From Candidatus Bipolaricaulota bacterium (GTDB taxonomy: Bacteria; Bipolaricaulota; Bipolaricaulia; M55B111), in the NCBI GenBank assembly GCA_018400715.1, contig JAGYME010000002.1, forward strand, positions 21,374 to 85,373: a DNA stretch of 64,000 nt. Reading direction: 5' to 3'. This document shows positions 1 to 64,000 of the stretch, piece after piece (positions within the stretch are counted from its first letter, which is position 1; every line of letters starts with the position of its first letter). The position numbers were made by a program, and so were the translations under genes. Under the pieces are notes generated by a model. It ran no database searches. It saw only the letters and a list, made by a program, of their open reading frames with translations, and was not told the origin of the DNA.

Positions 1-2
1 AG

Positions 3-1409
3 CCGGGGGTCCAGAGGTGGAAGGACCGGTTTGAATTCCTGCTCGTCGACGAGTACCAGGATACTAACCACGCGCAGTACGTTCTGGCCAGGGAACTGGC
101 CCGGCCGGAGGACAACGTCTGTGTGGTGGGAGATGACGACCAGGCGATCTTTGGGTGGCGCGGTGCCGACGTCAGCAACATCCTCGAGTTCGAGGAGGAC
201 TACCCGGATGCCGTCGTCATCAACCTGTCGAAGAACTATCGGTCGCGGAAGCCGATACTCCGCGCGGCTAATTCGCTGATAAGTAACAACAGGTTAAGAA
301 AGAGCAAGGAGATGGAGCCGTTAAGGGACGAGGGTGAATCGATAATGGTTTACCACGCCGGAGACGAGACCGACGAGGCGGATTTTCTCGTTCAGGAGAT
401 AAATCGACTTCGCCGAGATGGTGTCCGTCTCGGTGAAATTGCGATTCTTTACCGGGTAAATCCCCTATCGCGGAAGATCGAGGAACGGCTGGTCAAACAC
501 AATATACCTTACGAGATAGTTAGGGGGACGAGGTTTTACGAGCGTAAAGAAATTAAGGACGTTCTCGCTTACCTTAGGGTCATCACGAACCCGGATGACG
601 ACCTAAGTTTGTCGCGAATTTTTAATTACCCCAGACGCGGACTTGGCGCCAAGACCGAGGAGAGGGTCCAGGCATGTGCCGACGCCCAGGGCGTCTCTAC
701 CTGGGAGGTATTGACCGATTTAGAGAAATGCCCTGACTTAACCTCCAGGCAGGAAAACCAGCTGGAGGAATTCGTCGATTTGATCCGGGGTTACATTGAA
801 AAGACCCAGGGGGACTACGACCCCGTGCAACTGGTCCGTGACATGATTTTTGACCTCGAATACTTCGAGCAACTGGAGAACGACTACGACGTCTCATCCG
901 CCGAGGACAGGAAGAACAACGTGCGGGAGCTAATCGGACAGATCCAGGAAGCCGACCTGGAGAAAGGCTCCCTTCGGGAGTTCCTCGAGGACGTCGCCCT
1001 GGAATCGGACGTCGACGAGTTCGAGGACAAGGGAGATAGGGTATCGCTTCTTACCCTCCACTCTGCCAAGGGTCTGGAGTTCAAGTACGTATTTATAGTT
1101 GCGTTTGAGGACGGGATCCTACCCCACCGCAGGTCGGTGGAAGAAAGTAGGATAGAGGAGGAGAGAAGGCTCTGTTACGTGGGGTTAACTCGGGCCAAGG
1201 AAAGGGTCTTCCTCAGCTACACGGACAACAGGTTCTTATACGGACAGCGGTTCGGCAACCTCGTTTCGAGGTTTCTGAAGGAGATACCCGACGAGGAACT
1301 CAACAGCCGGTCCGGAGGGGGTAGGGATTACTCCTCGTTGAGGTCACGGTCTTCATCTTCCAAAAAGGTTAGTACCGGGAAGAAGAACTGGAAGGATTTT
1401 CTTGCGTGA
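3..1409 (+). CDS. UvrD/PcrA/Rep-family superfamily-1 DNA helicase, C-terminal ~470 aa (5' end outside window)
   Basis: Frame 3 is open from nt 3. Translation gives FLLVDEYQDTNHAQY (motif II), VVGDDDQAIFGWRGA (motif III), LLTLHSAKGLEFKYVFI and RRLCYVGLTRAKERVFLSY (motifs V/VI). The ORF-track start at 123 is internal. Confidence 0.9.
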   Translation, partial: PGVQRWKDRFEFLLVDEYQDTNHAQYVLARELARPEDNVCVVGDDDQAIFGWRGADVSNILEFEEDYPDAVVINLSKNYRSRKPILRAANSLISNNRLRKSKEMEPLRDEGESIMVYHAGDETDEADFLVQEINRLRRDGVRLGEIAILYRVNPLSRKIEERLVKHNIPYEIVRGTRFYERKEIKDVLAYLRVITNPDDDLSLSRIFNYPRRGLGAKTEERVQACADAQGVSTWEVLTDLEKCPDLTSRQENQLEEFVDLIRGYIEKTQGDYDPVQLVRDMIFDLEYFEQLENDYDVSSAEDRKNNVRELIGQIQEADLEKGSLREFLEDVALESDVDEFEDKGDRVSLLTLHSAKGLEFKYVFIVAFEDGILPHRRSVEESRIEEERRLCYVGLTRAKERVFLSYTDNRFLYGQRFGNLVSRFLKEIPDEELNSRSGGGRDYSSLRSRSSSSKKVSTGKKNWKDFLA

Positions 1410-1625
1410 GTGGGTGAGCAGTTGAAATTCGCTGGTCCTTTATTATAATTGTTGGACGATTTATTATTGGGGTAGTGTTAGCTGATGTTATTCTTTTCCA
1501 ACAAGAGCCAACCATAAATTGGTATACCAATGAAAATAAATTGCAACCTACTATAATTCAAGTTGATGAGAAGGGAAATCTAGCCATTAGAAACGTGTAG
1601 ACCAGTAGATGACGAGGAGGTTAGG

Positions 1626-1916
1626 ATGCCATTATACAAATATCGTTGCAACGAATGTGATAACGTATTTAAAGTTTTACGTATGAACGGGGAGGAGGAA
1701 GACCCCGAGTGCCCAAAGTGTGGGAGTAAGTCCGTGGAGAGGATGGTGTCCAGTGTAGGAATCAGGTTCAAGGGTAAAGGTTTCTACCGCACCGACTACA
1801 AGAGCAACAGCAGTTATAAGGGAAACGGTGGCAATGGAGGGAACGGTAGCGGGGAGACTTCAAAATCTAACGGTGGGGAGAGCAAGAGCGATAAGGTAGA
1901 ATCAAAAGGTGAATGA
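1626..1916 (+). CDS. FmdB-family zinc-ribbon protein with G/N/S-rich tail
   Basis: MPLYKYRCNECDNVF...CPKCGS is the typical FmdB/CxxC-X-CPxCG zinc ribbon. An AGGAGG Shine-Dalgarno (SD) lies upstream of the ATG. Confidence 0.75.
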   Translation: MPLYKYRCNECDNVFKVLRMNGEEEDPECPKCGSKSVERMVSSVGIRFKGKGFYRTDYKSNSSYKGNGGNGGNGSGETSKSNGGESKSDKVESKGE

Positions 1917-2369
1917 CACCGGTCATTGGGCCTTCGTTAACGAGTGTTCGTGAGGAATTCATTAATCAATTCTTTCAGTGGTTGTCACCCCTGTGCCCGT
2001 GTCATCGTGAAACGTTAGCGGAGAAGTTTTACGTATAGACTTGTTGGCCAGGTCGGGTATTTTAACCGAGGGTAGATGAACTCACTAAGTCCTTGTCTTG
2101 TTCAGGGGTTAACTATAGAACTATTAATTCCTAACCACGGGTGCCGGGAAAGTTTTTTGTTACAGAGTTCGGTCTTGTGATTTTCAAGAACGCGAAAACC
2201 TTTTTACACTCCTCAGGACTGCCGGTGTCTCTCTCCAGCGGTAAACGCATATGATCCCGCGTAGATTCCCGTCCTGTTGAGGTCAAGTCTGTTCCGGAAA
2301 GTGACTAGGAGGGTTAAAGAGTGAAAGTTATCCACCTAATTAGCTATCTATGTTTTGAGGTGATCACGG

Positions 2370-5300
2370 ATGTTGTCTAGCGACAATAGCATGCTGAGCG
2401 GCGACGATATAGAAGAAGTAAAATTATTGTTTGCTTCCCCCGAGGAGATAAGAGGGTGGTCTCATGGCGAGGTTACCGAGTCGGAGACGATTAATTATCG
2501 TACACACAAGCCCGAAAAGGGAGGTCTCTATGCCGAGGAGATTTTCGGCCCCGAGGAGGATTATAAGTGCGCCTGTGGAAAGTACGAAGGGAAGAAGTAC
2601 GAGGGGATTACCTGCGAAAAGTGTGGCGTGCTGGTGACGGATTCTTCCGTCAGGCGGAAGAACATGGGGCATATCGAGTTGGCGAGTCCCGTAATACATT
2701 TCTGGTTTCTAAAGGGCATCTCCAGCCCGCTGAGTAAGCTCCTTGACGTCAAGAAGAAGACGCTGAGAAAGATCGCTTATTACGAGGCGGAGACGACGCT
2801 CGAGGATATCTACATAGTGACCTCTGCGGAGGACGATTCCGTCAGGGAAAACGAGATGCTCTACAGTTCGGAACTCGACATCCTTGAGCCCGTTATCGAT
2901 TTCGAGACCGAGGACGGAATAATTATCAACGACGCTCCACCCGTTGAAGCGGAGGAAGCGGGGGTCGTATCGATCGAACATAAGAAACTTCAGAACGGCG
3001 AAGGCGTAAAGCTCCTCTCCGTGGGTGACGTGGAATATCCCGTCGCCGAGGACGTCGTTCTCGAGGTCACGGAGGGTGACGAGATAGACGAAGGTGACCT
3101 TATCGCCGAGTCGCCGGTGGGCGAGATCTGCACGGAGACCTTCTACGAGATGCTCTCTTCTCGGTACGAGGAAGTCGAAGGTGAGGTCGCCCAGGAAGAG
3201 GTCGACAACTTGGCTTTTCTGGTTACCAAAGTTAACGACGATGACGTTCCTCTCGAGGTCGGACAAAAGATCGCCCAGCTCGAGAAGGAAGCTTACGAAC
3301 GCCTTTACCCGACGGGTTTCTCTGCCTACACTGGGGCCCAGGGAATCAAGGGTCTACTGGAAAACATCGACCTGGACCAGCTGAGCAACAAGCTGAATAG
3401 TCAGCTGGACCGGGAGACGTCAATTACGGCCAGGAACAAGTTGTCCAAGCGCCTCAGCGTGGTTGAAAAACTCAAGGACTCAGGCAATAAACCGAGTTAC
3501 ATCGCGCTTGAAGCCATTCCAGTGCTGCCACCGGACCTCCGGCCCATAGTGCACCTGGAAGGGGGAAAGTTCGCAACTACCGACCTCAACGACCTGTATC
3601 GCCGTATAATAAACAGGAACAACAGGTTGAAGAGACTGGAGGACATGGGCGCTCCCGAGGTAATCCTCCGGAACGAGAGGAGGATGTTACAGGAGTCCGT
3701 TGATGCCCTCATCCATAACGAGAAGAAGAATACACCCATCAGGGGAAAGGACGACAGGCCGCTCAAGTCGTTATCCGATAGGATATCTGGTAAACACGGA
3801 CGGTTACGGCGCAACCTGCTGGGGAGGCGTGTTGACTACTCCGGACGGGCAGTCATAGTCGTGGACCCCAAGTTGAAGGTCTGGGAATGTGGCGTCCCCA
3901 AGAAGATGGCCCTGGAACTATTCAAGCCCTTCGTAACCCGCTACCTGGATGACACCACTTACTCTGATTACAACGAGATAAAGAACAAGGCGCTGGCAGG
4001 GGAACTACCCGACGTGCTCGATTACCTCGAGGAACTGCTAGAGGAAAGGCCGGTGCTGCTAAACCGCGCCCCCACCCTGCACAGGCTGGGAATAGAAGCC
4101 TTCGAGCCGAAGTTGGTCGATGGAAACGCCATTCACATCCACCCTCAAGTCTGCCCGCCTTACAACGCCGACTTTGACGGTGACCAGATGGCGATCCACC
4201 TCCCGCTTACCCGGGAGGCAGTACAGGAGTCGCGGGAGTTGATGCTATCTTCCCGTAACCTCCTCTCCCCGGCGGACGGTGGACCGCTGACGAAGCCGAC
4301 CCAGGACCAGATTTACGCCTTCTATTACCTCACCCAGGTCGATGAAGACGGCAAGGGCAAGGGAAAGTACTTCCGGAGCATCAGGGAGGCAGAGCGGGCT
4401 CACGAAAACGACGTCATCTCGCTCCATGCGCCCGTTAAGATCAGGATAGATGGAGAGGTAGTTGATACCACCCTTGGCAGGGCAAAGTTCAACGCCCTGT
4501 TCCCCGCGGACTTACGTGATTATGACAAGCAGTTTGAATCTTCAGACGTGTCGGAGATACTGATGGACGTCTTCGAGGAGTACGACAACGACAGGGTCGT
4601 CGAACTGCTCGACGAACTCAAGGAGCTTGGTTTTTCAGAGGCGACCGAATCCGCGCTGACTATCTCCACTAAAGATTGCCTGACCCCTGCTGAGAAATCG
4701 CACATCCTGGACCAGGCAAACCAGAGGGTTAGGAACATTACGGAGATGTTCGAGCAGGGACTGGCCTCGGAAGAAGAGAGGTCGTCATCGGTGGTGGATA
4801 TCTGGCACGAGACCGTAGACGAGATCGAGAACGCCACCATGAAGAACTTCTCGGACAACAAATTCAACCCCCTGCAGATGATGGTAGGGTCCGGAGCTAG
4901 AGGAAGCGCTGACCAGGTCAAACAGCTGGCCGGGATGAGGGGACTGATGGCCGATCCGTCAGGTGACGTCATCGAGATGCCAGTCAGGTCTAACTTTAGG
5001 GAAGGCCTGGACATGATGGAGTACTTCATATCCACCCACGGTGGTAGAAAAGGTACCGCGGATACCGCGTTGAAGACGGCGGACTCCGGCTATCTGACCC
5101 GGCGGCTGGTTGAAGCCGTGTCAAACATCGTCGTCCGCGAGGAGGACTGTGGGACGAACCGCGGGATAGAGATTGCCCCGTTGAGGTACGAGGGCGGCGA
5201 GATGATGGAAAGCATCGAGACTAGAATATATGGAAAGACTCTCGCCGAGCCGGTGATCGACCCCGAGGACGATAGAGTAATGGCCGAGAGGGGTGAACTC

Positions 5301-7349
5301 ATCGGCGATGACCTTGCCCGAGAGATCGGCGAGAAGAGCGTGGAGGTAGAGTCGGAAAGCTCTGACTTCCTGGACAAGGTAATTGGCACCTGTAGCGTCG
5401 ATGACGTGAGTGACCCCGAATCCGGCCGGGTAATCGTCCGGGCGGACGAAGTTATCGACCCACCCGAAGCGGAAGCATTGCAGGAGAGCGGAGTAGAAAA
5501 GATCGTCATCAGGCCAAGGATCGTCGTCAGATCCCCGCTAACCTGTGAGACGGAGAAGGGTGTATGCCAGGCCTGTTACGGGATGGATATGTCCACGCAC
5601 AAACGGATAAAGAAGGGCGTAGCGGCAGGAATAATCGCGGCGCAGTCGATTGGTGAGCCCGGGACACAGCTTACGATGAGGACCTTCCACTCCGGTGGTG
5701 TGGCCGGGGAAGATATTACCCAGGGTCTGCCCCGGGCGGAAGAGCTGTTTGAGGCGAGGAAGACTACGAAGAGCGCCCAGGCGACGATTACCGACATCGA
5801 GGGCCACGTAGTCGATATCACCGATACGGAACAGGGAAAAAGGGTAGAGATAGAGGGTGACGAACAGGAACTGACCGTGCCCGAGCCTCTATGTTTGGTC
5901 GGACCGGGCGACGAGTTGCCTCTGGGTGACGTAGTGGACAACACTAGTCCACACGCCGGGACGATCAGGATAGTTGAGGAGGAACATCAACAGGTTATGT
6001 ATCTGTTGATGAGCAGGTCAGACCGTTATTACGAGTTGCCGGAGGGAGTCGAACCAGTTGTCGAATCCGGTGACGCCGTGGCGAAGGGCGACAAACTCAC
6101 AGAGAGGTTTAAGTTGGAACAGGTACCCGCCAAGGAATCGGGGTCCGTGGACTGCGTCGATGAGGATGCCCGGTTGATTACTCTGGTAGACGAGGACGGC
6201 AAGTTCGTTGACCATCTGTTTCCGCCCATGGCTAAACCTCTGGTGGAAGAAGGTGAAGGCGTGGAAGAAGGTGAAGGCCTGATTGACGTGAAGGACCCGA
6301 TTCAGCTGAAGGCTGATAAGTCCGGGATCGTGGTCAGGGCACCTGAAAGGTTGATCCTATTTAACCCCGAGGAGGGTCTGAAGCGGATACCGTTGACGGA
6401 GTCAATGGTCCCCGCGGTCGTCGACGGAGAGGAGGTAAAGAAGGGCAAGACCCTGTTCAATCTCGATAGACCAGTAGATAGGGACCTGACCGTAGAGGAG
6501 GTCGAACCCGCTGGTGACGACTTGGTCAGGGTCCTTTACAGGTTCAAGGAACAGGTTACCCTTAAACACTCACCGATAGTTGGCCTGGGTGACAAGGTGA
6601 CCCCGGGACAGCAGTTATCCAAGGGAGTCATCCCGCCGCATAACCTGCTGGACAAGGCCGGTGTAGAGCGGACGTTTGATTATCTACTTACGGAAATTCA
6701 GAAGGTCTACAAGAGCCAGGGAGTCGACATTAACGATACTCATATCGAGACAATTGTCGCACAGATGTTAAACAACGTGATCGTGAGCAACCGTGGCGAC
6801 TCCGACTTGACGCAGAACGAACTGATTACGCTGGAAGAATTCCGCAACGTCGTCAAGGGCTTGAGAGAGAAGAACGAAGAGATAAGGGAAGAGCGAAAGA
6901 GGATAATCGGTAACGAAGTGGCTGACGACGTCTACAAGAGGGATCACCTCATAGCGCGAGAAGGGGAAACTATCACGGAAAGCCTGCTCGAACTGGCGCG
7001 GAGGACAGGAGTAAAGTCTCTTCCGATCATCGAGGACGGAGAACTCGTCGAAGTGAGGATATTGGATTACGTCCTGCCAGAAGGTGACCGGCAGTTACTC
7101 CGCATATCCAAGTCGGCCCTCAAGACCAAGGGCTGGTTGTCCGCGGCTTCGTTCCAAAGGACGACTTCGTCGCTGACAAACGCGGCATTGAGCGGACAGT
7201 CGGATAAGCTGCGCGGCCTGAAGCCTAATATAATAGTTGGAAAAAAGATAGCTGTTGGTAAGGGATTTGAAGATAGTCAGGAGAACGAGGAAGAAGACGG
7301 AGCCGAAGAAGCCGATTCAGAGCGAGACCCCTTGAATTCAACAGCTTGA
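2370..7349 (+). CDS. rpoC: DNA-directed RNA polymerase subunit beta-prime, 1659 aa with large lineage-specific insertions
   Basis: N-terminal Zn site CACGKY...[18 protein letters not shown], the catalytic [10 protein letters not shown] motif, trigger-loop [19 protein letters not shown]...[17 protein letters not shown], and C-terminal [11 protein letters not shown]. Confidence 0.97.
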
Positions 7350-7374
7350 CAATAAAAAGGGGCTTGCTTATAAT
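7346..7374 (+). promoter_or_regulatory. Consensus sigma-70 promoter for the rpsL operon (TTGACA-17-TATAAT)
   Basis: TTGACA at 7346-7351, exactly 17 nt of spacer, TATAAT at 7369-7374. It overlaps the rpoC stop codon (7347-7349), 34 nt upstream of the rpsL ATG. Confidence 0.5.
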
Positions 7375-7407
7375 TCAAAGCACTTATAGGAGTGGTGAAA
7401 AAGAAAC

Positions 7408-7779
7408 ATGCCGACGATTAATCAGTTAGTTAGAAAAGGAAGGACATCAAAGAAGAAGAAAACCAGCTCGAGAGCGCTGGAAGGTTGCCCTCAGAAAAGG
7501 GGAGTGGTGACCAGGGTATATACTAGGACGCCGAAAAAGCCGAACTCTGCCCTGCGGAAGGTTGCTCGTGTGAGATTGAGCAATGGCAAGGAAGTAACCG
7601 CGTACATACCTGGAGAGGGGCACGAACTACAGGAGCACGCGGTAGTTCTCGTGCGCGGAGGTAGGGTCAAGGATCTACCAGGCGTAAGATACCACATCGT
7701 CCGTGGTGCATACGACGTATCAGGTGTTGAAGGACGTAAGCAGGGACGCTCGAAGTACGGGACGAAGAAACCTAGCTGA
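7408..7779 (+). CDS. rpsL: 30S ribosomal protein S12
   Basis: [12 protein letters not shown]..., [41 protein letters not shown]. Confidence 0.98.
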
Positions 7780-7794
7780 GGGGGTTAATACGAA

Positions 7795-8253
7795 ATGGCA
7801 TTACCTGGCCGAGACGTAGAACAGGATATAAAATACGGAAGTAAGCTAGTTGGGAAGTTCGTGAACTATATAATGCAGGACGGGAAGAAGAATAATGCGC
7901 TCAAGCTCGTCTACAACGCGTTTTCTTTGATCGAAGAGAGGGAAGGAGATCCGGGAATCAAGGTTTTTCGGGACGCGGTCGACAACATATCTCCAAGATT
8001 GGAAACGCGCAGTAGAAGGGTAGGAGGGGCTAATTACCAGGTACCTTACGAGGTCCCACCTGATAGACAAGTAGCCCTTGCCTTTCGATGGTTGGTAAGT
8101 GCGGCTAGAAATCGTAACGAGCCTCACATGGAAGAGCGGATTGCAAACGAAGTTATTTTAGCCAGCAGCAAGGAAGGGGAAGCTTACGACAAGAAGCTGG
8201 AGTCCCACCGCCGCGCAGAGGCAAACAAGGCCTTTGCCCATTATCGCTGGTAG
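7795..8253 (+). CDS. rpsG: 30S ribosomal protein S7
   Basis: KFVNYIMQDGKKNNALKLVY, RRVGGANYQVPYEV, the ANKAFAHYRW C-terminus, and position after rpsL. Confidence 0.97.
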   Translation: MALPGRDVEQDIKYGSKLVGKFVNYIMQDGKKNNALKLVYNAFSLIEEREGDPGIKVFRDAVDNISPRLETRSRRVGGANYQVPYEVPPDRQVALAFRWLVSAARNRNEPHMEERIANEVILASSKEGEAYDKKLESHRRAEANKAFAHYRW

Positions 8254-8338
8254 ATTCCCGACGCTATAATTCTGGTTCATTTTCAATTAGCAATTAATCT
8301 GTCGATAAATATAGACCTAAAGGTAGCAGTGGTATGTT

Positions 8339-10471
8339 ATGACTATGACTAAGAAAAAATCTCGCGACATCCTGGACGAGAGCCTCCGAGACGAGGACCT
8401 CGAAAGCATGCGCAATATCGGTATTATGGCGCATATCGATGCTGGCAAGACGACTGCCACGGAGAGGATGCTCTATTATACCGGTCGCACGTACAAACTG
8501 GGAGAGGTCCACGACGGGGACGCCGAGATGGACTGGATGGACCAGGAGAAGGAAAGAGGAATAACGATTACCTCTGCTGCGACTACCTGTTTCTGGCAGG
8601 ACCATCAAGTCAACATCATCGATACCCCGGGACACGTAGACTTCACCGCGGAGGTGGAGCGCTCTCTACGCGTTCTGGACGGCGCAGTGGCGCTGTTTTC
8701 CGGGGTGGAGATGGTCGAGTCGCAATCGGAAAAGGTCTGGCGCCAGGCCGACCGTTATAATATTCCGCGGATCGCGTTTGTCAACAAACTCGATCGGACG
8801 GAATCCCGCTACGACGAGACGATCGAAATGATCGAAGAGCGGCTGGGAGTAACAACCCTGCCGCTTCAATTAGTTTATAGGAAAGAGGCGACGGACGAGT
8901 TGATCGGTATGATCGACCTGCTCGACATGAGCCTGTTGAAATGGGACGAGGAAACCAAAGGTGCGGAGTATCATCGTGAGCCCCTTCCGGAAGAGATGGA
9001 AACGGAGGCTCACGAGCGTCGGGAGGAGCTAATAGAGAAGGTAGCAGACTACGACGATGAGGTCATGATGAGGTATCTCGAAGAAGAAGAGGTGCCCGTG
9101 AAGCTCATCAGGCGGGCCGTCAGGTCCGCCACGATCAGCGGGGCCTGTGTCCCCGTGCTGGGTGGATCGGCCCTCAAGAACGTCGGCGTCCAGCCCATTC
9201 TGGATGCCGTCGTCGACTACCTCCCCTCCCCAAACGACGTCCCACCTGTTGAAGGTTACCCCGTAGACGAAGAAGATTCAGAAAAGAAGTTGACCCGTCT
9301 CCCCTCGACCGAAGAGCCATTCTCGAGCCTGGCGTTCAAGGTAGCAACGGACCAGTATACTGGGACCCTGCTCTACCTGAGGATATACTCGGGAACGCTG
9401 CACGAGGGGGATAACGTTTATAACCCCAATTCCGGCAAACGAGAGCGTGTCTCTAGGATGTTCCATATGCACGCCAACAGGCGAGAGAGGATAGAAGAGG
9501 CAAAGGCAGGAGACATCGTCGCCGTGGTGGGGCCGGACCACACGTCAACTGGTGAAACTCTCTGTAGTTCTGAGGAACCGATCGTTCTGAGGAGGATTGA
9601 CTTCCCGGATCCCGTCATTTCCGTCGCGATCGAACCGCGGCGCGAGTCGGATGAGAACAGGTTGACCGAGGCAATTCACAAGCTGGCCAAGGAAGACCCG
9701 ACGTTTACGGTCGAGAGCGATCCGGACTCCCATCAGACGATCATTTCCGGTATGGGTGAGCTCCACCTGGAGATACTTACCCGTAGGTTGAAAGAGGAGT
9801 TCAGCGTTGACGCCTCCGTTGGTAAGCCGAACGTGACCTACAAGGAGACCATCCAGTCACCCTCAGATATAGATGAGGAATTTGCCAAACAAACAGGTGG
9901 TAGGGGGCAGTACGCGCGCGTCAAGATTCAGTACGAACCGCTCAAGCGGGGCACGGGCTTCGAGTTTGAAAGCACCGTTAGAGAGGGTAACGTGCCCAAG
10001 GAGTACATCAAGTCCATCGAACAGGGTATCGAGGAGTCCCTGGGAAGTGGCAGGCTTGCTGGATACAACGTGACCGACCTGAAAGCAACGCTATACGACG
10101 GCTCACACCACCCGGTTGATTCATCTGATATGGCCTTTAAGGCCGCGGCTTCCAGGGCAACCTCAAGGGCCCTACGTGGGAATTCCGAGTTGCTGGAACC
10201 GATTATGGAAGGGGAGGTATTCGCGCCGGTCGATCACGTGGGCGACGTAATGGAAGATATTTCCAAGCGCCGGGGCAAGGTATCCGGGATTTCCAGCAGA
10301 GACGGAGTGCAACTGGTTGAATTTGCATTGCCTCTGGCGGAATCTTTTGGTTATGCAACCAGGCTTAGATCGATAACTAGGGGCAGGGGAACGTATTCGT
10401 TGAGTTTTTCTCATTACCAGACCGTGCCGGAGAAGATAAAAGAAGAAATTTTACACAATCGAGGTTATTAA
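8339..10471 (+). CDS. fusA: Elongation factor G
   Basis: G-domain motifs [17 protein letters not shown] and NKLDR, full EF-G domain series, and str-operon position. Confidence 0.97.
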
Positions 10472-10473
10472 AC

Positions 10474-10782
10474 ATGGCGAGAGAAAAAATAAGAATCAAG
10501 CTGAAAGGGTACGATCACGAACTGGTTGATAGGTCAGTCGATAAGATCGTGACTACAGCCGAGGAGACGAGAGCAAAGATCTCTGGTCCAGTGCCGCTTC
10601 CAACTGAACGGAAACTTTATACCGTCCTCAGGTCTCCACACGTCAACAAGACGGCGATGGAGCACTTCGAGAGGAGGATTCACAATCGACTGATAGATAT
10701 CCACGAACCCACTTCGGAGACGATCAACGCGTTGATGGATATCGAACTACCGACCGGAATAGATGTAGAGATCAAGCTTTGA
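10474..10782 (+). CDS. rpsJ: 30S ribosomal protein S10
   Basis: [16 protein letters not shown]..., [15 protein letters not shown]. It starts 2 nt after the fusA stop. Confidence 0.97.
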
Positions 10783-10823
10783 TAACTAGCCGAAGAGACG
10801 CATAAATATGGAGGTTTAGGAAG

Positions 10824-11447
10824 ATGTTAGCAACGTTAGGGGAAAAAGTAGGGATGACGCAGTTCTTCCTGGATTCAGGGGAAGCTGTAGGTGCAACGGT
10901 AATTAAGTCTGAGCCGTCGGTTATTGTCCAGGTGAAGACTGAAGACCGTGATGGCTATAACGGCGTACAGCTAGGTTACAAGGACACCGAGCGTCACAAG
11001 TTGACTAAACCTATGAAGGGACACTTCGATAAGTACAACGCGCCGCCGAAGAAGTTTCTGGTTGAGTATCAGGTCGACGACTCCGAGGAGTACTCCTCGG
11101 GCCAGGAGGTCGGCGTGGGCCAGTTTGGAGCTGGAGACAGGGTTGACGTGACCGGCAACACCAAAGGAAAGGGTTTTCAGGGAGTAGTAAAACGCTGGGG
11201 TTTTTCGGGAGGTCCGGATACCCACGGTTCACGGTTTCACAGAGCCCCTGGGTCCGTCGGTATGTGCGTTGAACCCGGTCGTGTCCTGAAAGGAAAGAAG
11301 TTACCCGGGAGGACTGGGGACACCAGGGTCACCGTACAAAACCTGGAGGTACTCCGCGTAGATGAGGAAGAGGACCTGCTGGTAGTTAAGGGTTCCGTAC
11401 CCGGCCCCCGCGGCAATATATTGCAGATCAGGAGTAGAGATGATTGA
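10824..11447 (+). CDS. rplC: 50S ribosomal protein L3
   Basis: GEKVGMTQFF, KGKGFQGVVKRWGFSGGPDTHGS. Confidence 0.97.
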   Translation: MLATLGEKVGMTQFFLDSGEAVGATVIKSEPSVIVQVKTEDRDGYNGVQLGYKDTERHKLTKPMKGHFDKYNAPPKKFLVEYQVDDSEEYSSGQEVGVGQFGAGDRVDVTGNTKGKGFQGVVKRWGFSGGPDTHGSRFHRAPGSVGMCVEPGRVLKGKKLPGRTGDTRVTVQNLEVLRVDEEEDLLVVKGSVPGPRGNILQIRSRDD

Positions 11448-12087
11448 ATTAGAAGTCAAAGGTGCGGATGGAACGAAGGTGGAAGATATAGAGGTTTCTG
11501 AAGGCCTTCTCGGTGAAGATTTTCACAACGATCTTCTTTATCGAGCTGTAAGGGCCTACCGGAATAATGGAAGAAAGGGTACGGCCAGTACGAAGAGCCG
11601 GGCCGAGGTGGCCGGGTCCAACAGGAAACCCTGGCGCCAGAAAGGTACGGGTCGGGCAAGGGTTGGTTCTCGGGCGTCCCCGCTGTGGAGAAGCGGTGGA
11701 GTTATCTTTGGCCCCAAACCGAAGGAATACCAGATGGACCTTCCGAGGAAGATGAAGCGGAAGGCCCTTGCTAGCGCTCTTTCCACGAGGTACGATGAAG
11801 GAAATCTTTGCGTCGTTGACGGTCTTGAGTTCGACTCTCCGAAGACCAAGAGGGCGCTGACGCTGCTGGCCAGTCTTGAATTGCCGAAAGATACTCTTAT
11901 AATTTGTTCTCAGGTAGAGGATGATTGGAAGCTAAGGAAATCTTTCAGCAATATTCCAACAGCTAATTGCATTTCCACCTCTCAGGCTAACGTGTACGAG
12001 GTTCTTAAACACGAAGGAATTCTTTTAACCAAAGGCGCCCTAACCGATTTGGAGGAAAGGATTGTCGGTCGGGCAGCTAAGGTGTAG
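11440..12087 (+). CDS. rplD: 50S ribosomal protein L4
   Basis: GSNRKPWRQKGTGRARVGS motif. Overlaps the rplC end by 8 nt. Confidence 0.96.
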   Translation: MIELEVKGADGTKVEDIEVSEGLLGEDFHNDLLYRAVRAYRNNGRKGTASTKSRAEVAGSNRKPWRQKGTGRARVGSRASPLWRSGGVIFGPKPKEYQMDLPRKMKRKALASALSTRYDEGNLCVVDGLEFDSPKTKRALTLLASLELPKDTLIICSQVEDDWKLRKSFSNIPTANCISTSQANVYEVLKHEGILLTKGALTDLEERIVGRAAKV

Positions 12088-12390
12088 GTGTTAACCATGG
12101 AATTAACCACAAATGACGTAGTTATCGAGCCAATAGTTACAGAGGACTCTTGGCGCCTTCAGGAAGAGAGCAATAAGTACGTCTTCAAGGTGCACAAGAA
12201 GGCGAACAAGGTCATGATCAAGCGCGCTATAGAGGACCTATTTAACGTTGACGTGGTAAAGGTAAATACCCTGAACATGCGGGGAAAGGCAAAGAGGGAA
12301 CAATTAAACCAACAGAAAGGGAAGACGAGCGACTGGAAGAAGGCTTATGTTAGGCTGTCGGAAGGAGACAGAATAGATATATTCGGATAA
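12088..12390 (+). CDS. rplW: 50S ribosomal protein L23
   Basis: KYVFKVHKKANKVMIKRAIEDLFNVDVVKVNT. The start is GTG 12088 or ATG 12097. Confidence 0.95.
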   Translation: MLTMELTTNDVVIEPIVTEDSWRLQEESNKYVFKVHKKANKVMIKRAIEDLFNVDVVKVNTLNMRGKAKREQLNQQKGKTSDWKKAYVRLSEGDRIDIFG

Positions 12391-12403
12391 ACAAGGGGCG
12401 AAT

Positions 12404-13240
12404 ATGGGATTAAAAAGATTTAAACCGGTTACTCCGTCTAGGCGGCACGCTGAGGTGCCGAATTACGACGTTTTGACGACTGACGAACCAGAGAAGTCTC
12501 TGCTCGAACCGCTCAAGAAATCAGGTGGAAGGAATAACCAGGGGAAGGAGACGGTTAGAGGCAGAGGCGGAGGTCACAAGAGGAAATATCGTAAGATCGA
12601 TTTTCAGCGGGACAAGGAAGGCGTCACGGCCAGGGTAATGAGCAGGGAATACGATCCAAACCGGTCTGCCTGGATAACGCTGCTGTCGTATAGCGACGGA
12701 GAGAAGAGATATATATTATCACCGCTTAAGATAGAGGTTGGCGTGGAGGTCGAAGCTGGAGACGGTGCCGAGGTCAGGCCTGGCAACGCGTTGCCGTTGA
12801 AACGGATTCCCGCTGGAAGGCCGATCCACAACCTCGAGTTCTCCCCAGATAGCGGGGGAAAGATTGCCCGTTCGGCTGGCACCGCTGCCGTTATCGTGGC
12901 CAAGGAGTCTGGACGGATTGACGTGAAACTTCCTTCCGGAGAGGTACGAGGGTTTGACCCTAACTGTAAGGCAACGGTCGGTCAGGTAAGTAATCCGAGC
13001 CACAAGAACGTCAAGAGCGGTAAGGCTGGGAGGACCAGACACCTGGGTCGAAAACCCAAGGTCAGAGGAGTTGCCAAGAACGCGGTTGACCATCCTCATG
13101 GAGGAGGAGAGGGTCGTGCGTTCGTCGGTCGTCCGCCAGTTTCCGCTACGGGAGTGCCCGCGAAAGGTGGCAAGACGAGAAAGTCCAAGGCCAGCGACAA
13201 GATGATTATCAAGCGAAGGACAAAGAAGAAGAGGGGGTAG
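12404..13240 (+). CDS. rplB: 50S ribosomal protein L2
   Basis: GRNNQGKETVRGRGGGHKRKYR and NAVDHPHGGGEGR motifs. Confidence 0.98.
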   Translation: MGLKRFKPVTPSRRHAEVPNYDVLTTDEPEKSLLEPLKKSGGRNNQGKETVRGRGGGHKRKYRKIDFQRDKEGVTARVMSREYDPNRSAWITLLSYSDGEKRYILSPLKIEVGVEVEAGDGAEVRPGNALPLKRIPAGRPIHNLEFSPDSGGKIARSAGTAAVIVAKESGRIDVKLPSGEVRGFDPNCKATVGQVSNPSHKNVKSGKAGRTRHLGRKPKVRGVAKNAVDHPHGGGEGRAFVGRPPVSATGVPAKGGKTRKSKASDKMIIKRRTKKKRG

Positions 13241-13243
13241 ATA

Positions 13244-13531
13244 ATGCCTAGATCAGTAAAAAAGGGACCATACGTTAAGGGCAGTTTGAAGAAAAAGGTC
13301 GAAAAGGCAAAACGGAGAGAGATAGAGGAGATTAAGACCTGGTCACGGGACTCGACCGTCGTTCCTCAAATGGTTGGGTTGACGATAAATGTGCATAATG
13401 GTAAAGATCACGTACCGGTTGAAATATCTGAAAACATGGTCGGGCACAAGCTGGGTGAGTTCGCCCCGACGAGGACTTTCCGTCAGCACGGTGGAATCAA
13501 GAAGAAAGAACCGATTACCCCGGTAGGATAG
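13244..13531 (+). CDS. rpsS: 30S ribosomal protein S19
   Basis: [35 protein letters not shown]. Confidence 0.98.
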
Positions 13532-13538
13532 ATATAGC

Positions 13539-13877
13539 ATGAAAGAAGCAAAAGCGATTACCAAGAACGTTAGGGTCTCACCGAAGAAAGCCAGGCCCGT
13601 GGCCGATGCGATCAGGGGAAAGTCCGTTGACGAAGCGCTGAAGACGGTCAGGTTCTCAAAGAAAAAGGCCGCCCGATTCATCAAGGACACCCTTGAATCG
13701 GCAGTTGCGAACGCTCAGCACAACCATGATATGTCGGTTGATAAGTTATCCGTTAAGGAGGCCGCAATCGACGAAGGACAAACAATGAAGAGAATGAAAC
13801 CAAGAGCACAAGGGAGAGCTGATTTAATGCGCAGAAGACAGAGTCATATCAAGATTGTCCTAGTGGAGGAAGAATAA
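13539..13877 (+). CDS. rplV: 50S ribosomal protein L22
   Basis: RVSPKKARPVADAIRGKSV, and gene order. Confidence 0.96.
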   Translation: MKEAKAITKNVRVSPKKARPVADAIRGKSVDEALKTVRFSKKKAARFIKDTLESAVANAQHNHDMSVDKLSVKEAAIDEGQTMKRMKPRAQGRADLMRRRQSHIKIVLVEEE

Positions 13878-14533
13878 TGGGTCAGAAAGTAAATCCGGTT
13901 GGCTTTCGTGTCGGTGTTAACAAGAAATGGGAATCCAACTGGTACAGCGAGGGCAAGACACCTGAGTTCATTGCGGAAGACCGAAAGATTCGTGATGTCA
14001 TAGAGGAACGATATAGAGGGGCGGGCATTGCCAAGGTTAGCATAGAACGCCCCCGGGATGACCGGATCTCGATAATTATCGTCTCAGCTCGACCAGGAAT
14101 TATCATTGGCAAGGGTGGTAGCGAGATAAATGGTTTTCAGGCTGAGCTTACCGAAACGACGGACCGTGAAGTGAACATATCCGTCAAAGAGGCTAAGGAC
14201 CCACACCTCCAGGCCCAGTTGATCGCTCAGGAGGTGGCCTTCCAGATTGAAAACCGTTTGCCGCCCAACCGGGCGATGAAGGAGGTCATTAGCCGCTCCA
14301 TGGCAAAGGGGGCGAAGGGCGTCAAGATTAAATGCTCTGGTCGAATAGGTGGAGCTAACCTGTCCAGGACTGTTTCTCAGGACGAAGGACGCATACCGTT
14401 ACAGACTATCCGGGCAGATATAGATTATGGTTTCATCGAAGCAAGGACCAAGTACGGACCGATAGGTGTTAAGGCCTGGGTCTTCCGTGAGGAGATATTG
14501 CCCGAGGGAGTACCGGAAGGATTGAGTCTTTAA
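13877..14533 (+). CDS. rpsC: 30S ribosomal protein S3
   Basis: MGQKVNPVGFRVGVNKKWES, KH-domain IIGKGGSEI. ATG overlaps the rplV stop (TAATG). Confidence 0.98.
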   Translation: MGQKVNPVGFRVGVNKKWESNWYSEGKTPEFIAEDRKIRDVIEERYRGAGIAKVSIERPRDDRISIIIVSARPGIIIGKGGSEINGFQAELTETTDREVNISVKEAKDPHLQAQLIAQEVAFQIENRLPPNRAMKEVISRSMAKGAKGVKIKCSGRIGGANLSRTVSQDEGRIPLQTIRADIDYGFIEARTKYGPIGVKAWVFREEILPEGVPEGLSL

Positions 14534-14548
14534 TTTAGGTGATTCTAG

Positions 14549-14977
14549 ATGGCATTATATCCGGCTGATACGAAATTTCGAAAACAAAGACGGGGCAGGA
14601 CAAAGGGAAGGGCGAGCCGCGGGAACAAAGTTTCCTTCGGAGAGTACGGGATACAATCACTGGACCCCGGCTGGTTGACGAGCAAACAGATAGAAACTGC
14701 CAGGATGACGCTCGCTCATGAGACCCAGCGTGACTCCAAGATCTGGGTCCGGGTCTTTCCTGACAAGCCGATAACGAAGACTCCTGCCGAGACCAGAATG
14801 GGTAAAGGCAAGGGAGAACCAGCTGAATGGGTCGCCGTCATACGGCCCGGGAGGATTATCTTCGAGTTTTCCGGGGTCGACCCCGCGAAGGCTAAACGGT
14901 TGCACCAGCTGGTTTCTTACAAGCTCCCGTTGAAAACGAGGTTGAAGGAAAGAATAAAGTTGGGTGGAGAGAAATGA
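14549..14977 (+). CDS. rplP: 50S ribosomal protein L16
   Basis: [23 protein letters not shown]. Confidence 0.97.
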
Positions 14978-15180
14978 GACCCGGAGAATTTAGAGATTTA
15001 ACTTCGGAAGAGCTGGACGAAAAGATACACGAGTTGAAGGAAAAGTTGTTTAACCTGAGGTTCCAAAAGTCGACCGGGGAGTTAGATAACACGGCAGAGA
15101 TCAAGAAGACAAAGAAGGATATTGCTAGGGCCAAGACAATACGCCGGGAGAGAGATAGTCAAGGAGTGGAGTCGCAATGA
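14974..15180 (+). CDS. rpmC: 50S ribosomal protein L29
   Basis: LTSEELDEKIHELKEKLFNLRFQ. 4-nt ATGA overlap with rplP. Confidence 0.95.
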   Translation: MRPGEFRDLTSEELDEKIHELKEKLFNLRFQKSTGELDNTAEIKKTKKDIARAKTIRRERDSQGVESQ

Positions 15181-15428
15181 AGAAGGAAAAAAAAGGGCAG
15201 GTTGTCAGCACGGACATGGACAAGACGATAGTCGTGGCTGTCGACACGCTCAAACAGCATCAAAGATACAACAAATACACAAAACAGAGGTCAAAGTTTT
15301 ACGCTCACGACGAGAACGAGGAAGCCAACGAAGGGGACCAGGTACTCATTTCGGAAACGAGACCGCTTAGTAAGAAGAAGAGGTGGAAGCTGGATAAGAT
15401 CCTTAAGCGGGCAGGAGGGAAGTCGTGA
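15177..15428 (+). CDS. rpsQ: 30S ribosomal protein S17
   Basis: [45 protein letters not shown]. Confidence 0.96.
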
Positions 15429-15793
15429 TTCATCAAGAGACGATCCTGCAGGTTGCTGATAACTCCGGTGCTAAACAGTTGCGATGCATAAACGTCCTCG
15501 GGCAGTCGAACAAGAACCAGGGCGCTATAGGTGACATCATTACGGCATCGGTAAAGAAGAGGATACCAAATAGCGACCTGGAAAAGGGTGAAATAGTCCA
15601 AGCGGTAATAGTCAGGACGGCCGGAAACTTCAGGCGGTCCGACGGTTCCTATATCCGGTTTGACGACAACGCCGCTGTTCTCGTAGACGAAAGGCTCGAG
15701 CCGGTTGGTACAAGGATATTTGGTCCAGTCACCAGAGAACTGCGCGAGGAGAACATGCTGCGGATAATCTCTCTGGCCCCTGAGGTGTTATAG
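15425..15793 (+). CDS. rplN: 50S ribosomal protein L14
   Basis: GTG start. [29 protein letters not shown]. Confidence 0.97.
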
Positions 15794-15802
15794 GGAGGAA
15801 AC

Positions 15803-16114
15803 ATGAGAAAAGTTCAAAAAGGAGATCGAGTAAAGGTTATAGCGGGGAACGACAAGGGCAAAATAGGAGAGGTGTTGACCGTATTTCCGGACGAGGGCCG
15901 AGTCATCGTCGAAAACGTCAACTTTAGATACAAGCACCAGGGCAGGACCCAGCAGCAGCGTGAACCGGGAATTATTGAACGGGAAGAACCGATAGACATA
16001 TCGAACGTCTTGCCCATATGTCCCTCATGTGATCAACCGAGCAGGGTAGAGTTTGACGAGGTATCAGGCGAAAAGGTCCGTGTTTGTAAAGCGTGTGGAG
16101 GGGTCTTGGACTGA
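15803..16114 (+). CDS. rplX: 50S ribosomal protein L24 (Cys-containing C-terminal ribbon form)
   Basis: KOW motif [19 protein letters not shown]. The C-terminus carries CPSC...CKAC. Confidence 0.95.
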
Positions 16115-16656
16115 TGTTGCTGAGAGAGAGATACGAGCAGGAAGTCAGGGATAACCTCGCGTCTGAGTTGGGTTACGACAACCCAATGGAGATACCGAAG
16201 GTAGAGAAGGTAGTTATAAACATGGGGATATCCGAATACGAGGACCCGGGAATCCTCGACACGGCTATGGGCAACCTCGCGTCTATCACTGGACAGCAAC
16301 CCGTAGTTACCCGAGCCAAGAAGTCGATAGCCGATTTCGACATCCGTAGAGGGGTGCCGGTTGGTTGTAAGGTCACGTTGAGAGGGAAGAGAGCTTACGC
16401 TTTTTTGAACAAGCTGTTCAACGTAGCCCTGCCGAGCATCAGGGACTTTAGGGGTCTATCCCCTGATTCCTTTGACGGGCGGGGAAATTACAGTCTGGGA
16501 ATTAACGAGCAACTCGTTTTCCCTGAGATTACGTTCGATGACATACGGCAGGTTCAGGGTATGGATATTACTATTGTAACGAGTGCGAATAGCGACAGGG
16601 AAGGATATTATTTGCTGAAAGAACTTGGGTCTCCGTTTAAAACCTTGGAGGGATAG
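16114..16656 (+). CDS. rplE: 50S ribosomal protein L5
   Basis: [11 protein letters not shown]..., [30 protein letters not shown] prefer the ATG at 16114 (overlapping the rplX TGA) to the ORF-track start at 16093. Confidence 0.95.
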
Positions 16657-16657
16657 C

Positions 16658-16843
16658 ATGGCCCGTAAGGCATTGGTAGAAAAAGCTCAAGAAGAACATA
16701 AATATGAGACTAGAGATTATAATAGATGTAGCATTTGCGGAAGGTCACGAGGGTACATAAGGGACTTTGGCATCTGTAGGTTGTGTTTCCGCAAGTTAGC
16801 CCATAAGGGAGAGTTGCCCGGAGTAAAGAAAGCAAGCTGGTAA
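16658..16843 (+). CDS. rpsZ: 30S ribosomal protein S14 type Z (zinc-binding, 61 aa)
   Basis: [61 protein letters not shown]. The ORF-track start at 16625 is an upstream artefact overlapping rplE. Confidence 0.96.
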
Positions 16844-16871
16844 AGTTTGTCGAGTAATCTGGAGGAGAATT

Positions 16872-17270
16872 ATGACAACGTCGGACCCAATTAGCGACAT
16901 GTTGACGAGAATACGAAATGCCAGCCGCATGCAACACGACGTGGTTGATATGCCGGACGCGAAGTTAAAGGATTCGATCGCTCAGGTGCTAAAGGACGAA
17001 GGATACATCACCGACTTCGAGGTCAAAAACGAGGACGGGACGAAGAAGACCTTGTCCGTTAAACTCAAATACAACGACGAAGAGGAAGTAATTCAAGGGA
17101 TCGAGAGGATGAGCAAGCCTTCCAAGCGAGTTTTCGTCTCTAGCGACGAGATTCCGCAGGTTTTGGGAGGGCTCGGCACCGCAGTGCTCAGCACCTCTCG
17201 TGGGGTAGTGACCGGCAAGGACGCTAAGGAAGAGGGAATCGGCGGGGAACTGCTGCTGAAGGTCTGGTGA
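16872..17270 (+). CDS. rpsH: 30S ribosomal protein S8
   Basis: DPISDMLTRIRNA, GTAVLSTSRGVVTGKDAKEEGIGGELLLKVW. Confidence 0.97.
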   Translation: MTTSDPISDMLTRIRNASRMQHDVVDMPDAKLKDSIAQVLKDEGYITDFEVKNEDGTKKTLSVKLKYNDEEEVIQGIERMSKPSKRVFVSSDEIPQVLGGLGTAVLSTSRGVVTGKDAKEEGIGGELLLKVW

Positions 17271-17280
17271 GGTGTTAGAA

Positions 17281-17844
17281 ATGTCCAAGGTAGGAAAGGC
17301 ACCGATTGAGATTCCGGAAGAGGTTGAGGTAAAGATAACCAAAAACCGTGTCCACGCGTCGGGAAAGAACGGGCTGGAATTTAGCCAGGAATACGATCCC
17401 AATTACGTGACGGTCAAGGAAGAGGGAGAAGAGATCCTGGTTGAAAGAAATGCTGATAGGAAGGAATATCGGCAAAGGCACGGTCTCTACAGGAGCCTCA
17501 TTGCGAACATGGTCAACGGTCTGGTCGAACCCTTTGAGAAGAGCTTAGTCATAGAGGGGCTTGGTTACCGGGCGAGGAACCAGGGGAACAAGCTGATCTT
17601 CGAGTTGGGGTATTCCCATCCGATAGAATACGAGCTACCGGAGAACGTCGAAGCCCAGGTAGAAGGCAACGATCAGATAAAGATCATGGGGCCGGATAAG
17701 CAGGAAGTTGGACAGGTTGCTGCGGACATCAGAAGGTTGAGACCTCCGGAACCCTACAAGGGAAAGGGAATTAGGTATAAAGGTGAAGAGATCATCAGGA
17801 AGGAAGGTAAGTTGTCCGGTGGAGAAGAGGCTGGAATCGGCTAA
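17281..17844 (+). CDS. rplF: 50S ribosomal protein L6
   Basis: MSKVGKAPIEIP, GLGYRA, PPEPYKGKGIRYKGE. ATG 17281 is preferred over GTG 17272. Confidence 0.95.
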   Translation: MSKVGKAPIEIPEEVEVKITKNRVHASGKNGLEFSQEYDPNYVTVKEEGEEILVERNADRKEYRQRHGLYRSLIANMVNGLVEPFEKSLVIEGLGYRARNQGNKLIFELGYSHPIEYELPENVEAQVEGNDQIKIMGPDKQEVGQVAADIRRLRPPEPYKGKGIRYKGEEIIRKEGKLSGGEEAGIG

Positions 17845-17902
17845 GAGTTTCGCTGATTGGACGAGCGCCTCGAACAAAGAACATTAGGAACAGCAGGAGG
17901 AT

Positions 17903-18271
17903 TTGTACGTGCCAACAGTTGACAGAGAAAAAAGACGAAAAATAAGACATAACCGCATAAGGAGCAAATTGCGGGGAACGGAGAGGGTGCCCAGGGTTTA
18001 CGTCAGGAAATCCAACAGGCATATCTATGCCCAGGCTATAGACGACCTGAATAACGAGACTATTGCCGCGGCTTCCACGCTGAGTTTCGATCTTGGCGAG
18101 GAAGTCTCCAACGCCACCGTCGAGACGGCGAAAAAGGTGGGGGCCCTGCTGGCTGAAAAGTTGTCAGAGAAAGGTATTGAAAAGGTTGTCTTTGACCGTG
18201 GTGGATACCCCTATCACGGTAAAGTACAGGCCCTGGCTGATCAAATGAGAGAGGAGGGAATGGTCTTTTAG
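17903..18271 (+). CDS. rplR: 50S ribosomal protein L18
   Basis: RHNRIRSKLRGT..PRVYVRKSNRHIYAQ, FDRGGYPYHGKVQALAD. The true start may be GTG 17909, which is better spaced from the GGAGG SD. Confidence 0.95.
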   Translation: MYVPTVDREKRRKIRHNRIRSKLRGTERVPRVYVRKSNRHIYAQAIDDLNNETIAAASTLSFDLGEEVSNATVETAKKVGALLAEKLSEKGIEKVVFDRGGYPYHGKVQALADQMREEGMVF

Positions 18272-18273
18272 CT

Positions 18274-18789
18274 ATGGCGAGAGGACGCAGAAGAAGGGAC
18301 GACGAATTCGACGATAACGTAATAGATATTAGCCGTGTGAGCAAGGTTACTAAGGGTGGCAGGAACCTACGATTTAGGGTAATTGTAGCCGCCGGCAACT
18401 ACGAAGGGGTGGTTGGTGTAGGCTCGGGAAGTACGGGAGAGATTCCGAGAGCGATAAATCAGGCCGTCCGTGATGCGAAGAAACACCTGGTTAAGGTACC
18501 GATAGTCAACGGTACGATTCCTCACGAAATAGTCGGAAGGTTTAAGGCTGGAAAGGTAATTTTGAAACCGGCTTACAGGGGGACTGGTGTAATCGCGGGA
18601 GACGTAGTTGGCACGATTTGCCGACTGGCCGGAGTGAAGAACATCTTGACCAAGTCTCTCGGTACCAACAATCCTATTACCCTATCCAAGGCAGTTCTTG
18701 CTGGTTTCTCTGAACTTACCACACCCGAAGAAGCTGCCAGGCGACGCGGCGTGGACGTGGAAGAACTGGAGGAGGCGGTACAGGAATGA
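18274..18789 (+). CDS. rpsE: 30S ribosomal protein S5
   Basis: VIDISRVSKVTKGGRNLRFRVIVAAGN, GTGVIAG. Confidence 0.97.
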   Translation: MARGRRRRDDEFDDNVIDISRVSKVTKGGRNLRFRVIVAAGNYEGVVGVGSGSTGEIPRAINQAVRDAKKHLVKVPIVNGTIPHEIVGRFKAGKVILKPAYRGTGVIAGDVVGTICRLAGVKNILTKSLGTNNPITLSKAVLAGFSELTTPEEAARRRGVDVEELEEAVQE

Positions 18790-19244
18790 AGCGACTAGAA
18801 GACCTCAAGCCGTCCGAAGGTAGCAAGCAGGGAAAGACCCGACAGGGTAGAGGTTACGGATCCGGCAAGGGTGGCCACGAATCTGGAAGGGGCACAAAGG
18901 GCCAGAACTCCCGTAGCGGAGGAAAACCTAAGGTAGGTTTCGAAGGGGGGCAGACACCCATATGGAGGAGGTTCCCCAAGGTTGGGTTCCACAACCCCAA
19001 CAGTAAGGAAGTTGAATGGGTCAACGTTAGAGCTCTCAACAGGTACGGCGACGGCGAAGAAGTTGACCCCGATCGACTCAAGGCCGATGGCCTCATTGGG
19101 AACGCGAAGGACGGATTAAAGATTCTTGGCGATGGCACGCTGAAAAAGGAGCTTACCGTAAAAGCCCATGCCTTTAGCTCAAGTGCTCGTGCTAAGATCG
19201 AAGATGCAGGTGGGGAAGCAATAGAACTTTCCGACAAAGAGTGA
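18786..19244 (+). CDS. rplO: 50S ribosomal protein L15
   Basis: RQGRGYGSGKGGHESGRGTKGQNSRSGG, FEGGQTPIWRRFPK. It directly overlaps the rpsE stop, so there is no rpmD between them. Confidence 0.96.
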   Translation: MKRLEDLKPSEGSKQGKTRQGRGYGSGKGGHESGRGTKGQNSRSGGKPKVGFEGGQTPIWRRFPKVGFHNPNSKEVEWVNVRALNRYGDGEEVDPDRLKADGLIGNAKDGLKILGDGTLKKELTVKAHAFSSSARAKIEDAGGEAIELSDKE

Positions 19245-19250
19245 TATAAC

Positions 19251-20546
19251 GTGCTAAGCCAATTGACCAACATCCTCAAGATCCCGGAGCTTCGGAAGCG
19301 AATATTATTTACATTGGGGGCTCTGGCGATATTTCGTGCGGGAGCTCACATCCCTATCCCTGGCATCGACTCGCAGGCTCTACTTAACCTGTTCGAGCAG
19401 GGCGGAGGGAACATCCTGCAGTACCTCAACATGTTTACGGGTGGAGCGCTGGGACGGGGTACGCTGTTCGGGCTGGGAATTACCCCCTACATAAACGCGT
19501 CGATTATTATGAGTTTATTGACCGCCGTAGTGCCTAAACTAAAAGAACTCCAGCAACAGGGGCGGGAAGGCCGAAAGGTTATCACCAAGTATACCAGGTA
19601 CGGCACCCTGGCAATCGCGTTTATTCAATCATACGGTTGGAGTTACTTTCTTGTCAGGCAGGGAATGGTCGAAGGTTCGACGATAATGTTCTTTATCACC
19701 GCGGTTATCTCGATGACGACCGGTACCGTCTTTCTCATGTGGTTGGGTGAGAGGATCACCGAAAACGGTATTGGTAACGGGATCTCCGTTTTAATTATGG
19801 CCGGGATTATGGCGAGGTTTCCCAGTCAGCTGTACAGTACGTGGGTCGAGGTAACCTACGGGAACGTTAGTGCTTTATGGGGCCTGATCCTCGTTATCGT
19901 GTTTATCGTCGTTATCGCCGGCGTAGTCATCGTTCAGCAGGGAAGGCGAAATATTCGTATCCAGTACGCCAAACGGACTGCGGGCCGGAAGGTTTACGGC
20001 GGTCACACGAGCCACCTCCCGATAAAGGTAAACCAGGGTGGAGTTATTCCAATTATATTTGCATCGGTCCTCCTGTCATTACCGATGACGGTCGCTCAAT
20101 GGGCACCGGGGCTTTCCTGGATGACCCAGTACGTACAACGTGGTAGCATCCCCTATCTGGTTGCATATGTCCTGTTAATTGTATTCTTCACGTATTTTTA
20201 CAGCGCGATTATCTTCGACCCCAACGACGTGGCGAAAAACCTCAAGGAGTCAGGAGGATTCATCCCCGGAGTGAGGCCTGGTCAGCCGACTGTCGAATAC
20301 ATTAACTCGATCCTGAATCGCCTGCTTTTAGTGGGAGCGCTCTTCCTGGGCGCGATAGCTATCCTGCCGTTCATATTTACCGCGGTAAGTGGACTCTCGT
20401 CGTTCTGGCTTGGAGGTACGTCAGTACTGATCGTCGTTGGTGTCGGTCTCGACGTGCTCATGCAGATAGAGTCGCACATGGTCATGAGGCATTACGAGAG
20501 TTTGACGGAAGCAGGGGGTTCGGCGCTTCTGGGGAGGCGACGTTAA
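19251..20546 (+). CDS. secY: Preprotein translocase subunit SecY
   Basis: 431 aa, about ten hydrophobic segments, LRKRILFTLGALAIFRAGAHIPIPGID, GITPYINASIIM, GERITENGIGNGISVLI. GTG start. Confidence 0.97.
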   Translation: MLSQLTNILKIPELRKRILFTLGALAIFRAGAHIPIPGIDSQALLNLFEQGGGNILQYLNMFTGGALGRGTLFGLGITPYINASIIMSLLTAVVPKLKELQQQGREGRKVITKYTRYGTLAIAFIQSYGWSYFLVRQGMVEGSTIMFFITAVISMTTGTVFLMWLGERITENGIGNGISVLIMAGIMARFPSQLYSTWVEVTYGNVSALWGLILVIVFIVVIAGVVIVQQGRRNIRIQYAKRTAGRKVYGGHTSHLPIKVNQGGVIPIIFASVLLSLPMTVAQWAPGLSWMTQYVQRGSIPYLVAYVLLIVFFTYFYSAIIFDPNDVAKNLKESGGFIPGVRPGQPTVEYINSILNRLLLVGALFLGAIAILPFIFTAVSGLSSFWLGGTSVLIVVGVGLDVLMQIESHMVMRHYESLTEAGGSALLGRRR

Positions 20547-20547
20547 T

Positions 20548-21189
20548 ATGTCCAATGGAAAGAGAAATGACTTCAACTTGATCCTCCTGGGCGGACCGGG
20601 AGCAGGAAAGGGCACGCAGGCGAGTAAGATCGTCGAGTCCATGGATTTGGCCCACTTATCGACCGGAGATATCCTGAGAGAGGAGGTCAGCGAAGGGACC
20701 GATCTGGGGTTAGAAGCCAGGGAGTACATGGACCGTGGCGACCTGGTTCCCGACGAACTCATTATTGAGATGGTGCGAAAGCACCTCGACCGGGAATCTG
20801 GGTACCTGTTTGACGGTTTTCCGCGGACGATCAGTCAGGCCGAGGCCCTGGAAAACGTGCTCGAAGTAGACAAGGTTATTTACATAAATATCAGTAAAGA
20901 GGAGGCGGTAAGGAGGCTGTCCGCGCGAAGGGTCTGTTCGGAATGTGGCGAAATTTACAACCTTCAGTTTGATAAACCGGACGAGCCGGGGGTTTGCGAT
21001 AAGTGTAACGGGGAGTTATACCAGAGAAGCGACGACAAACCTGAGGTCATCCGGAATAGGTTTGAGACGTTCCTCGAGCAGTCCGCGCCACTTGTTGGGT
21101 TTTATCGTGATCGCGGGGTCCTGGTAGAAATAGACGGCGAGCGGGAGCCGGACGCAATCTTTGAGAACATTAGAGCGGCGATAAGCTAG
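20548..21189 (+). CDS. adk: Adenylate kinase (4-Cys zinc lid)
   Basis: P-loop GGPGAGKGTQ. Lid CSECGEIYN...CDKCNGEL. Confidence 0.96.
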   Translation: MSNGKRNDFNLILLGGPGAGKGTQASKIVESMDLAHLSTGDILREEVSEGTDLGLEAREYMDRGDLVPDELIIEMVRKHLDRESGYLFDGFPRTISQAEALENVLEVDKVIYINISKEEAVRRLSARRVCSECGEIYNLQFDKPDEPGVCDKCNGELYQRSDDKPEVIRNRFETFLEQSAPLVGFYRDRGVLVEIDGEREPDAIFENIRAAIS

Positions 21190-21201
21190 GGATTACGGGT
21201 C

Positions 21202-21954
21202 ATGATAGAGTTAAAGTCGGGTTCAGAGCTTGAAATTTTGCGTGAAAATGCTAATATTTTGGGCAGCATTCTTGATAAAGTGGTGCGAAGAGTAGAACCC
21301 GGCGTCACGACCATCTCGCTCGACGAGTACGCCGAAGAATTGATCGTCAAAGCCGATGGGAAGCCCGCCTTCAAAAATTACCGCGGATATCCAAGTTCTT
21401 TATGCACTTCTATCAACGAAGAGATAGTTCACGGAATACCCGGCGAGAGGGCCGTAGATAGCGGCGACATACTCTCGCTGGACATTGGGATCGAACGGAA
21501 AGGTTTTTTCGCGGACTTCGCGACGACCGTCACCGTCGGCGAGGTAACAGGCCAGGTTCAGAGCCTGGTTGACGTGACGAACGAGGCCCTAACTGTAGGA
21601 ATAGAGCAGGTCAGGCCGGGGAACAGGATTGGAGACATATCGCACGCAATTGGGTCCTTCGTCGAGGAAAAGGGATTTTACGTGGTGAAGGAGTTTGTGG
21701 GACACGGAATAGGGAGAAATATGCACGAGGATCCTCAGATTCCCAATTACGGTGAGCCCGATACAGGAAAGAGGATCAAAGGGGGAATGGTGTTTTGTAT
21801 TGAGCCGATGGTGAAGATGGACGATAAATCCACAGTCGTGTTAGACGACGGTTGGACGGCAGTTCCTGCGGACGGAGGTTTGTCGGCGCATTTTGAAGGA
21901 ATGGTTGCTGCAACGAGTGAGGGACCGGAAGTACTTGTCAGAGGTGGTTCTTAA
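21202..21954 (+). CDS. map: Methionine aminopeptidase type I
   Basis: [43 protein letters not shown]. Confidence 0.96.
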
Positions 21955-21958
21955 AGTC

Positions 21959-22186
21959 ATGGCCCCTGAAAAGGACAAAGATATTATCAGAAGGCGGGGA
22001 GAAATAGTTGAAGCCCTGCCGGATTCGATGTTTAAAGTCGAGCTGGACAACGGACACGAGGCGATCTGCCATATATCAGGAAAGATAAGGAAGCACTTTA
22101 TTCGGATCGTTCCAGGGGATAGAGTACTGGTTGAGTTTTCCCCGCACGATTTGAGTAAGGGCAGAATAGTATACCGAGAATCATAG
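21959..22186 (+). CDS. infA: Translation initiation factor IF-1
   Basis: [60 protein letters not shown]. The ATG at 21959 follows the map stop; the ORF-track start at 21893 overlaps map. Confidence 0.96.
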
Positions 22187-22201
22187 TCGAGGAGGGAAAG
22201 C

Positions 22202-22315
22202 ATGAAGGTGCGAAGTTCCGTAAAAAAGATTTGCGATGATTGCAAGATTATTCGGCGTAATGGCCGTGTTGAGGTGACCTGCAAGAATCCGAAGCACAGG
22301 CAGCGTCAAGGATGA
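22202..22315 (+). CDS. rpmJ: 50S ribosomal protein L36 (37 aa; too short for the ORF track)
   Basis: Hand translation gives [37 protein letters not shown], in the expected slot between infA and rpsM. Confidence 0.95.
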
Positions 22316-22334
22316 TTATAATAGGTGATCTAGG

Positions 22335-22697
22335 ATGCCAAGACTAGCTGGTGTAGACATTCCCGAGGATAAAAAGGTGAAGATATCCCTTACTTACATC
22401 AAAGGTATAGGGCAGCACAGGGCGCTCGAGGTCGCGGAGACTTCCGGCGTGGATCCCGACGAATACGTCCACGATTTGACCGAAGCAGACGTGGCCAAGC
22501 TCAGGAACGCCATAGACAAGTACAGGGTCGAGGGAGATCTTGAACGAAAGGTCGAAGCGGATATTCAGAGGTTGAAGGATATCGATTGTTACCGCGGGCA
22601 GCGCCACAAAACCGGGTTGCCCGTCAGAGGGCAGAAGACGCAGTCGAACGCAAGGACCTGGAAGGGCCCGCGGGAGGCGAAAGCAGGAAAGAAATGA
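22335..22697 (+). CDS. rpsM: 30S ribosomal protein S13
   Basis: MPRLAGVDIPEDKKV..SLTYIKGIG, CYRGQRHKTGLPVRGQKTQSNARTWKG. Confidence 0.97.
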   Translation: MPRLAGVDIPEDKKVKISLTYIKGIGQHRALEVAETSGVDPDEYVHDLTEADVAKLRNAIDKYRVEGDLERKVEADIQRLKDIDCYRGQRHKTGLPVRGQKTQSNARTWKGPREAKAGKK

Positions 22698-22723
22698 TTT
22701 TTTATGAAACAAGGAGAGATTAG

Positions 22724-23059
22724 ATGGCACGCAAGAAGGTAAAATTAAACAAAGCCAGGGTTCATGTAAACGCTTCGTTTAACAACACCATTCTTACCTT
22801 GACGGATACCAACGGAGACGTCGTCTCGTGGGTTACACCTGGGTCTGTAGGCTTCAAGGGGTCAAGAAAGGGGACTCCTTACGCGGCGCAGGTTGCCACG
22901 GAGGCTCTCATAAAGGAGATGAGGGACTACGGTGTGAATTCCGTTATCGTTACGGTAAAGGGAACGGGTTCTGGACGAAATTCAGTCATTCAAACGATCG
23001 AAGGGGCGGGAATTAAGGTAACTAAGGTTTCTAACATAACGCCCAGATCGCACGGTTAG
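22724..23059 (+). CDS. rpsK: 30S ribosomal protein S11 (C-terminally short, 111 aa)
   Basis: VHVNASFNNTILTLTD, GFKGSRKGTPYAAQVA. It ends ...NITPRSHG* without the usual CRPPK(R/K)RRV tail. Confidence 0.93.
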   Translation: MARKKVKLNKARVHVNASFNNTILTLTDTNGDVVSWVTPGSVGFKGSRKGTPYAAQVATEALIKEMRDYGVNSVIVTVKGTGSGRNSVIQTIEGAGIKVTKVSNITPRSHG

Positions 23060-23073
23060 AGGGGGTATCAAAT

Positions 23074-23697
23074 ATGGGAAGAGATACAGAAGCGAAGTGT
23101 AAGAAGTGTAGGAGAGAAGGAACTAAGTTATTCCTAAAGGGCGAAAAGTGTTATTCAGATAAATGTCCTTTGACCAGAAAATCCTACCCGCCCGGTGAGG
23201 CAGGAGAGAGCAGGTCGCGATGGTCTCAATATAGGATAAGGCTGAGGGAAAAACAGAAGGCCCGCCACATATACGGACTTAGGGAAGAGCAATTCAGGAA
23301 CTACTTTGAGGAATCAAAGAAGAGTAAAGAGGTTACCGGTGAGGCGCTACTCAAGCTGCTGGAAAAGCGGCTGGACAACGTCCTTTATCGCAGCGGTCTG
23401 GCAAACTCCCGTGACCAAGCTCGACAGCTGATTAACCACGGTCATATCGAGGTTAACGGCCGGTCTGTCGATATACCGTCGTACCTGGTGGAAGAGGGGG
23501 ATGTGGTTTCGTTTAAGAGCAGCTCGAGTCAGAAGGAAGGCTTGCGCGAACTCGTGGACGAGGAGACATCCCGTATTCCCACCTGGATAGACGTTGAGCC
23601 GGAAAACATGAAGACCTCTGTCCTGTCAGAGCCCACAATTGAGGACCTTGAGGAAACGCTTAAAGTAAACAGAATTGTTGAGTTCTACTCACGGTAA
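23074..23697 (+). CDS. rpsD: 30S ribosomal protein S4 (Cys4 N-terminal form)
   Basis: CKKCRREGTKLFLKGEKCYSDKCP, and S4 domain RLDNVLYRSGLANSRDQARQLINHGHIEVNG. Confidence 0.97.
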   Translation: MGRDTEAKCKKCRREGTKLFLKGEKCYSDKCPLTRKSYPPGEAGESRSRWSQYRIRLREKQKARHIYGLREEQFRNYFEESKKSKEVTGEALLKLLEKRLDNVLYRSGLANSRDQARQLINHGHIEVNGRSVDIPSYLVEEGDVVSFKSSSSQKEGLRELVDEETSRIPTWIDVEPENMKTSVLSEPTIEDLEETLKVNRIVEFYSR

Positions 23698-23718
23698 AAA
23701 TAACGTAGCGGAGGGCTA

Positions 23719-24678
23719 ATGTTAGAATATATTGAGCCAGAAGACGTACATTTTGAGGAATTAGATCACACTCAAGGTACGCTCGTAATAAGCCCATTAG
23801 AACGGGGTATGGGAACAACATTGGGCAACTCTCTCCGGCGGGTATTGATGTCCTTAATACCCGGCGCTGCGGTAACTAGAGTTAGGTTTAGTGGAAAATA
23901 TCACGAATACGACACGATAGAGGGAGTAAGAGAGGACGTCATCGAGATAATCATGAACATTAAGGGTCTGGCCCTGAGGATGACCAGGGAGGAAACCCTC
24001 AAGATGTATCTCGAGGCCTCTGGCGACGGAGAGGTGAAGGCAAAGGACCTTCAGGTAGAGTCGGGGATAGAGATCGTCAATCCCGAACACGAGATTGCCC
24101 ACCTGTCCGATGGGGGTTCACTCGACGTGGAAATGGACGTGGAGGCTGGAATGGGATATAGGTCCGCGGACGAGAACAAGATCGAAGATGCCCCTCTCTC
24201 GATAATCCCGATCGACTCCGATTTTTCTCCTGTACAACAGGTGAATTTTACCGTCGACAACGTGCGTGCTGGTGGGAGGGAGGATTGCGATAGGCTTACG
24301 CTGGAGTTGGAGACGGACGGAGGCATAAGGCCCGAAGAGGCCGTGGGAAGAGCTTCTAGGATTCTTGCCCGTCGGTACGAACTCTTTTCCAGGCTCCCGG
24401 AACTCCCGTTCGGAGAGCTAGGTACGCTTCAGGAAGTCGAAGAGGAGGTACCCGAGGAGTTCGACGAAAGGCTCGAGGACCTCGGTTTCAACCAGAGGGC
24501 CTGTAACCTGCTCCAGGAGAAGGGCGTAGAGGTGCTCGAAGATTTGCTTGAACAGACCCCGAACGACCTCCTCGACATACACGGTTTTGGAGACAAGACC
24601 TTACAGAAGGTCGAGAGCAAGTTGGATGAACTTGGATACTCGTTGGCAGATAAGGAGGAAAGTAACAATGGATCATAA
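23719..24678 (+). CDS. rpoA: DNA-directed RNA polymerase subunit alpha
   Basis: PLERGMGTTLGNSLRRVLMSLIPGAAVT, and a C-terminal domain with the LGFNQRACNLLQEKGVEVLEDLL helix-hairpin-helix. Confidence 0.96.
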   Translation: MLEYIEPEDVHFEELDHTQGTLVISPLERGMGTTLGNSLRRVLMSLIPGAAVTRVRFSGKYHEYDTIEGVREDVIEIIMNIKGLALRMTREETLKMYLEASGDGEVKAKDLQVESGIEIVNPEHEIAHLSDGGSLDVEMDVEAGMGYRSADENKIEDAPLSIIPIDSDFSPVQQVNFTVDNVRAGGREDCDRLTLELETDGGIRPEEAVGRASRILARRYELFSRLPELPFGELGTLQEVEEEVPEEFDERLEDLGFNQRACNLLQEKGVEVLEDLLEQTPNDLLDIHGFGDKTLQKVESKLDELGYSLADKEESNNGS

Positions 24679-25015
24679 GACCAAGGGTTGGAAATTTGCA
24701 AAGTCAACTCGACAGCGACAGATAGTCTCTACCCTGATCAAGGACTTGATCAGGCATGGCAAGGTGGATACCACCGCTACCCGGGCAAAGGAGACCAGTA
24801 GATATGCTGATAGAATGGTTACCCTTGCCAAACGTGGCGACGGACATGCCAGGCGACAGGCCTATAAGTTGATCAACGATAAGGAACTTGTCGCTGAGCT
24901 GTTTGAAGAGGTTGCCCCGGGTTACAGCGATAGAGACGGAGGGTATACGAGGATACTGCGGCTGCCGCCGCGGCGTGGAGACGGAGCGGAAATGGCGAGG
25001 TTGACTTTCGTTTAA
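24668..25015 (+). CDS. rplQ: 50S ribosomal protein L17
   Basis: ATG at 24668. RQIVSTLIKDLIRHGKVDTTATRAKE, GGYTRILRLPPRRGDGAEMA. The ORF-track start at 24548 is inside rpoA. Confidence 0.95.
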   Translation: MDHKTKGWKFAKSTRQRQIVSTLIKDLIRHGKVDTTATRAKETSRYADRMVTLAKRGDGHARRQAYKLINDKELVAELFEEVAPGYSDRDGGYTRILRLPPRRGDGAEMARLTFV

Positions 25016-25048
25016 GGCAAAATATTCTTAGAGATTCAACTCGTCCGT

Positions 25049-25080
25049 GGGGAGGAATTTCCTCCCCATTTTCTATTTTC
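25049..25080. terminator. Rho-independent terminator between convergent rplQ and ftsX
   Basis: GGGGAGGA-att-TCCTCCCC perfect stem (25049-25067) followed by ATTTTCTATTTTC. Confidence 0.7.
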
Positions 25081-25965
25081 TTAGATAACCGGAGTATCAG
25101 ATTCCCATCTCGCGTCGACCTCTCGTAGGCTAAACAGGGAGGACAAGAAACCGACCACGACGCCTAGCAAGACCGACCAGACGACCAGGATCAATATGGT
25201 GGTGTCGCTCTGGAGGTTCGCCAATTGGTTGCTGAGCCATATTCCACTGCTTGCCCACTGGGACAGCGCGAAGAGAAGTATCAAACTGAGGACCGACCCA
25301 ACCAGCCCCACCAGTATGCCAAACAACATAACTGGAAACTTAATCGATCCTCTCGACAGGCCCGAGTAACGCATTATCTGTATCTCTCCTTCCCACGAGT
25401 CGAGCACTTCCTTAGTCGTGGACTTGATTAGGTAAAAGACCAACCCAACGAGGCCCACGGCGATGATGAGGAGGACTATCTTCAACCAGAGCGGAAGTTT
25501 GGTCCCGGCCTCCGTATTCAGGTTCCGTGCCGTTAGGGAACTTACCATGGTTATATCAGGTTGTTTCCGCAGGTCCGCGAGCATCTTCTCCCTGTCGGGG
25601 GTCTTGACCAGAAAGACGTCGGAGCCCCCCGAGAGTTCTGAGGGAAGTTGGAGAAGACCCTTTTCAATTTCTTCCGAAAGCACGAGGAAGATACCGTCTA
25701 CGGAGTTTAACCGTCTCAGGGATAAATATAGTTCGTTAATCTCTCCGCTGGACAGGTTTCCCCGTATCTGGGCGACGGTGTTAAACCCCTCCGGGAACCT
25801 CTCCATCTCAGGTTTTACGCTAAGCGGTTGTTGTTTGGGGATCAACAATACGTATATGAGGGCGATGAAACCCAGGATGAATAGGACTGCCCCAAGCGTC
25901 TTGATCAGCGCGTTACGGGTGAGCAGCCTCCTAAACTCCTTGATTAAATATAAACTCGCTTGCAT
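25081..25965 (-). CDS. ftsX: FtsX-like cell-division ABC permease
   Basis: TM1, a ~110-aa extracytoplasmic domain, and three C-terminal TMs. EIQIMRYSGLSRGSIKFPVMLFG matches the FtsX box (EIxImrlvGA..fIrxPF). Confidence 0.85.
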   Translation of the reverse strand: MQASLYLIKEFRRLLTRNALIKTLGAVLFILGFIALIYVLLIPKQQPLSVKPEMERFPEGFNTVAQIRGNLSSGEINELYLSLRRLNSVDGIFLVLSEEIEKGLLQLPSELSGGSDVFLVKTPDREKMLADLRKQPDITMVSSLTARNLNTEAGTKLPLWLKIVLLIIAVGLVGLVFYLIKSTTKEVLDSWEGEIQIMRYSGLSRGSIKFPVMLFGILVGLVGSVLSLILLFALSQWASSGIWLSNQLANLQSDTTILILVVWSVLLGVVVGFLSSLFSLREVDARWESDTPVI

Positions 25966-25987
25966 AAGTTATCTCTCTGAAATTCGT

Positions 25988-26629
25988 CTACACTTCGATT
26001 GTCTGAATCCTCTCGAGATCGGGCTTTAACGTACTCGACAGTAAAAAGGCGGTGAGACCGCTCGTATCGACCACGTTTGCGAGCAACTTCAGTATCTCCT
26101 CCTCGTCTCCACGGCCCAGTTCTGAGAACGGGTTACGGCAGATTAACAGTCGGGGAGAGTTAACCGTGGCCAGAGCAAGAACTGATCTCGCCTTCTCCTC
26201 AGGGGACATCTCCCCTGGCAGAGAACCCTGGACGCCTCCGAGCTGAAAGTAGCGCAACGTCTCTTCTATCATTTCGTCCGCTTCGATGGTATCTCCAATA
26301 ATCCCCATCTTGAATTCAAGTGCCTCTCGTACTGTCTTTTCCTTGGGCAAGATGAAGTCGTAAGGGACGAAACTTACCTCCTTTTTCAACATCTCCTTTC
26401 GCTTCTTCTCGTTTAACCTGACGATATTTCTACCAGAAACCACTATTTGTCCGGAATCGGGATCCAATTCCCCTATCAATACTCTGAAGAGGACGTCATA
26501 CTGGATCTCCGTTAACCCTTTGAGTTGCGCTATCTCCCCACCTTCTACGTTAAAGCTGAGGTTTTCGAATATTAATTCGTCTTCCGAGTTGCAAATCGAT
26601 AACTCAGCAACTTGAACCATTTTTGACAT
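25988..26629 (-). CDS. FtsE-like ABC nucleotide-binding-domain protein with degenerate catalytic motifs
   Basis: It aligns colinearly by eye with FtsE. Walker A is GLTEIQYDV, signature MSPEE, Walker B LLICRNPF, and the H-loop is LSST. It sits immediately upstream of ftsX. Confidence 0.7.
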   Translation of the reverse strand: MSKMVQVAELSICNSEDELIFENLSFNVEGGEIAQLKGLTEIQYDVLFRVLIGELDPDSGQIVVSGRNIVRLNEKKRKEMLKKEVSFVPYDFILPKEKTVREALEFKMGIIGDTIEADEMIEETLRYFQLGGVQGSLPGEMSPEEKARSVLALATVNSPRLLICRNPFSELGRGDEEEILKLLANVVDTSGLTAFLLSSTLKPDLERIQTIEV

Positions 26630-27434
26630 CTTTAACCCTTCTCTGTCCGAATAGTATTCTGTCCTTTTCCCCGGTGTCCTTGATTAATTTAACCCGAGTG
26701 AAGTCGGTATTTGAAACCAAGTCCTTGACCCTTTCCCCTTGGTTATAACTAATTTCTAGAAAAAATGCACCATCTTCAGTCAAATATCCGGGGACTTCCT
26801 CGAGTATCCGCCGTATTTCTCTCATTCCGTCCTCTCCCCCGTCGAGTGCCTCCAGGGGTTCGTGTTCCCTGACCTCCGGGCTCAGCTCTTCGATCTCCCC
26901 TGAGGCAACGTAGGGCGGGTTGGAGACTATGATATTGTATTGATCGTCTACCGCTGAAAACCAGTCCGACTGTCGGAACTCAACCGCGCCGGAGACCCCG
27001 TTTTCGGACACGTTCTCCTCCGCAAGTTTCAGTGCGGAATCGCTCTTGTCCACTGCGGTTACCCGGGGGGCAACTAGGAACTTGGCGAGGGCGATGGCAA
27101 TAGCCCCGGAACCCGTACCCAGGTCGAGGACCTTAAGCCCGCTCCGGTGGCGAAACCGGGTGAGGATTTCCTCGGTCATCTCCTCCGTCTCCGGTCTGGG
27201 GACGAGGGCCCGATCGTCTATCTTCAAACTGATCCCCATAAAGGACGTCTTGCCCGTGATATACTGTAGGGGTTGGCCGGACTTTCTCTTCTTGATCAGC
27301 GGTCGGTATCTGTTCAGTTCGGCCTTGGTTAGGGGTCTATCGGGGTTTAGATAGAGATTTAACCTGTTCACCTCTAGCGTATGAGCTAGAAGTTCTTCTG
27401 CCTCCAGTCGGGATTTTTCTATCCCCGCCCCCAT
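26604..27434 (-). CDS. prmC: Release-factor glutamine N5-methyltransferase PrmC/HemK (true start probably upstream, up to 27491)
   Basis: VLDLGTGSGAIAIALA SAM motif and catalytic IVSNPPYV. The frame stays open 57 nt upstream of the ATG and encodes the conserved N-terminus. Confidence 0.9.
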   Translation of the reverse strand: MGAGIEKSRLEAEELLAHTLEVNRLNLYLNPDRPLTKAELNRYRPLIKKRKSGQPLQYITGKTSFMGISLKIDDRALVPRPETEEMTEEILTRFRHRSGLKVLDLGTGSGAIAIALAKFLVAPRVTAVDKSDSALKLAEENVSENGVSGAVEFRQSDWFSAVDDQYNIIVSNPPYVASGEIEELSPEVREHEPLEALDGGEDGMREIRRILEEVPGYLTEDGAFFLEISYNQGERVKDLVSNTDFTRVKLIKDTGEKDRILFGQRRVKDVKNGSSC

Positions 27435-27739
27435 AAAGTAGTTCCTGGTCCAGTCTAAAATCTCTTTTACCGTCCAAGTTTTTGACAGAATATATCCCTC
27501 GGGTTTCTGCTGTTATAGCCGTTTTTAAGCGAATTTAAGGATATCATAACATTGCAAAAAGGTCAAGTCGCCGCTAAACTTTCTTGTTACAAAGGGTACT
27601 CCTACCCGGCAACTGGTCAAGGTTTAATAAATTTAGAAACCAGTAACGGGCCAAATTTCGTTTGCCTGTCTATATGGGTTATTATATGATATGATGGAAG
27701 GAATGTTAACTTAGAACTATCGAGGGGGAAAATTACTTA

Positions 27740-28237
27740 ATGAAAAGGATCTTTTTATTGTCCCTGCTGCTAGTGGGTTTGGTAGTATCGTTGTCCGGTT
27801 GTTCTCTCTTCAACCAGGGCCCAGAAATTCAAAATTGGCAGCCCGGCGTCGATCCGGCGACTGGCGAAGTGATATTTGCTGACAAGGACGGCAAGGACTT
27901 CGAACTGTTCGTCCTAGATAGGGAGACCGGTGAAAAGACGCAGATAACGAACAACGAATCCGACGATTGGGGTCCAGACTGGGGTCCAAACGGTGAGCAA
28001 GTGGTATTCGTCTCCCAGCGTGATGACAACACAGATATCTACGTGCTTGATCCGAAAAGTGGCGACGAGACGCGTCTGACTACGGATGAAGGTCAGGACG
28101 TCAACCCGAAGTGGAGTGAAGATGATAAGGTAATCTTCAACTCGGACCGGACGGGTTCTTGGGAGATATTTGAGGTCTCCGCCGACGGTGGCGGGCTGAA
28201 ACAAGTGACCTTTTCTTCGGAAGAATCGGAAGGTTAA
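27740..28237 (+). CDS. Small TolB-like (PD40 beta-propeller repeat) lipoprotein
   Basis: Signal peptide with lipobox LSGC. Repeated FVSQRDDNTDIYVLD / IFNSDRTGSWEIFEV PD40-type blades. Confidence 0.75.
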   Translation: MKRIFLLSLLLVGLVVSLSGCSLFNQGPEIQNWQPGVDPATGEVIFADKDGKDFELFVLDRETGEKTQITNNESDDWGPDWGPNGEQVVFVSQRDDNTDIYVLDPKSGDETRLTTDEGQDVNPKWSEDDKVIFNSDRTGSWEIFEVSADGGGLKQVTFSSEESEG

Positions 28238-28250
28238 TAGCTCATAGCGA

Positions 28251-28949
28251 ATGTACGCGGATAAGAGCGTCGGGGCCGTTATCCTTGCTGCTGGTAGGAG
28301 TAGTCGGGCAGATGGCAACGTAAACAAGGTCTATCGCGAGCTCGCAGGGAGTCCGGTGTTGACTCATTCGTTGACCCGGTTCGCTGATTCCGGTCTGGTT
28401 GATCGACTGGTTGTAGTCTTCAACCGGGGTGACGCCGACCTGTTACAAGAACGGGTAATAGAGAGCTTTGACTCCGATACGCCTTTGGATACGGTTACAG
28501 GGGGAGAGAGAAGACAGGACTCATCCTGGGCGGGGTTGAACTTGATCGAGACGGACTACGTCTTTATCCACGACGGTGCTAGGCCAAACTTCAGCGTGGA
28601 CCTGCTCGTGGATTTACTCGAGGAGGCGGTCTTCTCCAGGGCTTCGTACCCCGGCCTCAAGCCCGTTGATACGATTAGAAGGCTTGAGCGAGGTTTTTCG
28701 GGGGAAACGGTCGACAGGGATGCCCTGGTCAGGGTGCAGACGCCTCAGTGTTTTGAGTACGATCTCCTGTACGAAGCGATCGGAAAGTCGTTGGAAGAGG
28801 GTGAGTACTACACGGACGACGCCGGAGCGGTTATGAGTGTTGAAAAGGTCAAGCCGGCCGTTGTCCCTGGAGAAAGAGGTAACATCAAACTAACGACCAA
28901 CGAGGATTTTTCGATTATAGAGAAGTTTCTGCGTGGGGACGACCTTTAA
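28251..28949 (+). CDS. ispD: 2-C-methyl-D-erythritol 4-phosphate cytidylyltransferase
   Basis: AVILAAGRSSR...NKVYRELAGSPVL, VFIHDGARP, VQTPQCF. Confidence 0.9.
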   Translation: MYADKSVGAVILAAGRSSRADGNVNKVYRELAGSPVLTHSLTRFADSGLVDRLVVVFNRGDADLLQERVIESFDSDTPLDTVTGGERRQDSSWAGLNLIETDYVFIHDGARPNFSVDLLVDLLEEAVFSRASYPGLKPVDTIRRLERGFSGETVDRDALVRVQTPQCFEYDLLYEAIGKSLEEGEYYTDDAGAVMSVEKVKPAVVPGERGNIKLTTNEDFSIIEKFLRGDDL

Positions 28950-29012
28950 TTGGAAGTTCTCGTCGTAGTTTGCGAAAGCGTGATTTACTTAATAATATAA
29001 TGAGGTGGTTTA

Positions 29013-29237
29013 ATGTTAACGATTATCATGAGGTTTATTTTCTATCTAAGTTCACTGGGGCTTATCGGCATAGTATTGGTGCAGATGAGTGAGCATGCCG
29101 GATTAGGTGGTGCTTTTGGCGCTGGAGGTTCCAGTACGGTTTTTGGAAGAGAGGAGAAGACGGACCCAAAGCGAACGGCTACCTCTGTATTAGCGTCTGT
29201 CTTCATGATCTCCAGCTTGCTCCTGTCAATTTTCTAA
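29013..29237 (+). CDS. secG: Preprotein translocase subunit SecG
   Basis: 74 aa, two TMs, central GLGGAFGAGGSSTVFG glycine-rich loop. Confidence 0.85.
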   Translation: MLTIIMRFIFYLSSLGLIGIVLVQMSEHAGLGGAFGAGGSSTVFGREEKTDPKRTATSVLASVFMISSLLLSIF

Positions 29238-29255
29238 TTTTCTCCTGGGGGAGTT

Positions 29256-30242
29256 ATGTCATTAATTGATCTGAAGGATTTAAAGACATATTTCTACACT
29301 GAGGATGGGGTCGTGCAGGCAGTTGATGGTGTGACGTTCAGCATCGACAGGCAGCAGACCATGGGTGTCGTTGGGGAAAGTGGCTCCGGAAAATCGGTTA
29401 CCGCTTTGTCCGTTATGGGTCTGGTGCCGATGCCACCGGGAAAGATAGTTGAAGGGGAGATCCTGTTCCATCGAGATGGCGGTACCGTTGATCTCACGGA
29501 GTTAAATCCAAAAGGAAAGGAGATGCGGTCGATCCGTGGCAACGAGATCGCGATGATATTCCAGGAACCGATGACCTCCCTTAATCCAGTATTCACGATT
29601 GGAAATCAGATCATGGAAGCGATTACCCTTCACCAGAACGTCAACAAGAAGAAGGCACGAAAGATAGCGATAAACATGCTGGAAGAGGTCGGCATCCCCC
29701 TGCCCGAACAGAGAGTAGATGAATATCCACATCAGCTTTCAGGTGGAATGAGACAGAGGGCGATGATAGCGATGGCCCTGTCCTGTAACCCTACGATGTT
29801 GATCGCTGATGAACCCACCACAGCACTTGACGTGACAATACAGGCCCAGATACTCGATTTAATGGAAGATCTACAACATGAATTCAACACTTCGATCATG
29901 TTCATCACTCACGATCTGGGCGTTATTGCCGAAATTACCAGCTTCGTCGTCGTCATGTACCTGGGCAAGATTGTGGAGAGCGGAGAAGTACACGAAATAT
30001 ATCACAATCCAACGATGCCGTACACGCAGGGACTTATGGAATCTATACCGTCCCTCGACGTGGACAAGGGGAGGTTAAAGCCGATTAAGGGGGTCGTTCC
30101 CGATCCCTACGATGTCCCTGAGGGATGTCCATTTAACAACCGCTGTCCACACGTCATGGATGTATGCAGGGAAAAGGATCCACCGTTGGTAGAGGTGGCT
30201 GACGGCCATAAATCAGCTTGTTGGTTGCACATTGATCATTAA
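29256..30242 (+). CDS. Oligopeptide/dipeptide ABC transporter ATP-binding protein (OppD/DppD type)
   Basis: Walker A GESGSGKS, signature LSGGMRQR, Walker B LIADEPTTALD, and a C-terminal oligopeptide-ABC domain with CPFNNRCP. Confidence 0.93.
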   Translation: MSLIDLKDLKTYFYTEDGVVQAVDGVTFSIDRQQTMGVVGESGSGKSVTALSVMGLVPMPPGKIVEGEILFHRDGGTVDLTELNPKGKEMRSIRGNEIAMIFQEPMTSLNPVFTIGNQIMEAITLHQNVNKKKARKIAINMLEEVGIPLPEQRVDEYPHQLSGGMRQRAMIAMALSCNPTMLIADEPTTALDVTIQAQILDLMEDLQHEFNTSIMFITHDLGVIAEITSFVVVMYLGKIVESGEVHEIYHNPTMPYTQGLMESIPSLDVDKGRLKPIKGVVPDPYDVPEGCPFNNRCPHVMDVCREKDPPLVEVADGHKSACWLHIDH

Positions 30243-30257
30243 GCGGGGTGAGCTTAA

Positions 30258-31313
30258 GTGGTAGAAATGGAAGAAGATAGACTACTTCAGGTTAGCGGAA
30301 TGAAGAAGTACTTTCCGGTGCGCCGCGGGGTGTTTCGGAGAGTAGTTGGATACGTGAAGGCCGTGGATGACGTGGACATGTTTATCCGTGAGGGAGAGAC
30401 CCTGGGACTGGTTGGAGAAAGTGGTTGTGGAAAGACGACCGCCGGCCGAACTATCCTCCGCCTTATCGAGCCGACAGCGGGTGAAATTTTCTTTCGGAGC
30501 GCCGAACTAGGTAACGGAAGCGGGGAGGTAGTTGATATTGCCAAGGCGGACAAGAGAGAGTTAAAACACCTCAGGCGCGACATGCAGATTATCTTTCAGG
30601 ACCCCTACTCTTCGTTGAACCCCAGGATGACGGTCGCCAGCATCGTTGGTGAACCCCTTGTCGTCCACGGCATCGGTAACAGAAAGGAAAGAAACGACAG
30701 GGTCAAGCAACTGCTGGAGACGGTGGGGCTCACGGAAAACCACATGAAGAGATATCCGCACGAGTTTAGCGGTGGTCAACGACAGAGAATTGGCGTGGCC
30801 CGAGCTCTTGCCCTGGACCCGGAACTGATCATAGCAGATGAGCCGGTTTCAGCACTTGACGTATCAATTCAGGCCCAGGTATTGAATCAGCTCGATGACC
30901 TCCAGGACGAATTCGGCCTGACCTACCTGTTCATCGCCCACGACCTTTCCGTAATCAAGCATATAAGTGACAGGGTAGCGGTCATGTACCTCGGACAGAT
31001 AGTCGAGCTGACCGACGTGGACAAGCTCTTCAACAGTCCTCTGCACCCCTATACCGAGGCGCTGATGTCGGCAGTCCCCGTTGCCAATCCCGATTTCGAG
31101 TCCGAGAGGATAATTCTCGAAGGGGACGTGCCTTCGCCGGTCGATCCCCCACCCGGCTGCTATTTCCACCCGAGGTGTCCGTACAGCGAGCCGATCTGTA
31201 GCGAAGAGGAGCCGGAACTCGTCGAGGTAGAGGACGACCACTACGTCCACTGTCACCTGGCTAAAGAACTCGACCTGAAGGGGTTATCGTCGGGAACAAG
31301 TGAGGACGAATAA
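30258..31313 (+). CDS. Oligopeptide/dipeptide ABC transporter ATP-binding protein (OppF/DppF type)
   Basis: [36 protein letters not shown]-terminal CYFHPRCP. Confidence 0.93.
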
Positions 31314-31899
31314 GATACTTCTAGGTACCAGAAACCCGGGGAAGATAAAAGAGGCCAGAGCGATCCTTGAGACGGAACTTCCCGACTTGGAGATCCTTAC
31401 ATACGAGGAAACCCGGTTCTCGGAGGTTGACGAGGACGGTAGTTCATACGCAGAAAACTCGTTGAAGAAGGCAAAGGAGATAAGCGAGGAGACAGGGTTT
31501 TCCGTATTGAGCGATGACTCAGGCCTCGAGGTCCGAGCCCTGGATGGTGCTCCTGGAGTGCACTCATCACGTTTTTCTGGACCTGATGCGGATGACGAAA
31601 CAAATACCCGGCTTTTGCTGGAGAGGCTCGAGGGGGTCACCGATCGCGAGGCGAGATTCGTGACGGTTGCCACCCTCTATACGCCCTCCGGAAGAAGTTT
31701 TACCACTAGGGGTATCCTTAACGGGCATATCACAACTTCTCCCCGGGGGGATTCTGGGTTCGGATACGACCCGGTATTTGTGCCTAACGGGTTCAAGAGA
31801 ACTCTGGCCCAGCTGGGAGGGAAAACGAAGAACGAGATAAGCCACCGACGGGAGGCCCTGGAAAAGATGACTGAGGTCATCGGCGAGACCCTCAACTAA
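31300..31899 (+). CDS. rdgB: Non-canonical purine NTP pyrophosphatase (RdgB/HAM1 family)
   Basis: [49 protein letters not shown]. Confidence 0.92.
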
Positions 31900-31951
31900 T
31901 CTTTAACGACCTGGACTCAAGCGTAATTCGGCGACAGCACGGAGGATCGAG

Positions 31952-32368
31952 ATGTCAGCAAAGTTAATCGTCCTATTTACCGCTATACCACTGTTGGAAA
32001 TCGTGTTTCTGGTCAGGATAGGGAAGGCAATAGGGGTATGGTGGACGGCCCTAATCGTGGTTGGTACCGGCGTGGTTGGAGCGCTGCTCGCCAGAAGAGA
32101 AGGGGTTTCCGTCCTGAAGAGAATGCGCGAGAAGTTTCAGGAGGGCCGACTCCCCACCGCCGAGCTAATAGATGGAGCGATATTGCTGATCTCCGGTGCC
32201 TTTCTTCTTACGCCGGGTGTGTTGACTGACTTCATCGGTCTGGCCGGATTAATCCCCTTCACTAGACGCGGAATCAGGCTCTACAGCCAAAAGTGGGTCA
32301 AGAAAGAGTGGGACCTGAAACGACAATCCTACATCAACGTCGATGACGAGGGAACGGAGGAACTCTGA
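31952..32368 (+). CDS. fxsA: FxsA-family cytoplasmic membrane protein
   Basis: LFTAIPLLEIVFLVRIGKAIGVWWT, GALLLISGAFLLTPGVLTDFIGL. Confidence 0.85.
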   Translation: MSAKLIVLFTAIPLLEIVFLVRIGKAIGVWWTALIVVGTGVVGALLARREGVSVLKRMREKFQEGRLPTAELIDGAILLISGAFLLTPGVLTDFIGLAGLIPFTRRGIRLYSQKWVKKEWDLKRQSYINVDDEGTEEL

Positions 32369-33869
32369 CCCACCTGCCGTTTCTCTCTTCGGTCAACGTG
32401 TACGTGGACCGAAAAACCCTCCGCCGGTTCAGCAACCGTTTTATCCAAAAGAGAAATACGAGGTACGCCGCTAAGGCAAAGGAGTTGACCTTTCCCGGAT
32501 CAATTGCGACGAGCGGCACCCGAGACGCCCACTTTAGCCCTAAGATGAAGAGGTCTATGAGCGAAGACGTGACCCACCTTAGCGGACCACCCAGCAGAAT
32601 AAGGTCACCGACCGCGATCGATGCGGCGCTTAGATAAAGGATAACCGTGACTGTGGGAATGGAGAACAGGCTGAGGGGGACCCCCCAGGGATGGACCCGC
32701 TGGAAGTGGAGGGCTATGATGGGCGTAACCCCGAGTTGGGCCCCGAGCGACGCGGCCAGGGTTTCCCTGACGTATCTTGGCTTTATCGGGGCGAGGTTTG
32801 CCTCGATCGGCTCGAATAAGTAGGCTATGGCGAACGTTGCCCCGAAGCTTAGTTGAAAACCGGCTTCGGTAAGAGACGTCGGCTGGAAGAGCAGCAGCAA
32901 TATTGCCGCACCGGTCAGGGAATTGTAGAGGTCGTACCAGCTGGAAAGCACCGCACCCTTGTCGCGGAAGTAGAATCCCGCGCCGGAGAAAAGATAGAGA
33001 ATCGACGCCCGGACGAGAGGTAGTTTAAACCCTACGACCATGAGGTAGGTGAGAAGCAGGGGGAGGCTGAGGAGGTAGGTGGTCTTCTTGGAGAGTCCCA
33101 CCCAGGAGCTGATCAGCCAGCCACCCCCGATGAGAATTCCCAGATGGAGACCGGAGGCCGCAAGTAGATGGGCCAGGCCAGTCTTTTCAAATGCCATCTC
33201 GTCTCCCTCACTGAGGTAGTCTCTCGCGCCAAAGAGAACCGCCTTGATAAATCCTCCGTTCTTCGGGAACAGGTTCTCGATCCTGTTGAAGGTCAGTTTT
33301 CGGATGGACCAGCTCAGAGAGGTAAGGAGGTTCCCTCTGTTCCCGCTGAGCCTGGTCAGGCGGGTGTCATATACTATCCCCCAGACCTTCCTCTTTCTCA
33401 GGTACTCCCGGTAGTTGAACTCCCCTGAAACCTCCGGGACCTGAAAGTCTCCCTCTATGCATAACCGGTCCCCGTAGTCAAGTTCGTATACTTTTTCGGA
33501 GTAGACTTTCAGCTTACCGGGGTAATCTTCTAGTTCAACCGTAAATTCTTGAGCGCCGTCAACGGTCACCGGAAAGTTGGCGACCATCCCCTTGACGTGG
33601 GTGAAATCGGCTATCTTGCGGTAAAGGTTGCCCGGGTCAAAGTACGTCCCGCCCCAACAGGAAATTCCTAACAGGACCGACAGGAAAACGACCGCGATCG
33701 TCCCCGTTTCCTCGCGCGGCCGTTTGCTTTCGAGTCCCAGAAAGCCGAGTCCGGTCACTACAGCAACGGGGCCTATCCAGTAGGGAGGACTCTTCATCCC
33801 GGCTAGTCTTGCTACGGTAATTCCGGTCACCAGCCCCAGAAGGACGGCCAGAAGCGGTCTTCTCTTCAC
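32334..33869 (-). CDS. comEC: ComEC/Rec2-family competence channel protein (no metallo-beta-lactamase domain)
   Basis: N-terminal TMs, an OB-like domain (GDRLCIEGDFQVPE..FNYREYLRKRKVWG), and a polytopic competence domain (LLAASGLHLGIL). It ends at 511 aa. Confidence 0.85.
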   Translation of the reverse strand: MKRRPLLAVLLGLVTGITVARLAGMKSPPYWIGPVAVVTGLGFLGLESKRPREETGTIAVVFLSVLLGISCWGGTYFDPGNLYRKIADFTHVKGMVANFPVTVDGAQEFTVELEDYPGKLKVYSEKVYELDYGDRLCIEGDFQVPEVSGEFNYREYLRKRKVWGIVYDTRLTRLSGNRGNLLTSLSWSIRKLTFNRIENLFPKNGGFIKAVLFGARDYLSEGDEMAFEKTGLAHLLAASGLHLGILIGGGWLISSWVGLSKKTTYLLSLPLLLTYLMVVGFKLPLVRASILYLFSGAGFYFRDKGAVLSSWYDLYNSLTGAAILLLLFQPTSLTEAGFQLSFGATFAIAYLFEPIEANLAPIKPRYVRETLAASLGAQLGVTPIIALHFQRVHPWGVPLSLFSIPTVTVILYLSAASIAVGDLILLGGPLRWVTSSLIDLFILGLKWASRVPLVAIDPGKVNSFALAAYLVFLFWIKRLLNRRRVFRSTYTLTEERNGRWVRVPPFPRHRR

Positions 33870-33999
33870 TTAACTTCACCTAAGTTACCCTATCGGGGAA
33901 TACCTTAATTACCATTAACTGGTTTAACTAAGGGAAGTTTTTTTCGACCTCGTTGTCTTCACCGTCTACCCCTCATAAAATTACCCGGAGCGTGATTAC

Positions 34000-35076
34000 G
34001 TGGAAAACCTGCAAGAACTTAGAAATAAACTGGAAGAGATAAGCGATTACCTGGACGTGGAAAAGCTCCAGGAAGAAATAGAGGGCCTGAAGCGGGAGAT
34101 GAGTGCTCCCGGATTTTGGGACAACCCGGAAAGCGCCAAGGAGACCTCCAAGCTGGCGACGAGAAAGGAGGAGAAGGTCGAGAAGTTTCAGGGCTTAAGC
34201 GAGGAGGTTGAGGACCTGGAGGTGCTCCATGAATTGGCCGAGGAGGAGGAAAACGAAGCGGAGCTTGCCAGACTTGAAGATAAAGTTGAGAAAGTACGCG
34301 CGGAACTGGACGATTTCGAGCTGGAACTGTTCATGGACGGGAAGTTTGACGAGAACGACTGCTACCTGAGCATAAACGCGGGCGCGGGAGGCACCGATGC
34401 CCAGGACTGGGCGGAGATGCTTCTGAGGATGTACACCAGGTGGTTGGAGAAGAAAGGTTTCGTCTACGACTCACTGGGGTTTAGCAAAGGGGAAGAAGCC
34501 GGTATAAAGAGCGTAACCCTGTCAGTTGAGGGCGACCGGGCCTATGGCTACCTTAAAGGGGAAGCAGGGGTCCACCGTCTGGTGAGGATATCCCCGTTCG
34601 ATTCCGCGGGGAGGAGGCATACGTCATTCGCTTCCATCAGCGTAACCCCCGAATTCGAGGAGGATACAGAGGTTGAGATAGATCAGAACGATCTACGAAT
34701 AGATACGTACCGCTCGAGCGGAGCTGGCGGTCAGCACGTAAACGTGACCGACTCAGCGGTAAGGATTACCCACGAACCGACGGGAATCGTCGCTACCTGT
34801 CAGAACGAGAGGAGTCAGCACAAGAACAGGGAGACGGCGATGAAGATACTGCGGTCCCGTCTCTACCAGTTAAAGCTCGAGAAGAGGGCGGAGAAGTTAG
34901 ACGAGATTCAGGGGGAGCTCAAGGACATTGAGTGGGGTAGTCAGATTCGCTCCTACGTACTCCATCCCTATCAGAAGATAAAGGACCATAGGACGGATGT
35001 CGAGGTCGGTAATACCGATGCCGTCCTCGACGGGGAGCTGGACCAGTTTATTCACGCGTACCTGAAGACGACGTAG
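34000..35076 (+). CDS. prfB: Peptide chain release factor 2 (contiguous ORF, no +1 frameshift site)
   Basis: SPF tripeptide (RISPFDS) and GGQ (SSGAGGQHVN). GTG start. The N-terminus aligns through the usual frameshift position without interruption. Confidence 0.95.
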   Translation: MENLQELRNKLEEISDYLDVEKLQEEIEGLKREMSAPGFWDNPESAKETSKLATRKEEKVEKFQGLSEEVEDLEVLHELAEEEENEAELARLEDKVEKVRAELDDFELELFMDGKFDENDCYLSINAGAGGTDAQDWAEMLLRMYTRWLEKKGFVYDSLGFSKGEEAGIKSVTLSVEGDRAYGYLKGEAGVHRLVRISPFDSAGRRHTSFASISVTPEFEEDTEVEIDQNDLRIDTYRSSGAGGQHVNVTDSAVRITHEPTGIVATCQNERSQHKNRETAMKILRSRLYQLKLEKRAEKLDEIQGELKDIEWGSQIRSYVLHPYQKIKDHRTDVEVGNTDAVLDGELDQFIHAYLKTT

Positions 35077-35546
35077 GTTAATGGGGTAGCGGGTTAAAGA
35101 GTTGACTAGTTGATTGGTTAATTGGTTAATTGGTAATGCGTAATGAGTAACGGGTAATGGGAGGTATCCGGTATCCGTTTCAGGATGTAGGATTTGGGGG
35201 TTAGGGGTTAGGATTCAGGATTCAGGATGTAGGATAAGGGTTGACCGGTGAGCGGGCGTTGGCGGGGTTAACGAAGTACCAGGTATCCGGTACCAGTTTT
35301 TCGGTGTGAGAGGTCGAGGTCTTTGGCGATAGCCACGGGTTCGCGGGTTAACTAGTTAATGGGTGAATTGGTTAATTGGGTAGCGGGTAAGGGGGGCAGG
35401 ATCTAGGATTTAGGGATTAGGATTTGGGTGAGCGGGAGATGAGTTAATGGGTTAATGCGAGCCGTGAAATTGTTTTGACGCGTGACGCTCGACACACGAC
35501 ACGTGACGCTGAAACGGCGAACGGATTTTGACTGCGGACTGAAAAC
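35077..35546 (+). repeat. C-depleted non-coding tract of degenerate 7-nt tandem repeats (TAAT-type, GGTATCC, AGGAT-type) with a two-fold higher-order repeat
   Basis: No ORF on either strand. There are heptamer runs GGTTAAT/GGTAATG and CAGGATG/TAGGATT, ten NGGAT motifs on the + strand in two clusters, and the block order repeats at 35341-35436. Confidence 0.8.
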
Positions 35547-35584
35547 TGAAAAAGAAAAAGGGGCCGCCGGTTAAGGCAGCCCCT
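35547..35584 (-). terminator. Rho-independent terminator of the peptide-ABC operon (possibly bidirectional)
   Basis: AGGGGCCGCC-ggttaa-GGCAGCCCCT hairpin (9 of 10 pairs), followed on the minus strand by TTTTTCTTTTTCAGTTTTC. Confidence 0.7.
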
Positions 35585-35616
35585 ATTGTTATCCTGCTCC
35601 CTAATTTAAGCTTACG

Positions 35617-37167
35617 CTATTCCTTCCAGATCATCGGAACGTGGATGTCCATGGTCTGGTCTACGTAGGCGTTCATGACGTTTTCCTGGGTAACTACGTA
35701 TGCCTGTGCCATGTTGGACCAGAGCGGTATCCACATTATGTCCTCTGTGCTGAGGATTTGTAGGGACTCGTACAGCGCGGACCGTTTTTCGATGTCGGGC
35801 GTGGCCTTTGCCGTGTCCATGATCTTTACGTACGCGTCGTAGTTCGGGTGGTGGTTGAAGAACGTACCGAGTCCTTCCGGCGACTCCGTCGTCCACGGAG
35901 CGATGAAGTTACTCGCTTCGAGGTAGTCAGGGTACCAGCCGAGGAAGAACATGCCGAAACCACCCTGGGACATCTGTTCGGTGTAAGCGCCCCACTCGAG
36001 TGACTTGACCGTTACGTCCATGTTTGACAGCGAGTTAAGGCTACCCTGGACAACAGCGGCTACGTCCGCTTCCGTTGTTCCGTAGTGCTTCGGTGAGAAC
36101 CACAGTACCGCTTCCAGCGGGTTGTCCGCGGTGTAACCGGCGCTTTCCAGCAGCGCTTCTGACTTGGCGACGTCCTGCTTGGGGAACGTCGGGAGGGAGC
36201 CAGCCCATCCTTCTGGTACCATCGTGTATATGGGCTTCCCAACTCCACTGAATACCTGGTCGACGATCTCTTCCCTGTTGACCGCGTAGCTTACCGCCTT
36301 ACGTACCCGCTCGTCGCTGAACTGCTCGTGAGTGACGTTGAACAGCAGGTAACGCACGCTGGGACTTACTGCCGCGTGCGACGTCTTCAGGGCCGATTCC
36401 TTTTCTAGCTGGACGAGGTCGACCGGGTTGAGCGTCCGGAACGCAATGTCGATATTTCCGGACTCAATGGCGCTTCTGAGCTGGGCGGACTGGGTGTACT
36501 TGAGTTCAATGACGTTCTTTGTCTTGGCGTTTTCGCCGTAGTAATCCTCGTATGCTTCGTAAACGACTGACTGGTCAGGCGTGAAGCTCTTCAGGGTGTA
36601 TGGACCAACGCCGGCGAACTCGCCCTTGGCAAATTTGTCAGCAGGAGTGCTCTTCGGACTAAAGATGAGAGCAGGTCCAATCTGACCGGTCATCCGCTTC
36701 AAGAAAGTAGCGTCGGGTGACTTGAGCGTGATCTTTACCGTGTATTCATCGAGTACCTCGATCGTGTCGATCATCTTGATCAGCCCGACCCCACCCTCGG
36801 GTCCGTCTAAGCGTAACGCGCGTTCCAGAGACCACTTTACCGCTTCCGCGTTTACCGGTTCTCCGTCCGTGAACGTGGCGTCCTCGACCAAGTGGAAGGT
36901 GTATACCTGCGCGTCGGGGCCGACCTCCCATTCCCTGGCCAGTGCGGGAGCTACTTCGTCGGTCTTCGGCTTGATTTTCAGCAGAGCATCACTGCACATC
37001 CGCAGGACGTGCCAGGAATAGTGGTCATAAGAGTTGGCGGGTGACAGCTGGGTTACTCGGTCCGTCGTCCCCATAACCAGGGTGTCTTCGTCGTTCTGTG
37101 CAAAACCTACTAAGGAGAGACCTAACAGCAACAATCCAATTAAAGCTAGAACGCTAACTTTTTTCAT
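35617..37167 (-). CDS. Peptide/nickel ABC transporter substrate-binding protein (family 5)
   Basis: 516 aa with an N-terminal signal peptide. Family-5 SBP features (YTFHLVEDATFTDGEPVNAEAVKWSLER), adjacent to the permease genes. Confidence 0.9.
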   Translation of the reverse strand: MKKVSVLALIGLLLLGLSLVGFAQNDEDTLVMGTTDRVTQLSPANSYDHYSWHVLRMCSDALLKIKPKTDEVAPALAREWEVGPDAQVYTFHLVEDATFTDGEPVNAEAVKWSLERALRLDGPEGGVGLIKMIDTIEVLDEYTVKITLKSPDATFLKRMTGQIGPALIFSPKSTPADKFAKGEFAGVGPYTLKSFTPDQSVVYEAYEDYYGENAKTKNVIELKYTQSAQLRSAIESGNIDIAFRTLNPVDLVQLEKESALKTSHAAVSPSVRYLLFNVTHEQFSDERVRKAVSYAVNREEIVDQVFSGVGKPIYTMVPEGWAGSLPTFPKQDVAKSEALLESAGYTADNPLEAVLWFSPKHYGTTEADVAAVVQGSLNSLSNMDVTVKSLEWGAYTEQMSQGGFGMFFLGWYPDYLEASNFIAPWTTESPEGLGTFFNHHPNYDAYVKIMDTAKATPDIEKRSALYESLQILSTEDIMWIPLWSNMAQAYVVTQENVMNAYVDQTMDIHVPMIWKE

Positions 37168-37277
37168 TTTTACCTCCAGTTTTTAGGTAAAAGCTTGGTT
37201 TCCTACTTTTACGTAGTAGAGACTTGCTTTTTAATTTCCGGGGTCGAACCACCTCCAGTTATATAATCCACTCTGAC

Positions 37278-38150
37278 TTACGCTTTCTTTCTTTTTCTCT
37301 TTGGGTTGAGTAGGTCACTTACTCCTTCCCCGATTAGTCCGAAGCCAAGCGAGAGGATAATTATCATGATCCCCGGGAACGTAACTAGCCACCAGAAACC
37401 ACTCTGCAGGAACTTTTGTCCGTTCTGGATGTCAAATCCCCAGTCCGGCGTCGGAGGTGGCAGTCCGTAACCGAGGTAGGAAAGAGAAGCCTCTGTTAGG
37501 ATCGCGTCAGCGATGTTAAAAGATGATACAGCCATAATTGCGTTGACGACGTTCGGAGCGATGTGTTTGAACAATATCCTGAATCCGCTTGCGCCCATGG
37601 CGTTTACCGCCTCGACAAAGGTCTCTTCTCTAATCGTCAATACTTCACTCCGCGTAACGCGGAAGTAAGTCGGGATGTAAACTATCGATATGGCAAATAT
37701 CATCGTGTCCACGCCTGGTTCAAGGACGGCGACCAATACGATCGCCAGGATTATCGAAGGAAACGAATAGAGGGCGTCCATAGTTACCGAGAGTAGCCGG
37801 TCGACTACGGACCCGACGTATCCGGATACCAAGCCCAGGATGGTCCCCACGCTCATCGATAGGGCAATTGAGCCGAAAGCAACGACAAGCGGAGCGCGAG
37901 CGCCGTTTAGCACCCTCGAGAAGACGTCCCTTCTGAGTTGGTCAGTCCCCATTGGGTGTGCAAGAGTCGGTGGGCTAAGTCGTGGGGCACTCCTGTAAGT
38001 AATCGGGTCATACGGGGCGATATAAGGTGCCAGTATTGAAACGATTATGAAAAGCAACACGACGACCAGCCCGACGGCGAGCAATTTCTCCCGCTTGAGT
38101 ATTGGTGAAAGCTTCGTTAAGCCGTCAAGTATCTTCTTTGTAAACAACAT
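37278..38150 (-). CDS. Peptide ABC transporter permease (OppC/DppC type)
   Basis: Six TMs. Binding-protein-dependent transport signature EAVNAMGASGFRILFKHIAPN. Confidence 0.9.
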   Translation of the reverse strand: MLFTKKILDGLTKLSPILKREKLLAVGLVVVLLFIIVSILAPYIAPYDPITYRSAPRLSPPTLAHPMGTDQLRRDVFSRVLNGARAPLVVAFGSIALSMSVGTILGLVSGYVGSVVDRLLSVTMDALYSFPSIILAIVLVAVLEPGVDTMIFAISIVYIPTYFRVTRSEVLTIREETFVEAVNAMGASGFRILFKHIAPNVVNAIMAVSSFNIADAILTEASLSYLGYGLPPPTPDWGFDIQNGQKFLQSGFWWLVTFPGIMIIILSLGFGLIGEGVSDLLNPKRKRKKA

Positions 38151-38157
38151 CTAGTCG

Positions 38158-39177
38158 TTAATACCTCACTCTTGGGTCAAGCTGTGCGTAGAGGACGTCA
38201 ACGATCAAATTTATGGCGGAGATGAAGATCGCGATGAAGATAATCGTTCCCTGGATTGCCGGGTAGTCACGGGCGTCGACACTTCGGATCAGGAATCGTG
38301 CGATCCCCGGCCAGGAATATACGGTCTCGGTCAGGACTGCTCCACCCATGAGAATGGCGAACTGTAATCCGAGCACGGTCACGATTGGAATCATCGCGTT
38401 CCTCAGGGCGTGTTTGAACACAACTATCCTTTCGGCCAATCCTTTGGCGCGGGCCGTTTTCACGTAGTCGAGGTCGATGATCTCCAGCATGTTTGCCCTG
38501 CTCATCCTTCCCAGCAACCCGGCCTGGATGATCCCTAAGGTTAAGGCCGGGAGCGTCAAATGTTTTAACGTCTCGATCAGCAAGTCAAGCCTGCCTTTGA
38601 TGATGGTGTCAATTACGTAAAACTTGGTTACTGGTTGAAACATCGCCATCGACAGTGCGCCCAACCTATTGCCTACGGGCAGCCAGCCCAGGTAAACGGC
38701 GAAGACTATTTGGAACATGAGACCCATCCAGAAGAGGGGGACGGCAAAGGCACCGATGTGAAAGATCCTCAATCCGTGATCAATAAGGGTGTCGCTCTTT
38801 ACCGCAGCCCACACTCCAGTACCGACACCCAAAATCAGGGCGATAAACATGCCCCAGAAGGCCAATTCCAGGGTTGCGGGAAACCGGGAAAATATTTCGT
38901 GGAGCACGGGCTTATCCGTTCGTAAGGATTTTCCAAAATCCCCCCTGAAGATTCCAGCCAAGTAGTCTATGTACTGTTCATGTATTGGCTTGTCGAACCC
39001 TAACTCAGCCCTCTTCCTCTCGATTAATTCCTTGCTGACGTTACGCCCGCCGAGCATCGCTTGGACGGGGTCTCCCGGAATGACGCGAAGGAGGATAAAG
39101 ACAATCGTAATGAGGACGAATAGCATAGGAATAGTAGTTGCCAGTCTCTTAACGATATAGGCACCGAGGTTGTTCAT
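38158..39177 (-). CDS. Peptide ABC transporter permease (OppB/DppB type)
   Basis: IVKRLATTIPMLFVLITIVFILLRVIPGDP N-terminus, and YVKTARAKGLAERIVVFKHALRNA EAA loop. Confidence 0.9.
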   Translation of the reverse strand: MNNLGAYIVKRLATTIPMLFVLITIVFILLRVIPGDPVQAMLGGRNVSKELIERKRAELGFDKPIHEQYIDYLAGIFRGDFGKSLRTDKPVLHEIFSRFPATLELAFWGMFIALILGVGTGVWAAVKSDTLIDHGLRIFHIGAFAVPLFWMGLMFQIVFAVYLGWLPVGNRLGALSMAMFQPVTKFYVIDTIIKGRLDLLIETLKHLTLPALTLGIIQAGLLGRMSRANMLEIIDLDYVKTARAKGLAERIVVFKHALRNAMIPIVTVLGLQFAILMGGAVLTETVYSWPGIARFLIRSVDARDYPAIQGTIIFIAIFISAINLIVDVLYAQLDPRVRY

Positions 39178-39309
39178 CTCTCACTCCTCGAGGGTTTTTC
39201 TCTGTGATAAAGAGTACTGCGACATGCGCCGTGAGTTTTCCAGTATCAGCATTGGTATTTTGAATTATAGTTTGAATAGTAAATTATTTCAAAATAAAAG
39301 TTCTTATGT

Positions 39310-40539
39310 TTAACAATGTAAACTATTTCTCAGGAGGTCCATAAATCTTTTTTTGATGGACTCAAGTGGGTTTCGCTCCTCCCTTTCCCCGGTCGGCCTC
39401 TTCCTCTCCATGACCCTGGTCCCCTTGAGCAATAGCCCAATCGGGTTTGCATAGACGGGGTTGTTCAGGATGTCCTGGAGGCCAACGACCCTTGGGGACG
39501 TTACCCCCACGCGAGCCGTGAAATCATATCTCTCCTCCAGAAATCCCCCCAGGCGGGGGATCTTGGCCGTGCCCCCAATCAGGGTGACTCCGGCCTCCCT
39601 AAACTCCGCACCTTCAAGTTCATCAACCGATTCCAACGCCATGTCGAAGGTCTCCTTGACCCTTGATGAAATAACCTCTTGGACCTCCCCGCGGGTGACC
39701 TTCCTGCTCTGACCGGAGAAATCCTCGAACTCGAGATTCCTCTCGGCGTTCTTATGGTCCCTCAGGCCGAGCGTACGTTTGATCCTTTCCGCGTCCTTTC
39801 TCTCTACGTTCAACTTGGCCTGCAAATCTCCGGTGATCTGCTTCCCGCCTACGGGGATAGACTTCCAGTTGACCAGGTCCTCTCCCCTGTAAACTGAGGT
39901 GACGGTAGAATTGTATCCCAGATCGAAAATCACCCTTCCGTCGTGCGGGCCGGAAACCCTGCTAAAGAAACTTCCCAGTGCCCAGGTAGTGGGGATGATT
40001 AGTGCAACCGATAGGCCCGCATCCTCTGCCATTGCTTCAACCACCTCGACGATTCTAGATGGCGCCGAGAGTAACTCCACGGTAACGTCCAACCTGGTGC
40101 CGTACAACCCGACTGGGTTGCTAACCCCGCCTTGGCCGTCCAGAGCGTAACCTCTTGGTTCTACCGATAGCGTCCGTCTTCCGAAGCCGGTCTCGAAAGT
40201 GGCCAGATCGAGGACCCGTTCCACGTCTCTCTCTCCGACCGGGCGGTCCTCGTCGGGGATCGAGACGGTGGCATCCTGGAGTTTCAGGCTGAATGAATCT
40301 CCGCCGATTCCAAACAAAAACGAGGTTAGGGACGTCTCCGCCATCTCGTTGGCACTCTTCACGGCACCGTGGACCGCCTCAGAGGCCTGTCCTGGTTTAT
40401 CCGTGACGTGAAAACTTGGACACTCGTAATTTACCTTGCCAACTCCGATTACGTGAATCGTTCCCGAACTATCTATCTCTCCAACCAGCGCCTTGATCGA
40501 ACTCGTACCAAGGTCGATTACCCCGATCCTTCGGGACAT
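39310..40539 (-). CDS. ftsA: Cell-division actin-like ATPase FtsA
   Basis: IGVIDLGTSSIKALVGE phosphate-1 motif, IPVGGKQITGDLQ, VTLIGGTAKIPRLGGFLE, and a C-terminal amphipathic helix SIKKRFMDLLRN. Start taken at MSRRIGV (40539) rather than the ORF-track 40602. Confidence 0.8.
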   Translation of the reverse strand: MSRRIGVIDLGTSSIKALVGEIDSSGTIHVIGVGKVNYECPSFHVTDKPGQASEAVHGAVKSANEMAETSLTSFLFGIGGDSFSLKLQDATVSIPDEDRPVGERDVERVLDLATFETGFGRRTLSVEPRGYALDGQGGVSNPVGLYGTRLDVTVELLSAPSRIVEVVEAMAEDAGLSVALIIPTTWALGSFFSRVSGPHDGRVIFDLGYNSTVTSVYRGEDLVNWKSIPVGGKQITGDLQAKLNVERKDAERIKRTLGLRDHKNAERNLEFEDFSGQSRKVTRGEVQEVISSRVKETFDMALESVDELEGAEFREAGVTLIGGTAKIPRLGGFLEERYDFTARVGVTSPRVVGLQDILNNPVYANPIGLLLKGTRVMERKRPTGEREERNPLESIKKRFMDLLRNSLHC

Positions 40540-40981
40540 ATTTCTCCTCGCAGCATTTTTACCGGGTCCGCCCGGGACGCACGGGTTTTCTGTACTCTCC
40601 AACCGCCCGGTTGTTTAAAAATTGCAGTCGTGAAACCCTCGACCTAGATTTTATTGAAGCTGAGTGGCGGAGTCGATTATAATAAAACGCTCGATTCTGA
40701 CGTAAGTCTATGACATCGCTCAGTTCAACACAAATAACACCCAGATTGAGCGAGCATTGCGCGTGTTTAGAGGATGTCAGTGGAGCTGAAAGCAAGCTTT
40801 GTAAGCAAGGGTTGGTGCTTTATTTACTCGACAAAAGGGATTTAACTTATCCAGTCGGGTTTCACCCAAGGGGTGAACGAATAGATACTTTAGAATGAAA
40901 GCAAATCAACCTTCAGGCTTTACCAGGGTTGGAGGCGCGAGAGAAATCTCACAAATTAGATAACATAAAAGGGATGATAGT

Positions 40982-42238
40982 ATGTCACAAATTAGCGAGA
41001 TAGTTGGCCGCGAGATTCTCGATTCCCGTGGCAATCCGACCGTTGAGGCAGAGGTAATTTTAGATAATGGTGCTTGGGGTAGGGCCGCCGTGCCGTCAGG
41101 AGCCTCTACCGGGACTCGAGAAGCTCTTGAGTTGCGCGATAACGATCCAGATAGATATGGTGGCAAGGGAGTAAGAAAGGCCGTAGAAAATATAAATGAC
41201 GAGATTGGCCCCGTTCTGGACGGGCATGACCCCCTTTGGCAGGAGGAGATCGACGAAAAACTCATCGAACTGGATGGGACTGACGACAAGAGTAATCTGG
41301 GCGCCAATGCCATACTGGGAGTATCTCTGGCGACTGCCCGTGCGGCGGCCAACGATCTGGGCCTCCCCCTGTTCAAGTACATCGCGGGTGTAACGCCGAG
41401 CAGAATCCCGATTCCCCTGATGAACGTGTTAAACGGTGGAGCCCACGCCGACAACAACCTTGACCTGCAGGAGTTCATGATCGTCCCGGTTGGAGCTGGT
41501 TGTTTTGGCGGTGCCGCTCAAATGGCCTCCGAGGTATTTCACGAGTTGAAAAGTATACTTTCGAGTCGTGGCATGTCCACCGCCGTCGGTGACGAAGGTG
41601 GTTTTGCTCCTGACCTGGACGAGGAAGAGGAAGCCCTGGAGTTGCTGGTTAACGCGATAGATTCCGCCGGTTACGCCCCCGGAGAGGACCTCGCCATCGC
41701 CCTTGACCCCGCTGCCAGTGAATTCTACGAGGACGGTAGTTACTTGGTCGGTGGAGAGGAACTATCCGCCGACGATATGGTCGAGGTGTACTCCGGCTGG
41801 GTTGAGAAGTTTCCGATAATCTCGATCGAGGACGGGCTCGACGAAGGCGACTGGGATGGCTGGAAGGTTATGACGGACAGGCTGGGAGACAAGATCCAGA
41901 TAGTTGGTGACGACCTCTTCGTAACGAATGTGGAGATACTTAAGGAAGGCATCGAAAAGAACGTGGCCAACTCGATCTTGATTAAGGTCAACCAGATAGG
42001 GACATTGACCGAAACCATCAGAGCGGTACGGACGGCGTTGAGAGCGGGCTATTCGGCCGTAATTTCTCACCGGTCCGGCGAGACCGAGGACACGTTTATC
42101 GCGGACCTGGCAACCGGTCTGCCGTCTACACAGTTAAAGTCCGGTTCTCTGTCCCGGAGCGACAGAATAAGCAAGTACAATCAACTCCTCCGGCTGGAAG
42201 AGGAATACGAGCTGAAGCTTGCGGAATGGCCTAAGTAA
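40982..42238 (+). CDS. eno: Enolase
   Basis: [64 protein letters not shown]. Confidence 0.98.
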
Positions 42239-42310
42239 ACTTGACTTCTACCTGGTTCTATACTTGTTCGGGTCCTCATGTGGTGGGATTGGTGTCTGAC
42301 GTGAGAAAAT

Positions 42311-42613
42311 ATGGGAGCTGAGTCCAACAAAGATTCCGAGGCCGACATGGCTTCGCGCAAGAAGTTGATCTCGACCCTGCTCATTGTTGCCGTCCTCGTC
42401 CTGGGTTTTCTTGGGTGGGTATACTGGAACAGGTTTCAGGATATATTCGAGTTGCAGGACGAGATAGTTCGACTCAAGGAGAGAGAGGACGAGTTACGGG
42501 AGCAAATCTCTTCTCTTGAGGAAAAGCTGGCGAGGAGGAACGATCTCGACTACTTCGAGACGCTAGCCAAAGAGGAACTAGGATTGGTCTATCCGGAAGC
42601 GGAAGAGGGTTGA
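42311..42613 (+). CDS. ftsB: Septum formation initiator FtsB/DivIC family
   Basis: Single TM, a coiled coil, and LAKEELGLVYPEAE at the C-terminus, downstream of eno as in many bacteria. Confidence 0.8.
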   Translation: MGAESNKDSEADMASRKKLISTLLIVAVLVLGFLGWVYWNRFQDIFELQDEIVRLKEREDELREQISSLEEKLARRNDLDYFETLAKEELGLVYPEAEEG

Positions 42614-42641
42614 CCGTCAGTAGTTAGTATAAGGGGGATTT

Positions 42642-45600
42642 ATGGATTTCGTTCACCTGCATGTCCACTCCAATTATAGCCTGCTTGATTCTACCAACAA
42701 GATAGGGGAGCTGCTGGAGAAGACCAAGGAGAAGGGCATGTCCGCAATTGCCCTTACCGACCACGGCAACATCCGGGGGGCGATCAGGTTCTACGACAAG
42801 GCGAAGGAAGTCGGAGTAAAACCTATCCTCGGGAGCGAATTGTACGTGGCCCCGGGTAGCCGGTTTACCAAACGGGGAAGGGACCAAGGTGACGAAAAGT
42901 ATTACCACCTCGTTGTTCTCGCCAAGGACGTAGAAGGTTACAGGAACCTCGTCAAGCTATCCAGCAGGGCGTTTACCGAAGGTTTCTACTACAAGCCGAG
43001 GGTAGACCACGACCTGCTGGAGGAGTACTCGGATGGACTGATTGCCCTGAGTGCCTGCAAGAGCGGCCAGGTGCCGAAGAATCTGTTGAGGAACGACCGA
43101 GAAGGGGCCCTCCAGGCAGCCCAGCGTCTCTCTGATATCTTTGGGAGGGACGATTTCTTCATAGAACTTCAGGACCAGGGCGTCGAGGGCCAGGAGGAGT
43201 TAAACGAGAAGCTGATTGACCTGGCTGACGAACTAGACCTGAGTATCGTGGCGACCAATGACGTCCACTACCTGGAAGCTGAGGACCGGTTGGCCCACGA
43301 GGTCCTGTTAAACATCAAGGCCAACAAGAAAATCACCGACGAGGACCGCATGCGCTACGAGGGAGAGGAGTACTACCTAAAGTCGCCCGAAGAGATGTGG
43401 GAACGCTTTTCGCACCTCCCGGAAGCGATTGAAAACACCGTCGAGATTGCGGAGAGGTGTAACATGGAGCTGGACTTCGGAGACGAGTACCTTCTCCCCC
43501 CGTTCGAGGTCCCGGACGGCTACGGGTCCTCCGGCGAGTACTTGCGGGAGTTGGTCGAGGAAGGCGCCAGGGAACGCTGGGGGAAAATAACTGAAAAAAT
43601 ACAGGACCGGATAGACCACGAGTTGAATATCATCGGGGAGATGGGTTATCCGACCTACTTCCTGATCGTACGTGATTTCATTCAGTTCGCCCGTGACAAC
43701 GATATCCCCGTAGGCCCGGGTCGTGGGTCGGCCGCTTCGAGTGTAGTTGCCTACACGCTGGGGATAACGGACGTCGACCCGCTTGAACACGAGCTGCTGT
43801 TCGAGAGGTTCCTCAATCCGGGACGGGTGAGCATGCCCGATATCGACATCGATTTCTGCATGGACGGTCGCGACCAGGTCATCAAATACGTCGTAGATAA
43901 GTACGGCGAGGACCACGTGGCCCAGATTGCGACCTTTGACACCATGGCAGCCAGGTCGTCGATAAGGGACGTGGCCCGGGTCCTCGATATCCCCTACGAC
44001 GACGCCGACGGGATAGCCAAGGCGATACCCCCCGGTACTTCACTTGACGAGGCGATGGAATCCGTCCCCGAACTCACGGAGAAATACAACGCAAACGATA
44101 CCTACCGCCAGCTATTCGACATCGCCCGCAAGCTGGAAGGGTTGTTCCGCAACGCGTCAACCCACGCCGCCGGAGTGGTCATAGCTCCGGGAAAGCTGAC
44201 CGAGTACGCCCCGTTGCAGAGGTTGAGTGACGGGGAGATCGTCACCCAGTATGACATGGAGGTCCTTGAGGACATCGGGCTCCTTAAGATGGATTTTTTA
44301 GGCTTACGGAACCTGACAATCATCGACAAAGCGTTCGACCTGATTGCGAAGACGGAGGGAGAGAAGTTGACCCTGTCGGATGTCCCCGAGGACGACGAGA
44401 AGACCTTCGAGCTGTTGAAACGCGGAGACACGATCGGCGTTTTCCAGCTCGAGAGCGAGGGGATGCAGGGATTGATGAAGCGGCTTGAACCCGAGGAGTT
44501 CGAGGACATAGTTGCGGCCAACGCTCTCTACCGACCGGGCCCTCTGGAGAGCGGAATGACGGAGGATTATATCAAGAGGAAACACGGGGGCGAAGAGGTA
44601 ACCTACCCTCACCCTGAATTGCAGGGCGTTCTCGACGAGACCTACGGACTCCCGATCTATCAGGAACAGATAATGCAGATGGCTCAGGAACTTGCCGGTT
44701 TTTCACTCCCCGAAGCGGATACCCTCAGGGTCGCCATGGGTAAGAAGAAGAAAAAGGTTATGGCCCAGCTGAAGGAAAAGTTTATTCAGGGTTGTGTGGA
44801 TAACGACATATCGGAAGAGAAGGCGAAGAACCTCTTTTCAGACATCGACAAGTTTTCCCGGTACGGTTTCAACAAATCCCACTCTACGGCCTACGCGCGA
44901 ATTACCTATTCGACGGCGTGGTTGAAGGCCAACTACCCAGCTGCTTACATGTCTAGTTTGCTGACTAGCGTGGGCGGGAACGAGGACAGGGTGGAGAAAT
45001 ATATTAAGGACTGCGAGCACATGGGGATCGAGGTCCTCCCGCCGGACGTAAACGAAAGCTACCTGGAGTTTAGCCCCACGCCGGATGGGAACATTCGATT
45101 TGGCCTGGAGGCGGTGAAGTACGTCGGCAGCGAGCCCGCCCGAGCGATCGTCGAGTCCCGTGGAGATGGATACAGTTCGTTCCTCGGTCTCTGTCAGCGT
45201 GTCGGTGGCAGTTTAAACAAGGAGGCCCTTGAGAGCCTGATCCGTGTGGGGGCGTTTGACCGGTTTGGGACAAGGAAGTACCTGTTGACGCAGATCCAAA
45301 AGGGATTGGAGATCGGTGGAATTTCCGCAGACCAGGAGAAGAGTGGGCAGAAGTCCTTCTTCGATCAAGGTGTATCGTTTAAGGAAGAGAGCAAGGATAA
45401 GGCGGACATGGAGGAGTTCCCCCGGGCTCAATGTCTCCGGATGGAAAAAGAGTATCTTGGCGTCTACATAAGCGGCGATCCCCTGGAGGAGCACCGGACC
45501 GAACTGGAATCCTTTTCCTGCTGTAACCTGGACGAGCTTCCCTCCAACTCCACGGACGGTTCGGCCTGGTTGGCTGGACGTATCAGTGAGATCAACCAGA

Positions 45601-46061
45601 TCAACACCAGAAAGGGAGACCCGATGGCCTTCTTTACTATCTCAGACGGGTACGGAGAACAGGAAATCGTCGCCTTCCCGGAGGTCTATAAGAAGTCCAG
45701 TCCGATGCTCGCCGACGACAAGGTAATAATAATAAAGGCTAAGATTGGCGAGAGGAACGGAAATCAGCAGTTGATCGCTAGCAAGGTGTTCTCGATCGAA
45801 GATGCCTGGGATAAATTGAAGAAGGAACTGGAGTTGGTAGTTAACGCCAACCTGATCCACGAGGAATCCTTCGCCAGGTTGCGTGAGCTGACGCAGGATG
45901 GCGACACACCCGTCTACTTCAAGCTCTATGATGAACAAACTGATAAGTATCTCGTCGTCAAGTCCGGCAGTCAGTTCAGGATCAAGGTAGATAATGACCT
46001 GTTGAACGACCTGAAAGAAATGGAAGAGATAACCGACGTCAAGGTCTCGCCGACGGGATAA
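42642..46061 (+). CDS. dnaE: DNA polymerase III subunit alpha
   Basis: PHP domain FVHLHVHSNYSLLDS, GPGRGSAASSVVAYTLGITDVDPL, FNKSHSTAYA, and a C-terminal OB fold. 1139 aa. Confidence 0.97.
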   Translation: MDFVHLHVHSNYSLLDSTNKIGELLEKTKEKGMSAIALTDHGNIRGAIRFYDKAKEVGVKPILGSELYVAPGSRFTKRGRDQGDEKYYHLVVLAKDVEGYRNLVKLSSRAFTEGFYYKPRVDHDLLEEYSDGLIALSACKSGQVPKNLLRNDREGALQAAQRLSDIFGRDDFFIELQDQGVEGQEELNEKLIDLADELDLSIVATNDVHYLEAEDRLAHEVLLNIKANKKITDEDRMRYEGEEYYLKSPEEMWERFSHLPEAIENTVEIAERCNMELDFGDEYLLPPFEVPDGYGSSGEYLRELVEEGARERWGKITEKIQDRIDHELNIIGEMGYPTYFLIVRDFIQFARDNDIPVGPGRGSAASSVVAYTLGITDVDPLEHELLFERFLNPGRVSMPDIDIDFCMDGRDQVIKYVVDKYGEDHVAQIATFDTMAARSSIRDVARVLDIPYDDADGIAKAIPPGTSLDEAMESVPELTEKYNANDTYRQLFDIARKLEGLFRNASTHAAGVVIAPGKLTEYAPLQRLSDGEIVTQYDMEVLEDIGLLKMDFLGLRNLTIIDKAFDLIAKTEGEKLTLSDVPEDDEKTFELLKRGDTIGVFQLESEGMQGLMKRLEPEEFEDIVAANALYRPGPLESGMTEDYIKRKHGGEEVTYPHPELQGVLDETYGLPIYQEQIMQMAQELAGFSLPEADTLRVAMGKKKKKVMAQLKEKFIQGCVDNDISEEKAKNLFSDIDKFSRYGFNKSHSTAYARITYSTAWLKANYPAAYMSSLLTSVGGNEDRVEKYIKDCEHMGIEVLPPDVNESYLEFSPTPDGNIRFGLEAVKYVGSEPARAIVESRGDGYSSFLGLCQRVGGSLNKEALESLIRVGAFDRFGTRKYLLTQIQKGLEIGGISADQEKSGQKSFFDQGVSFKEESKDKADMEEFPRAQCLRMEKEYLGVYISGDPLEEHRTELESFSCCNLDELPSNSTDGSAWLAGRISEINQINTRKGDPMAFFTISDGYGEQEIVAFPEVYKKSSPMLADDKVIIIKAKIGERNGNQQLIASKVFSIEDAWDKLKKELELVVNANLIHEESFARLRELTQDGDTPVYFKLYDEQTDKYLVVKSGSQFRIKVDNDLLNDLKEMEEITDVKVSPTG

Positions 46062-47342
46062 TTGGGGGAAGGGATGGATTGGAAGGGAATACTTAAGTGG
46101 TTTTATCCGGGAATGAAGGTGAAGCGGTGGGGGCTGCTGGTACTTCTATCTGCGATCCTGTTTGGATTAGCGGTTTTACTCCTCGTCGGGCGAAACTGGG
46201 TTGGTTTCGTTTACAATACGCTCTTTCCCCAACCGGTCTACTATTATCTCGCTGCCACGGTTGGACTTCTGGCAGGTATTATCGGCCTGGTCTGGGGAGT
46301 AAATCGTGTTACGCACTCGATTACTACGGTGATAAAGCCAGCCAGTCGTTCCACCTCCGACATCATCTGGCAGAGCCGCCGGCTCGAGAAGGGGCTCAAC
46401 GTCGTTGCCGTGGGGGGAGGCACGGGCCTTTCAGTCCTCTTACGAGGTCTAAAGAAGCATACCTCCAACATCACCGCAATCGTCACCGTAATGGACGACG
46501 GCGGCAGTTCCGGCAGGCTGCGGGAAGAGATGAACATGCTTCCGCCGGGCGACATAAGGAACTGCCTTATCGCGCTTGCGGACGACGAGTCGAAGATGAG
46601 CAGGGTCTTTCAGCACAGGTTCAGTAACGGCGGTGGCCTTGAGGGGCACTCGCTGGGAAACCTGATTATCGCCGGAATGGAGCAGATCGAAGGAGGATTC
46701 GACCTCGCGATAGAGGAAACGAGCAACCTGCTGAAGGTCAGGGGCAGAGTGGTGCCGTCGACTTTAAAGAACACAAATCTCGTTGCCACTCTTGCCGGGG
46801 GCAAGGACATAACGGGGGAGAGCAGCCTCCACAAGCATCCGGAAAAGGTGAAGACGATCAGACTCGCCGAACGGGCCGCCCCGTACTCTCAGGCGATCGA
46901 AGCTATCGAGGCGGCGGACGTGATCGTTCTCGGCCCGGGGAGCCTGTACACGTCAATTATTCCCAACCTCCTGGTCGAGGAGATTGCCGGGGCGATCGAA
47001 GGGGTTTCCGCGGCAAAGTTCTACGTGACCAACGTGATGACCGAACCGGGTGAGACCGATGACATGTCAGCCTGTGACCATCTCGATGCGCTAAACAACT
47101 ACATAGACGTCTCATGTCTTGAATACGCCGTGGTTAACACCGGTGACGTCGACCGGGGAGTCCTGGCCAGGTACGTAGAGGAAGGGTCGGGCCTTGTGGA
47201 AGACGACCTTGAGTCCGATAATAAGTACGGATTGAAGTTAATTGAAGGCGACCTAATTGATATGGTCAAGCTGGAAGGCAAACAGACCGTCAAGCACGAT
47301 AACGAGCGTTTGGCCAAGTTGATCCTCGATAACTGCGAGTAG
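46062..47342 (+). CDS. YvcK/CofD-related (UPF0052, gluconeogenesis-factor family) protein with N-terminal membrane anchor
   Basis: NVVAVGGGTGLSVLLRGLK, TAIVTVMDDGGSSGRLR, GHSLGNLIIAG, LGPGSLYTSIIPNLL. Two N-terminal hydrophobic segments. The start is TTG 46062 or ATG 46074. Confidence 0.85.
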   Translation: MGEGMDWKGILKWFYPGMKVKRWGLLVLLSAILFGLAVLLLVGRNWVGFVYNTLFPQPVYYYLAATVGLLAGIIGLVWGVNRVTHSITTVIKPASRSTSDIIWQSRRLEKGLNVVAVGGGTGLSVLLRGLKKHTSNITAIVTVMDDGGSSGRLREEMNMLPPGDIRNCLIALADDESKMSRVFQHRFSNGGGLEGHSLGNLIIAGMEQIEGGFDLAIEETSNLLKVRGRVVPSTLKNTNLVATLAGGKDITGESSLHKHPEKVKTIRLAERAAPYSQAIEAIEAADVIVLGPGSLYTSIIPNLLVEEIAGAIEGVSAAKFYVTNVMTEPGETDDMSACDHLDALNNYIDVSCLEYAVVNTGDVDRGVLARYVEEGSGLVEDDLESDNKYGLKLIEGDLIDMVKLEGKQTVKHDNERLAKLILDNCE

Positions 47343-47386
47343 AGATGACGGTCCCAGCTCCTGAAGACGGTTTTAGAGGATAATAG

Positions 47387-49231
47387 GTGAGTTATTCCAT
47401 GAAAGATTCCGATAAGAAGTACGTAGCCGATCTGAGCGTAATCGTAGATGGGGGAATCACGGAGTTAGTTTCCTCCCGGAAGTTAAAGGATGTGGCAGTA
47501 ATTGTGCCGGAAGCCGTAGTTCTCGAACTGGAGACCGAGGCGGCGAATGGACAGGAAACAGGATACAAGGGTCTTAACGAGCTATCGAAGCTGAGAGAGT
47601 TCTGCGATGACGGTTTAATCGATCTCGAGTTTGTCGAGACAGAAGGCAGGGGTGGCTTCGCACCACCGGGCCCCAGGGCGCTTGACCCAATCGTCAGGGG
47701 TTTAGCACAGCGGGTTGACGCCACGCTGATCACAAACGACAAGATTCAGGGATCCATCGCTAAAAGCAAGGGTTTATCAGTCCGGCTGCACCGTCCGCGG
47801 GAGGAGGAAACGGAGAAGAGTTTAGAGGGACTGGAGCTTATGGATTACTTCGACGAAGCGACCATGTCACTTCACCTGCGCGCGGATACGGTCCCCCGGG
47901 CGAAGAAAGGGACTCCGGATTCCATGAAGCTGGAACCCATTGGCGAGGAGAAACTCAGCTCGGAGAGGCTGGAGCAGTTGACCGAAGAGATAGTGGAAGT
48001 AGCGGAAGTTCACCCCCAGGGCTTTATCGAGATGGACTCGGGGGGTGCCTCCATAGTCCAGCTGGCCAACATCCGCATCGCCATAGCTAAGCCCCCATTT
48101 TCCGACGCCATAGAGATTACCGCTACCCGACCGGTCAAGAAGACGACGATCGAGGACTATTCCTATTCCGACATGATAGAAAATAGGTTGAAGCAATCGC
48201 ACCGCGGCGTGTTGGTCGCCGGAGCGCCGGGAATGGGTAAATCGACGTTGGTGCAGGCCCTGTCGGAGTTTCTCCGTGATTCCGAATGGATAGTTAAGAC
48301 GATGGAGAAACCCCGCGACCTGGACGTTTCTCCGGAGATTAGTCAGTATCGTGACTTAAACGGAGAAATGGCGGACACGGCGGAAATTCTCCTGTTGACC
48401 CGACCTGACTACACGATCTTTGACGAAATGAGGCAGACCTCCGACTTCGAGGTCTTTGCCGACCTCCGCATGTCGGGTGTGGGTTTGGTCGGAGTTGTGC
48501 ACGCGACGAAGGCGATTGATTCGCTACAGCGCCTCGTGGGCAGGGTGGAGTTAGGAATGATCCCTCAGATTGTGGATACTGTCCTGCACGTGGAGGGCGG
48601 CGATATCAAGAAGGTCTTCGACGTCGAGATGACGGTCAAGACCCCGTCAGGCATGGAGCAGGGAGACCTGTCCAGGCCGGTTATCGAGGTCCGGGATTTC
48701 GAAACCGGGAGTTTGAGTTACGAGATCTACACGTTCGGAGAACAGGTGGTAGTCATTCCCCTGGAAGGCCAGGAGCAGAACAGGATATGGGATTTCGCTA
48801 CCTCGGAACTGGAGTACCAGCTTGGTCAGGAATTATCTTTTGACTTCGATCTGGAAATAAGGTCCAATAACCGGGTAGCGGTTTACGTGGCCGACAACCA
48901 CGTTCCCGCTGTCCTGGGACACGGAGGTAAAAGGGTGGATGCGCTTGAAAAGAAGTTGGGGCTCCACATAGACGTGAGAAGTTTTGCCGAAAGGGATAAC
49001 CCTTCTTCTTCACCCGCCTTCAAGTTGAAGGAGGCCGACGAGTATCTTCTGTTGAATTTTGACCCCTCGTACAGCAACGAGGAGATAGACATATTGATTA
49101 ACGGAGAACGCGTCTTCTCCGGTGCGGTATCAAAGAAGGGCCGCATAAAGTTGACCAAGGATACTCATCAGGCGAAACGAATACGTAAGGCGAATCAAGA
49201 TGGAGATAAGATTACCGTCAAAAAACTCTAG
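47387..49231 (+). CDS. PIN domain - P-loop ATPase - KH domain protein (PilT-like ATPase of the archaeal COG1855 architecture)
   Basis: N-terminal PIN-like segment (DLSVIVDGG...LITNDK), Walker A GAPGMGKST, Walker B DYTIFDEMR, and a C-terminal KH GxxG (VLGHGGKRVDALEKKLGLHIDV). Confidence 0.75.
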   Translation: MSYSMKDSDKKYVADLSVIVDGGITELVSSRKLKDVAVIVPEAVVLELETEAANGQETGYKGLNELSKLREFCDDGLIDLEFVETEGRGGFAPPGPRALDPIVRGLAQRVDATLITNDKIQGSIAKSKGLSVRLHRPREEETEKSLEGLELMDYFDEATMSLHLRADTVPRAKKGTPDSMKLEPIGEEKLSSERLEQLTEEIVEVAEVHPQGFIEMDSGGASIVQLANIRIAIAKPPFSDAIEITATRPVKKTTIEDYSYSDMIENRLKQSHRGVLVAGAPGMGKSTLVQALSEFLRDSEWIVKTMEKPRDLDVSPEISQYRDLNGEMADTAEILLLTRPDYTIFDEMRQTSDFEVFADLRMSGVGLVGVVHATKAIDSLQRLVGRVELGMIPQIVDTVLHVEGGDIKKVFDVEMTVKTPSGMEQGDLSRPVIEVRDFETGSLSYEIYTFGEQVVVIPLEGQEQNRIWDFATSELEYQLGQELSFDFDLEIRSNNRVAVYVADNHVPAVLGHGGKRVDALEKKLGLHIDVRSFAERDNPSSSPAFKLKEADEYLLLNFDPSYSNEEIDILINGERVFSGAVSKKGRIKLTKDTHQAKRIRKANQDGDKITVKKL

Positions 49232-49234
49232 GCC

Positions 49235-50698
49235 CTACCCCTTCACGGCTATCACGGGTTTTAACTTTGCCACCTTTGGTGTCAGTCCGTTGACGGCTAC
49301 CGAATCAACGACGCTACCCACGTCCTTGTAGGCACCAGGTGCCTCTTCTGCCAGGCCGGGATAGGAATGTGATCTGACCAGGATTCCCCGTGACCTTAAC
49401 GAGTTCTCCACGTCCTCACCCCAGAACTTCGACTTGGCTTTCTTCCGAGACATGGCCCTCCCCGCGCCGTGGACCCCACTGCCAAAGGCCTTTTCCATCG
49501 CGATTTCCGAACCCCGGAGGACGTAAGAAGACGAGCCCATTGTTCCACCAACGAGAACGGGACCGCCGACGTGGCGGTATCTTTTCGGCAACTCATCCCG
49601 CCCCGGACCGAACGCCCGCGTGGCCCCCTTCCTGTGGACCAGCAAACGTTTCTTCTGGCCGTTAACGAGATGTTCTTCGTTCTTTGCCGTGTTGTGACCC
49701 ACTTCGTATACGGTTTTGATTTCCTCTGGAGGGAGGTTGAGAACTTCCTCAAAACCCCTCCGGGCCAGACCTGACAGCACCTGGCGGTTGGCAAACGCGC
49801 AGTTCATCCCGCACCTCATGGCGCTCAGGTATTCCCTCCCTTCGGGGCTGTCTATCGGCGCCGAGACCAGCTCACGTTCCTTGATCTCGAGGCCATATTT
49901 TTGACTTGCCTCCTCCAGCTTCGACAGGTAGTCCTGTCCAATTTGGTGGCCGAGTGCTCGAGAACCCGTGTGGATCGAGATAACGACCTGACCTTCGCTG
50001 AGACCGTAAGCATTTGCGGCGTCGCGGTCGAAGATTTCACTTACCTCCTGGACTTCCAGGTAATGGTTGCCGGAACCGAGGGTTCCGACCTGTTTGAACT
50101 GACGCTGCTTCGCCCGCCGACTCACGTTTTCCGGGTCAGCCCCGTCTATTCGTCCGTTTTCCTCGATGTATTCAAGGTCTTCCTCGGTCCCGTAGCCGAG
50201 TTTCAACCCGAACCGGGCACCCTGGACCAGGACACGGTTGACTTCATCTATCGAGAGGTCGATTTCACCTTCTGAACCGAGTCCTGCGGGTATAATTCTG
50301 AATAGGGCGTCAGCTAGCTCTTCTCTTACCTTAGTTATCTCTTCGAATTCCAGAGGGGTCCTCATTAACCGGACCCCGCAGTTAATGTCGAATCCCACAC
50401 CGCCCGCTACGACGACTCCCTTATCGATATCGAAAGCTCCTACCCCACCGATGGGAAACCCGTAACCGGGGTGAATATCGGCTAAGCCTATCGACGCGGA
50501 CACTATTCCGGGTAGCGAAGCCACGTTTATCAACTGCTCGAGAGAGCTCCACTGGTCCCCTCCCCGGTATTCGTCGAGGAGGTCGTCGACGGTCTCCCGG
50601 GAGACGAACAACCTGCCGGGGACGTTCATGTCGCCAAACTCCTCTACTTCCCAGATGTTTTGTCCTAACTCCTCGATTTGGACTTCTTCTCTCTTCAA
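49235..50698 (-). CDS. rtcB: RNA 3'-phosphate ligase RtcB
   Basis: PDIHPGYGFPIGGV, GVGFDINCGVR, GSGNHYLEVQ, IHTGSRALGHQ, HRKGATRA. Confidence 0.96.
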   Translation of the reverse strand: MKREEVQIEELGQNIWEVEEFGDMNVPGRLFVSRETVDDLLDEYRGGDQWSSLEQLINVASLPGIVSASIGLADIHPGYGFPIGGVGAFDIDKGVVVAGGVGFDINCGVRLMRTPLEFEEITKVREELADALFRIIPAGLGSEGEIDLSIDEVNRVLVQGARFGLKLGYGTEEDLEYIEENGRIDGADPENVSRRAKQRQFKQVGTLGSGNHYLEVQEVSEIFDRDAANAYGLSEGQVVISIHTGSRALGHQIGQDYLSKLEEASQKYGLEIKERELVSAPIDSPEGREYLSAMRCGMNCAFANRQVLSGLARRGFEEVLNLPPEEIKTVYEVGHNTAKNEEHLVNGQKKRLLVHRKGATRAFGPGRDELPKRYRHVGGPVLVGGTMGSSSYVLRGSEIAMEKAFGSGVHGAGRAMSRKKAKSKFWGEDVENSLRSRGILVRSHSYPGLAEEAPGAYKDVGSVVDSVAVNGLTPKVAKLKPVIAVKG

Positions 50699-50721
50699 GT
50701 CTTTACCTCCCTCTGATTGAC

Positions 50722-51147
50722 CTATACGTCAACTACGAATACGCAGGACCACTCGTTGGGCCCGTGGTTCTCTACTTCTAAACCTTGATAGGTAATCCCC
50801 TTTACCTCGGTGCCGAGGGACCTCCAAGAGGGGTCGATATCTTCACCCCTCATGGCTCCGCGGAGCAGGAACCCTCCGTCGGTCCTCTCAATTTGCACGT
50901 CGAAGTCCTTGTAGATTCTTCCTTCCATGCTGCTTAAGGAGAGCAACTCCTGCAACCACTCGTAGAGAAGGTTTGCTTCAGTCCGGGCGTTTACCTCCAG
51001 TTGTCCCTCCTGCCTGGACGTAACCTCGTCGAGGTCTGCCATTAAATCAAACAAACCTTTGGCCGCGCCGACCAGGAGTTCGTCAAAGGACTCCCCCCGG
51101 GCGCGAATTCCAACATCTCCACCGTGGTCCAGGTACTTATAATTCAC
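50722..51147 (-). CDS. Archease (RtcB activator)
   Basis: 141 aa. YKYLDHGGDVGIRARGESFDELL N-terminus typical of archease, directly upstream of rtcB. Confidence 0.88.
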   Translation of the reverse strand: MNYKYLDHGGDVGIRARGESFDELLVGAAKGLFDLMADLDEVTSRQEGQLEVNARTEANLLYEWLQELLSLSSMEGRIYKDFDVQIERTDGGFLLRGAMRGEDIDPSWRSLGTEVKGITYQGLEVENHGPNEWSCVFVVDV

Positions 51148-51716
51148 CTATCCCCTCCTTCAAGGGGAAGTTTGAACACGGGAGTGTAAACGGGGCCGTG
51201 ACGCTTTAGTTCGCTTTCCATGAGTGTTAACTCGTTAACATCTACCCCCCAGACCTCTCCGGCGGAGAACGAATCGAGCTCCCGTCCCATGTCTTTTATC
51301 CTTCCGTCATTCTTCTCCTTGGTCCGTCCTAGTGTGACGTGAGGTATATAGTCTCTGTCCTCTGAGTCGAAACCAAGTCCCTCCATCTCTTCCTCCAGGT
51401 CGGAGTGTAGTTCGTGTATTTCCGCCGGCTCGGAACTGCTTCCCAGCCAGATAACTTTCGGGTAACCGGGGTCGGGAAACGCACCCAGCCTGTCGATTTT
51501 GATCATAAAGGCGGAGTTTCCCTCCACGGCGGAACTCGCCGCTTCTCTGATTTCTCCTACTCGTGACCGCTCTACCTCGCCCAGGAACTTGAGTGTTATG
51601 TGCAGGTTACCCGGCTCCACCCATTTTACATAGGCGGGTTGGTAGATGTCTTCGGAAAGTTCAGCCATCCGCTTCCTTATCTCTTCTGGGACCTCCAGAC
51701 AAAAGAAAGTACGCAT
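51144..51716 (-). CDS. thpR: 2H-phosphoesterase, RNA 2',3'-cyclic phosphodiesterase / 2'-5' RNA ligase (ThpR/LigT)
   Basis: Two HxTx motifs (HITLKF and HVTLGR). 190 aa. 4-nt overlap with the archease start. Confidence 0.88.
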   Translation of the reverse strand: MRTFFCLEVPEEIRKRMAELSEDIYQPAYVKWVEPGNLHITLKFLGEVERSRVGEIREAASSAVEGNSAFMIKIDRLGAFPDPGYPKVIWLGSSSEPAEIHELHSDLEEEMEGLGFDSEDRDYIPHVTLGRTKEKNDGRIKDMGRELDSFSAGEVWGVDVNELTLMESELKRHGPVYTPVFKLPLEGGDR

Positions 51717-51798
51717 TTATACCACCTTTTCCTTGGTTTGAAAACCGCGACTGTCGGTAATTACGGTAGAGAATTACGTCGATAGTTTCAACGTATCT

Positions 51799-52079
51799 GG
51801 GGATGGGGAATTGGTTCTTGTGTAGTACCATGCAGCCTGCATCGAAATTGCTTGCCTGGCGTTACCTGGACAGTTAACTCTGATCAAGCTACCTCCTGAC
51901 ACCCACAGAGGTCTACTTACCGCTGCTCCCTTCCAGGCCTGACGGGATTTGTAGACTTGTGCCGCAGAAGACTCAACCGTCAACACCACTTATCCAGGTC
52001 CAGTCCCAAACAACCAACTCCTCAGCAGGCATGTCAGCTCCACTATAGCGGGTTGAGGAAATGGGGACCGCTAGCCCCC
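51799..52079 (-). ncRNA. ffs: Signal recognition particle RNA, long form (~280 nt; ends approximate)
   Basis: The minus strand reads GUCAGGCCUGGAAGGGAGCAGCGGUAAG, the conserved helix-8 motif with a GGAA tetraloop. The flanks are extensively complementary (GUCUAC/GUAGAC, CCUGGA../..UCCAGG, CAUGCCUGC/GCAGGCUGCAUG), forming a long helix 5. Confidence 0.72.
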
Positions 52080-52091
52080 GCCTAGCATGGC

Positions 52092-52179
52092 TGGCGGAGG
52101 GGGTGGGATTTGAACCCACGGAACCTCTCGGTTCACCGGTACTCCAAACCGGCGGTTTTGGCCGCTCGCCCACCCCTCC
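52092..52179 (-). tRNA. tRNA-Ser (anticodon GGA), type II with long variable arm, CCA encoded
   Basis: Minus strand: GGAGGGG acceptor, anticodon arm CCGGU-UUGGAGU-ACCGG, variable hairpin GAACC-GAGA-GGUUC, T arm GUGGG-UUCAAAU-CCCAC, discriminator G and CCA. D-stem pairing is weak. Confidence 0.85.
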
Positions 52180-52263
52180 TTTCAATTTCCGTCTATAAAG
52201 GTTAAGTCAGAATACCCTCCCGTGCAAACCGTTTCCCTCGCTTACGGATGCCCTATCTCGTGA

Positions 52264-54534
52264 CTATTCCTTCTTCTCTACGTGGTTGCATGACTTGTTG
52301 CTGCAGACCAGAGTGTCCCCGTCGTCTACCAGGACACCATTGCCGCAGCTGGGGCAACGCTCTACCGGCCTCCGACCCGTGGTAAACTTGCAGTCCGGAT
52401 AGTTACTGCAGCCGTAGAAGACCTGCTTCTTTCTCCGGGAGTAACGCTCTACGAGTTCGCCGTCCTCACACCTCGGGCAGGTTACCCCGGTTGAGATGGA
52501 AGTGGTCTCGTCGCAATCCGGGTTGGTGCAGGCGTAGAACCTCCCGTATCTCCCGTGCTTTATTTCCATCTTGGACCCGCATTCCGGGCAGGTCTTCTCG
52601 CCCAGGCGTTTATCCTCTTCGCGGCGTTTCTCAAGTTCCTCCGCCAGGATTACCTTCCCGTTGCTAAACTTGAAGGAGATGTTTGCCGGCAAGCTCATCT
52701 TTTCCTCGCATTGAGGGTAAGAGGAGCATGAGAGATAAGGTGATCCCTTCCAGTACCGAATGTTCATATGGCCGTCGCATTTTGGACAGTCCACGTCAGT
52801 GGGAATTTCAAACCCGTTGTCCTCCGTTTCCAGTATCTCCTCAACCTTATCCAGTTCCTCCTTCAGCGGGCCGTAAAACCTGTTTAGAGTCTTCTCCTTT
52901 GTCGTCTCTCCGTCCTTGATCCGGTCTAGCGCGTCCTCCATTTTTGCCGTCAGGTTCGGTTCCACGATCTCGGGAAAGAACTCGTCAAGAAATTCGACGA
53001 CGATAAAGCCGAGGAGCGTGGGGACGAACGAGCCGTTCCGTTTCACGATGTAGTCACGGTTTTGAATAGTTGAAATTATGCTGGCATAGGTGCTCGGCCG
53101 GCCGATCCCTCCTTTTTCCAGTTTCTTGATCAACCCGGCTTCGCTGTACCGGTTGGGAGGTTTGGTAAAGTGCTGGCTGAGGTCAACGTCCTTCAAGTTG
53201 AGACCGTCCCCTTTGGAGATGTTACTCGGCAGATTTACGTCCTGGTCGCTCAACGGCTTGAGCTGTAACACCTTTAAAAAACCGTCGAAGATCAATTCGC
53301 TGCCGGACGTCCTGAACAGGTAGCCGTCGGTGGTCACTTCGATTTTCTTTCTCTTGTACCTGGCGTTACTCATCTGGGTTGCGACGAACCTCTCCCAGAT
53401 CAGCCTGTACAGCCGATACTGGTCCCGTGACAGGTAACTTCTTATCCCGTCCGGTTCTCTCTCAACCCCTGTCGGCCGGATAGCCTCGTGAGCGTCCTGG
53501 GCGCTGCTGTTCTTTCGAAAATAGCGTGTCTTGCCAGCAAGATAGCTCTCTCCGTACTTGCTTGAAATAAAATTCCGCAGGCTCGCGTTTGCCTCTTTCG
53601 CTACCCTGGTTGAGTCGGTCCTCATGTATGTGATCAGACCTTCGACTCCACCCTTTAACTCCACACCTTCGTACAGAGATTGAGCGACCCTCATCGTCTT
53701 GCTCGGGGTAAAATGTAAGACAGAGGAAGCCGTCCTCTGGAGTGTGGACGTGATAAACGGGGGTAGGGGAGACCTCGTCTTGGTCTTTTCCGTCAGGTCA
53801 CTGACGACGAAATCAGCCTCGTTGAGGTCCCCTTCGACCTGGTCTGCTTCTTCCTCGCTAGATATATCCGGTTTTTCGCCCTGAATCTTCTTGAGGTCAA
53901 GGGGGAATCCCCTGGAGGCCGACTCCTTGTACAGCTCTATTGCGACCTCCCAGTACTCCTCGGGTTCAAACCTTTCCCTCTCCTCTTCCCTGTCCACGAT
54001 GTACTTCAGTCCGACCGACTGGACCCGCCCCGCGCTCAACCCCTCGAAGCGACTCCCCGAAATGGACTTTGATAATAGGGGGCTAATAAGGTAGCCGACC
54101 AGCCGGTCCAAGATTCGGCGGGCCCGCTGTGCCTCCACCTTCTCGAGGTCAATTCTAGTAGGTCCCTCAATTGCCTGGTTTATGCTGTCCTTAGTTATCT
54201 GGTTGAAGACGATACGCTTGAACTTTCCGTTGGAACTTCCGTTTCCGTCTAACAGTTCGTAAAGGTCAAACGCAATCGCTTCACCCTCTCTGTCGTTATC
54301 CGTGGCCAGGTAGACCGTCTTGTCTCCTTCGGCCGCCTTTCTTAACTTCCCTACCAGTTTCTTTTGATTGACGACGAGAGTTGGTTTAAAGTCGTTTTCT
54401 ATCTCGACGCCGAGTTCCTTCTTCGGCAGGTCACGGACGTGGCCCTTTGATGAAAGCACCTCGTACCGCGAACCCAGGTACCTGTTTATTGTATTCGCCT
54501 TTGTTGGTGATTCTACAATGACTAAATCTTCCAT
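52264..54534 (-). CDS. topA: DNA topoisomerase I
   Basis: Toprim LVIVESPTKANTI, active-site GLITYMRTDS, and four C-terminal CxxC..CxxC zinc ribbons. Start taken at MEDLVIV (54534), preceded by GGAGGG; the ORF-track 54657 start adds 41 non-conserved residues. Confidence 0.95.
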   Translation of the reverse strand: MEDLVIVESPTKANTINRYLGSRYEVLSSKGHVRDLPKKELGVEIENDFKPTLVVNQKKLVGKLRKAAEGDKTVYLATDNDREGEAIAFDLYELLDGNGSSNGKFKRIVFNQITKDSINQAIEGPTRIDLEKVEAQRARRILDRLVGYLISPLLSKSISGSRFEGLSAGRVQSVGLKYIVDREEERERFEPEEYWEVAIELYKESASRGFPLDLKKIQGEKPDISSEEEADQVEGDLNEADFVVSDLTEKTKTRSPLPPFITSTLQRTASSVLHFTPSKTMRVAQSLYEGVELKGGVEGLITYMRTDSTRVAKEANASLRNFISSKYGESYLAGKTRYFRKNSSAQDAHEAIRPTGVEREPDGIRSYLSRDQYRLYRLIWERFVATQMSNARYKRKKIEVTTDGYLFRTSGSELIFDGFLKVLQLKPLSDQDVNLPSNISKGDGLNLKDVDLSQHFTKPPNRYSEAGLIKKLEKGGIGRPSTYASIISTIQNRDYIVKRNGSFVPTLLGFIVVEFLDEFFPEIVEPNLTAKMEDALDRIKDGETTKEKTLNRFYGPLKEELDKVEEILETEDNGFEIPTDVDCPKCDGHMNIRYWKGSPYLSCSSYPQCEEKMSLPANISFKFSNGKVILAEELEKRREEDKRLGEKTCPECGSKMEIKHGRYGRFYACTNPDCDETTSISTGVTCPRCEDGELVERYSRRKKQVFYGCSNYPDCKFTTGRRPVERCPSCGNGVLVDDGDTLVCSNKSCNHVEKKE

Positions 54535-54812
54535 TATTCCCTCCAGAACGGACGAAATTATATTTACAGGTTCCCCGTTTATCAATAGGAAACGAAAAAA
54601 CCGTGGATACCCCGATAAGTGGTTACGATCAATTTTACCGGTGGTTCGGGCCTTCACGGCGTTAATTAACCTAGGACCGCAATTTCCTTAACCGGGGCTA
54701 ACTAATTCATTAGGGAGGTTTATAGAGCCCCTGACCCGGGCTGGTTAGAATGTTTTTACTCTCGTGAGAGGTTCACGGAGGAAAAACCAAAATCTAACTG
54801 CGAGGTGTTAGA

Positions 54813-55397
54813 ATGATAATCCGCAGGATAAAAATCTTCTTTGTCGTAGCGGTCCTAGCGTTGTCTCTTACCGCTGTCGTGCAAGCTTCCGATGGGGATT
54901 CCCTGGTGATTAGCGAGGTGGCGTGGGCAGGGACGAAGGCAAGCTGGGCTGACGAGTGGATAGAGTTACGCAACCTCGGCGGGGAGGGCGTCGATCTGAC
55001 CGGGTGGACTCTCGTATGGGATGATGTGGTCGTCCACCTCGGATCCGAGGAGGGGAATACGGTTCAGGTAATCAACGAGTTCGTCCCCCCAGGTGGAGTC
55101 ATTCTGCTAGAGCGGACTGATGATGAAGCCGTGTCCACGGTGAACGCCGACCTCATTTTTAAAGGAAGCATCCCAAACACGGGGACTAAGTTGCAGCTGG
55201 TGGATCCAAGTGGGAAGATGGTCCACGTGGTGAATGCCCTGGACGGGTGGCCGGCAGGGGCCGCGAGCAACGGGGAGCCAAGTTACGCGTCGATGGAGTT
55301 GGTGGACGGTCGATGGGTTACTTCCGACCAGCCCGGACGGGAGAAGGACAAAGACGGAGGAAAAATATATGGAACGCCTGGAGGCCCGGTTGGTTGA
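54813..55397 (+). CDS. Secreted lamin-tail-domain (LTD) protein
   Basis: Signal peptide, then LVISEVAWAGT...DEWIELRNLGGEGVDLTGWTL, characteristic of the LTD fold. Confidence 0.7.
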   Translation: MIIRRIKIFFVVAVLALSLTAVVQASDGDSLVISEVAWAGTKASWADEWIELRNLGGEGVDLTGWTLVWDDVVVHLGSEEGNTVQVINEFVPPGGVILLERTDDEAVSTVNADLIFKGSIPNTGTKLQLVDPSGKMVHVVNALDGWPAGAASNGEPSYASMELVDGRWVTSDQPGREKDKDGGKIYGTPGGPVG

Positions 55398-55500
55398 TCT
55401 CCGAAGACAGGAGGTGCTCTGAATAGGCAAAAAACTCAACTAAGGAGGCTGAGGAAAGGGTTATCCCCGAACGATACTAGCTTCGGTGGGTAAACGAAAA

Positions 55501-55557
55501 TCAATCCACCGCGGACCGCGGATCAAGGTACGTAAGTCGCCATCCGGGGTGGATTGA
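55501..55557. terminator. Putative bidirectional terminator hairpin between the LTD gene and the sigma-factor gene
   Basis: Perfect 10-bp stem TCAATCCACC / GGTGGATTGA enclosing a 37-nt loop with an internal CCGCGG-A-CCGCGG. A-rich 5' flank and CCTTTCTT 3' flank. Confidence 0.4.
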
Positions 55558-55571
55558 CCTTTCTTCGACTG

Positions 55572-56438
55572 CTATGTGGGAATGGCCCTGAGGTACGAAC
55601 GGAGCTGTTTCTTAATTTCCGGACTCCTCAGTTTGTTAATTGCTTCTTTCTGTATCTGTCTGACCCGCTCCCTACTGATGCCGAATACCTTTCCGACCTC
55701 GTTCAGGGTCCGGGGGTGGTAGTCCTCAAGGCCGTATCGTAATTGGATGATCCTTCTTTCCCGATCCGTCAGTACCTCGTGTAGCAACTCTTCCAGATGG
55801 TCCTTAGTCAGCATCTGCAAGGATTCCTGTTCCGGGCCCGGCAGGTTGCTGTCTGCGAGAATATCTCCCAATACCCCGGCCTCTCCGTCTTCCTCTCCCA
55901 GAGGTTTATCCAAGGACGTAGTCCTCTGTGCGGTCTTTTGGGCCTTTCTGATCTTTTCAACGGGGACGTCCAGCTGTTCCGCGATCTCCTCGGCCGAGGG
56001 GTCGATACCGCGTTCGTGCATGTACTCCCGCTCGACCCTCTTCACGTCCCTGATGAGCTCGTTCATGTGAGCGGGGACTCTGATGGTCCGGGAACGGTTG
56101 GTAATTGCCCGGAGTATCGCCTGGCGGATCCACCACGTGGCGTAGGTGCTAAACTTGTAGCCCTTCCGCCAATCAAATTTTTCAACTGCTTTCATCAACC
56201 CGAGATTACCTTCCTGGATTAAGTCCAGAAAGGAGAGGCCGTAATTTCTGTACTTCTTGGCGATGCTGATAACCAGTCTAAGGTTGGCGGTGGCAAGCTC
56301 TTTTTTCGCTTGTGTGTCGTTTTCTTCTATTCTTTGCGCGAGTTCAGCTTCCTCTTCCCGGCTCAATAGAGGTCTTTCACCGATCTCGTCGAAATAGGCT
56401 CGGACTGGATTCTTCTTGTTCCTAAACTGGTAGGACAT
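55572..56438 (-). CDS. RNA polymerase sigma factor, RpoD/SigA family (288 aa, no region 1.1)
   Basis: Regions 1.2-4.2: DLIQEGNLGLMKAVEKFDWRKGYKFSTYATWWIRQAI (2.1-2.4) and TLNEVGKVFGISRERVRQIQKEAINKLR (4.2). Confidence 0.92.
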   Translation of the reverse strand: MSYQFRNKKNPVRAYFDEIGERPLLSREEEAELAQRIEENDTQAKKELATANLRLVISIAKKYRNYGLSFLDLIQEGNLGLMKAVEKFDWRKGYKFSTYATWWIRQAILRAITNRSRTIRVPAHMNELIRDVKRVEREYMHERGIDPSAEEIAEQLDVPVEKIRKAQKTAQRTTSLDKPLGEEDGEAGVLGDILADSNLPGPEQESLQMLTKDHLEELLHEVLTDRERRIIQLRYGLEDYHPRTLNEVGKVFGISRERVRQIQKEAINKLRSPEIKKQLRSYLRAIPT

Positions 56439-56718
56439 ATAACCCCCTTTTTGACAAGTGGAACTTGAATGGGCGTAGCGAAAACAGGAAAAGCAGGCTT
56501 ATAAAAGAATTTGTAAAGTTTCTTGGCCACTGAATAGGTGGTAAACTTGAGGATGGACCATCCGAGATAAGTATTTGCCAACCGAAAATTAAATAAGTTT
56601 CTGCCGGATAAAAAAGAATAGACCATATAAAATTATAAGTCCTGGTCACGGTATGTCAATATTAATATTTTGGACTTAGAATCGCGAAAAGTCAGATAGA
56701 GACAGGGTAAAATCTATA

Positions 56719-57666
56719 TTAGCTTCTAACAGAATTGAATACTCTATTCACCGTTTCAAGCTTCTCGCGGATACACTCCTCGCCACGGGACGAAGCCCTC
56801 TTGACCTGGTTGAAGTCGAGCCAATTCAGGTCGTCAACTTCAGGGTCCAGCGTTATTAGCCTCCCGGATAGCCTTCCGCGGGCGATAGCCTTCTTTGTCT
56901 TCAACAACTCTTCTTTTCTTATCTTACTCGTCCTGTTAAATATTGCTAGTGGACTGTCGCTTTTGTGCTCTGGGAGGTCCGCGCTGACGTCCACGGCAAT
57001 CACCGCGTCCGCGCCAAGTTGAACGGCCGGGAGGACCGGGACCGTGTCGACGACCCCGCCATCTACGAGTAGGAAGTCCTCCCACTTTACCGGAGGGATG
57101 AACCCCGGAATCGCGGAACTGGCTGCTGCGGCCCTGTAGACCTTTCCCTCCGTAAGAATTATTTCCGAACCGGTATGCAGGTCCGCAGCGACGGCGGCGT
57201 AGCTTATCGGGAGCTCTGCAATAGTAGAGTTCTTCGTCATTAACTTGAAGAAGGTGAAGAAACGGGCCAGCTTTACGGGGGTCTCGTCGGCCTCCTCGGA
57301 GCCCCAGTTTGATACTCCGATTCCCTTGACCAGTGTCCTGCCGATTATCTTCTCCAGCTCCCGCCTGCTCTCGCGAGATATCTGGAGGATCTGGTTGATG
57401 TCCAGTCGTTCCAGGACCTTAATCAGCCCTTCCACCTCTACCTGCCCAGCGGCAGCCGAGCCGATCACGGCTCCCATGCTAGTTCCGACGATCAGGTCGG
57501 GTTTAAGGTCCAACTCCTGGAGGACCTTTACCACTCCCAGATGGGCGAATCCCCTTGCCCCGCCCCCTCCCAGGACGAGGGCGACGTTCTGAACCTCACC
57601 ATCTCCCTCGGGACCGAGGGTTGGTAATTCGATCTCGTGCGTTATTGAACCTTCTATAGTCTCCAT
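56719..57666 (-). CDS. Patatin-like phospholipase
   Basis: LVLGGGGARGFAHLGV oxyanion motif, GTSMGA nucleophile elbow, VDGGVVDTVP catalytic Asp. Confidence 0.9.
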   Translation of the reverse strand: METIEGSITHEIELPTLGPEGDGEVQNVALVLGGGGARGFAHLGVVKVLQELDLKPDLIVGTSMGAVIGSAAAGQVEVEGLIKVLERLDINQILQISRESRRELEKIIGRTLVKGIGVSNWGSEEADETPVKLARFFTFFKLMTKNSTIAELPISYAAVAADLHTGSEIILTEGKVYRAAAASSAIPGFIPPVKWEDFLLVDGGVVDTVPVLPAVQLGADAVIAVDVSADLPEHKSDSPLAIFNRTSKIRKEELLKTKKAIARGRLSGRLITLDPEVDDLNWLDFNQVKRASSRGEECIREKLETVNRVFNSVRS

Positions 57667-57735
57667 ATTGGTTACCGCTTGTGTGTGAGTCCTTGCCCCA
57701 CCACGTTATTATATGACAACCTCTTACATAAGAAA

Positions 57736-57778
57736 ATAAAAAAACCCGTGGCGTCCTTCTTGCCGCCACGGGTTTTTG
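57736..57778 (-). terminator. Rho-independent terminator downstream of groEL
   Basis: ACCCGTGGCG / CGCCACGGGT 10-bp stem (57744-57773), flanked by an A7 run on the + strand (a T7 run on the minus strand) and TTTTT. Confidence 0.75.
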
Positions 57779-57806
57779 TGGTTTTACTCTTTCTTAATCT
57801 GGTCCC

Positions 57807-59477
<1,671 letters not shown>

Positions 59478-59492
59478 CTAGAGTTAATAGAG

Positions 59493-59768
59493 TTATTCAA
59501 TCTTGGCGAGAATGTTGTTCTCTTTGACTATCTTCATCTCGCGGCCGTCCATTTCGATTTCCGTCCCGGAAAAGCTGGACAAAATAACTGTATCTCCGAC
59601 ACCGACCTCGATCTTCTCATCTGTACCCACTGCCAGTACCTCTGCCTTGGTGTAGTTATCCTCTTCCCTGGCGCTGTCGGGTAAAACAATTCCTCCCTCG
59701 GTAACTTCCTCTTCCTCGACTTCGATCTTCTCGACGAGCACTCTTCTGCCTAATGGTTTAATATCCAT
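59493..59768 (-). CDS. groES: Co-chaperonin GroES
   Basis: MDIKPLGRRVLVEKIE...GGIVLPDSA. ATG at 59768 preceded by GAGGAGG; the ORF-track start at 59828 is upstream of the SD. Confidence 0.95.
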   Translation of the reverse strand: MDIKPLGRRVLVEKIEVEEEEVTEGGIVLPDSAREEDNYTKAEVLAVGTDEKIEVGVGDTVILSSFSGTEIEMDGREMKIVKENNILAKIE

Positions 59769-59828
59769 TGATACCTCCTCACTTGTTATTGTTATTGGTT
59801 GTTGAATTTTCTCGCATAACTCTAACAA

Positions 59829-59855
59829 TTAGCACTCTTGGATAGTGACTGCTAA
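59829..59855 (-). promoter_or_regulatory. CIRCE operator (HrcA binding site) of the groESL operon
   Basis: TTAGCACTC-N9-GACTGCTAA, one mismatch from the consensus inverted repeat TTAGCACTC-N9-GAGTGCTAA. It lies between the predicted promoter and groES. Confidence 0.8.
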
Positions 59856-59864
59856 ATCAACAAA

Positions 59865-59893
59865 AGTTTAACCAATCAACCCCCACCAGTCAA
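59865..59893 (-). promoter_or_regulatory. Putative sigma-70-type groESL promoter
   Basis: Minus strand TTGACT-17 nt-TAAACT, immediately upstream of CIRCE. Confidence 0.5.
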
Positions 59894-60012
59894 CCCCCAT
59901 TCAACGATTATTTAACTGAGATTTATGGTGACGGGAAACTTTTATACCTAGCGGGATAGAGTGCCCCGCCAGTGCCTTTGATTTTGGTTGTGATTGTGAT
60001 ATCATTCTAAGT

Positions 60013-60894
60013 ATGATAGGAGGTGTGATTTTGGACAACGAACAAGAATGTTGTTCTGTTATTTGGCTACAAGGCGCAACTTGCACCGGTTGCGCGATAT
60101 CTCTGATGAACTCCAATTATCCTAGATTATCCAACCTACTCCTTGACGAGGTCGTACCAGGGGGGTCAATTTCCCTGAAGTTTATGGCCACGTTGATGGG
60201 TGCAACCGGTGACCTTGCCCTTGAAGTGTTGAGCCGTGCTGAAGCGGAAGGCGATTACCTGGTGGTGATGGAAGGAGCCGTGCCGACGGGCGAAGACGGC
60301 AGGTATTGTATGGTAGGAGAAAAGTCCGTCGCTGACCAACTTTCCGAAGCTGCTCCCGGTGCTAGAGCGGTCGTAAGCGTGGGCACCTGTGCCGCGTACG
60401 GAGGGATTCCCGCTGGCGAGCCGAATCCAACTGAAGCGATTTCGGCGGCCGAACACCTCGAGACGGAGGGGATAGATACTCCCTGTCTGAACGTCCCCGG
60501 TTGTCCTCCCGAACCGAGCTGGTTCGTGGACAGCCTGGCGACGGTCATGTTGTTTGGCCTCCCCGGCCCCGAGGACCTGGACGACGTCGGGCGGTTGAAG
60601 TCCGTTTACGGAGAACTGATACACGATAACTGTCCCCGGCGCGCGGACTTCCAGAACGGCCACTACGCGCGTCATATCGGCGACGAGGGCTGTTTGGTCG
60701 AAGTTGGATGTAAGGGGCCTTATGTAAACGCGCCCTGCCCGAATAGAGGCTGGCATGAAGGTCTCAACTGGGCGATAAAAAACAATCATCCCTGTATTGG
60801 ATGTGTGGAGCCGGGTTTTCCCGACCTGATGGGACCGTTTTTTGAGAAATATGGCCCGGAGGAATCCGAGGAGATGTACAGGAGGCTAAAGTGA
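60013..60894 (+). CDS. [NiFe]-hydrogenase small subunit, cytoplasmic (no Tat signal)
   Basis: WLQGATCTGCAISL, GTCAAYGG, PGCPP, HDNCPRR, GCKGPYVNAPCP, HPCIGCVEPGFPD cluster-ligand motifs. GGAGGT at 60019-60024 suggests the real start may be TTG 60031. Confidence 0.92.
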   Translation: MIGGVILDNEQECCSVIWLQGATCTGCAISLMNSNYPRLSNLLLDEVVPGGSISLKFMATLMGATGDLALEVLSRAEAEGDYLVVMEGAVPTGEDGRYCMVGEKSVADQLSEAAPGARAVVSVGTCAAYGGIPAGEPNPTEAISAAEHLETEGIDTPCLNVPGCPPEPSWFVDSLATVMLFGLPGPEDLDDVGRLKSVYGELIHDNCPRRADFQNGHYARHIGDEGCLVEVGCKGPYVNAPCPNRGWHEGLNWAIKNNHPCIGCVEPGFPDLMGPFFEKYGPEESEEMYRRLK

Positions 60895-62405
60895 AACAGA
60901 TTACCATAGATCCGGTTACGCGTATAGAGGGACACCTGAAGATAGAGACCGACGTTGAGGGGGACGAGGTAAAGGCCGCGAGGAGTAGCGGTACTCTATT
61001 CAGGGGGTTCGAGCAGATACTGGTCGGACGGGACCCGAGAGACGCGCAGAGGATCACGCAGAGGGTATGTGGGGTCTGTCCAACGGCTCACGCTACGGCC
61101 TCTTCGCTGGCACTCGAGGACGCATTTGGGATAAAAGACGAGGTCCCGCCTAACGGTAGGCTGATCAAGAATATCATGCTAGGGGCGAATTTCATTCAGT
61201 CTCACGTTCTTCACTTCTACCACCTGGCGGCGTTGGACTACCTGGACCCGGAACGAGTGACCGAGGTCACCGAATGCGGGCCCCAGGTTGATGCGCTGGC
61301 AAATTTCCTCAGGAACACGGATGGTGCGCCATTTGAACCGCAGTACGAGGGAGATTACCGGCTTGGGCCCGAGATAAGCACCGACCTCTGCCGGGATTAC
61401 CTCGACGGCCTGGATATCAGGAAGAAGGCACACGAACTTCTGGCCCTGTTTGGTGCGAAGATGCCCCACAACATGGGGACCGTTCCCGGAGGATCGACCA
61501 AGAAGCCGGAGGTGGGGACGATCGAGAAGGCCGAGGCTCGGTTGAAGGAAATAAGTTGCTTTATCAACAATAGGTATCTCCCCGGGGCCCTTGCTCTGGT
61601 AGAAGCGTACGACGACTACTTCGAAGTCGGCCAGGGCGTCGACACGTTCCTTGAGTACGGGGGGTTCTACCTGGATAAGGTAGGGGAGGTCCCTCAGGAT
61701 GCTCCGGTCGGTCTTCTTGGCGGAGTCTTCAGCCTTGATGACTACGGAGTCGAGGACGTGGACTTGAGTGAAATTACGGAAGAGGTGACCCACTCCTGGT
61801 ACGCGGAATCTACAGCGGGTCATCCCACGAAGGTAAAGACAAGTCCGGACGCTGATAAGGAAGGAGCCTATTCCTGGGTCAAGGCGCCGCGGTATAGAGG
61901 GCAACCCTGTGAAGTCGGCCCGGCGGCCAGGATAATGATCAACTACAGCCGGGGAAATGAATACATCAAGGGAAGGATGGACGAGATCATGGGAAAACTG
62001 GACATCGGACTGAAGGACTGTGCCTCCGTTGCGGGAAGGCATTTGGCCCGGGCGCTCGAGTGTAAATACATAGCCGATCTCATGAAGGATTGGATAGAGG
62101 AACTGGAGCCCGGTGCACCGTCTGTGGCAAAGTACGATATGCCAGACGAAGGGACCGGAATGGGCGTAACCAGTGCCCCCCGCGGAACGCTGGGACACTG
62201 GATCGAGGTCAAGGACGGAGAGATAGAAAACTATCAGATGGTCGTGCCTACAACCTGGAACGCTTCACCCAGGGACGGAAAAGGTAGGCCCGGTCCAATC
62301 GAGCAGGCTTTGATTGGTACGAGGATTGAGGACGGGGATAATCCGATCGAGGCTGCCAGGATAGTCCGTTCCTTCGATCCATGTATGGCCTGCGCGGTCC
62401 ATTGA
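60891..62405 (+). CDS. [NiFe]-hydrogenase large (catalytic) subunit
   Basis: IDPVTRIEGHL, N-terminal RVCGVCPTAH (RxCGxC) and C-terminal DPCMACAVH Ni-Fe ligand motifs. GTGA overlap with the small-subunit stop. Confidence 0.95.
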   Translation: MKQITIDPVTRIEGHLKIETDVEGDEVKAARSSGTLFRGFEQILVGRDPRDAQRITQRVCGVCPTAHATASSLALEDAFGIKDEVPPNGRLIKNIMLGANFIQSHVLHFYHLAALDYLDPERVTEVTECGPQVDALANFLRNTDGAPFEPQYEGDYRLGPEISTDLCRDYLDGLDIRKKAHELLALFGAKMPHNMGTVPGGSTKKPEVGTIEKAEARLKEISCFINNRYLPGALALVEAYDDYFEVGQGVDTFLEYGGFYLDKVGEVPQDAPVGLLGGVFSLDDYGVEDVDLSEITEEVTHSWYAESTAGHPTKVKTSPDADKEGAYSWVKAPRYRGQPCEVGPAARIMINYSRGNEYIKGRMDEIMGKLDIGLKDCASVAGRHLARALECKYIADLMKDWIEELEPGAPSVAKYDMPDEGTGMGVTSAPRGTLGHWIEVKDGEIENYQMVVPTTWNASPRDGKGRPGPIEQALIGTRIEDGDNPIEAARIVRSFDPCMACAVH

Positions 62406-62429
62406 CCTTTACCGATAGGAGGTATAACA

Positions 62430-63110
62430 ATGATATTATCTGAACCGAAGCCTTGGGAAGAGATAGAGGGTTATCTCGAAGAGGACGACTCCGTTTTTCT
62501 GCTCGGATGTGACGGATGCGACGCTGCCACCGGTGATGGTGGCGCAGAAAGGGTTGGAGAGTTGTCCGAGAAGCTCGAAGAGGGAGGATGGGACGTCACG
62601 GGGACGAAGGTGATCGAGTTCCTCTGCAACAAGGCACTTGCTGGAATGAAGCTCGCTCGAGTTTCCGATCTAGTTGAAGCGAGCGACTCACTGTTGGTCT
62701 CCTGTTGTGGTATCGGTGTGCAGGCAGTAAGTAAACTCGTGGACAAGCAGGTACACCCTGCCAACGATACCGTGTCCATGGGTGACTTCCACGGCACCTG
62801 GCCCTCCGAAGAAACGTGTAAGAGGTGCGGTGAGTGTCTGCTGGACTATACGGGAGGAATATGTCCGCTGACAATGTGTGTTAAGGGCCTGTTAAATGGC
62901 GCATGTGGCGGATCTTACGAAGGAAGGTGTGAGGTAGAGCCCGATCGACCCTGCGGCTGGGAGTTAATCTATGAGAGGCTCAGGGACGTCGGTCGGTTGG
63001 ACCTGCTCGAGGAGTACAACCCTCCGAAGGCAAGGCAAAAATACCAGTTTGGAGTTCCTATGGAGAACAGGAATTCTCTCTACTGGGCACTTGAGGCGGA
63101 GGAGGAATAA
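62430..63110 (+). CDS. metV: MetV, zinc-ribbon/FeS subunit of acetogen-type methylenetetrahydrofolate reductase (MTHFR_C domain)
   Basis: CKRCGECLLDYTGGICPLTMCVKGLLNGACGGSYEGRCEV..DRPCGW cysteine pattern typical of MetV. AGGAGG SD. Confidence 0.85.
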   Translation: MILSEPKPWEEIEGYLEEDDSVFLLGCDGCDAATGDGGAERVGELSEKLEEGGWDVTGTKVIEFLCNKALAGMKLARVSDLVEASDSLLVSCCGIGVQAVSKLVDKQVHPANDTVSMGDFHGTWPSEETCKRCGECLLDYTGGICPLTMCVKGLLNGACGGSYEGRCEVEPDRPCGWELIYERLRDVGRLDLLEEYNPPKARQKYQFGVPMENRNSLYWALEAEEE

Positions 63111-63985
63111 TGAGCACGCTAAAAGATAAACTCGAAGCTGGTGAGTTCGCGATTACGTGTGAGGCAGGGCCACCCAAGGGAGTGGATGTCGAGGAAGAGA
63201 TTAAGGAGGTCGAGGAGATAGCGGATTTAGTCGACGCGTTCAACGTGACCGACCTACAGTCCTCCGCCATGCGGATGAGCTCAGTCGCCATGTGTCGGCT
63301 GCTCGAGGAAAGGGGTCTGGAGACAGTCTACCAGATGACCTGTCGGGATAGAAATCGTCTTGCGCTTCAGTCGTCTCTGCTCGGTGCCTGGGCGCTGGGT
63401 ATGGAGAACGTCCTGGCCCTGACCGGCGACTACACTACGTTAGGAGATCATCCGGACGCGATGCCCGTCTTTGACCTGGACTCTGTCCAGTTGCTCGAGA
63501 CGATAGGGGCGCTGAACGGAGGAGAGGACATGGTCGGAAACGAACTAGAGGGTTCACCTCAATTCTTTCCGGGTGCGGCTGCCAACCCCGGAGCGGACCC
63601 CCTCAAGCCCCAGATCCTCAAGAGCAGGATGAAGGCGGACCACGGAGCGCGATTCTTCCAGACTCAGGCCGTCTACGACCCCGAGGTATTTGCTACATTC
63701 ATGGAAGAACTCAGGGATGCCGGCGTGGAGACTCCCGTGATGGTCGGGATCCTCCCGCTGAAATCAGCAGGAATGGCCAGATTCATGGACGCCAATATCG
63801 CGGGCGTGGTAATACCGGATGTGGTAATAAAGGAACTGTCCGATGCCGACGACGCCGTTCAGAAGAGCATTGAGATCTGCTCCCGTGTGATAAACGAGAC
63901 GGCGGACCTCTGTGAAGGGATTCACCTGATGCCGATGGGATGGGAAGAGTACGTACCGGAGATTCTTGACGGGACGAAGCTATAA
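63110..63985 (+). CDS. metF: Methylenetetrahydrofolate reductase MetF (acetogen type)
   Basis: FAITCEAGPPKG, DAFNVTDLQSSAMRMSS, QMTCRDRNRLALQSSLLGAWALGMENVLALTGD. TAATG overlap with metV. Confidence 0.92.
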   Translation: MSTLKDKLEAGEFAITCEAGPPKGVDVEEEIKEVEEIADLVDAFNVTDLQSSAMRMSSVAMCRLLEERGLETVYQMTCRDRNRLALQSSLLGAWALGMENVLALTGDYTTLGDHPDAMPVFDLDSVQLLETIGALNGGEDMVGNELEGSPQFFPGAAANPGADPLKPQILKSRMKADHGARFFQTQAVYDPEVFATFMEELRDAGVETPVMVGILPLKSAGMARFMDANIAGVVIPDVVIKELSDADDAVQKSIEICSRVINETADLCEGIHLMPMGWEEYVPEILDGTKL

Positions 63986-64000
63986 GTTGGGATTAGGCTA

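What the first reader, a model, noticed from the sequence alone, without database searches (positions are those of the whole stretch)
35077..35546. 470-nt C-depleted heptamer-repeat tract with ten NGGAT motifs downstream of prfB: candidate GGA-motif sponge RNA or novel simple-sequence element
Seen in sequence:
- Two convergent genes are separated by about 540 nt with no ORF.
- The + strand is nearly devoid of C over 35077-35260 and 35340-35450.
- It is built from 7-nt units: GGTTAAT, GGTAATG and GTAACGG (about 14 TAAT/TAAC units), GGTATCC twice, then CAGGATG TAGGATT TGGGGGT TAGGGGT TAGGATT CAGGATT CAGGATG TAGGATA (35181-35237).
- The same block order (TAAT array, AGGAT array, GGTGAGCGGG) recurs at 35341-35436, which is a higher-order duplication.
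- NGGAT occurs 10 times (6+4), always on the + strand. About 0.4 AGGAT would be expected by chance in this length.
- 35470-35546 carries further short direct repeats (GTGACGCT x2, CGACAC x2, ACTGAAAA x2).

Established knowledge: CsrA/RsmA proteins bind A(N)GGA, with a SELEX optimum RUACARGGAUGU. Their sponge RNAs (CsrB/C, RsmX/Y/Z) are recognised by many CAGGAUG-like repeats and are known mainly from Gammaproteobacteria. Heptamer STRR arrays are known in heterocystous cyanobacteria.

Inference: if transcribed from the + strand, as a prfB 3' UTR or as an independent sRNA ending at the 35559-35584 hairpin, the tract would display a dense single-stranded GGA/SD-like array able to titrate an RNA-binding protein or ribosomes. 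Alternatively it is a slippage-generated DNA repeat or a protein-binding array.
Basis: partly seen in the sequence, partly recalled or inferred. Interest (0 to 1): 0.7.

Follow-up and report, generated by a model that had tools for sequence, protein, structure and literature searches.

The report
Lineage-specific compound short-repeat spacer after prfB
The 470-base C-poor tract of 7- and 8-base repeats downstream of prfB is real, but it is found in only one uncultured Bipolaricaulota lineage and sits in a fast-changing spacer between two gene ends, so it is most likely slippage-made simple-sequence DNA and not a conserved regulatory RNA.

Summary
A 540-nt ORF-free spacer separates convergent prfB (34000-35076, +) and an Opp/Nik-type binding-protein gene (35617-37167, -). 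It carries 7- and 8-nt tandem arrays, a diverged higher-order duplication, 6-8% C inside the arrays, and nine AGGAT, all on the + strand (0.85 expected).

The sponge-RNA reading is not supported:
- No Rfam family matches.
- No + strand promoter is predicted.
- The 35559-35584 hairpin is the minus-strand terminator of the binding-protein gene.
- Predicted folding pairs most GGA motifs and does not place them in hairpin loops.
- The tract is absent from every available relative.

The window comes from an uncultured Bipolaricaulota (Acetothermia) genome. Its sister species (prfB 87% identical, same gene order) has an unrelated, non-repetitive 307-398-nt spacer. Another relative has only 85 nt, and a further one shows strain heterogeneity there. 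Only the terminator is conserved.

Adjacent repeat units differ by one or two changes, the usual mark of stepwise slippage. C depletion is confined to the arrays.

Best explanation (about 0.6): a lineage-specific compound microsatellite in an unconstrained spacer, probably carried passively on the prfB 3' UTR. A decoy RNA, a Rho loading site and an assembly artefact remain unexcluded minority readings. Interest is low.

The parts
34000..35076 (+). prfB (release factor 2), a single ORF without the programmed frameshift. Its stop codon TAG abuts the tract.
   Evidence: TIGR00020 528 bits; translation
35101..35160 (+). Array A1. Units in register: GTTGACTA, GTTGATTG, GTTAATTG, GTTAATTG, GTAATGC, GTAATGA, GTAACGG, GTAATGG. 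The period shifts from 8 to 7, and neighbouring units differ by 0-2 changes.
   Evidence: Read from the sequence; TRF periods 8 and 7; autocorrelation peaks at lags 7 and 8
35163..35177 (+). GGTATCC, 2.1 copies
   Evidence: TRF, 100% match
35179..35240 (+). Array C1. Heptamers TTCAGGA, TGTAGGA, TTTGGGG, GTTAGGG, GTTAGGA, TTCAGGA, TTCAGGA, TGTAGGA. Six AGGAT.
   Evidence: (D3)
35247..35261 (+). GGTGAGCGGG block closing copy 1
   Evidence: the repeat finder D5, 87% to 35427-35441
35262..35336 (+). Non-array linker between the two copies, with normal C content (19%). It contains a weak + strand hairpin at 35276-35293 followed by TTTTT.
   Evidence: Composition; terminator-like site; -8.5 kcal/mol, z = -1.4
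35337..35457 (+). Copy 2 of the higher-order unit. It has a period-8 TAAT array (35346-35379), an AGGAT/GGGAT heptamer array (35395-35428, three AGGAT plus one GGGAT), GGTGAGCGGG (35427-35441), and two more TTAATG-type units (35439-35457).
   Evidence: the repeat finder D1-D5; TRF
35458..35558 (+). Spacer segment on the binding-protein-gene side, with ordinary composition and short direct repeats (GACRCGTGACGCT x2, ACTGAAA x2). It aligns only weakly and partly to the sister species; clear alignment starts at the A-tract just before the terminator.
   Evidence: (D6)
35559..35584 (-). Intrinsic terminator of the binding-protein gene or operon. It may act in both directions, because an A-tract lies on its other side.
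   Evidence: Called on the - strand; -22.2 kcal/mol with a U-run on -, -19 kcal/mol with UAUUGUUAU on +; position conserved in the sister species with changed stem bases
35617..37167 (-). Opp/Nik-type ABC transporter substrate-binding protein, convergent with prfB
   Evidence: NCBIfam nikA/gsiB/dppA-like hits below the equivalog cut-offs; PF00496 in homologues

Best explanation
The tract is a lineage-specific compound microsatellite/minisatellite. It arose in situ in the spacer between the 3' ends of prfB and an Opp/Nik-type substrate-binding-protein gene, a spacer that is unconstrained and turns over rapidly.

Inferred history:
- A few C-free or C-poor seed units (GTTAATTG, GTAATGN, GGTATCC, GGGGTTA, AGGATTC/AGGATGT) were amplified by replication slippage.
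- The units then mutated and were re-amplified.
- One roughly 180-260-nt block was duplicated by unequal exchange and has since diverged.

On this model both the C depletion and the one-strand AGGAT enrichment are inherited from the seed units and are not selected.

No convincing + strand terminator follows prfB before the shared hairpin at 35559-35584. The tract is therefore probably carried passively on a long prfB 3' UTR.

Shown: the anatomy, the absence from relatives and the variability of the spacer. Inferred: the slippage mechanism, the transcription and the lack of function.
For: 1. Unit gradient. Adjacent units differ by 0-2 changes, with perfect neighbouring duplicates: GTTAATTG x2, GGTATCC x2, GGGGTTA x2, AGGATTC x2.
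2. C depletion is confined to the arrays (6-8% C). The linker 35261-35339 and the segment 35451-35546 have 19-23% C.
3. Absence from relatives.
   - The sister species (prfB 87%, binding protein 92%) has the same gene order. Its spacer is 307-398 nt, non-repetitive, and conserved across three samples.
   - Its similarity to the tract is at shuffle level: score 17-18 against 17.8 +/- 2.1.
   - L331-L333 (prfB 77%) have the same convergent arrangement with only 85 nt, essentially one terminator hairpin.
   - L329 and L330 diverge from each other about 150 nt beyond the binding-protein gene stop.
   - L326-L328 have the oppB-oppC-SBP cassette in the opposite orientation.
4. No copies elsewhere. 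There is no other copy in the 64-kb window. AGGAT-heptamer and GGTTAAT-array patterns find nothing in the 84 loci held at that point (about 1.3 Mb). There is no match in plasmids or phages. TRF finds no arrays in the 21 kb of the sister locus.
5. Its position between two 3' ends rules out a promoter or coding phase-variation role.
6. No ORF, no Rfam match and no + strand promoter.
7. Heptamer AGGATNN arrays turn up sporadically in many unrelated metagenomic contigs. None has this composite layout, so they are generic slippage products and not a family.
Against: - Non-triplet arrays longer than 100 nt are rare in bacteria. I found about 3 clusters in 1.5 Mb of comparison loci, so neutrality cannot be assumed.
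- All the arrays keep the same strand asymmetry, and the + strand is the prfB sense strand. Selection at the RNA level could also produce this.
- CAGGATG/YAGGATK resembles the CsrA-binding consensus.
- No population or expression data were available.
- Absence of conservation does not exclude a young, lineage-specific function.
- Only one genome of this species exists in the databases (singleton clusters), so length polymorphism was not observed directly.
Confidence: 0.6

Rival explanations
1. Decoy (sponge) RNA. The tract is transcribed on the + strand, as the prfB 3' UTR or as a processed fragment of it. Its 9-10 YAGGAUK motifs titrate a GGA-binding protein of the CsrA/RsmA type, or ribosomes through the SD-like AGGA core.
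For: - Nine AGGAT lie on one strand against 0.85 expected.
- No strong + strand terminator separates prfB from the tract, so transcription is plausible.
- About 30% of bacterial genomes across most phyla encode CsrA (PMC13443453).
Against: - The tract is absent from every relative examined, including a fully syntenic sister species.
- No Rfam CsrB/CsrC/Rsm hit exists except 8.1 bits on the terminator hairpin.
- No + strand promoter is predicted.
- In the predicted fold only one base of one motif lies in a hairpin loop. Unpaired probabilities of the GGA cores are 0.03-0.63 against a mean of 0.35 for the whole RNA.
- No csrA was found in the window or in 134 kb of related loci, though this test has almost no power.
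- The one closed Acetothermia genome described lacks flagellar genes, the usual partners of CsrA-FliW outside Gammaproteobacteria (PMC6092417). That genome is a distant relative.
Confidence: 0.07
2. Rho loading pad or insulator. Read on the minus strand, the tract gives a long C-rich, G-poor, largely unstructured RNA. That is the composition of a Rho utilisation (rut) site. It would stop any transcription that escapes the binding-protein gene terminator before it runs antisense into prfB.
For: - The two most extreme G-minus-C 80-nt windows of the whole 64 kb are in the tract (G 37/C 4 and G 38/C 7), and a third is in the top ten.
- The minus-strand RNA is predicted to be mostly unpaired across the arrays.
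- The tract lies directly downstream, on the - strand, of the binding-protein gene.
Against: - A strong intrinsic terminator already precedes it on the minus strand.
- Relatives manage with 85 nt or with non-C-rich spacers.
- Comparable skew values occur at a few other, mostly coding, places in the window (46054, 62532).
- The repeat architecture is not required for a rut site.
- The presence of rho in this genome was not testable.
Confidence: 0.12
3. Array of DNA binding sites, for example GTTAAT or GGTATCC repeats bound by a nucleoid-associated or helix-turn-helix protein. It would structure or insulate the convergent junction.
For: Dense direct repeats of short A+T-containing words. GGTATCCGGTA(T/C)C occurs at 35163 and again at 35282 (D2).
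Against: - The 7-8 bp spacing does not match the helical repeat.
- There are no inverted-repeat operators, and the only inverted pair is an 18-nt, 83% match of borderline significance.
- The tract is not conserved in relatives.
- No regulated promoter is nearby, because both flanking genes end here.
Confidence: 0.05
4. Assembly artefact. The tract is a mis-assembled or collapsed low-complexity join in a metagenome-assembled genome.
For: - The source is a MAG contig of 92 kb, known from one record only.
- Relatives' contigs often break in this spacer (L001, L082, L325, L329, L330).
Against: - The flanking genes keep the order and orientation seen in the sister species, and the terminator is in place.
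- The arrays are imperfect and diverged, which is unlike collapsed or chimeric reads.
- The higher-order duplication has 70-87% identity, which implies evolutionary divergence.
Confidence: 0.05

Closest known systems
Bacterial simple-sequence repeats (compound microsatellites and minisatellites made by replication slippage)
   Same: Short units of 7-8 nt. Perfect neighbouring duplicates. A stepwise gradient of unit variants. A higher-order duplication. Restriction to one lineage. A non-coding location.
   Different: It is unusually long and composite for a bacterial intergenic region: about 390 nt and at least five unit types. It is not placed where repeat-number changes could switch a gene, because it lies between two 3' ends.
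CsrB/CsrC/RsmX/Y/Z sponge RNAs (Rfam clan CL00106)
   Same: Many GGA motifs on one strand, including CAGGATG. Non-coding. A terminator hairpin lies nearby.
   Different: No model match. Motifs are not predicted in hairpin loops. No own promoter. The hairpin belongs to the other strand. Not conserved in the sister species. The host phylum has no reported Csr system.
STRR heptamer arrays of heterocystous cyanobacteria
   Same: Tandem heptamers with G-rich/C-rich strand asymmetry in intergenic DNA.
   Different: Different phylum. Different unit sequences. STRR are dispersed in many copies per genome, whereas here only one locus is seen in 64 kb.
Rho utilisation (rut) regions
   Same: The minus-strand transcript would be C-rich, G-poor and unstructured over more than 80 nt, downstream of a gene.
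   Different: It follows a strong intrinsic terminator. The repetitive build is not a rut feature. Relatives lack it.
Heptamer-array hairpins seen in unrelated metagenomic and genomic contigs (L264, L308, L213, L078)
   Same: AGGATTC-type or other heptamer arrays directly downstream of genes.
   Different: Those arrays are followed by their own inverted copy and would form long hairpins. The window tract has no inverted arm.

Membership tests
CsrB/Rsm sponge RNA | Many GGA motifs on the transcribed strand | tested here: met
   14 GGA and 9 AGGAT on +, none of the AGGAT on -
CsrB/Rsm sponge RNA | GGA motifs presented in hairpin loops or short single-stranded linkers between hairpins | tested here: not met
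   In the MFE fold, 8 of the 9 GGA cores are fully or mostly paired and 1 is unpaired in an internal/multi-loop. One base of one motif lies in a hairpin loop. Unpaired probability is 0.03-0.63. This is a prediction only.
CsrB/Rsm sponge RNA | Match to a curated family model | tested here: not met
   Rfam at gathering threshold: nothing. At E<=10: CsrB 8.1 bits against 71 required, covering only the terminator hairpin.
CsrB/Rsm sponge RNA | Own promoter and own Rho-independent terminator | tested here: inconclusive
   No sigma-70-like + strand promoter in 34800-35800. The hairpin at 35559-35584 is called on the - strand, and the + strand tail is UAUUGUUAU. The scan is a simple consensus search, and the organism's promoters are uncharacterised.
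CsrB/Rsm sponge RNA | Cognate CsrA/RsmA protein encoded in the genome | not testable with these tools
   Only 64 kb of the genome is available. No literature on CsrA in Bipolaricaulota.
CsrB/Rsm sponge RNA | Conservation of the element in related species | tested here: not met
   Absent from the syntenic sister species and from three further relatives
Cyanobacterial STRR | Tandem heptamers | tested here: met
   Period 7 and 14 arrays; lag-7 autocorrelation 0.6-0.7
Cyanobacterial STRR | Host is a heterocystous cyanobacterium, with STRR consensus units dispersed in many copies | tested here: not met
   The closest proteins are all from Bipolaricaulota/Acetothermia MAGs. No second locus in the window. 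The STRR consensus units are recalled from memory and do not match.
Contingency (phase-variation) repeat locus | Repeat lies in a coding region or between promoter elements, so that copy number switches expression | tested here: not met
   The tract lies between two stop codons of convergent genes
Rho-dependent terminator (rut site) | At least 70-80 nt of C-rich, G-poor, unstructured RNA downstream of a transcription unit | tested here: met
   For the minus-strand RNA, the top two 80-nt G-minus-C windows of the 64 kb are here. The fold is mostly unpaired.
Rho-dependent terminator (rut site) | Rho present, and Rho-dependent 3' ends at the site | not testable with these tools
   No rho gene was seen among the window proteins scanned. 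The rest of the genome is unavailable, and there are no transcript data.

The most novel reading that the evidence does not exclude
The tract is a young, lineage-specific regulatory RNA. It would be a prfB 3'-UTR-borne, C-free, unstructured decoy whose roughly ten YAGGAUK motifs sequester a GGA-binding protein (CsrA-like) or ribosomes. It would have been built de novo by repeat expansion. That would make it the first such sponge in a deep-branching uncultured phylum and a worked example of how sponge RNAs are born from microsatellites.
Probability: 0.06. Interest if true: 0.7.

Novelty: new member of a known kind. Interest (0 to 1): 0.2.

Why it matters
If the majority reading is right, the tract matters little. 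It is an unusually large compound microsatellite marking a hypervariable junction in an uncultured Bipolaricaulota genome. It could serve as a strain marker, and it warns that GGA-motif counting alone over-calls sponge RNAs.

If the minority reading were right, it would show a protein-titrating RNA arising de novo by repeat expansion outside the Proteobacteria. That would bear on how CsrB-like RNAs originate.

Tried and rejected
1. Retrieving the rest of the source genome. Exact-protein look-ups for three window proteins found nothing on record. Genome-wide searches for csrA, rho or further arrays were therefore impossible.
2. Similarity between the tract and the groES promoter region. The shared 13-mer GTTGATTGGTTAA at about 59.88 kb looked interesting. 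The local alignment score of 27 equals the best shuffle and is below several unrelated window segments, so I dropped it.
3. Homology between the tract and the sister species' spacer. MAFFT suggested some, but local alignment is at shuffle level.
4. Inversion-site hypothesis. No inverted partner of the tract exists at the other end of the oppBCA cassette.
5. Collection scans with heptamer patterns. The returns were eukaryote-like TTTAGGG-type arrays on contigs with no coding density, short arrays inside ORFs, and array-plus-inverted-array hairpins. None had the composite layout.
6. A known RNA in the sister spacer: no Rfam hit.
7. Plasmid and phage collections: no match.
8. Literature on CsrA or flagella in Bipolaricaulota. 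Nothing on CsrA. One closed Acetothermia genome lacks flagellar genes. The NAR 2026 CsrA survey does not mention the phylum, and its supplements are not held.
9. Small-protein reading: no credible ORF.

Full report
**What is there**

prfB occupies 34000-35076 (+) (TIGR00020, 528 bits). It is a single ORF with no programmed frameshift. An Opp/Nik-type substrate-binding-protein gene occupies 35617-37167 (-). The two genes converge on a 540-nt spacer.

- The spacer has no ORF of 40 aa or more, and only four chance ORFs of 22-30 aa.
- TRF finds period 7, 8 and 14 arrays at 35109-35235, 35346-35379 and 35439-35457.
- The repeat finder shows that block 35083-35261 recurs in the same order at 35337-35441, at 70-87% identity.
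- C makes up 8% of 35077-35260 and 6% of 35340-35450, against 24% in the window. The ten lowest-C 150-nt windows of the 64 kb are all here.
- AGGAT occurs nine times on the + strand and never on the - strand. In 2000 dinucleotide-preserving shuffles of the tract the mean is 0.85 and the maximum 4.
- All five AGGATNNAGGAT matches in the window lie here, against 0.18 expected.

**Anatomy read in register**

- 35101-35160 reads GTTGACTA, GTTGATTG, GTTAATTG, GTTAATTG, GTAATGC, GTAATGA, GTAACGG, GTAATGG. Neighbours differ by 0-2 changes, and one base is lost where the period shifts from 8 to 7.
- Next comes GGTATCC x2.
- Then come TTCAGGA, TGTAGGA, TTTGGGG, GTTAGGG, GTTAGGA, TTCAGGA, TTCAGGA, TGTAGGA.
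- Perfect adjacent duplicates together with a gradient of variants are the expected footprint of stepwise slippage and re-amplification.
- C depletion is confined to the arrays. The linker 35261-35339 has 19% C and the segment 35451-35546 has 23% C. This fits inheritance from C-free seed units better than a compositional requirement on the whole spacer.

**Signals**

- The hairpin at 35559-35584 is called as a terminator on the minus strand. On that strand it has a perfect 10-bp stem, -22.2 kcal/mol, followed by UUUUUCUUUUU. On the + strand it is -19 kcal/mol and followed by UAUUGUUAU. It belongs to the binding-protein gene and is at best bidirectional.
- The only + strand terminator-like site is weak: 35276-35293 followed by T5, -8.5 kcal/mol, z = -1.4.
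- No sigma-70-like promoter is predicted on the + strand.
- By inference, the tract is most likely transcribed as a long prfB 3' UTR.
- Rfam gives nothing at gathering thresholds. At E<=10 the only hit is 8.1 bits to CsrB, covering just the terminator hairpin.
- In the predicted + strand fold, eight of the nine GGA cores are fully or mostly base-paired, six of them with all three bases paired. Only one base of one motif lies in a hairpin loop.
- The minus-strand RNA is largely unpaired.

**Where the window comes from, and what relatives have**

The best prfB and binding-protein homologues are all from Candidatus Bipolaricaulota/Acetothermia MAGs. The window's own proteins form singleton clusters from one 92-kb NCBI contig.

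| Relative (loci) | Identity to the window | State of the prfB / binding-protein-gene spacer |
|---|---|---|
| Sister species (L081, L083, L084) | prfB 87%, binding protein 92% | Identical gene order (FxsA, ComEC, prfB, SBP, permeases). The spacer is 398, 398 or 307 nt, neither repetitive nor C-poor. It is nearly identical among the three samples apart from a 91-nt indel. |
| L331-L333 | prfB 77% | Same convergent arrangement with only 85 nt, essentially one hairpin |
| L329, L330 | binding protein 86% | Contigs end about 200 nt past the binding-protein gene stop and diverge from each other about 150 nt out, without arrays |
| L326-L328 | prfB 76% | The oppB-oppC-SBP cassette is in the opposite orientation |

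In the sister species only the terminator aligns clearly to the window. Local alignment of the tract against that spacer is at shuffle level. The spacer is thus a rearrangement-prone, hypervariable junction in which only the terminator is kept. The array tract is specific to the window's lineage.

**Is it a member of a dispersed family?**

- Within the window there is no second locus. The apparent similarity to the groES promoter region is not above background.
- AGGAT-heptamer and GGTTAAT-array patterns are absent from the 84 loci held at that point, about 1.3 Mb.
- Plasmid and phage collections have no match.
- Pattern scans of viral and metagenome collections saturated. They returned three kinds of unrelated hit:
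  - eukaryote-like TTTAGGG-type arrays on contigs with zero coding density;
  - short arrays inside ORFs;
  - prokaryotic arrays followed by their own inverted copy.
- None of these shares the composite layout.
- In 1.5 Mb of bacterial comparison loci, the window's main array run (35109-35235, the part TRF groups as one cluster) ranks ninth among tandem-repeat clusters. It is one of about three with a non-triplet period above 100 nt. It is unusual, but not unique in kind.

**Interpretation**

The best-supported explanation is a lineage-specific compound microsatellite generated by slippage and unequal exchange in an unconstrained spacer, carried passively on the prfB 3' UTR (confidence about 0.6).

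The sponge-RNA idea keeps one genuine point in its favour, the CAGGATG-like motif density. It fails on conservation, model match, predicted motif presentation, promoter and terminator assignment. Whether the genome encodes CsrA could not be tested. Nothing was found in 198 kb, there is no literature on the phylum, and one closed Acetothermia genome lacks flagellar genes (PMC6092417).

A Rho-loading role for the C-rich minus-strand RNA is compositionally plausible. The tract holds the top two G-minus-C windows of the 64 kb. Against it, a strong intrinsic terminator already precedes the tract, and relatives lack such a region.

A DNA-binding array and an assembly artefact are minor possibilities.

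**Verdict**

This is a new member of a known kind (bacterial simple-sequence DNA) and is of low interest. About 6% probability remains for a de novo decoy RNA, which would be interesting if true.

Noticed in passing
window 35617-39177, compared with L326 11256-14905: The oppB-oppC-SBP transporter cassette next to prfB is inverted in the window, its sister species and L331, relative to other Bipolaricaulota (L326-L328). oppD and oppF stay upstream on the + strand (29256-31313). The prfB/SBP spacer is therefore an inversion junction.
   Followed up: partly
L081 3043-3440; L084 1664-2061; L083 11093-11399: The sister species carries a different 307-398-nt non-coding spacer. It is almost identical across three samples apart from a clean 91-nt indel. 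It has no Rfam match and no obvious ORF. It could hold an unrecognised RNA or a small mobile insertion.
   Followed up: partly
L001, L082 and L325 (contig ends 116-279 nt after prfB); L329 and L330 (ends about 200 nt after the binding-protein gene): Several independent assemblies of relatives break inside this same spacer, and L329 and L330 diverge from each other there. This suggests strain-level heterogeneity at the junction.
   Followed up: partly
window 34000-35076: prfB is one uninterrupted ORF. The usual CUU-UGA frameshift site is replaced by in-frame Tyr-Leu-Asp, so RF2 autoregulation by frameshifting is absent in this lineage. The gene ends in UAG, a stop codon read by RF1.
   Followed up: no
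window 59778-60012: The divergent groES / NiFe-hydrogenase-like spacer has a CIRCE-like inverted repeat (TTAGCACTC-N9-GACTGCTAA, 59831-59857), a 14-nt tandem repeat (59871-59899), and a promoter-like TTGACT-17-TAAACT on the - strand.
   Followed up: partly
L264 5555-5800; L308 5199-5312; L213 1996-2144 and about 2995-3160; L078 5818-5982: Unrelated metagenomic and genomic contigs carry heptamer arrays immediately followed by the inverted copy of the same array, directly after or between genes. They would form long imperfect hairpins, possibly repeat-built terminators.
   Followed up: no
window 2370-7349 and 123-1917: The rpoC-like gene (1659 aa, long for a beta-prime subunit) is preceded by a UvrD-type helicase 3' part and a small zinc-ribbon ORF (about 1627-1917), not by rpoB. 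An 18-nt tandem repeat lies inside rpoC at 6243-6317.
   Followed up: no
window 51828-52179 (-): A large-type bacterial SRP RNA (170 bits) lies directly downstream of a tRNA gene on the minus strand.
   Followed up: no

What the first reader, a model, noticed from the sequence alone, without database searches (positions are those of the whole stretch)
60013..63985. Cytoplasmic [NiFe]-hydrogenase chained directly to acetogen-type MetV-MetF: candidate H2-linked methylene-THF reductase module
Seen in sequence:
- Four same-strand genes are packed as one unit. The small and large subunits overlap by GTGA.
- A 24-nt gap containing AGGAGG precedes metV.
- metV and metF overlap by TAATG.
- The unit follows a 245-nt divergent region shared with groESL, so it appears to be the start of an operon.

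Established knowledge: the electron donor of MetFV-type methylene-THF reductases is an open problem. Characterised contexts are MetFV alone, MetFV plus an RnfC2-like subunit (Acetobacterium woodii), and MetFV plus HdrCBA-MvhD (Moorella, Sporomusa). I do not know of a described arrangement in which a hydrogenase heterodimer sits immediately upstream of metVF.

Inference: the hydrogenase may feed H2-derived electrons into the MTHFR step of a Wood-Ljungdahl pathway. Alternatively it may act as an H2 sensor for these genes.
Basis: partly seen in the sequence, partly recalled or inferred. Interest (0 to 1): 0.72.

Follow-up and report, generated by a model that had tools for sequence, protein, structure and literature searches.

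The report
Cytoplasmic hydrogenase wired to folate reductase
A four-gene operon in a salt-adapted Bipolaricaulota bacterium joins a hydrogenase that has lost its export signal to the MetV-MetF methylene-tetrahydrofolate reductase, and the same pairing recurs in over 40 loci from many phyla, which makes H2 a testable candidate for this enzyme's long-sought electron partner.

Summary
Four same-strand genes (small subunit, large subunit, metV, metF) lie at 60013-63985, with the stated GTGA overlap, 24-nt AGGAGG spacer and TAATG overlap. The host is Candidatus Bipolaricaulota.

The hydrogenase is most similar to periplasmic group 1a [NiFeSe]-type enzymes. It differs in having Cys instead of Sec, no Tat signal and no C-terminal extension on the large subunit.

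No hdrABC or mvhD follows. In the 89%-identical relative the operon ends at a convergent kinase gene.

The pairing is strongly conserved. Among evaluable related loci, 38 Tat-less hydrogenases all sit next to metV or metF, and 31 Tat-bearing ones never do. Linked loci come from about ten differently labelled lineages. They are often embedded in Wood-Ljungdahl operons (fhs-folD-...-acsD; acsC-acsE-...) or methyltransferase (MttB) operons.

The best reading is a soluble H2:methylene-THF oxidoreductase module. Direction, stoichiometry and possible electron bifurcation are untested.

It is not undescribed. A 2024 Great Salt Lake study (PMC11287216) notes HysAB next to MetVF in Bipolaricaulia in one sentence, with the same hypothesis. 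I did not find its multi-phylum breadth or the linked loss of the Tat signal described. The H2-sensor alternative is rejected.

The parts
59978..60005 (+). Promoter-like element TTGATT-16 nt-TATCAT with TG extension, upstream of the small-subunit gene
   Evidence: Consensus scan. An equivalent TTGAAT-16-TATCAT with TG sits at the same place in the 89%-identical relative L001. This is a consensus match only and has not been shown to function.
60013..60894 (+). [NiFe]-hydrogenase small subunit, Tat-less. The likely true start is TTG 60031, preceded by AGGAGG at 60019-60024.
   Evidence: PF01058 + PF14720. TIGR00391 scores 219.6 bits against a cutoff of 179.5. The best solved relative is the Desulfomicrobium baculatum [NiFeSe] small subunit 1cc1_S, E 4e-65. 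No RRxFLK signal is present. The distal-cluster His-x2-Cys is present, and the fourth medial-cluster Cys of 1cc1 (NWC) is Ala here.
60891..62405 (+). [NiFe]-hydrogenase large subunit, 504 aa. It ends exactly at DPCMACAVH, with no C-terminal extension and Cys rather than Sec.
   Evidence: PF00374, E 1e-147. NF033181 scores 629.9 bits against a cutoff of 600. The best solved relatives are periplasmic [NiFeSe] hydrogenases 5jsu_B, 4kl8_L and 1cc1_L, E about 1e-123 to 1e-125. The RVCGVCPTAH and DPCMACAVH motifs are present. It is 89% identical to a Ca. Bipolaricaulota protein.
62406..62429 (+). 24-nt spacer carrying the Shine-Dalgarno AGGAGG for metV. No terminator-like site was detected.
   Evidence: Sequence and terminator scan. 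A 24-25 nt spacer is kept in relatives L001 and L004.
62430..63110 (+). MetV, the Cys-rich iron-sulfur subunit of MetVF-type methylene-THF reductase
   Evidence: PF12225, E 5e-31. Twelve Cys are invariant in 31 homologues: 27, 30, 66, 93, 130, 133, 136, 145, 150, 159, 167 and 175. It is 95% identical to a Ca. Bipolaricaulota protein.
63110..63985 (+). MetF, the flavin-binding catalytic subunit of methylene-THF reductase
   Evidence: PF02219 full length, E 5e-40. It aligns with Thermus MTHFR 1v93, including the E..PPK and L..GD motifs. Its start is translationally coupled to metV (TAATG).

Best explanation
The four genes encode one soluble cytoplasmic redox module, an H2:methylene-tetrahydrofolate oxidoreductase.

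A [NiFe] hydrogenase descended from periplasmic group 1a enzymes has lost its Tat export signal. In this lineage it has also lost the protease-cleaved C-terminal tail of the large subunit.

The proposed electron path is as follows. H2 is split at the Ni-Fe site. Electrons pass along the three iron-sulfur clusters of the small subunit and leave at the His-ligated distal cluster. They enter the Cys-rich MetV, which has 12 invariant Cys, and reach the flavin of MetF. [quoted passage not shown]

The hydrogenase would thus take the place held by RnfC2 (NADH) in Acetobacterium or by HdrABC-MvhD in Moorella.

Shown: gene identities, operon structure, cytoplasmic location, intact metal-binding motifs, and strict conservation of the pairing.

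Inferred: physical complex formation, the electron path, and the direction. The same module could run backwards, from methyl-THF oxidation to H2, where H2 is kept very low.
For: 1. Identities and tight coupling of the four genes.

2. Synteny is kept with unrelated flanks in Bipolaricaulota relatives with 59-89% identical large subunits.

3. In a scan of GTDB species genomes, small subunit-large subunit-(HycI)-MetV-MetF occurred in all 37 linked loci listed. Record titles name Anaerolineae, Dehalococcoidia, Fraserbacteria, Poribacteria, Aerophobetes, Actinomycetota, Planctomycetota, Desulfobacteraceae and Hebobacteria.

4. The 2x2 table reads: Tat-less and linked 38; Tat and unlinked 31; the other two cells are 0.

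5. An independent probe from the MetV side gave the same result. Three of three long contigs carrying 53-57% identical MetV have the hydrogenase immediately upstream. Two further large-subunit hits do too.

6. The pair is embedded in C1 operons:
   - Fhs-FolD-SSU-LSU-HycI-MetV-MetF-AcsD-CODH (L011).
   - CODH-ACS-AcsC-AcsE-SSU-LSU-MetV-MetF-DUF3786 (L029, L089).
   - L006 lies next to the CODH/ACS cluster.

7. A group 1a enzyme in the cytoplasm lacks its usual periplasmic partner (established knowledge: cytochrome c3). MetV and MetF are the only invariant neighbours.

8. Purified MetFV enzymes carry FMN and Fe-S clusters, do not use NAD(P)H, and their physiological donor 'remains enigmatic'. 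Coupling of MetFV to a hydrogenase (Ech) has already been hypothesised (PMC8578170).

9. The same idea was proposed from genomes of Great Salt Lake Bipolaricaulia (PMC11287216).
Against: - There is no biochemical, proteomic or transcript evidence for this locus or any homologue. Linkage shows a shared function, not a shared complex.

- Energetics (my own calculation from standard potentials, H2 -414 mV and CH2-THF/CH3-THF -200 mV). Direct coupling dissipates about 41 kJ/mol without conservation. In an Acetobacterium-type electron budget it leaves no surplus ferredoxin for Rnf, so it looks wasteful for a hydrogen-grown acetogen.

- Some linked loci sit in methyltransferase operons (MttB, corrinoid protein, RACo). 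These supply methyl-THF directly and would need the reductase to run in reverse.

- Several lineages add NuoE/NuoF-like or GltD-HdrA-like genes next to the module. The four-gene form may therefore not be the complete enzyme everywhere.

- Whether this genome has a second, Hdr-linked MetVF cannot be seen from a 64-kb window.
Confidence: 0.58

Rival explanations
1. The module runs mainly in reverse. MetVF oxidises methyl-THF, derived from methylated amines, glycine betaine or acetyl-CoA cleavage, and the hydrogenase disposes of the electrons as H2. The H2 is removed by partners or recaptured by other hydrogenases in the same cell.
For: - The module lies inside methyltransferase operons in L088 (MttB-MttB-Pterin_bind-corrinoid-RACo-SSU-LSU-MetV-MetF-Fhs) and L093 (…MetF-UROD-MttB).
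- The closest solved relatives are [NiFeSe]-type enzymes, which are known to be good H2 producers (my knowledge).
- The host proteome is very acidic, which indicates a hypersaline habitat, and glycine betaine is abundant in such habitats (my knowledge).
Against: - By my calculation, methyl-THF oxidation with protons is endergonic by about 41 kJ/mol under standard conditions. It needs H2 near or below about 0.01-1 Pa, depending on the methyl/methylene-THF ratio.
- Most linked loci sit in CODH/ACS or fhs-folD operons without methyltransferases.
- No methyltransferase genes occur in this window.
Confidence: 0.15
2. The complex is electron-bifurcating or confurcating without Hdr: 2 H2 + methylene-THF + oxidised ferredoxin gives methyl-THF + reduced ferredoxin. 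A flavin would act as the bifurcating centre, so the exergonic folate reduction pays for ferredoxin reduction.
For: - It would remove the energetic waste of direct coupling, and it is thermodynamically feasible by my calculation: mean acceptor potential about -350 mV against -414 mV for H2.
- It is analogous to MvhADG-HdrABC.
- Related loci carry NuoE/NuoF-like or GltD-HdrA-like genes beside the module, which hints at extra redox partners in some lineages.
Against: - The four-gene form has only the MetF flavin.
- Purified MetFV enzymes showed no bifurcation in vitro (PMC8578170).
- No ferredoxin gene or additional flavoprotein gene is in the operon here or in the close relative L001.
Confidence: 0.1
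3. The genes are co-regulated but the proteins are not physically coupled. The hydrogenase reduces a diffusible carrier such as ferredoxin, which then serves MetVF and other enzymes.
For: - MetFV enzymes accept electrons from reduced ferredoxin in vitro.
- Operon membership alone does not prove a complex.
Against: - By my reasoning, H2 at -414 mV reduces ferredoxin poorly without bifurcation.
- The linkage is specific to MetV/MetF rather than to ferredoxin-dependent enzymes in general, with a 38:0 / 0:31 split.
- Gene order and spacing are tightly kept, with MetV always next to the hydrogenase or its protease.
Confidence: 0.12
4. The hydrogenase is a regulatory H2 sensor that controls expression of metVF or the pathway.
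For: - The large subunit lacks the C-terminal extension, as sensor hydrogenases do.
- A two-component system lies downstream in L001. Histidine kinase and response regulator genes are interleaved in the Anaerolineae loci.
Against: - The closest families and structures are catalytic group 1a enzymes.
- Most members of the linked clade keep the extension and a HycI protease.
- Kinase genes are absent from many linked loci (L004, L006, L011, L029, L089).
- In L001 the kinase is convergent and not in the operon.
Confidence: 0.03

Closest known systems
HysAB-MetVF adjacency noted in Great Salt Lake Ca. Bipolaricaulia (PMC11287216, 2024)
   Same: Same phylum and same arrangement: a group 1a hydrogenase next to MetVF. 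The same hypothesis is given, that the hydrogenase supplies electrons for MTHF reduction.
   Different: That paper gives one sentence. It has no analysis of Tat loss, C-terminal extension, distribution outside the phylum, or operon contexts, and no experiment. Whether its genomes are close to this window was not tested.
HdrABC-MvhD-MetFV methylene-THF reductase (Moorella thermoacetica type; also marine Chloroflexi and Oman type I Acetothermia)
   Same: A MetV+MetF core joined in one gene cluster to an electron-input module related to hydrogen metabolism.
   Different: No hdrA/B/C or mvhD genes are present here or in close relatives. The partner is a complete Ni-Fe hydrogenase heterodimer of group 1a type, not group 3c: the VhuA model matches only the first 117 residues at 111 bits against a cutoff of 800.
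MetF-MetV-RnfC2 NADH-dependent reductase of Acetobacterium woodii, and MetFV-only enzymes (Clostridium ljungdahlii, Thermoanaerobacter kivui, Eubacterium callanderi)
   Same: The same two-subunit reductase core with FMN and Fe-S clusters. For the MetFV-only type the donor is unresolved, and an Ech hydrogenase-MetFV link has been hypothesised.
   Different: Here a hydrogenase is encoded in the same operon directly upstream. There is no RnfC2-like gene in the four-gene form. NuoE/NuoF-like genes do occur beside the module in Dehalococcoidia loci.
Periplasmic [NiFeSe]/[NiFe] group 1a hydrogenases (Desulfovibrio vulgaris Hys, Desulfomicrobium baculatum; PDB 5jsu, 1cc1, 4kl8)
   Same: These are the best sequence matches for both subunits. 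The Ni-Fe binding motifs, the proximal cluster ligands and the His-ligated distal cluster ligands are the same.
   Different: No Tat signal, so cytoplasmic. Cys instead of Sec. No C-terminal extension and no protease gene in this lineage. The fourth Cys of the medial cluster is replaced by Ala. The partner is MetVF instead of a periplasmic cytochrome.
Hydrogenases hard-wired to a C1-pathway reductase: F420-reducing hydrogenase FrhABG and hydrogen-dependent CO2 reductase (HDCR)
   Same: The concept is shared: a hydrogenase module plus Fe-S wire plus a catalytic subunit that reduces a C1-pathway substrate or cofactor directly with H2. This is an analogy from my own knowledge. HDCR is described in the paper list.
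   Different: The hydrogenase classes differ (group 3a [NiFe]; [FeFe]) and so do the acceptors. There is no homology of the acceptor modules to MetVF.

Membership tests
[NiFe]-hydrogenase, group 1a (periplasmic 'ancestral'/[NiFeSe]-type uptake hydrogenases) | Large subunit with N-terminal RxCGxCxxxH and C-terminal DPCxxCxxH Ni-Fe binding motifs | tested here: met
   RVCGVCPTAH and DPCMACAVH are present. All four Cys are invariant in 31 homologues.
[NiFe]-hydrogenase, group 1a (periplasmic 'ancestral'/[NiFeSe]-type uptake hydrogenases) | Closest sequence similarity to recognised group 1a enzymes | tested here: met
   The best PDB matches for both subunits are D. vulgaris and Dm. baculatum [NiFeSe] hydrogenases. 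NF033181 is above its cutoff. The HydDB classifier itself could not be run. PMC11287216 reports group 1a for the MetVF-adjacent Bipolaricaulia enzyme.
[NiFe]-hydrogenase, group 1a (periplasmic 'ancestral'/[NiFeSe]-type uptake hydrogenases) | Twin-arginine (Tat) signal on the small subunit, giving periplasmic location | tested here: not met
   No RRxFLK motif is present, and only about 6-12 residues precede the first cluster-binding motif. The same holds for all 38 evaluable MetVF-linked relatives, whereas 31 unlinked relatives have the signal.
[NiFe]-hydrogenase, group 1a (periplasmic 'ancestral'/[NiFeSe]-type uptake hydrogenases) | C-terminal extension of the large subunit removed by a HycI/HybD-type endopeptidase | tested here: not met
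   The protein ends at the His of DPCMACAVH. No protease gene is in the operon here or in L001-L008. Most other linked loci have a 15-aa extension plus a PF01750 gene.
[NiFe]-hydrogenase, group 1a (periplasmic 'ancestral'/[NiFeSe]-type uptake hydrogenases) | Three Fe-S clusters in the small subunit, with the medial cluster [4Fe-4S] in [NiFeSe]-type enzymes | tested here: inconclusive
   The CxGC pair of the proximal cluster and the distal ligands (His + 3 Cys) align with 1cc1_S; the other two proximal Cys were not examined. The fourth medial Cys (NWC in 1cc1) is Ala here and Pro in L004, L006 and L008. This suggests a [3Fe-4S] medial cluster. Cluster type cannot be decided from sequence.
MetVF-type methylene-THF reductase (acetogen type) | MetF with a full MTHFR domain, plus a separate MetV with the PF12225 Cys-rich domain encoded immediately upstream | tested here: met
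   PF02219 matches residues 4-287 and PF12225 matches residues 110-201. The genes overlap in TAATG. Twelve Cys are invariant in MetV.
MetVF-type methylene-THF reductase (acetogen type) | FMN and Fe-S cofactors; no use of NAD(P)H; activity with low-potential donors | not testable with these tools
   These are biochemical properties known from purified T. kivui MetFV. They cannot be read from sequence.
HdrABC-MvhD-MetFV complex (Moorella type) | hdrA, hdrB, hdrC and mvhD genes in the same cluster as metVF | tested here: not met
   None are present in the window unit. In L001, L004 and L006 the genes following metF are a convergent kinase, a 149-aa ORF or the CODH/ACS cluster. No Hdr genes lie in the core of 37 linked loci.
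Regulatory (H2-sensing) [NiFe]-hydrogenase, group 2b | Closest similarity to HupUV/HoxBC-type sensors, and conserved coupling to a histidine kinase | tested here: not met
   The top family and structure matches are group 1a catalytic enzymes. Kinase genes are absent from many linked loci.

The most novel reading that the evidence does not exclude
The Tat-less, MetVF-linked hydrogenases would form a previously unrecognised functional subgroup of [NiFe] hydrogenases. With MetVF, this subgroup would form an Hdr-independent, flavin-based electron-bifurcating H2:methylene-THF/ferredoxin oxidoreductase. That enzyme would be the missing energy-conserving electron input for MetFV-type reductases in uncultured acetogen-like bacteria of many phyla.
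Probability: 0.1. Interest if true: 0.9.

Novelty: new variant of a known kind. Interest (0 to 1): 0.66.

Why it matters
The physiological electron partner of MetFV-type methylene-THF reductases is an acknowledged open problem in acetogen bioenergetics (PMC8578170: 'remains enigmatic'). This step largely decides whether the Wood-Ljungdahl pathway yields net ATP.

This locus and more than 40 relatives offer a natural, minimal, four-gene candidate answer: a soluble hydrogenase encoded in the same operon. It can be cloned and assayed directly.

It also shows that a lineage of 'periplasmic respiratory' group 1 hydrogenases moved into the cytoplasm and became tied to one-carbon metabolism. The lineages concerned are abundant, uncultured subsurface and hypersaline groups (Bipolaricaulota, Dehalococcoidia, Anaerolineae and others). 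This affects how H2 use and acetogenesis or methyl oxidation are inferred from metagenomes.

The value is tempered in two ways. The adjacency has been mentioned once before, and the mechanism remains inference.

Tried and rejected
- **Exact look-up of the window's MetF.** Not on record. The contig beyond 64000 therefore had to be inferred from the 89% relative L001.

- **Downstream hdrCBA-mvhD.** Looked for and not found in any close relative.

- **H2-sensor reading.** Rejected (see rival explanations).

- **Phylogeny.** Two neighbour-joining trees of large subunits were built.
  - The main linked clade, together with a nested Tat-bearing Desulfuromonadales group, had 79% bootstrap support.
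  - The Bipolaricaulota clade had 100%.
  - Their union had only 21%, so a single versus double origin of the linkage is unresolved. No maximum-likelihood program or HydDB reference set was available.
  - By pairwise distance, the 20 nearest non-Bipolaricaulota large subunits are all from linked loci.

- **MetV structure.**
  - There is no sequence relative in the PDB.
  - The AlphaFold2 model had mean pLDDT 76, with a confident alpha/beta N-terminal domain and a poorly modelled Cys-rich part.
  - Foldseek against the PDB gave only generic Rossmann-like matches with E > 0.005. This was uninformative.

- **Multimer prediction of small subunit plus MetV.** Not possible with the single-chain tool.

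- **Literature.** Nine searches found no description of the module other than PMC11287216. Papers that looked promising describe only Hdr-linked MetVF or periplasmic HysAB: PMC9586279, PMC7325909, PMC5736913, PMC2702500, PMC10689502, PMC6305446, PMC10553843 and PMC11227167. Subscription-only papers, such as Youssef et al. 2019 on Bipolaricaulota, could not be searched.

- **GTDB scan.** The counts are therefore a sample, not a census.

Full report
**1. Observation**

The window carries four + strand ORFs at 60013-60894, 60891-62405, 62430-63110 and 63110-63985.

- Pfam assigns them to the [NiFe] small subunit (PF01058 + PF14720), the large subunit (PF00374, E 1e-147), MetV (PF12225) and MetF (PF02219).
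- No terminator-like site lies between the hydrogenase and metV.
- Upstream is a divergent spacer of about 244 nt to groES-groEL.
- A promoter-like TTGATT-16-TATCAT with TG extension lies at 59978-60005. It is conserved at the same place in the closest relative.
- The small-subunit start is probably TTG 60031, which has AGGAGG 6 nt upstream and gives the 287 aa called in several relatives. ATG 60013 has no Shine-Dalgarno sequence.

**2. Organism and surroundings**

- The large subunit is 89% identical, and MetV 95% identical, to proteins of Candidatus Bipolaricaulota.
- All proteins checked are strongly acidic, with pI 4.3-5.2 (4.3-4.9 for all but the patatin-like protein). This indicates a salt-adapted organism.
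- The rest of the window is housekeeping: RpoC, DnaE, RtcB, peptide ABC transporter, sigma factor, topoisomerase. It contains no other Wood-Ljungdahl, methyltransferase or hydrogenase-maturation genes.

**3. What lies beyond 64000**

- The exact MetF is not on record.
- In the 89% relative (L001, GCA_046538225.1) the same groESL-divergent four-gene unit is followed, after 77 nt, by a convergent histidine kinase and response regulator.
- There is no hdrABC, mvhD or ferredoxin gene. The unit is therefore a four-gene operon and does not reduce to the Mvh/Hdr-MetFV type.

**4. The hydrogenase**

- Both subunits are closest to periplasmic group 1a [NiFeSe] hydrogenases of Desulfovibrio vulgaris and Desulfomicrobium baculatum. 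NCBIfam NF033181 is passed at 630 bits against a cutoff of 600.
- The group 3c (Vhu/Mvh) and group 3/4 models match only the N-terminal third.
- The Ni-Fe motifs are intact, and Cys replaces Sec.
- Three departures from group 1a were tested.
  - There is no Tat signal.
  - The large subunit ends at the last His of DPCMACAVH. It has no cleavable extension, and no protease gene is in the operon.
  - The fourth Cys of the medial cluster of 1cc1 is Ala here, which suggests a [3Fe-4S] medial cluster.
- The His-Cys3 distal cluster, the usual electron exit, is conserved.

**5. Conservation of the pairing**

- Bipolaricaulota relatives with 59-89% identical large subunits keep SSU-LSU-MetV-MetF with quite different flanks. 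L006/L007 lie next to the CODH/ACS cluster.
- A scan of one genome per GTDB species with a large-subunit alignment returned 80 loci.
- Searching their six-frame ORFs with the four window proteins showed MetV and/or MetF within a few kb of the hydrogenase, usually directly after it or after a protease gene, in essentially every locus whose large subunit is about 50% or more identical. MetV/MetF were absent from the more distant loci.
- Among evaluable loci, 38 have a Tat-less small subunit and are linked, and 31 have a Tat signal and are unlinked. No locus falls in the mixed classes.
- Linked loci carry record titles naming Anaerolineae, Dehalococcoidia, Chloroflexota, Fraserbacteria, Poribacteria, Aerophobetes, Actinomycetota, Planctomycetota, Desulfobacteraceae, Hebobacteria and Bipolaricaulia.
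- Where the large subunit keeps a 15-aa extension, a HycI protease gene (PF01750) sits between it and metV, or after metF.
- Where the extension is lost, the protease gene is absent and the gap is 4-56 nt. This applies to the Bipolaricaulota clade and to L025, L028, L029, L031, L032 and L034.
- Probing independently from MetV gave the same result. All three long contigs carrying 53-57% identical MetV have the hydrogenase directly upstream.

**6. Operon contexts**

The pair is often embedded in one-carbon operons.

- Fhs-FolD-SSU-LSU-HycI-MetV-MetF-AcsD-CODH (L011).
- CODH-ACS-AcsC-AcsE-SSU-LSU-MetV-MetF-DUF3786 (L029, L031, L032, L089).
- AcsC-NuoE-NuoF-CooC-SSU-LSU-HycI-MetV-MetF-DUF3786 (five Dehalococcoidia loci and L091, the last followed by hypABFCDE).
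- FolD-SSU-LSU-MetV-MetF (L028, L034, L047).
- MttB-MttB-Pterin_bind-corrinoid protein-RACo-SSU-LSU-MetV-MetF-Fhs (L088, another Bipolaricaulota), and …MetF-UROD-MttB (L093).

The Anaerolineae loci interleave a kinase and two response regulators and add a 1311-aa GltD-HdrA-like protein and a second MetV/MetF pair.

**7. Phylogeny**

Neighbour-joining trees support a main linked clade that contains a nested Tat-bearing Desulfuromonadales group (79% bootstrap) and a separate Bipolaricaulota clade (100%). Joining the two has only 21% support. The 20 nearest non-Bipolaricaulota sequences to the window enzyme are all from linked loci. Whether the link arose once or twice is unresolved.

**8. MetV and MetF**

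- MetV has 12 invariant Cys in two groups, 4 + 8. That is enough for the Fe-S clusters reported for purified MetFV (7.2 Fe; two [4Fe-4S] predicted).
- It has no solved relative.
- Its model is confident only for an alpha/beta N-terminal domain, and the fold search was uninformative.
- MetF aligns with Thermus MTHFR, including the E..PPK and L..GD motifs.

**9. Mechanism**

The most economical reading is a soluble complex. H2 is oxidised at the Ni-Fe site, and electrons pass through the small-subunit clusters to MetV and then to the MetF flavin, which reduces methylene-THF.

- A cytoplasmic group 1a enzyme lacks its usual periplasmic cytochrome partner (my knowledge). MetV and MetF are its only invariant neighbours.
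- MetFV enzymes do not use NAD(P)H, and their donor is called enigmatic. A link to an Ech hydrogenase has been hypothesised.
- Caveats from my own calculation with standard potentials: direct coupling (-414 to -200 mV) wastes about 41 kJ/mol and would leave an Acetobacterium-type H2 + CO2 budget without surplus ferredoxin.
- The methyltransferase contexts argue that some lineages run the reductase backwards. That is feasible only at very low H2, or with confurcation of reduced ferredoxin.
- I therefore keep three rivals: the reverse direction, Hdr-independent bifurcation, and co-regulation without a complex. I reject the sensor idea.

**10. Prior knowledge and novelty**

- PMC11287216 (FEMS Microbiol Ecol 2024) reports, for two Great Salt Lake Ca. 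Bipolaricaulia populations, that the group 1a hydrogenase HysAB is adjacent to MetVF and may provide electrons for MTHF reduction.
- Nine full-text searches and eight further papers gave no other description. None mention the Tat loss, the coupled loss of the extension and protease, or the multi-phylum distribution.
- Relative to characterised systems, this is a new variant of the MetVF-type reductase with a different electron-input module. It is also an atypical, cytoplasmic offshoot of group 1a hydrogenases.
- It is experimentally uncharacterised.

**11. Verdict**

The functional link is strong, the mechanism and direction are inferred, and the claim of no prior description is wrong.
- Interest is 0.66. 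The module makes a long-standing question directly testable with a four-gene construct, and the conservation data are unusually clean. However, the idea has been voiced before, and a hydrogen link to MetFV through Mvh/Hdr is already familiar.

Noticed in passing
window 59829-59855: A CIRCE-like inverted repeat, TTAGCACTC-N9-GACTGCTAA, lies in the spacer upstream of groES on the minus strand. It has one mismatch to the HrcA operator consensus. It suggests HrcA heat-shock control of groESL, which shares the divergent region with the hydrogenase operon.
   Followed up: partly
window 57807-63985 and 2370-7349: All proteins checked are strongly acidic, with pI 4.3-5.2 and D+E up to 25% in GroES. 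This is the signature of a 'salt-in' halophile and fits a hypersaline origin for this Bipolaricaulota genome.
   Followed up: partly
window 62379-62405; loci L001-L008, L025, L028, L029, L031, L032, L034: The large subunit ends exactly at DPCxxCxxH with no C-terminal extension, and these loci also lack the HycI protease gene. Sister lineages keep a 15-aa extension plus HycI. This looks like coupled loss of a maturation step, which is unusual for group 1 hydrogenases.
   Followed up: partly
window about 60760-60770 (small subunit 'NWA'); loci: The fourth Cys ligand of the medial cluster of [NiFeSe]-type small subunits is Ala here. It is Pro in L004, L006 and L008, and Val or Ile in L010, L012, L020, L021 and in the other extension-less lineage. 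It is Cys in most other linked loci. The medial cluster type therefore probably differs between sub-lineages.
   Followed up: partly
L037, L038, L041, L042, L053 (Desulfuromonadales and related MAGs): A Tat-bearing group with reversed gene order (large subunit first, then HycI, then small subunit) and no metVF nests inside the otherwise Tat-less, MetVF-linked clade in the neighbour-joining trees. This is either a return to the periplasm or a tree artefact.
   Followed up: no
L009, L012, L016, L017, L039 (Anaerolineae and others): A variant layout was seen: GltD-HdrA-like 1311-aa protein, MetV-like, SSU, LSU, a cNMP-binding histidine kinase, MetF, two response regulators, then a second MetV-MetF pair. 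It has two reductase sets and signalling genes interleaved with the hydrogenase.
   Followed up: partly
L004 13227-13676, L006 13243-13692, L007 12222-12671: A conserved 149-aa ORF with no Pfam match follows metF in the 59-63% Bipolaricaulota relatives. It is absent from the closest relative L001. It could not be checked in the window, which ends 15 nt after metF.
   Followed up: no
window 2370-7349: RpoC is unusually long at 1659 aa, with large gaps between the Pfam Rpb1 domains: domain 1 spans residues 13-483 and domain 5 spans 879-1485. This suggests lineage-specific insertions.
   Followed up: no
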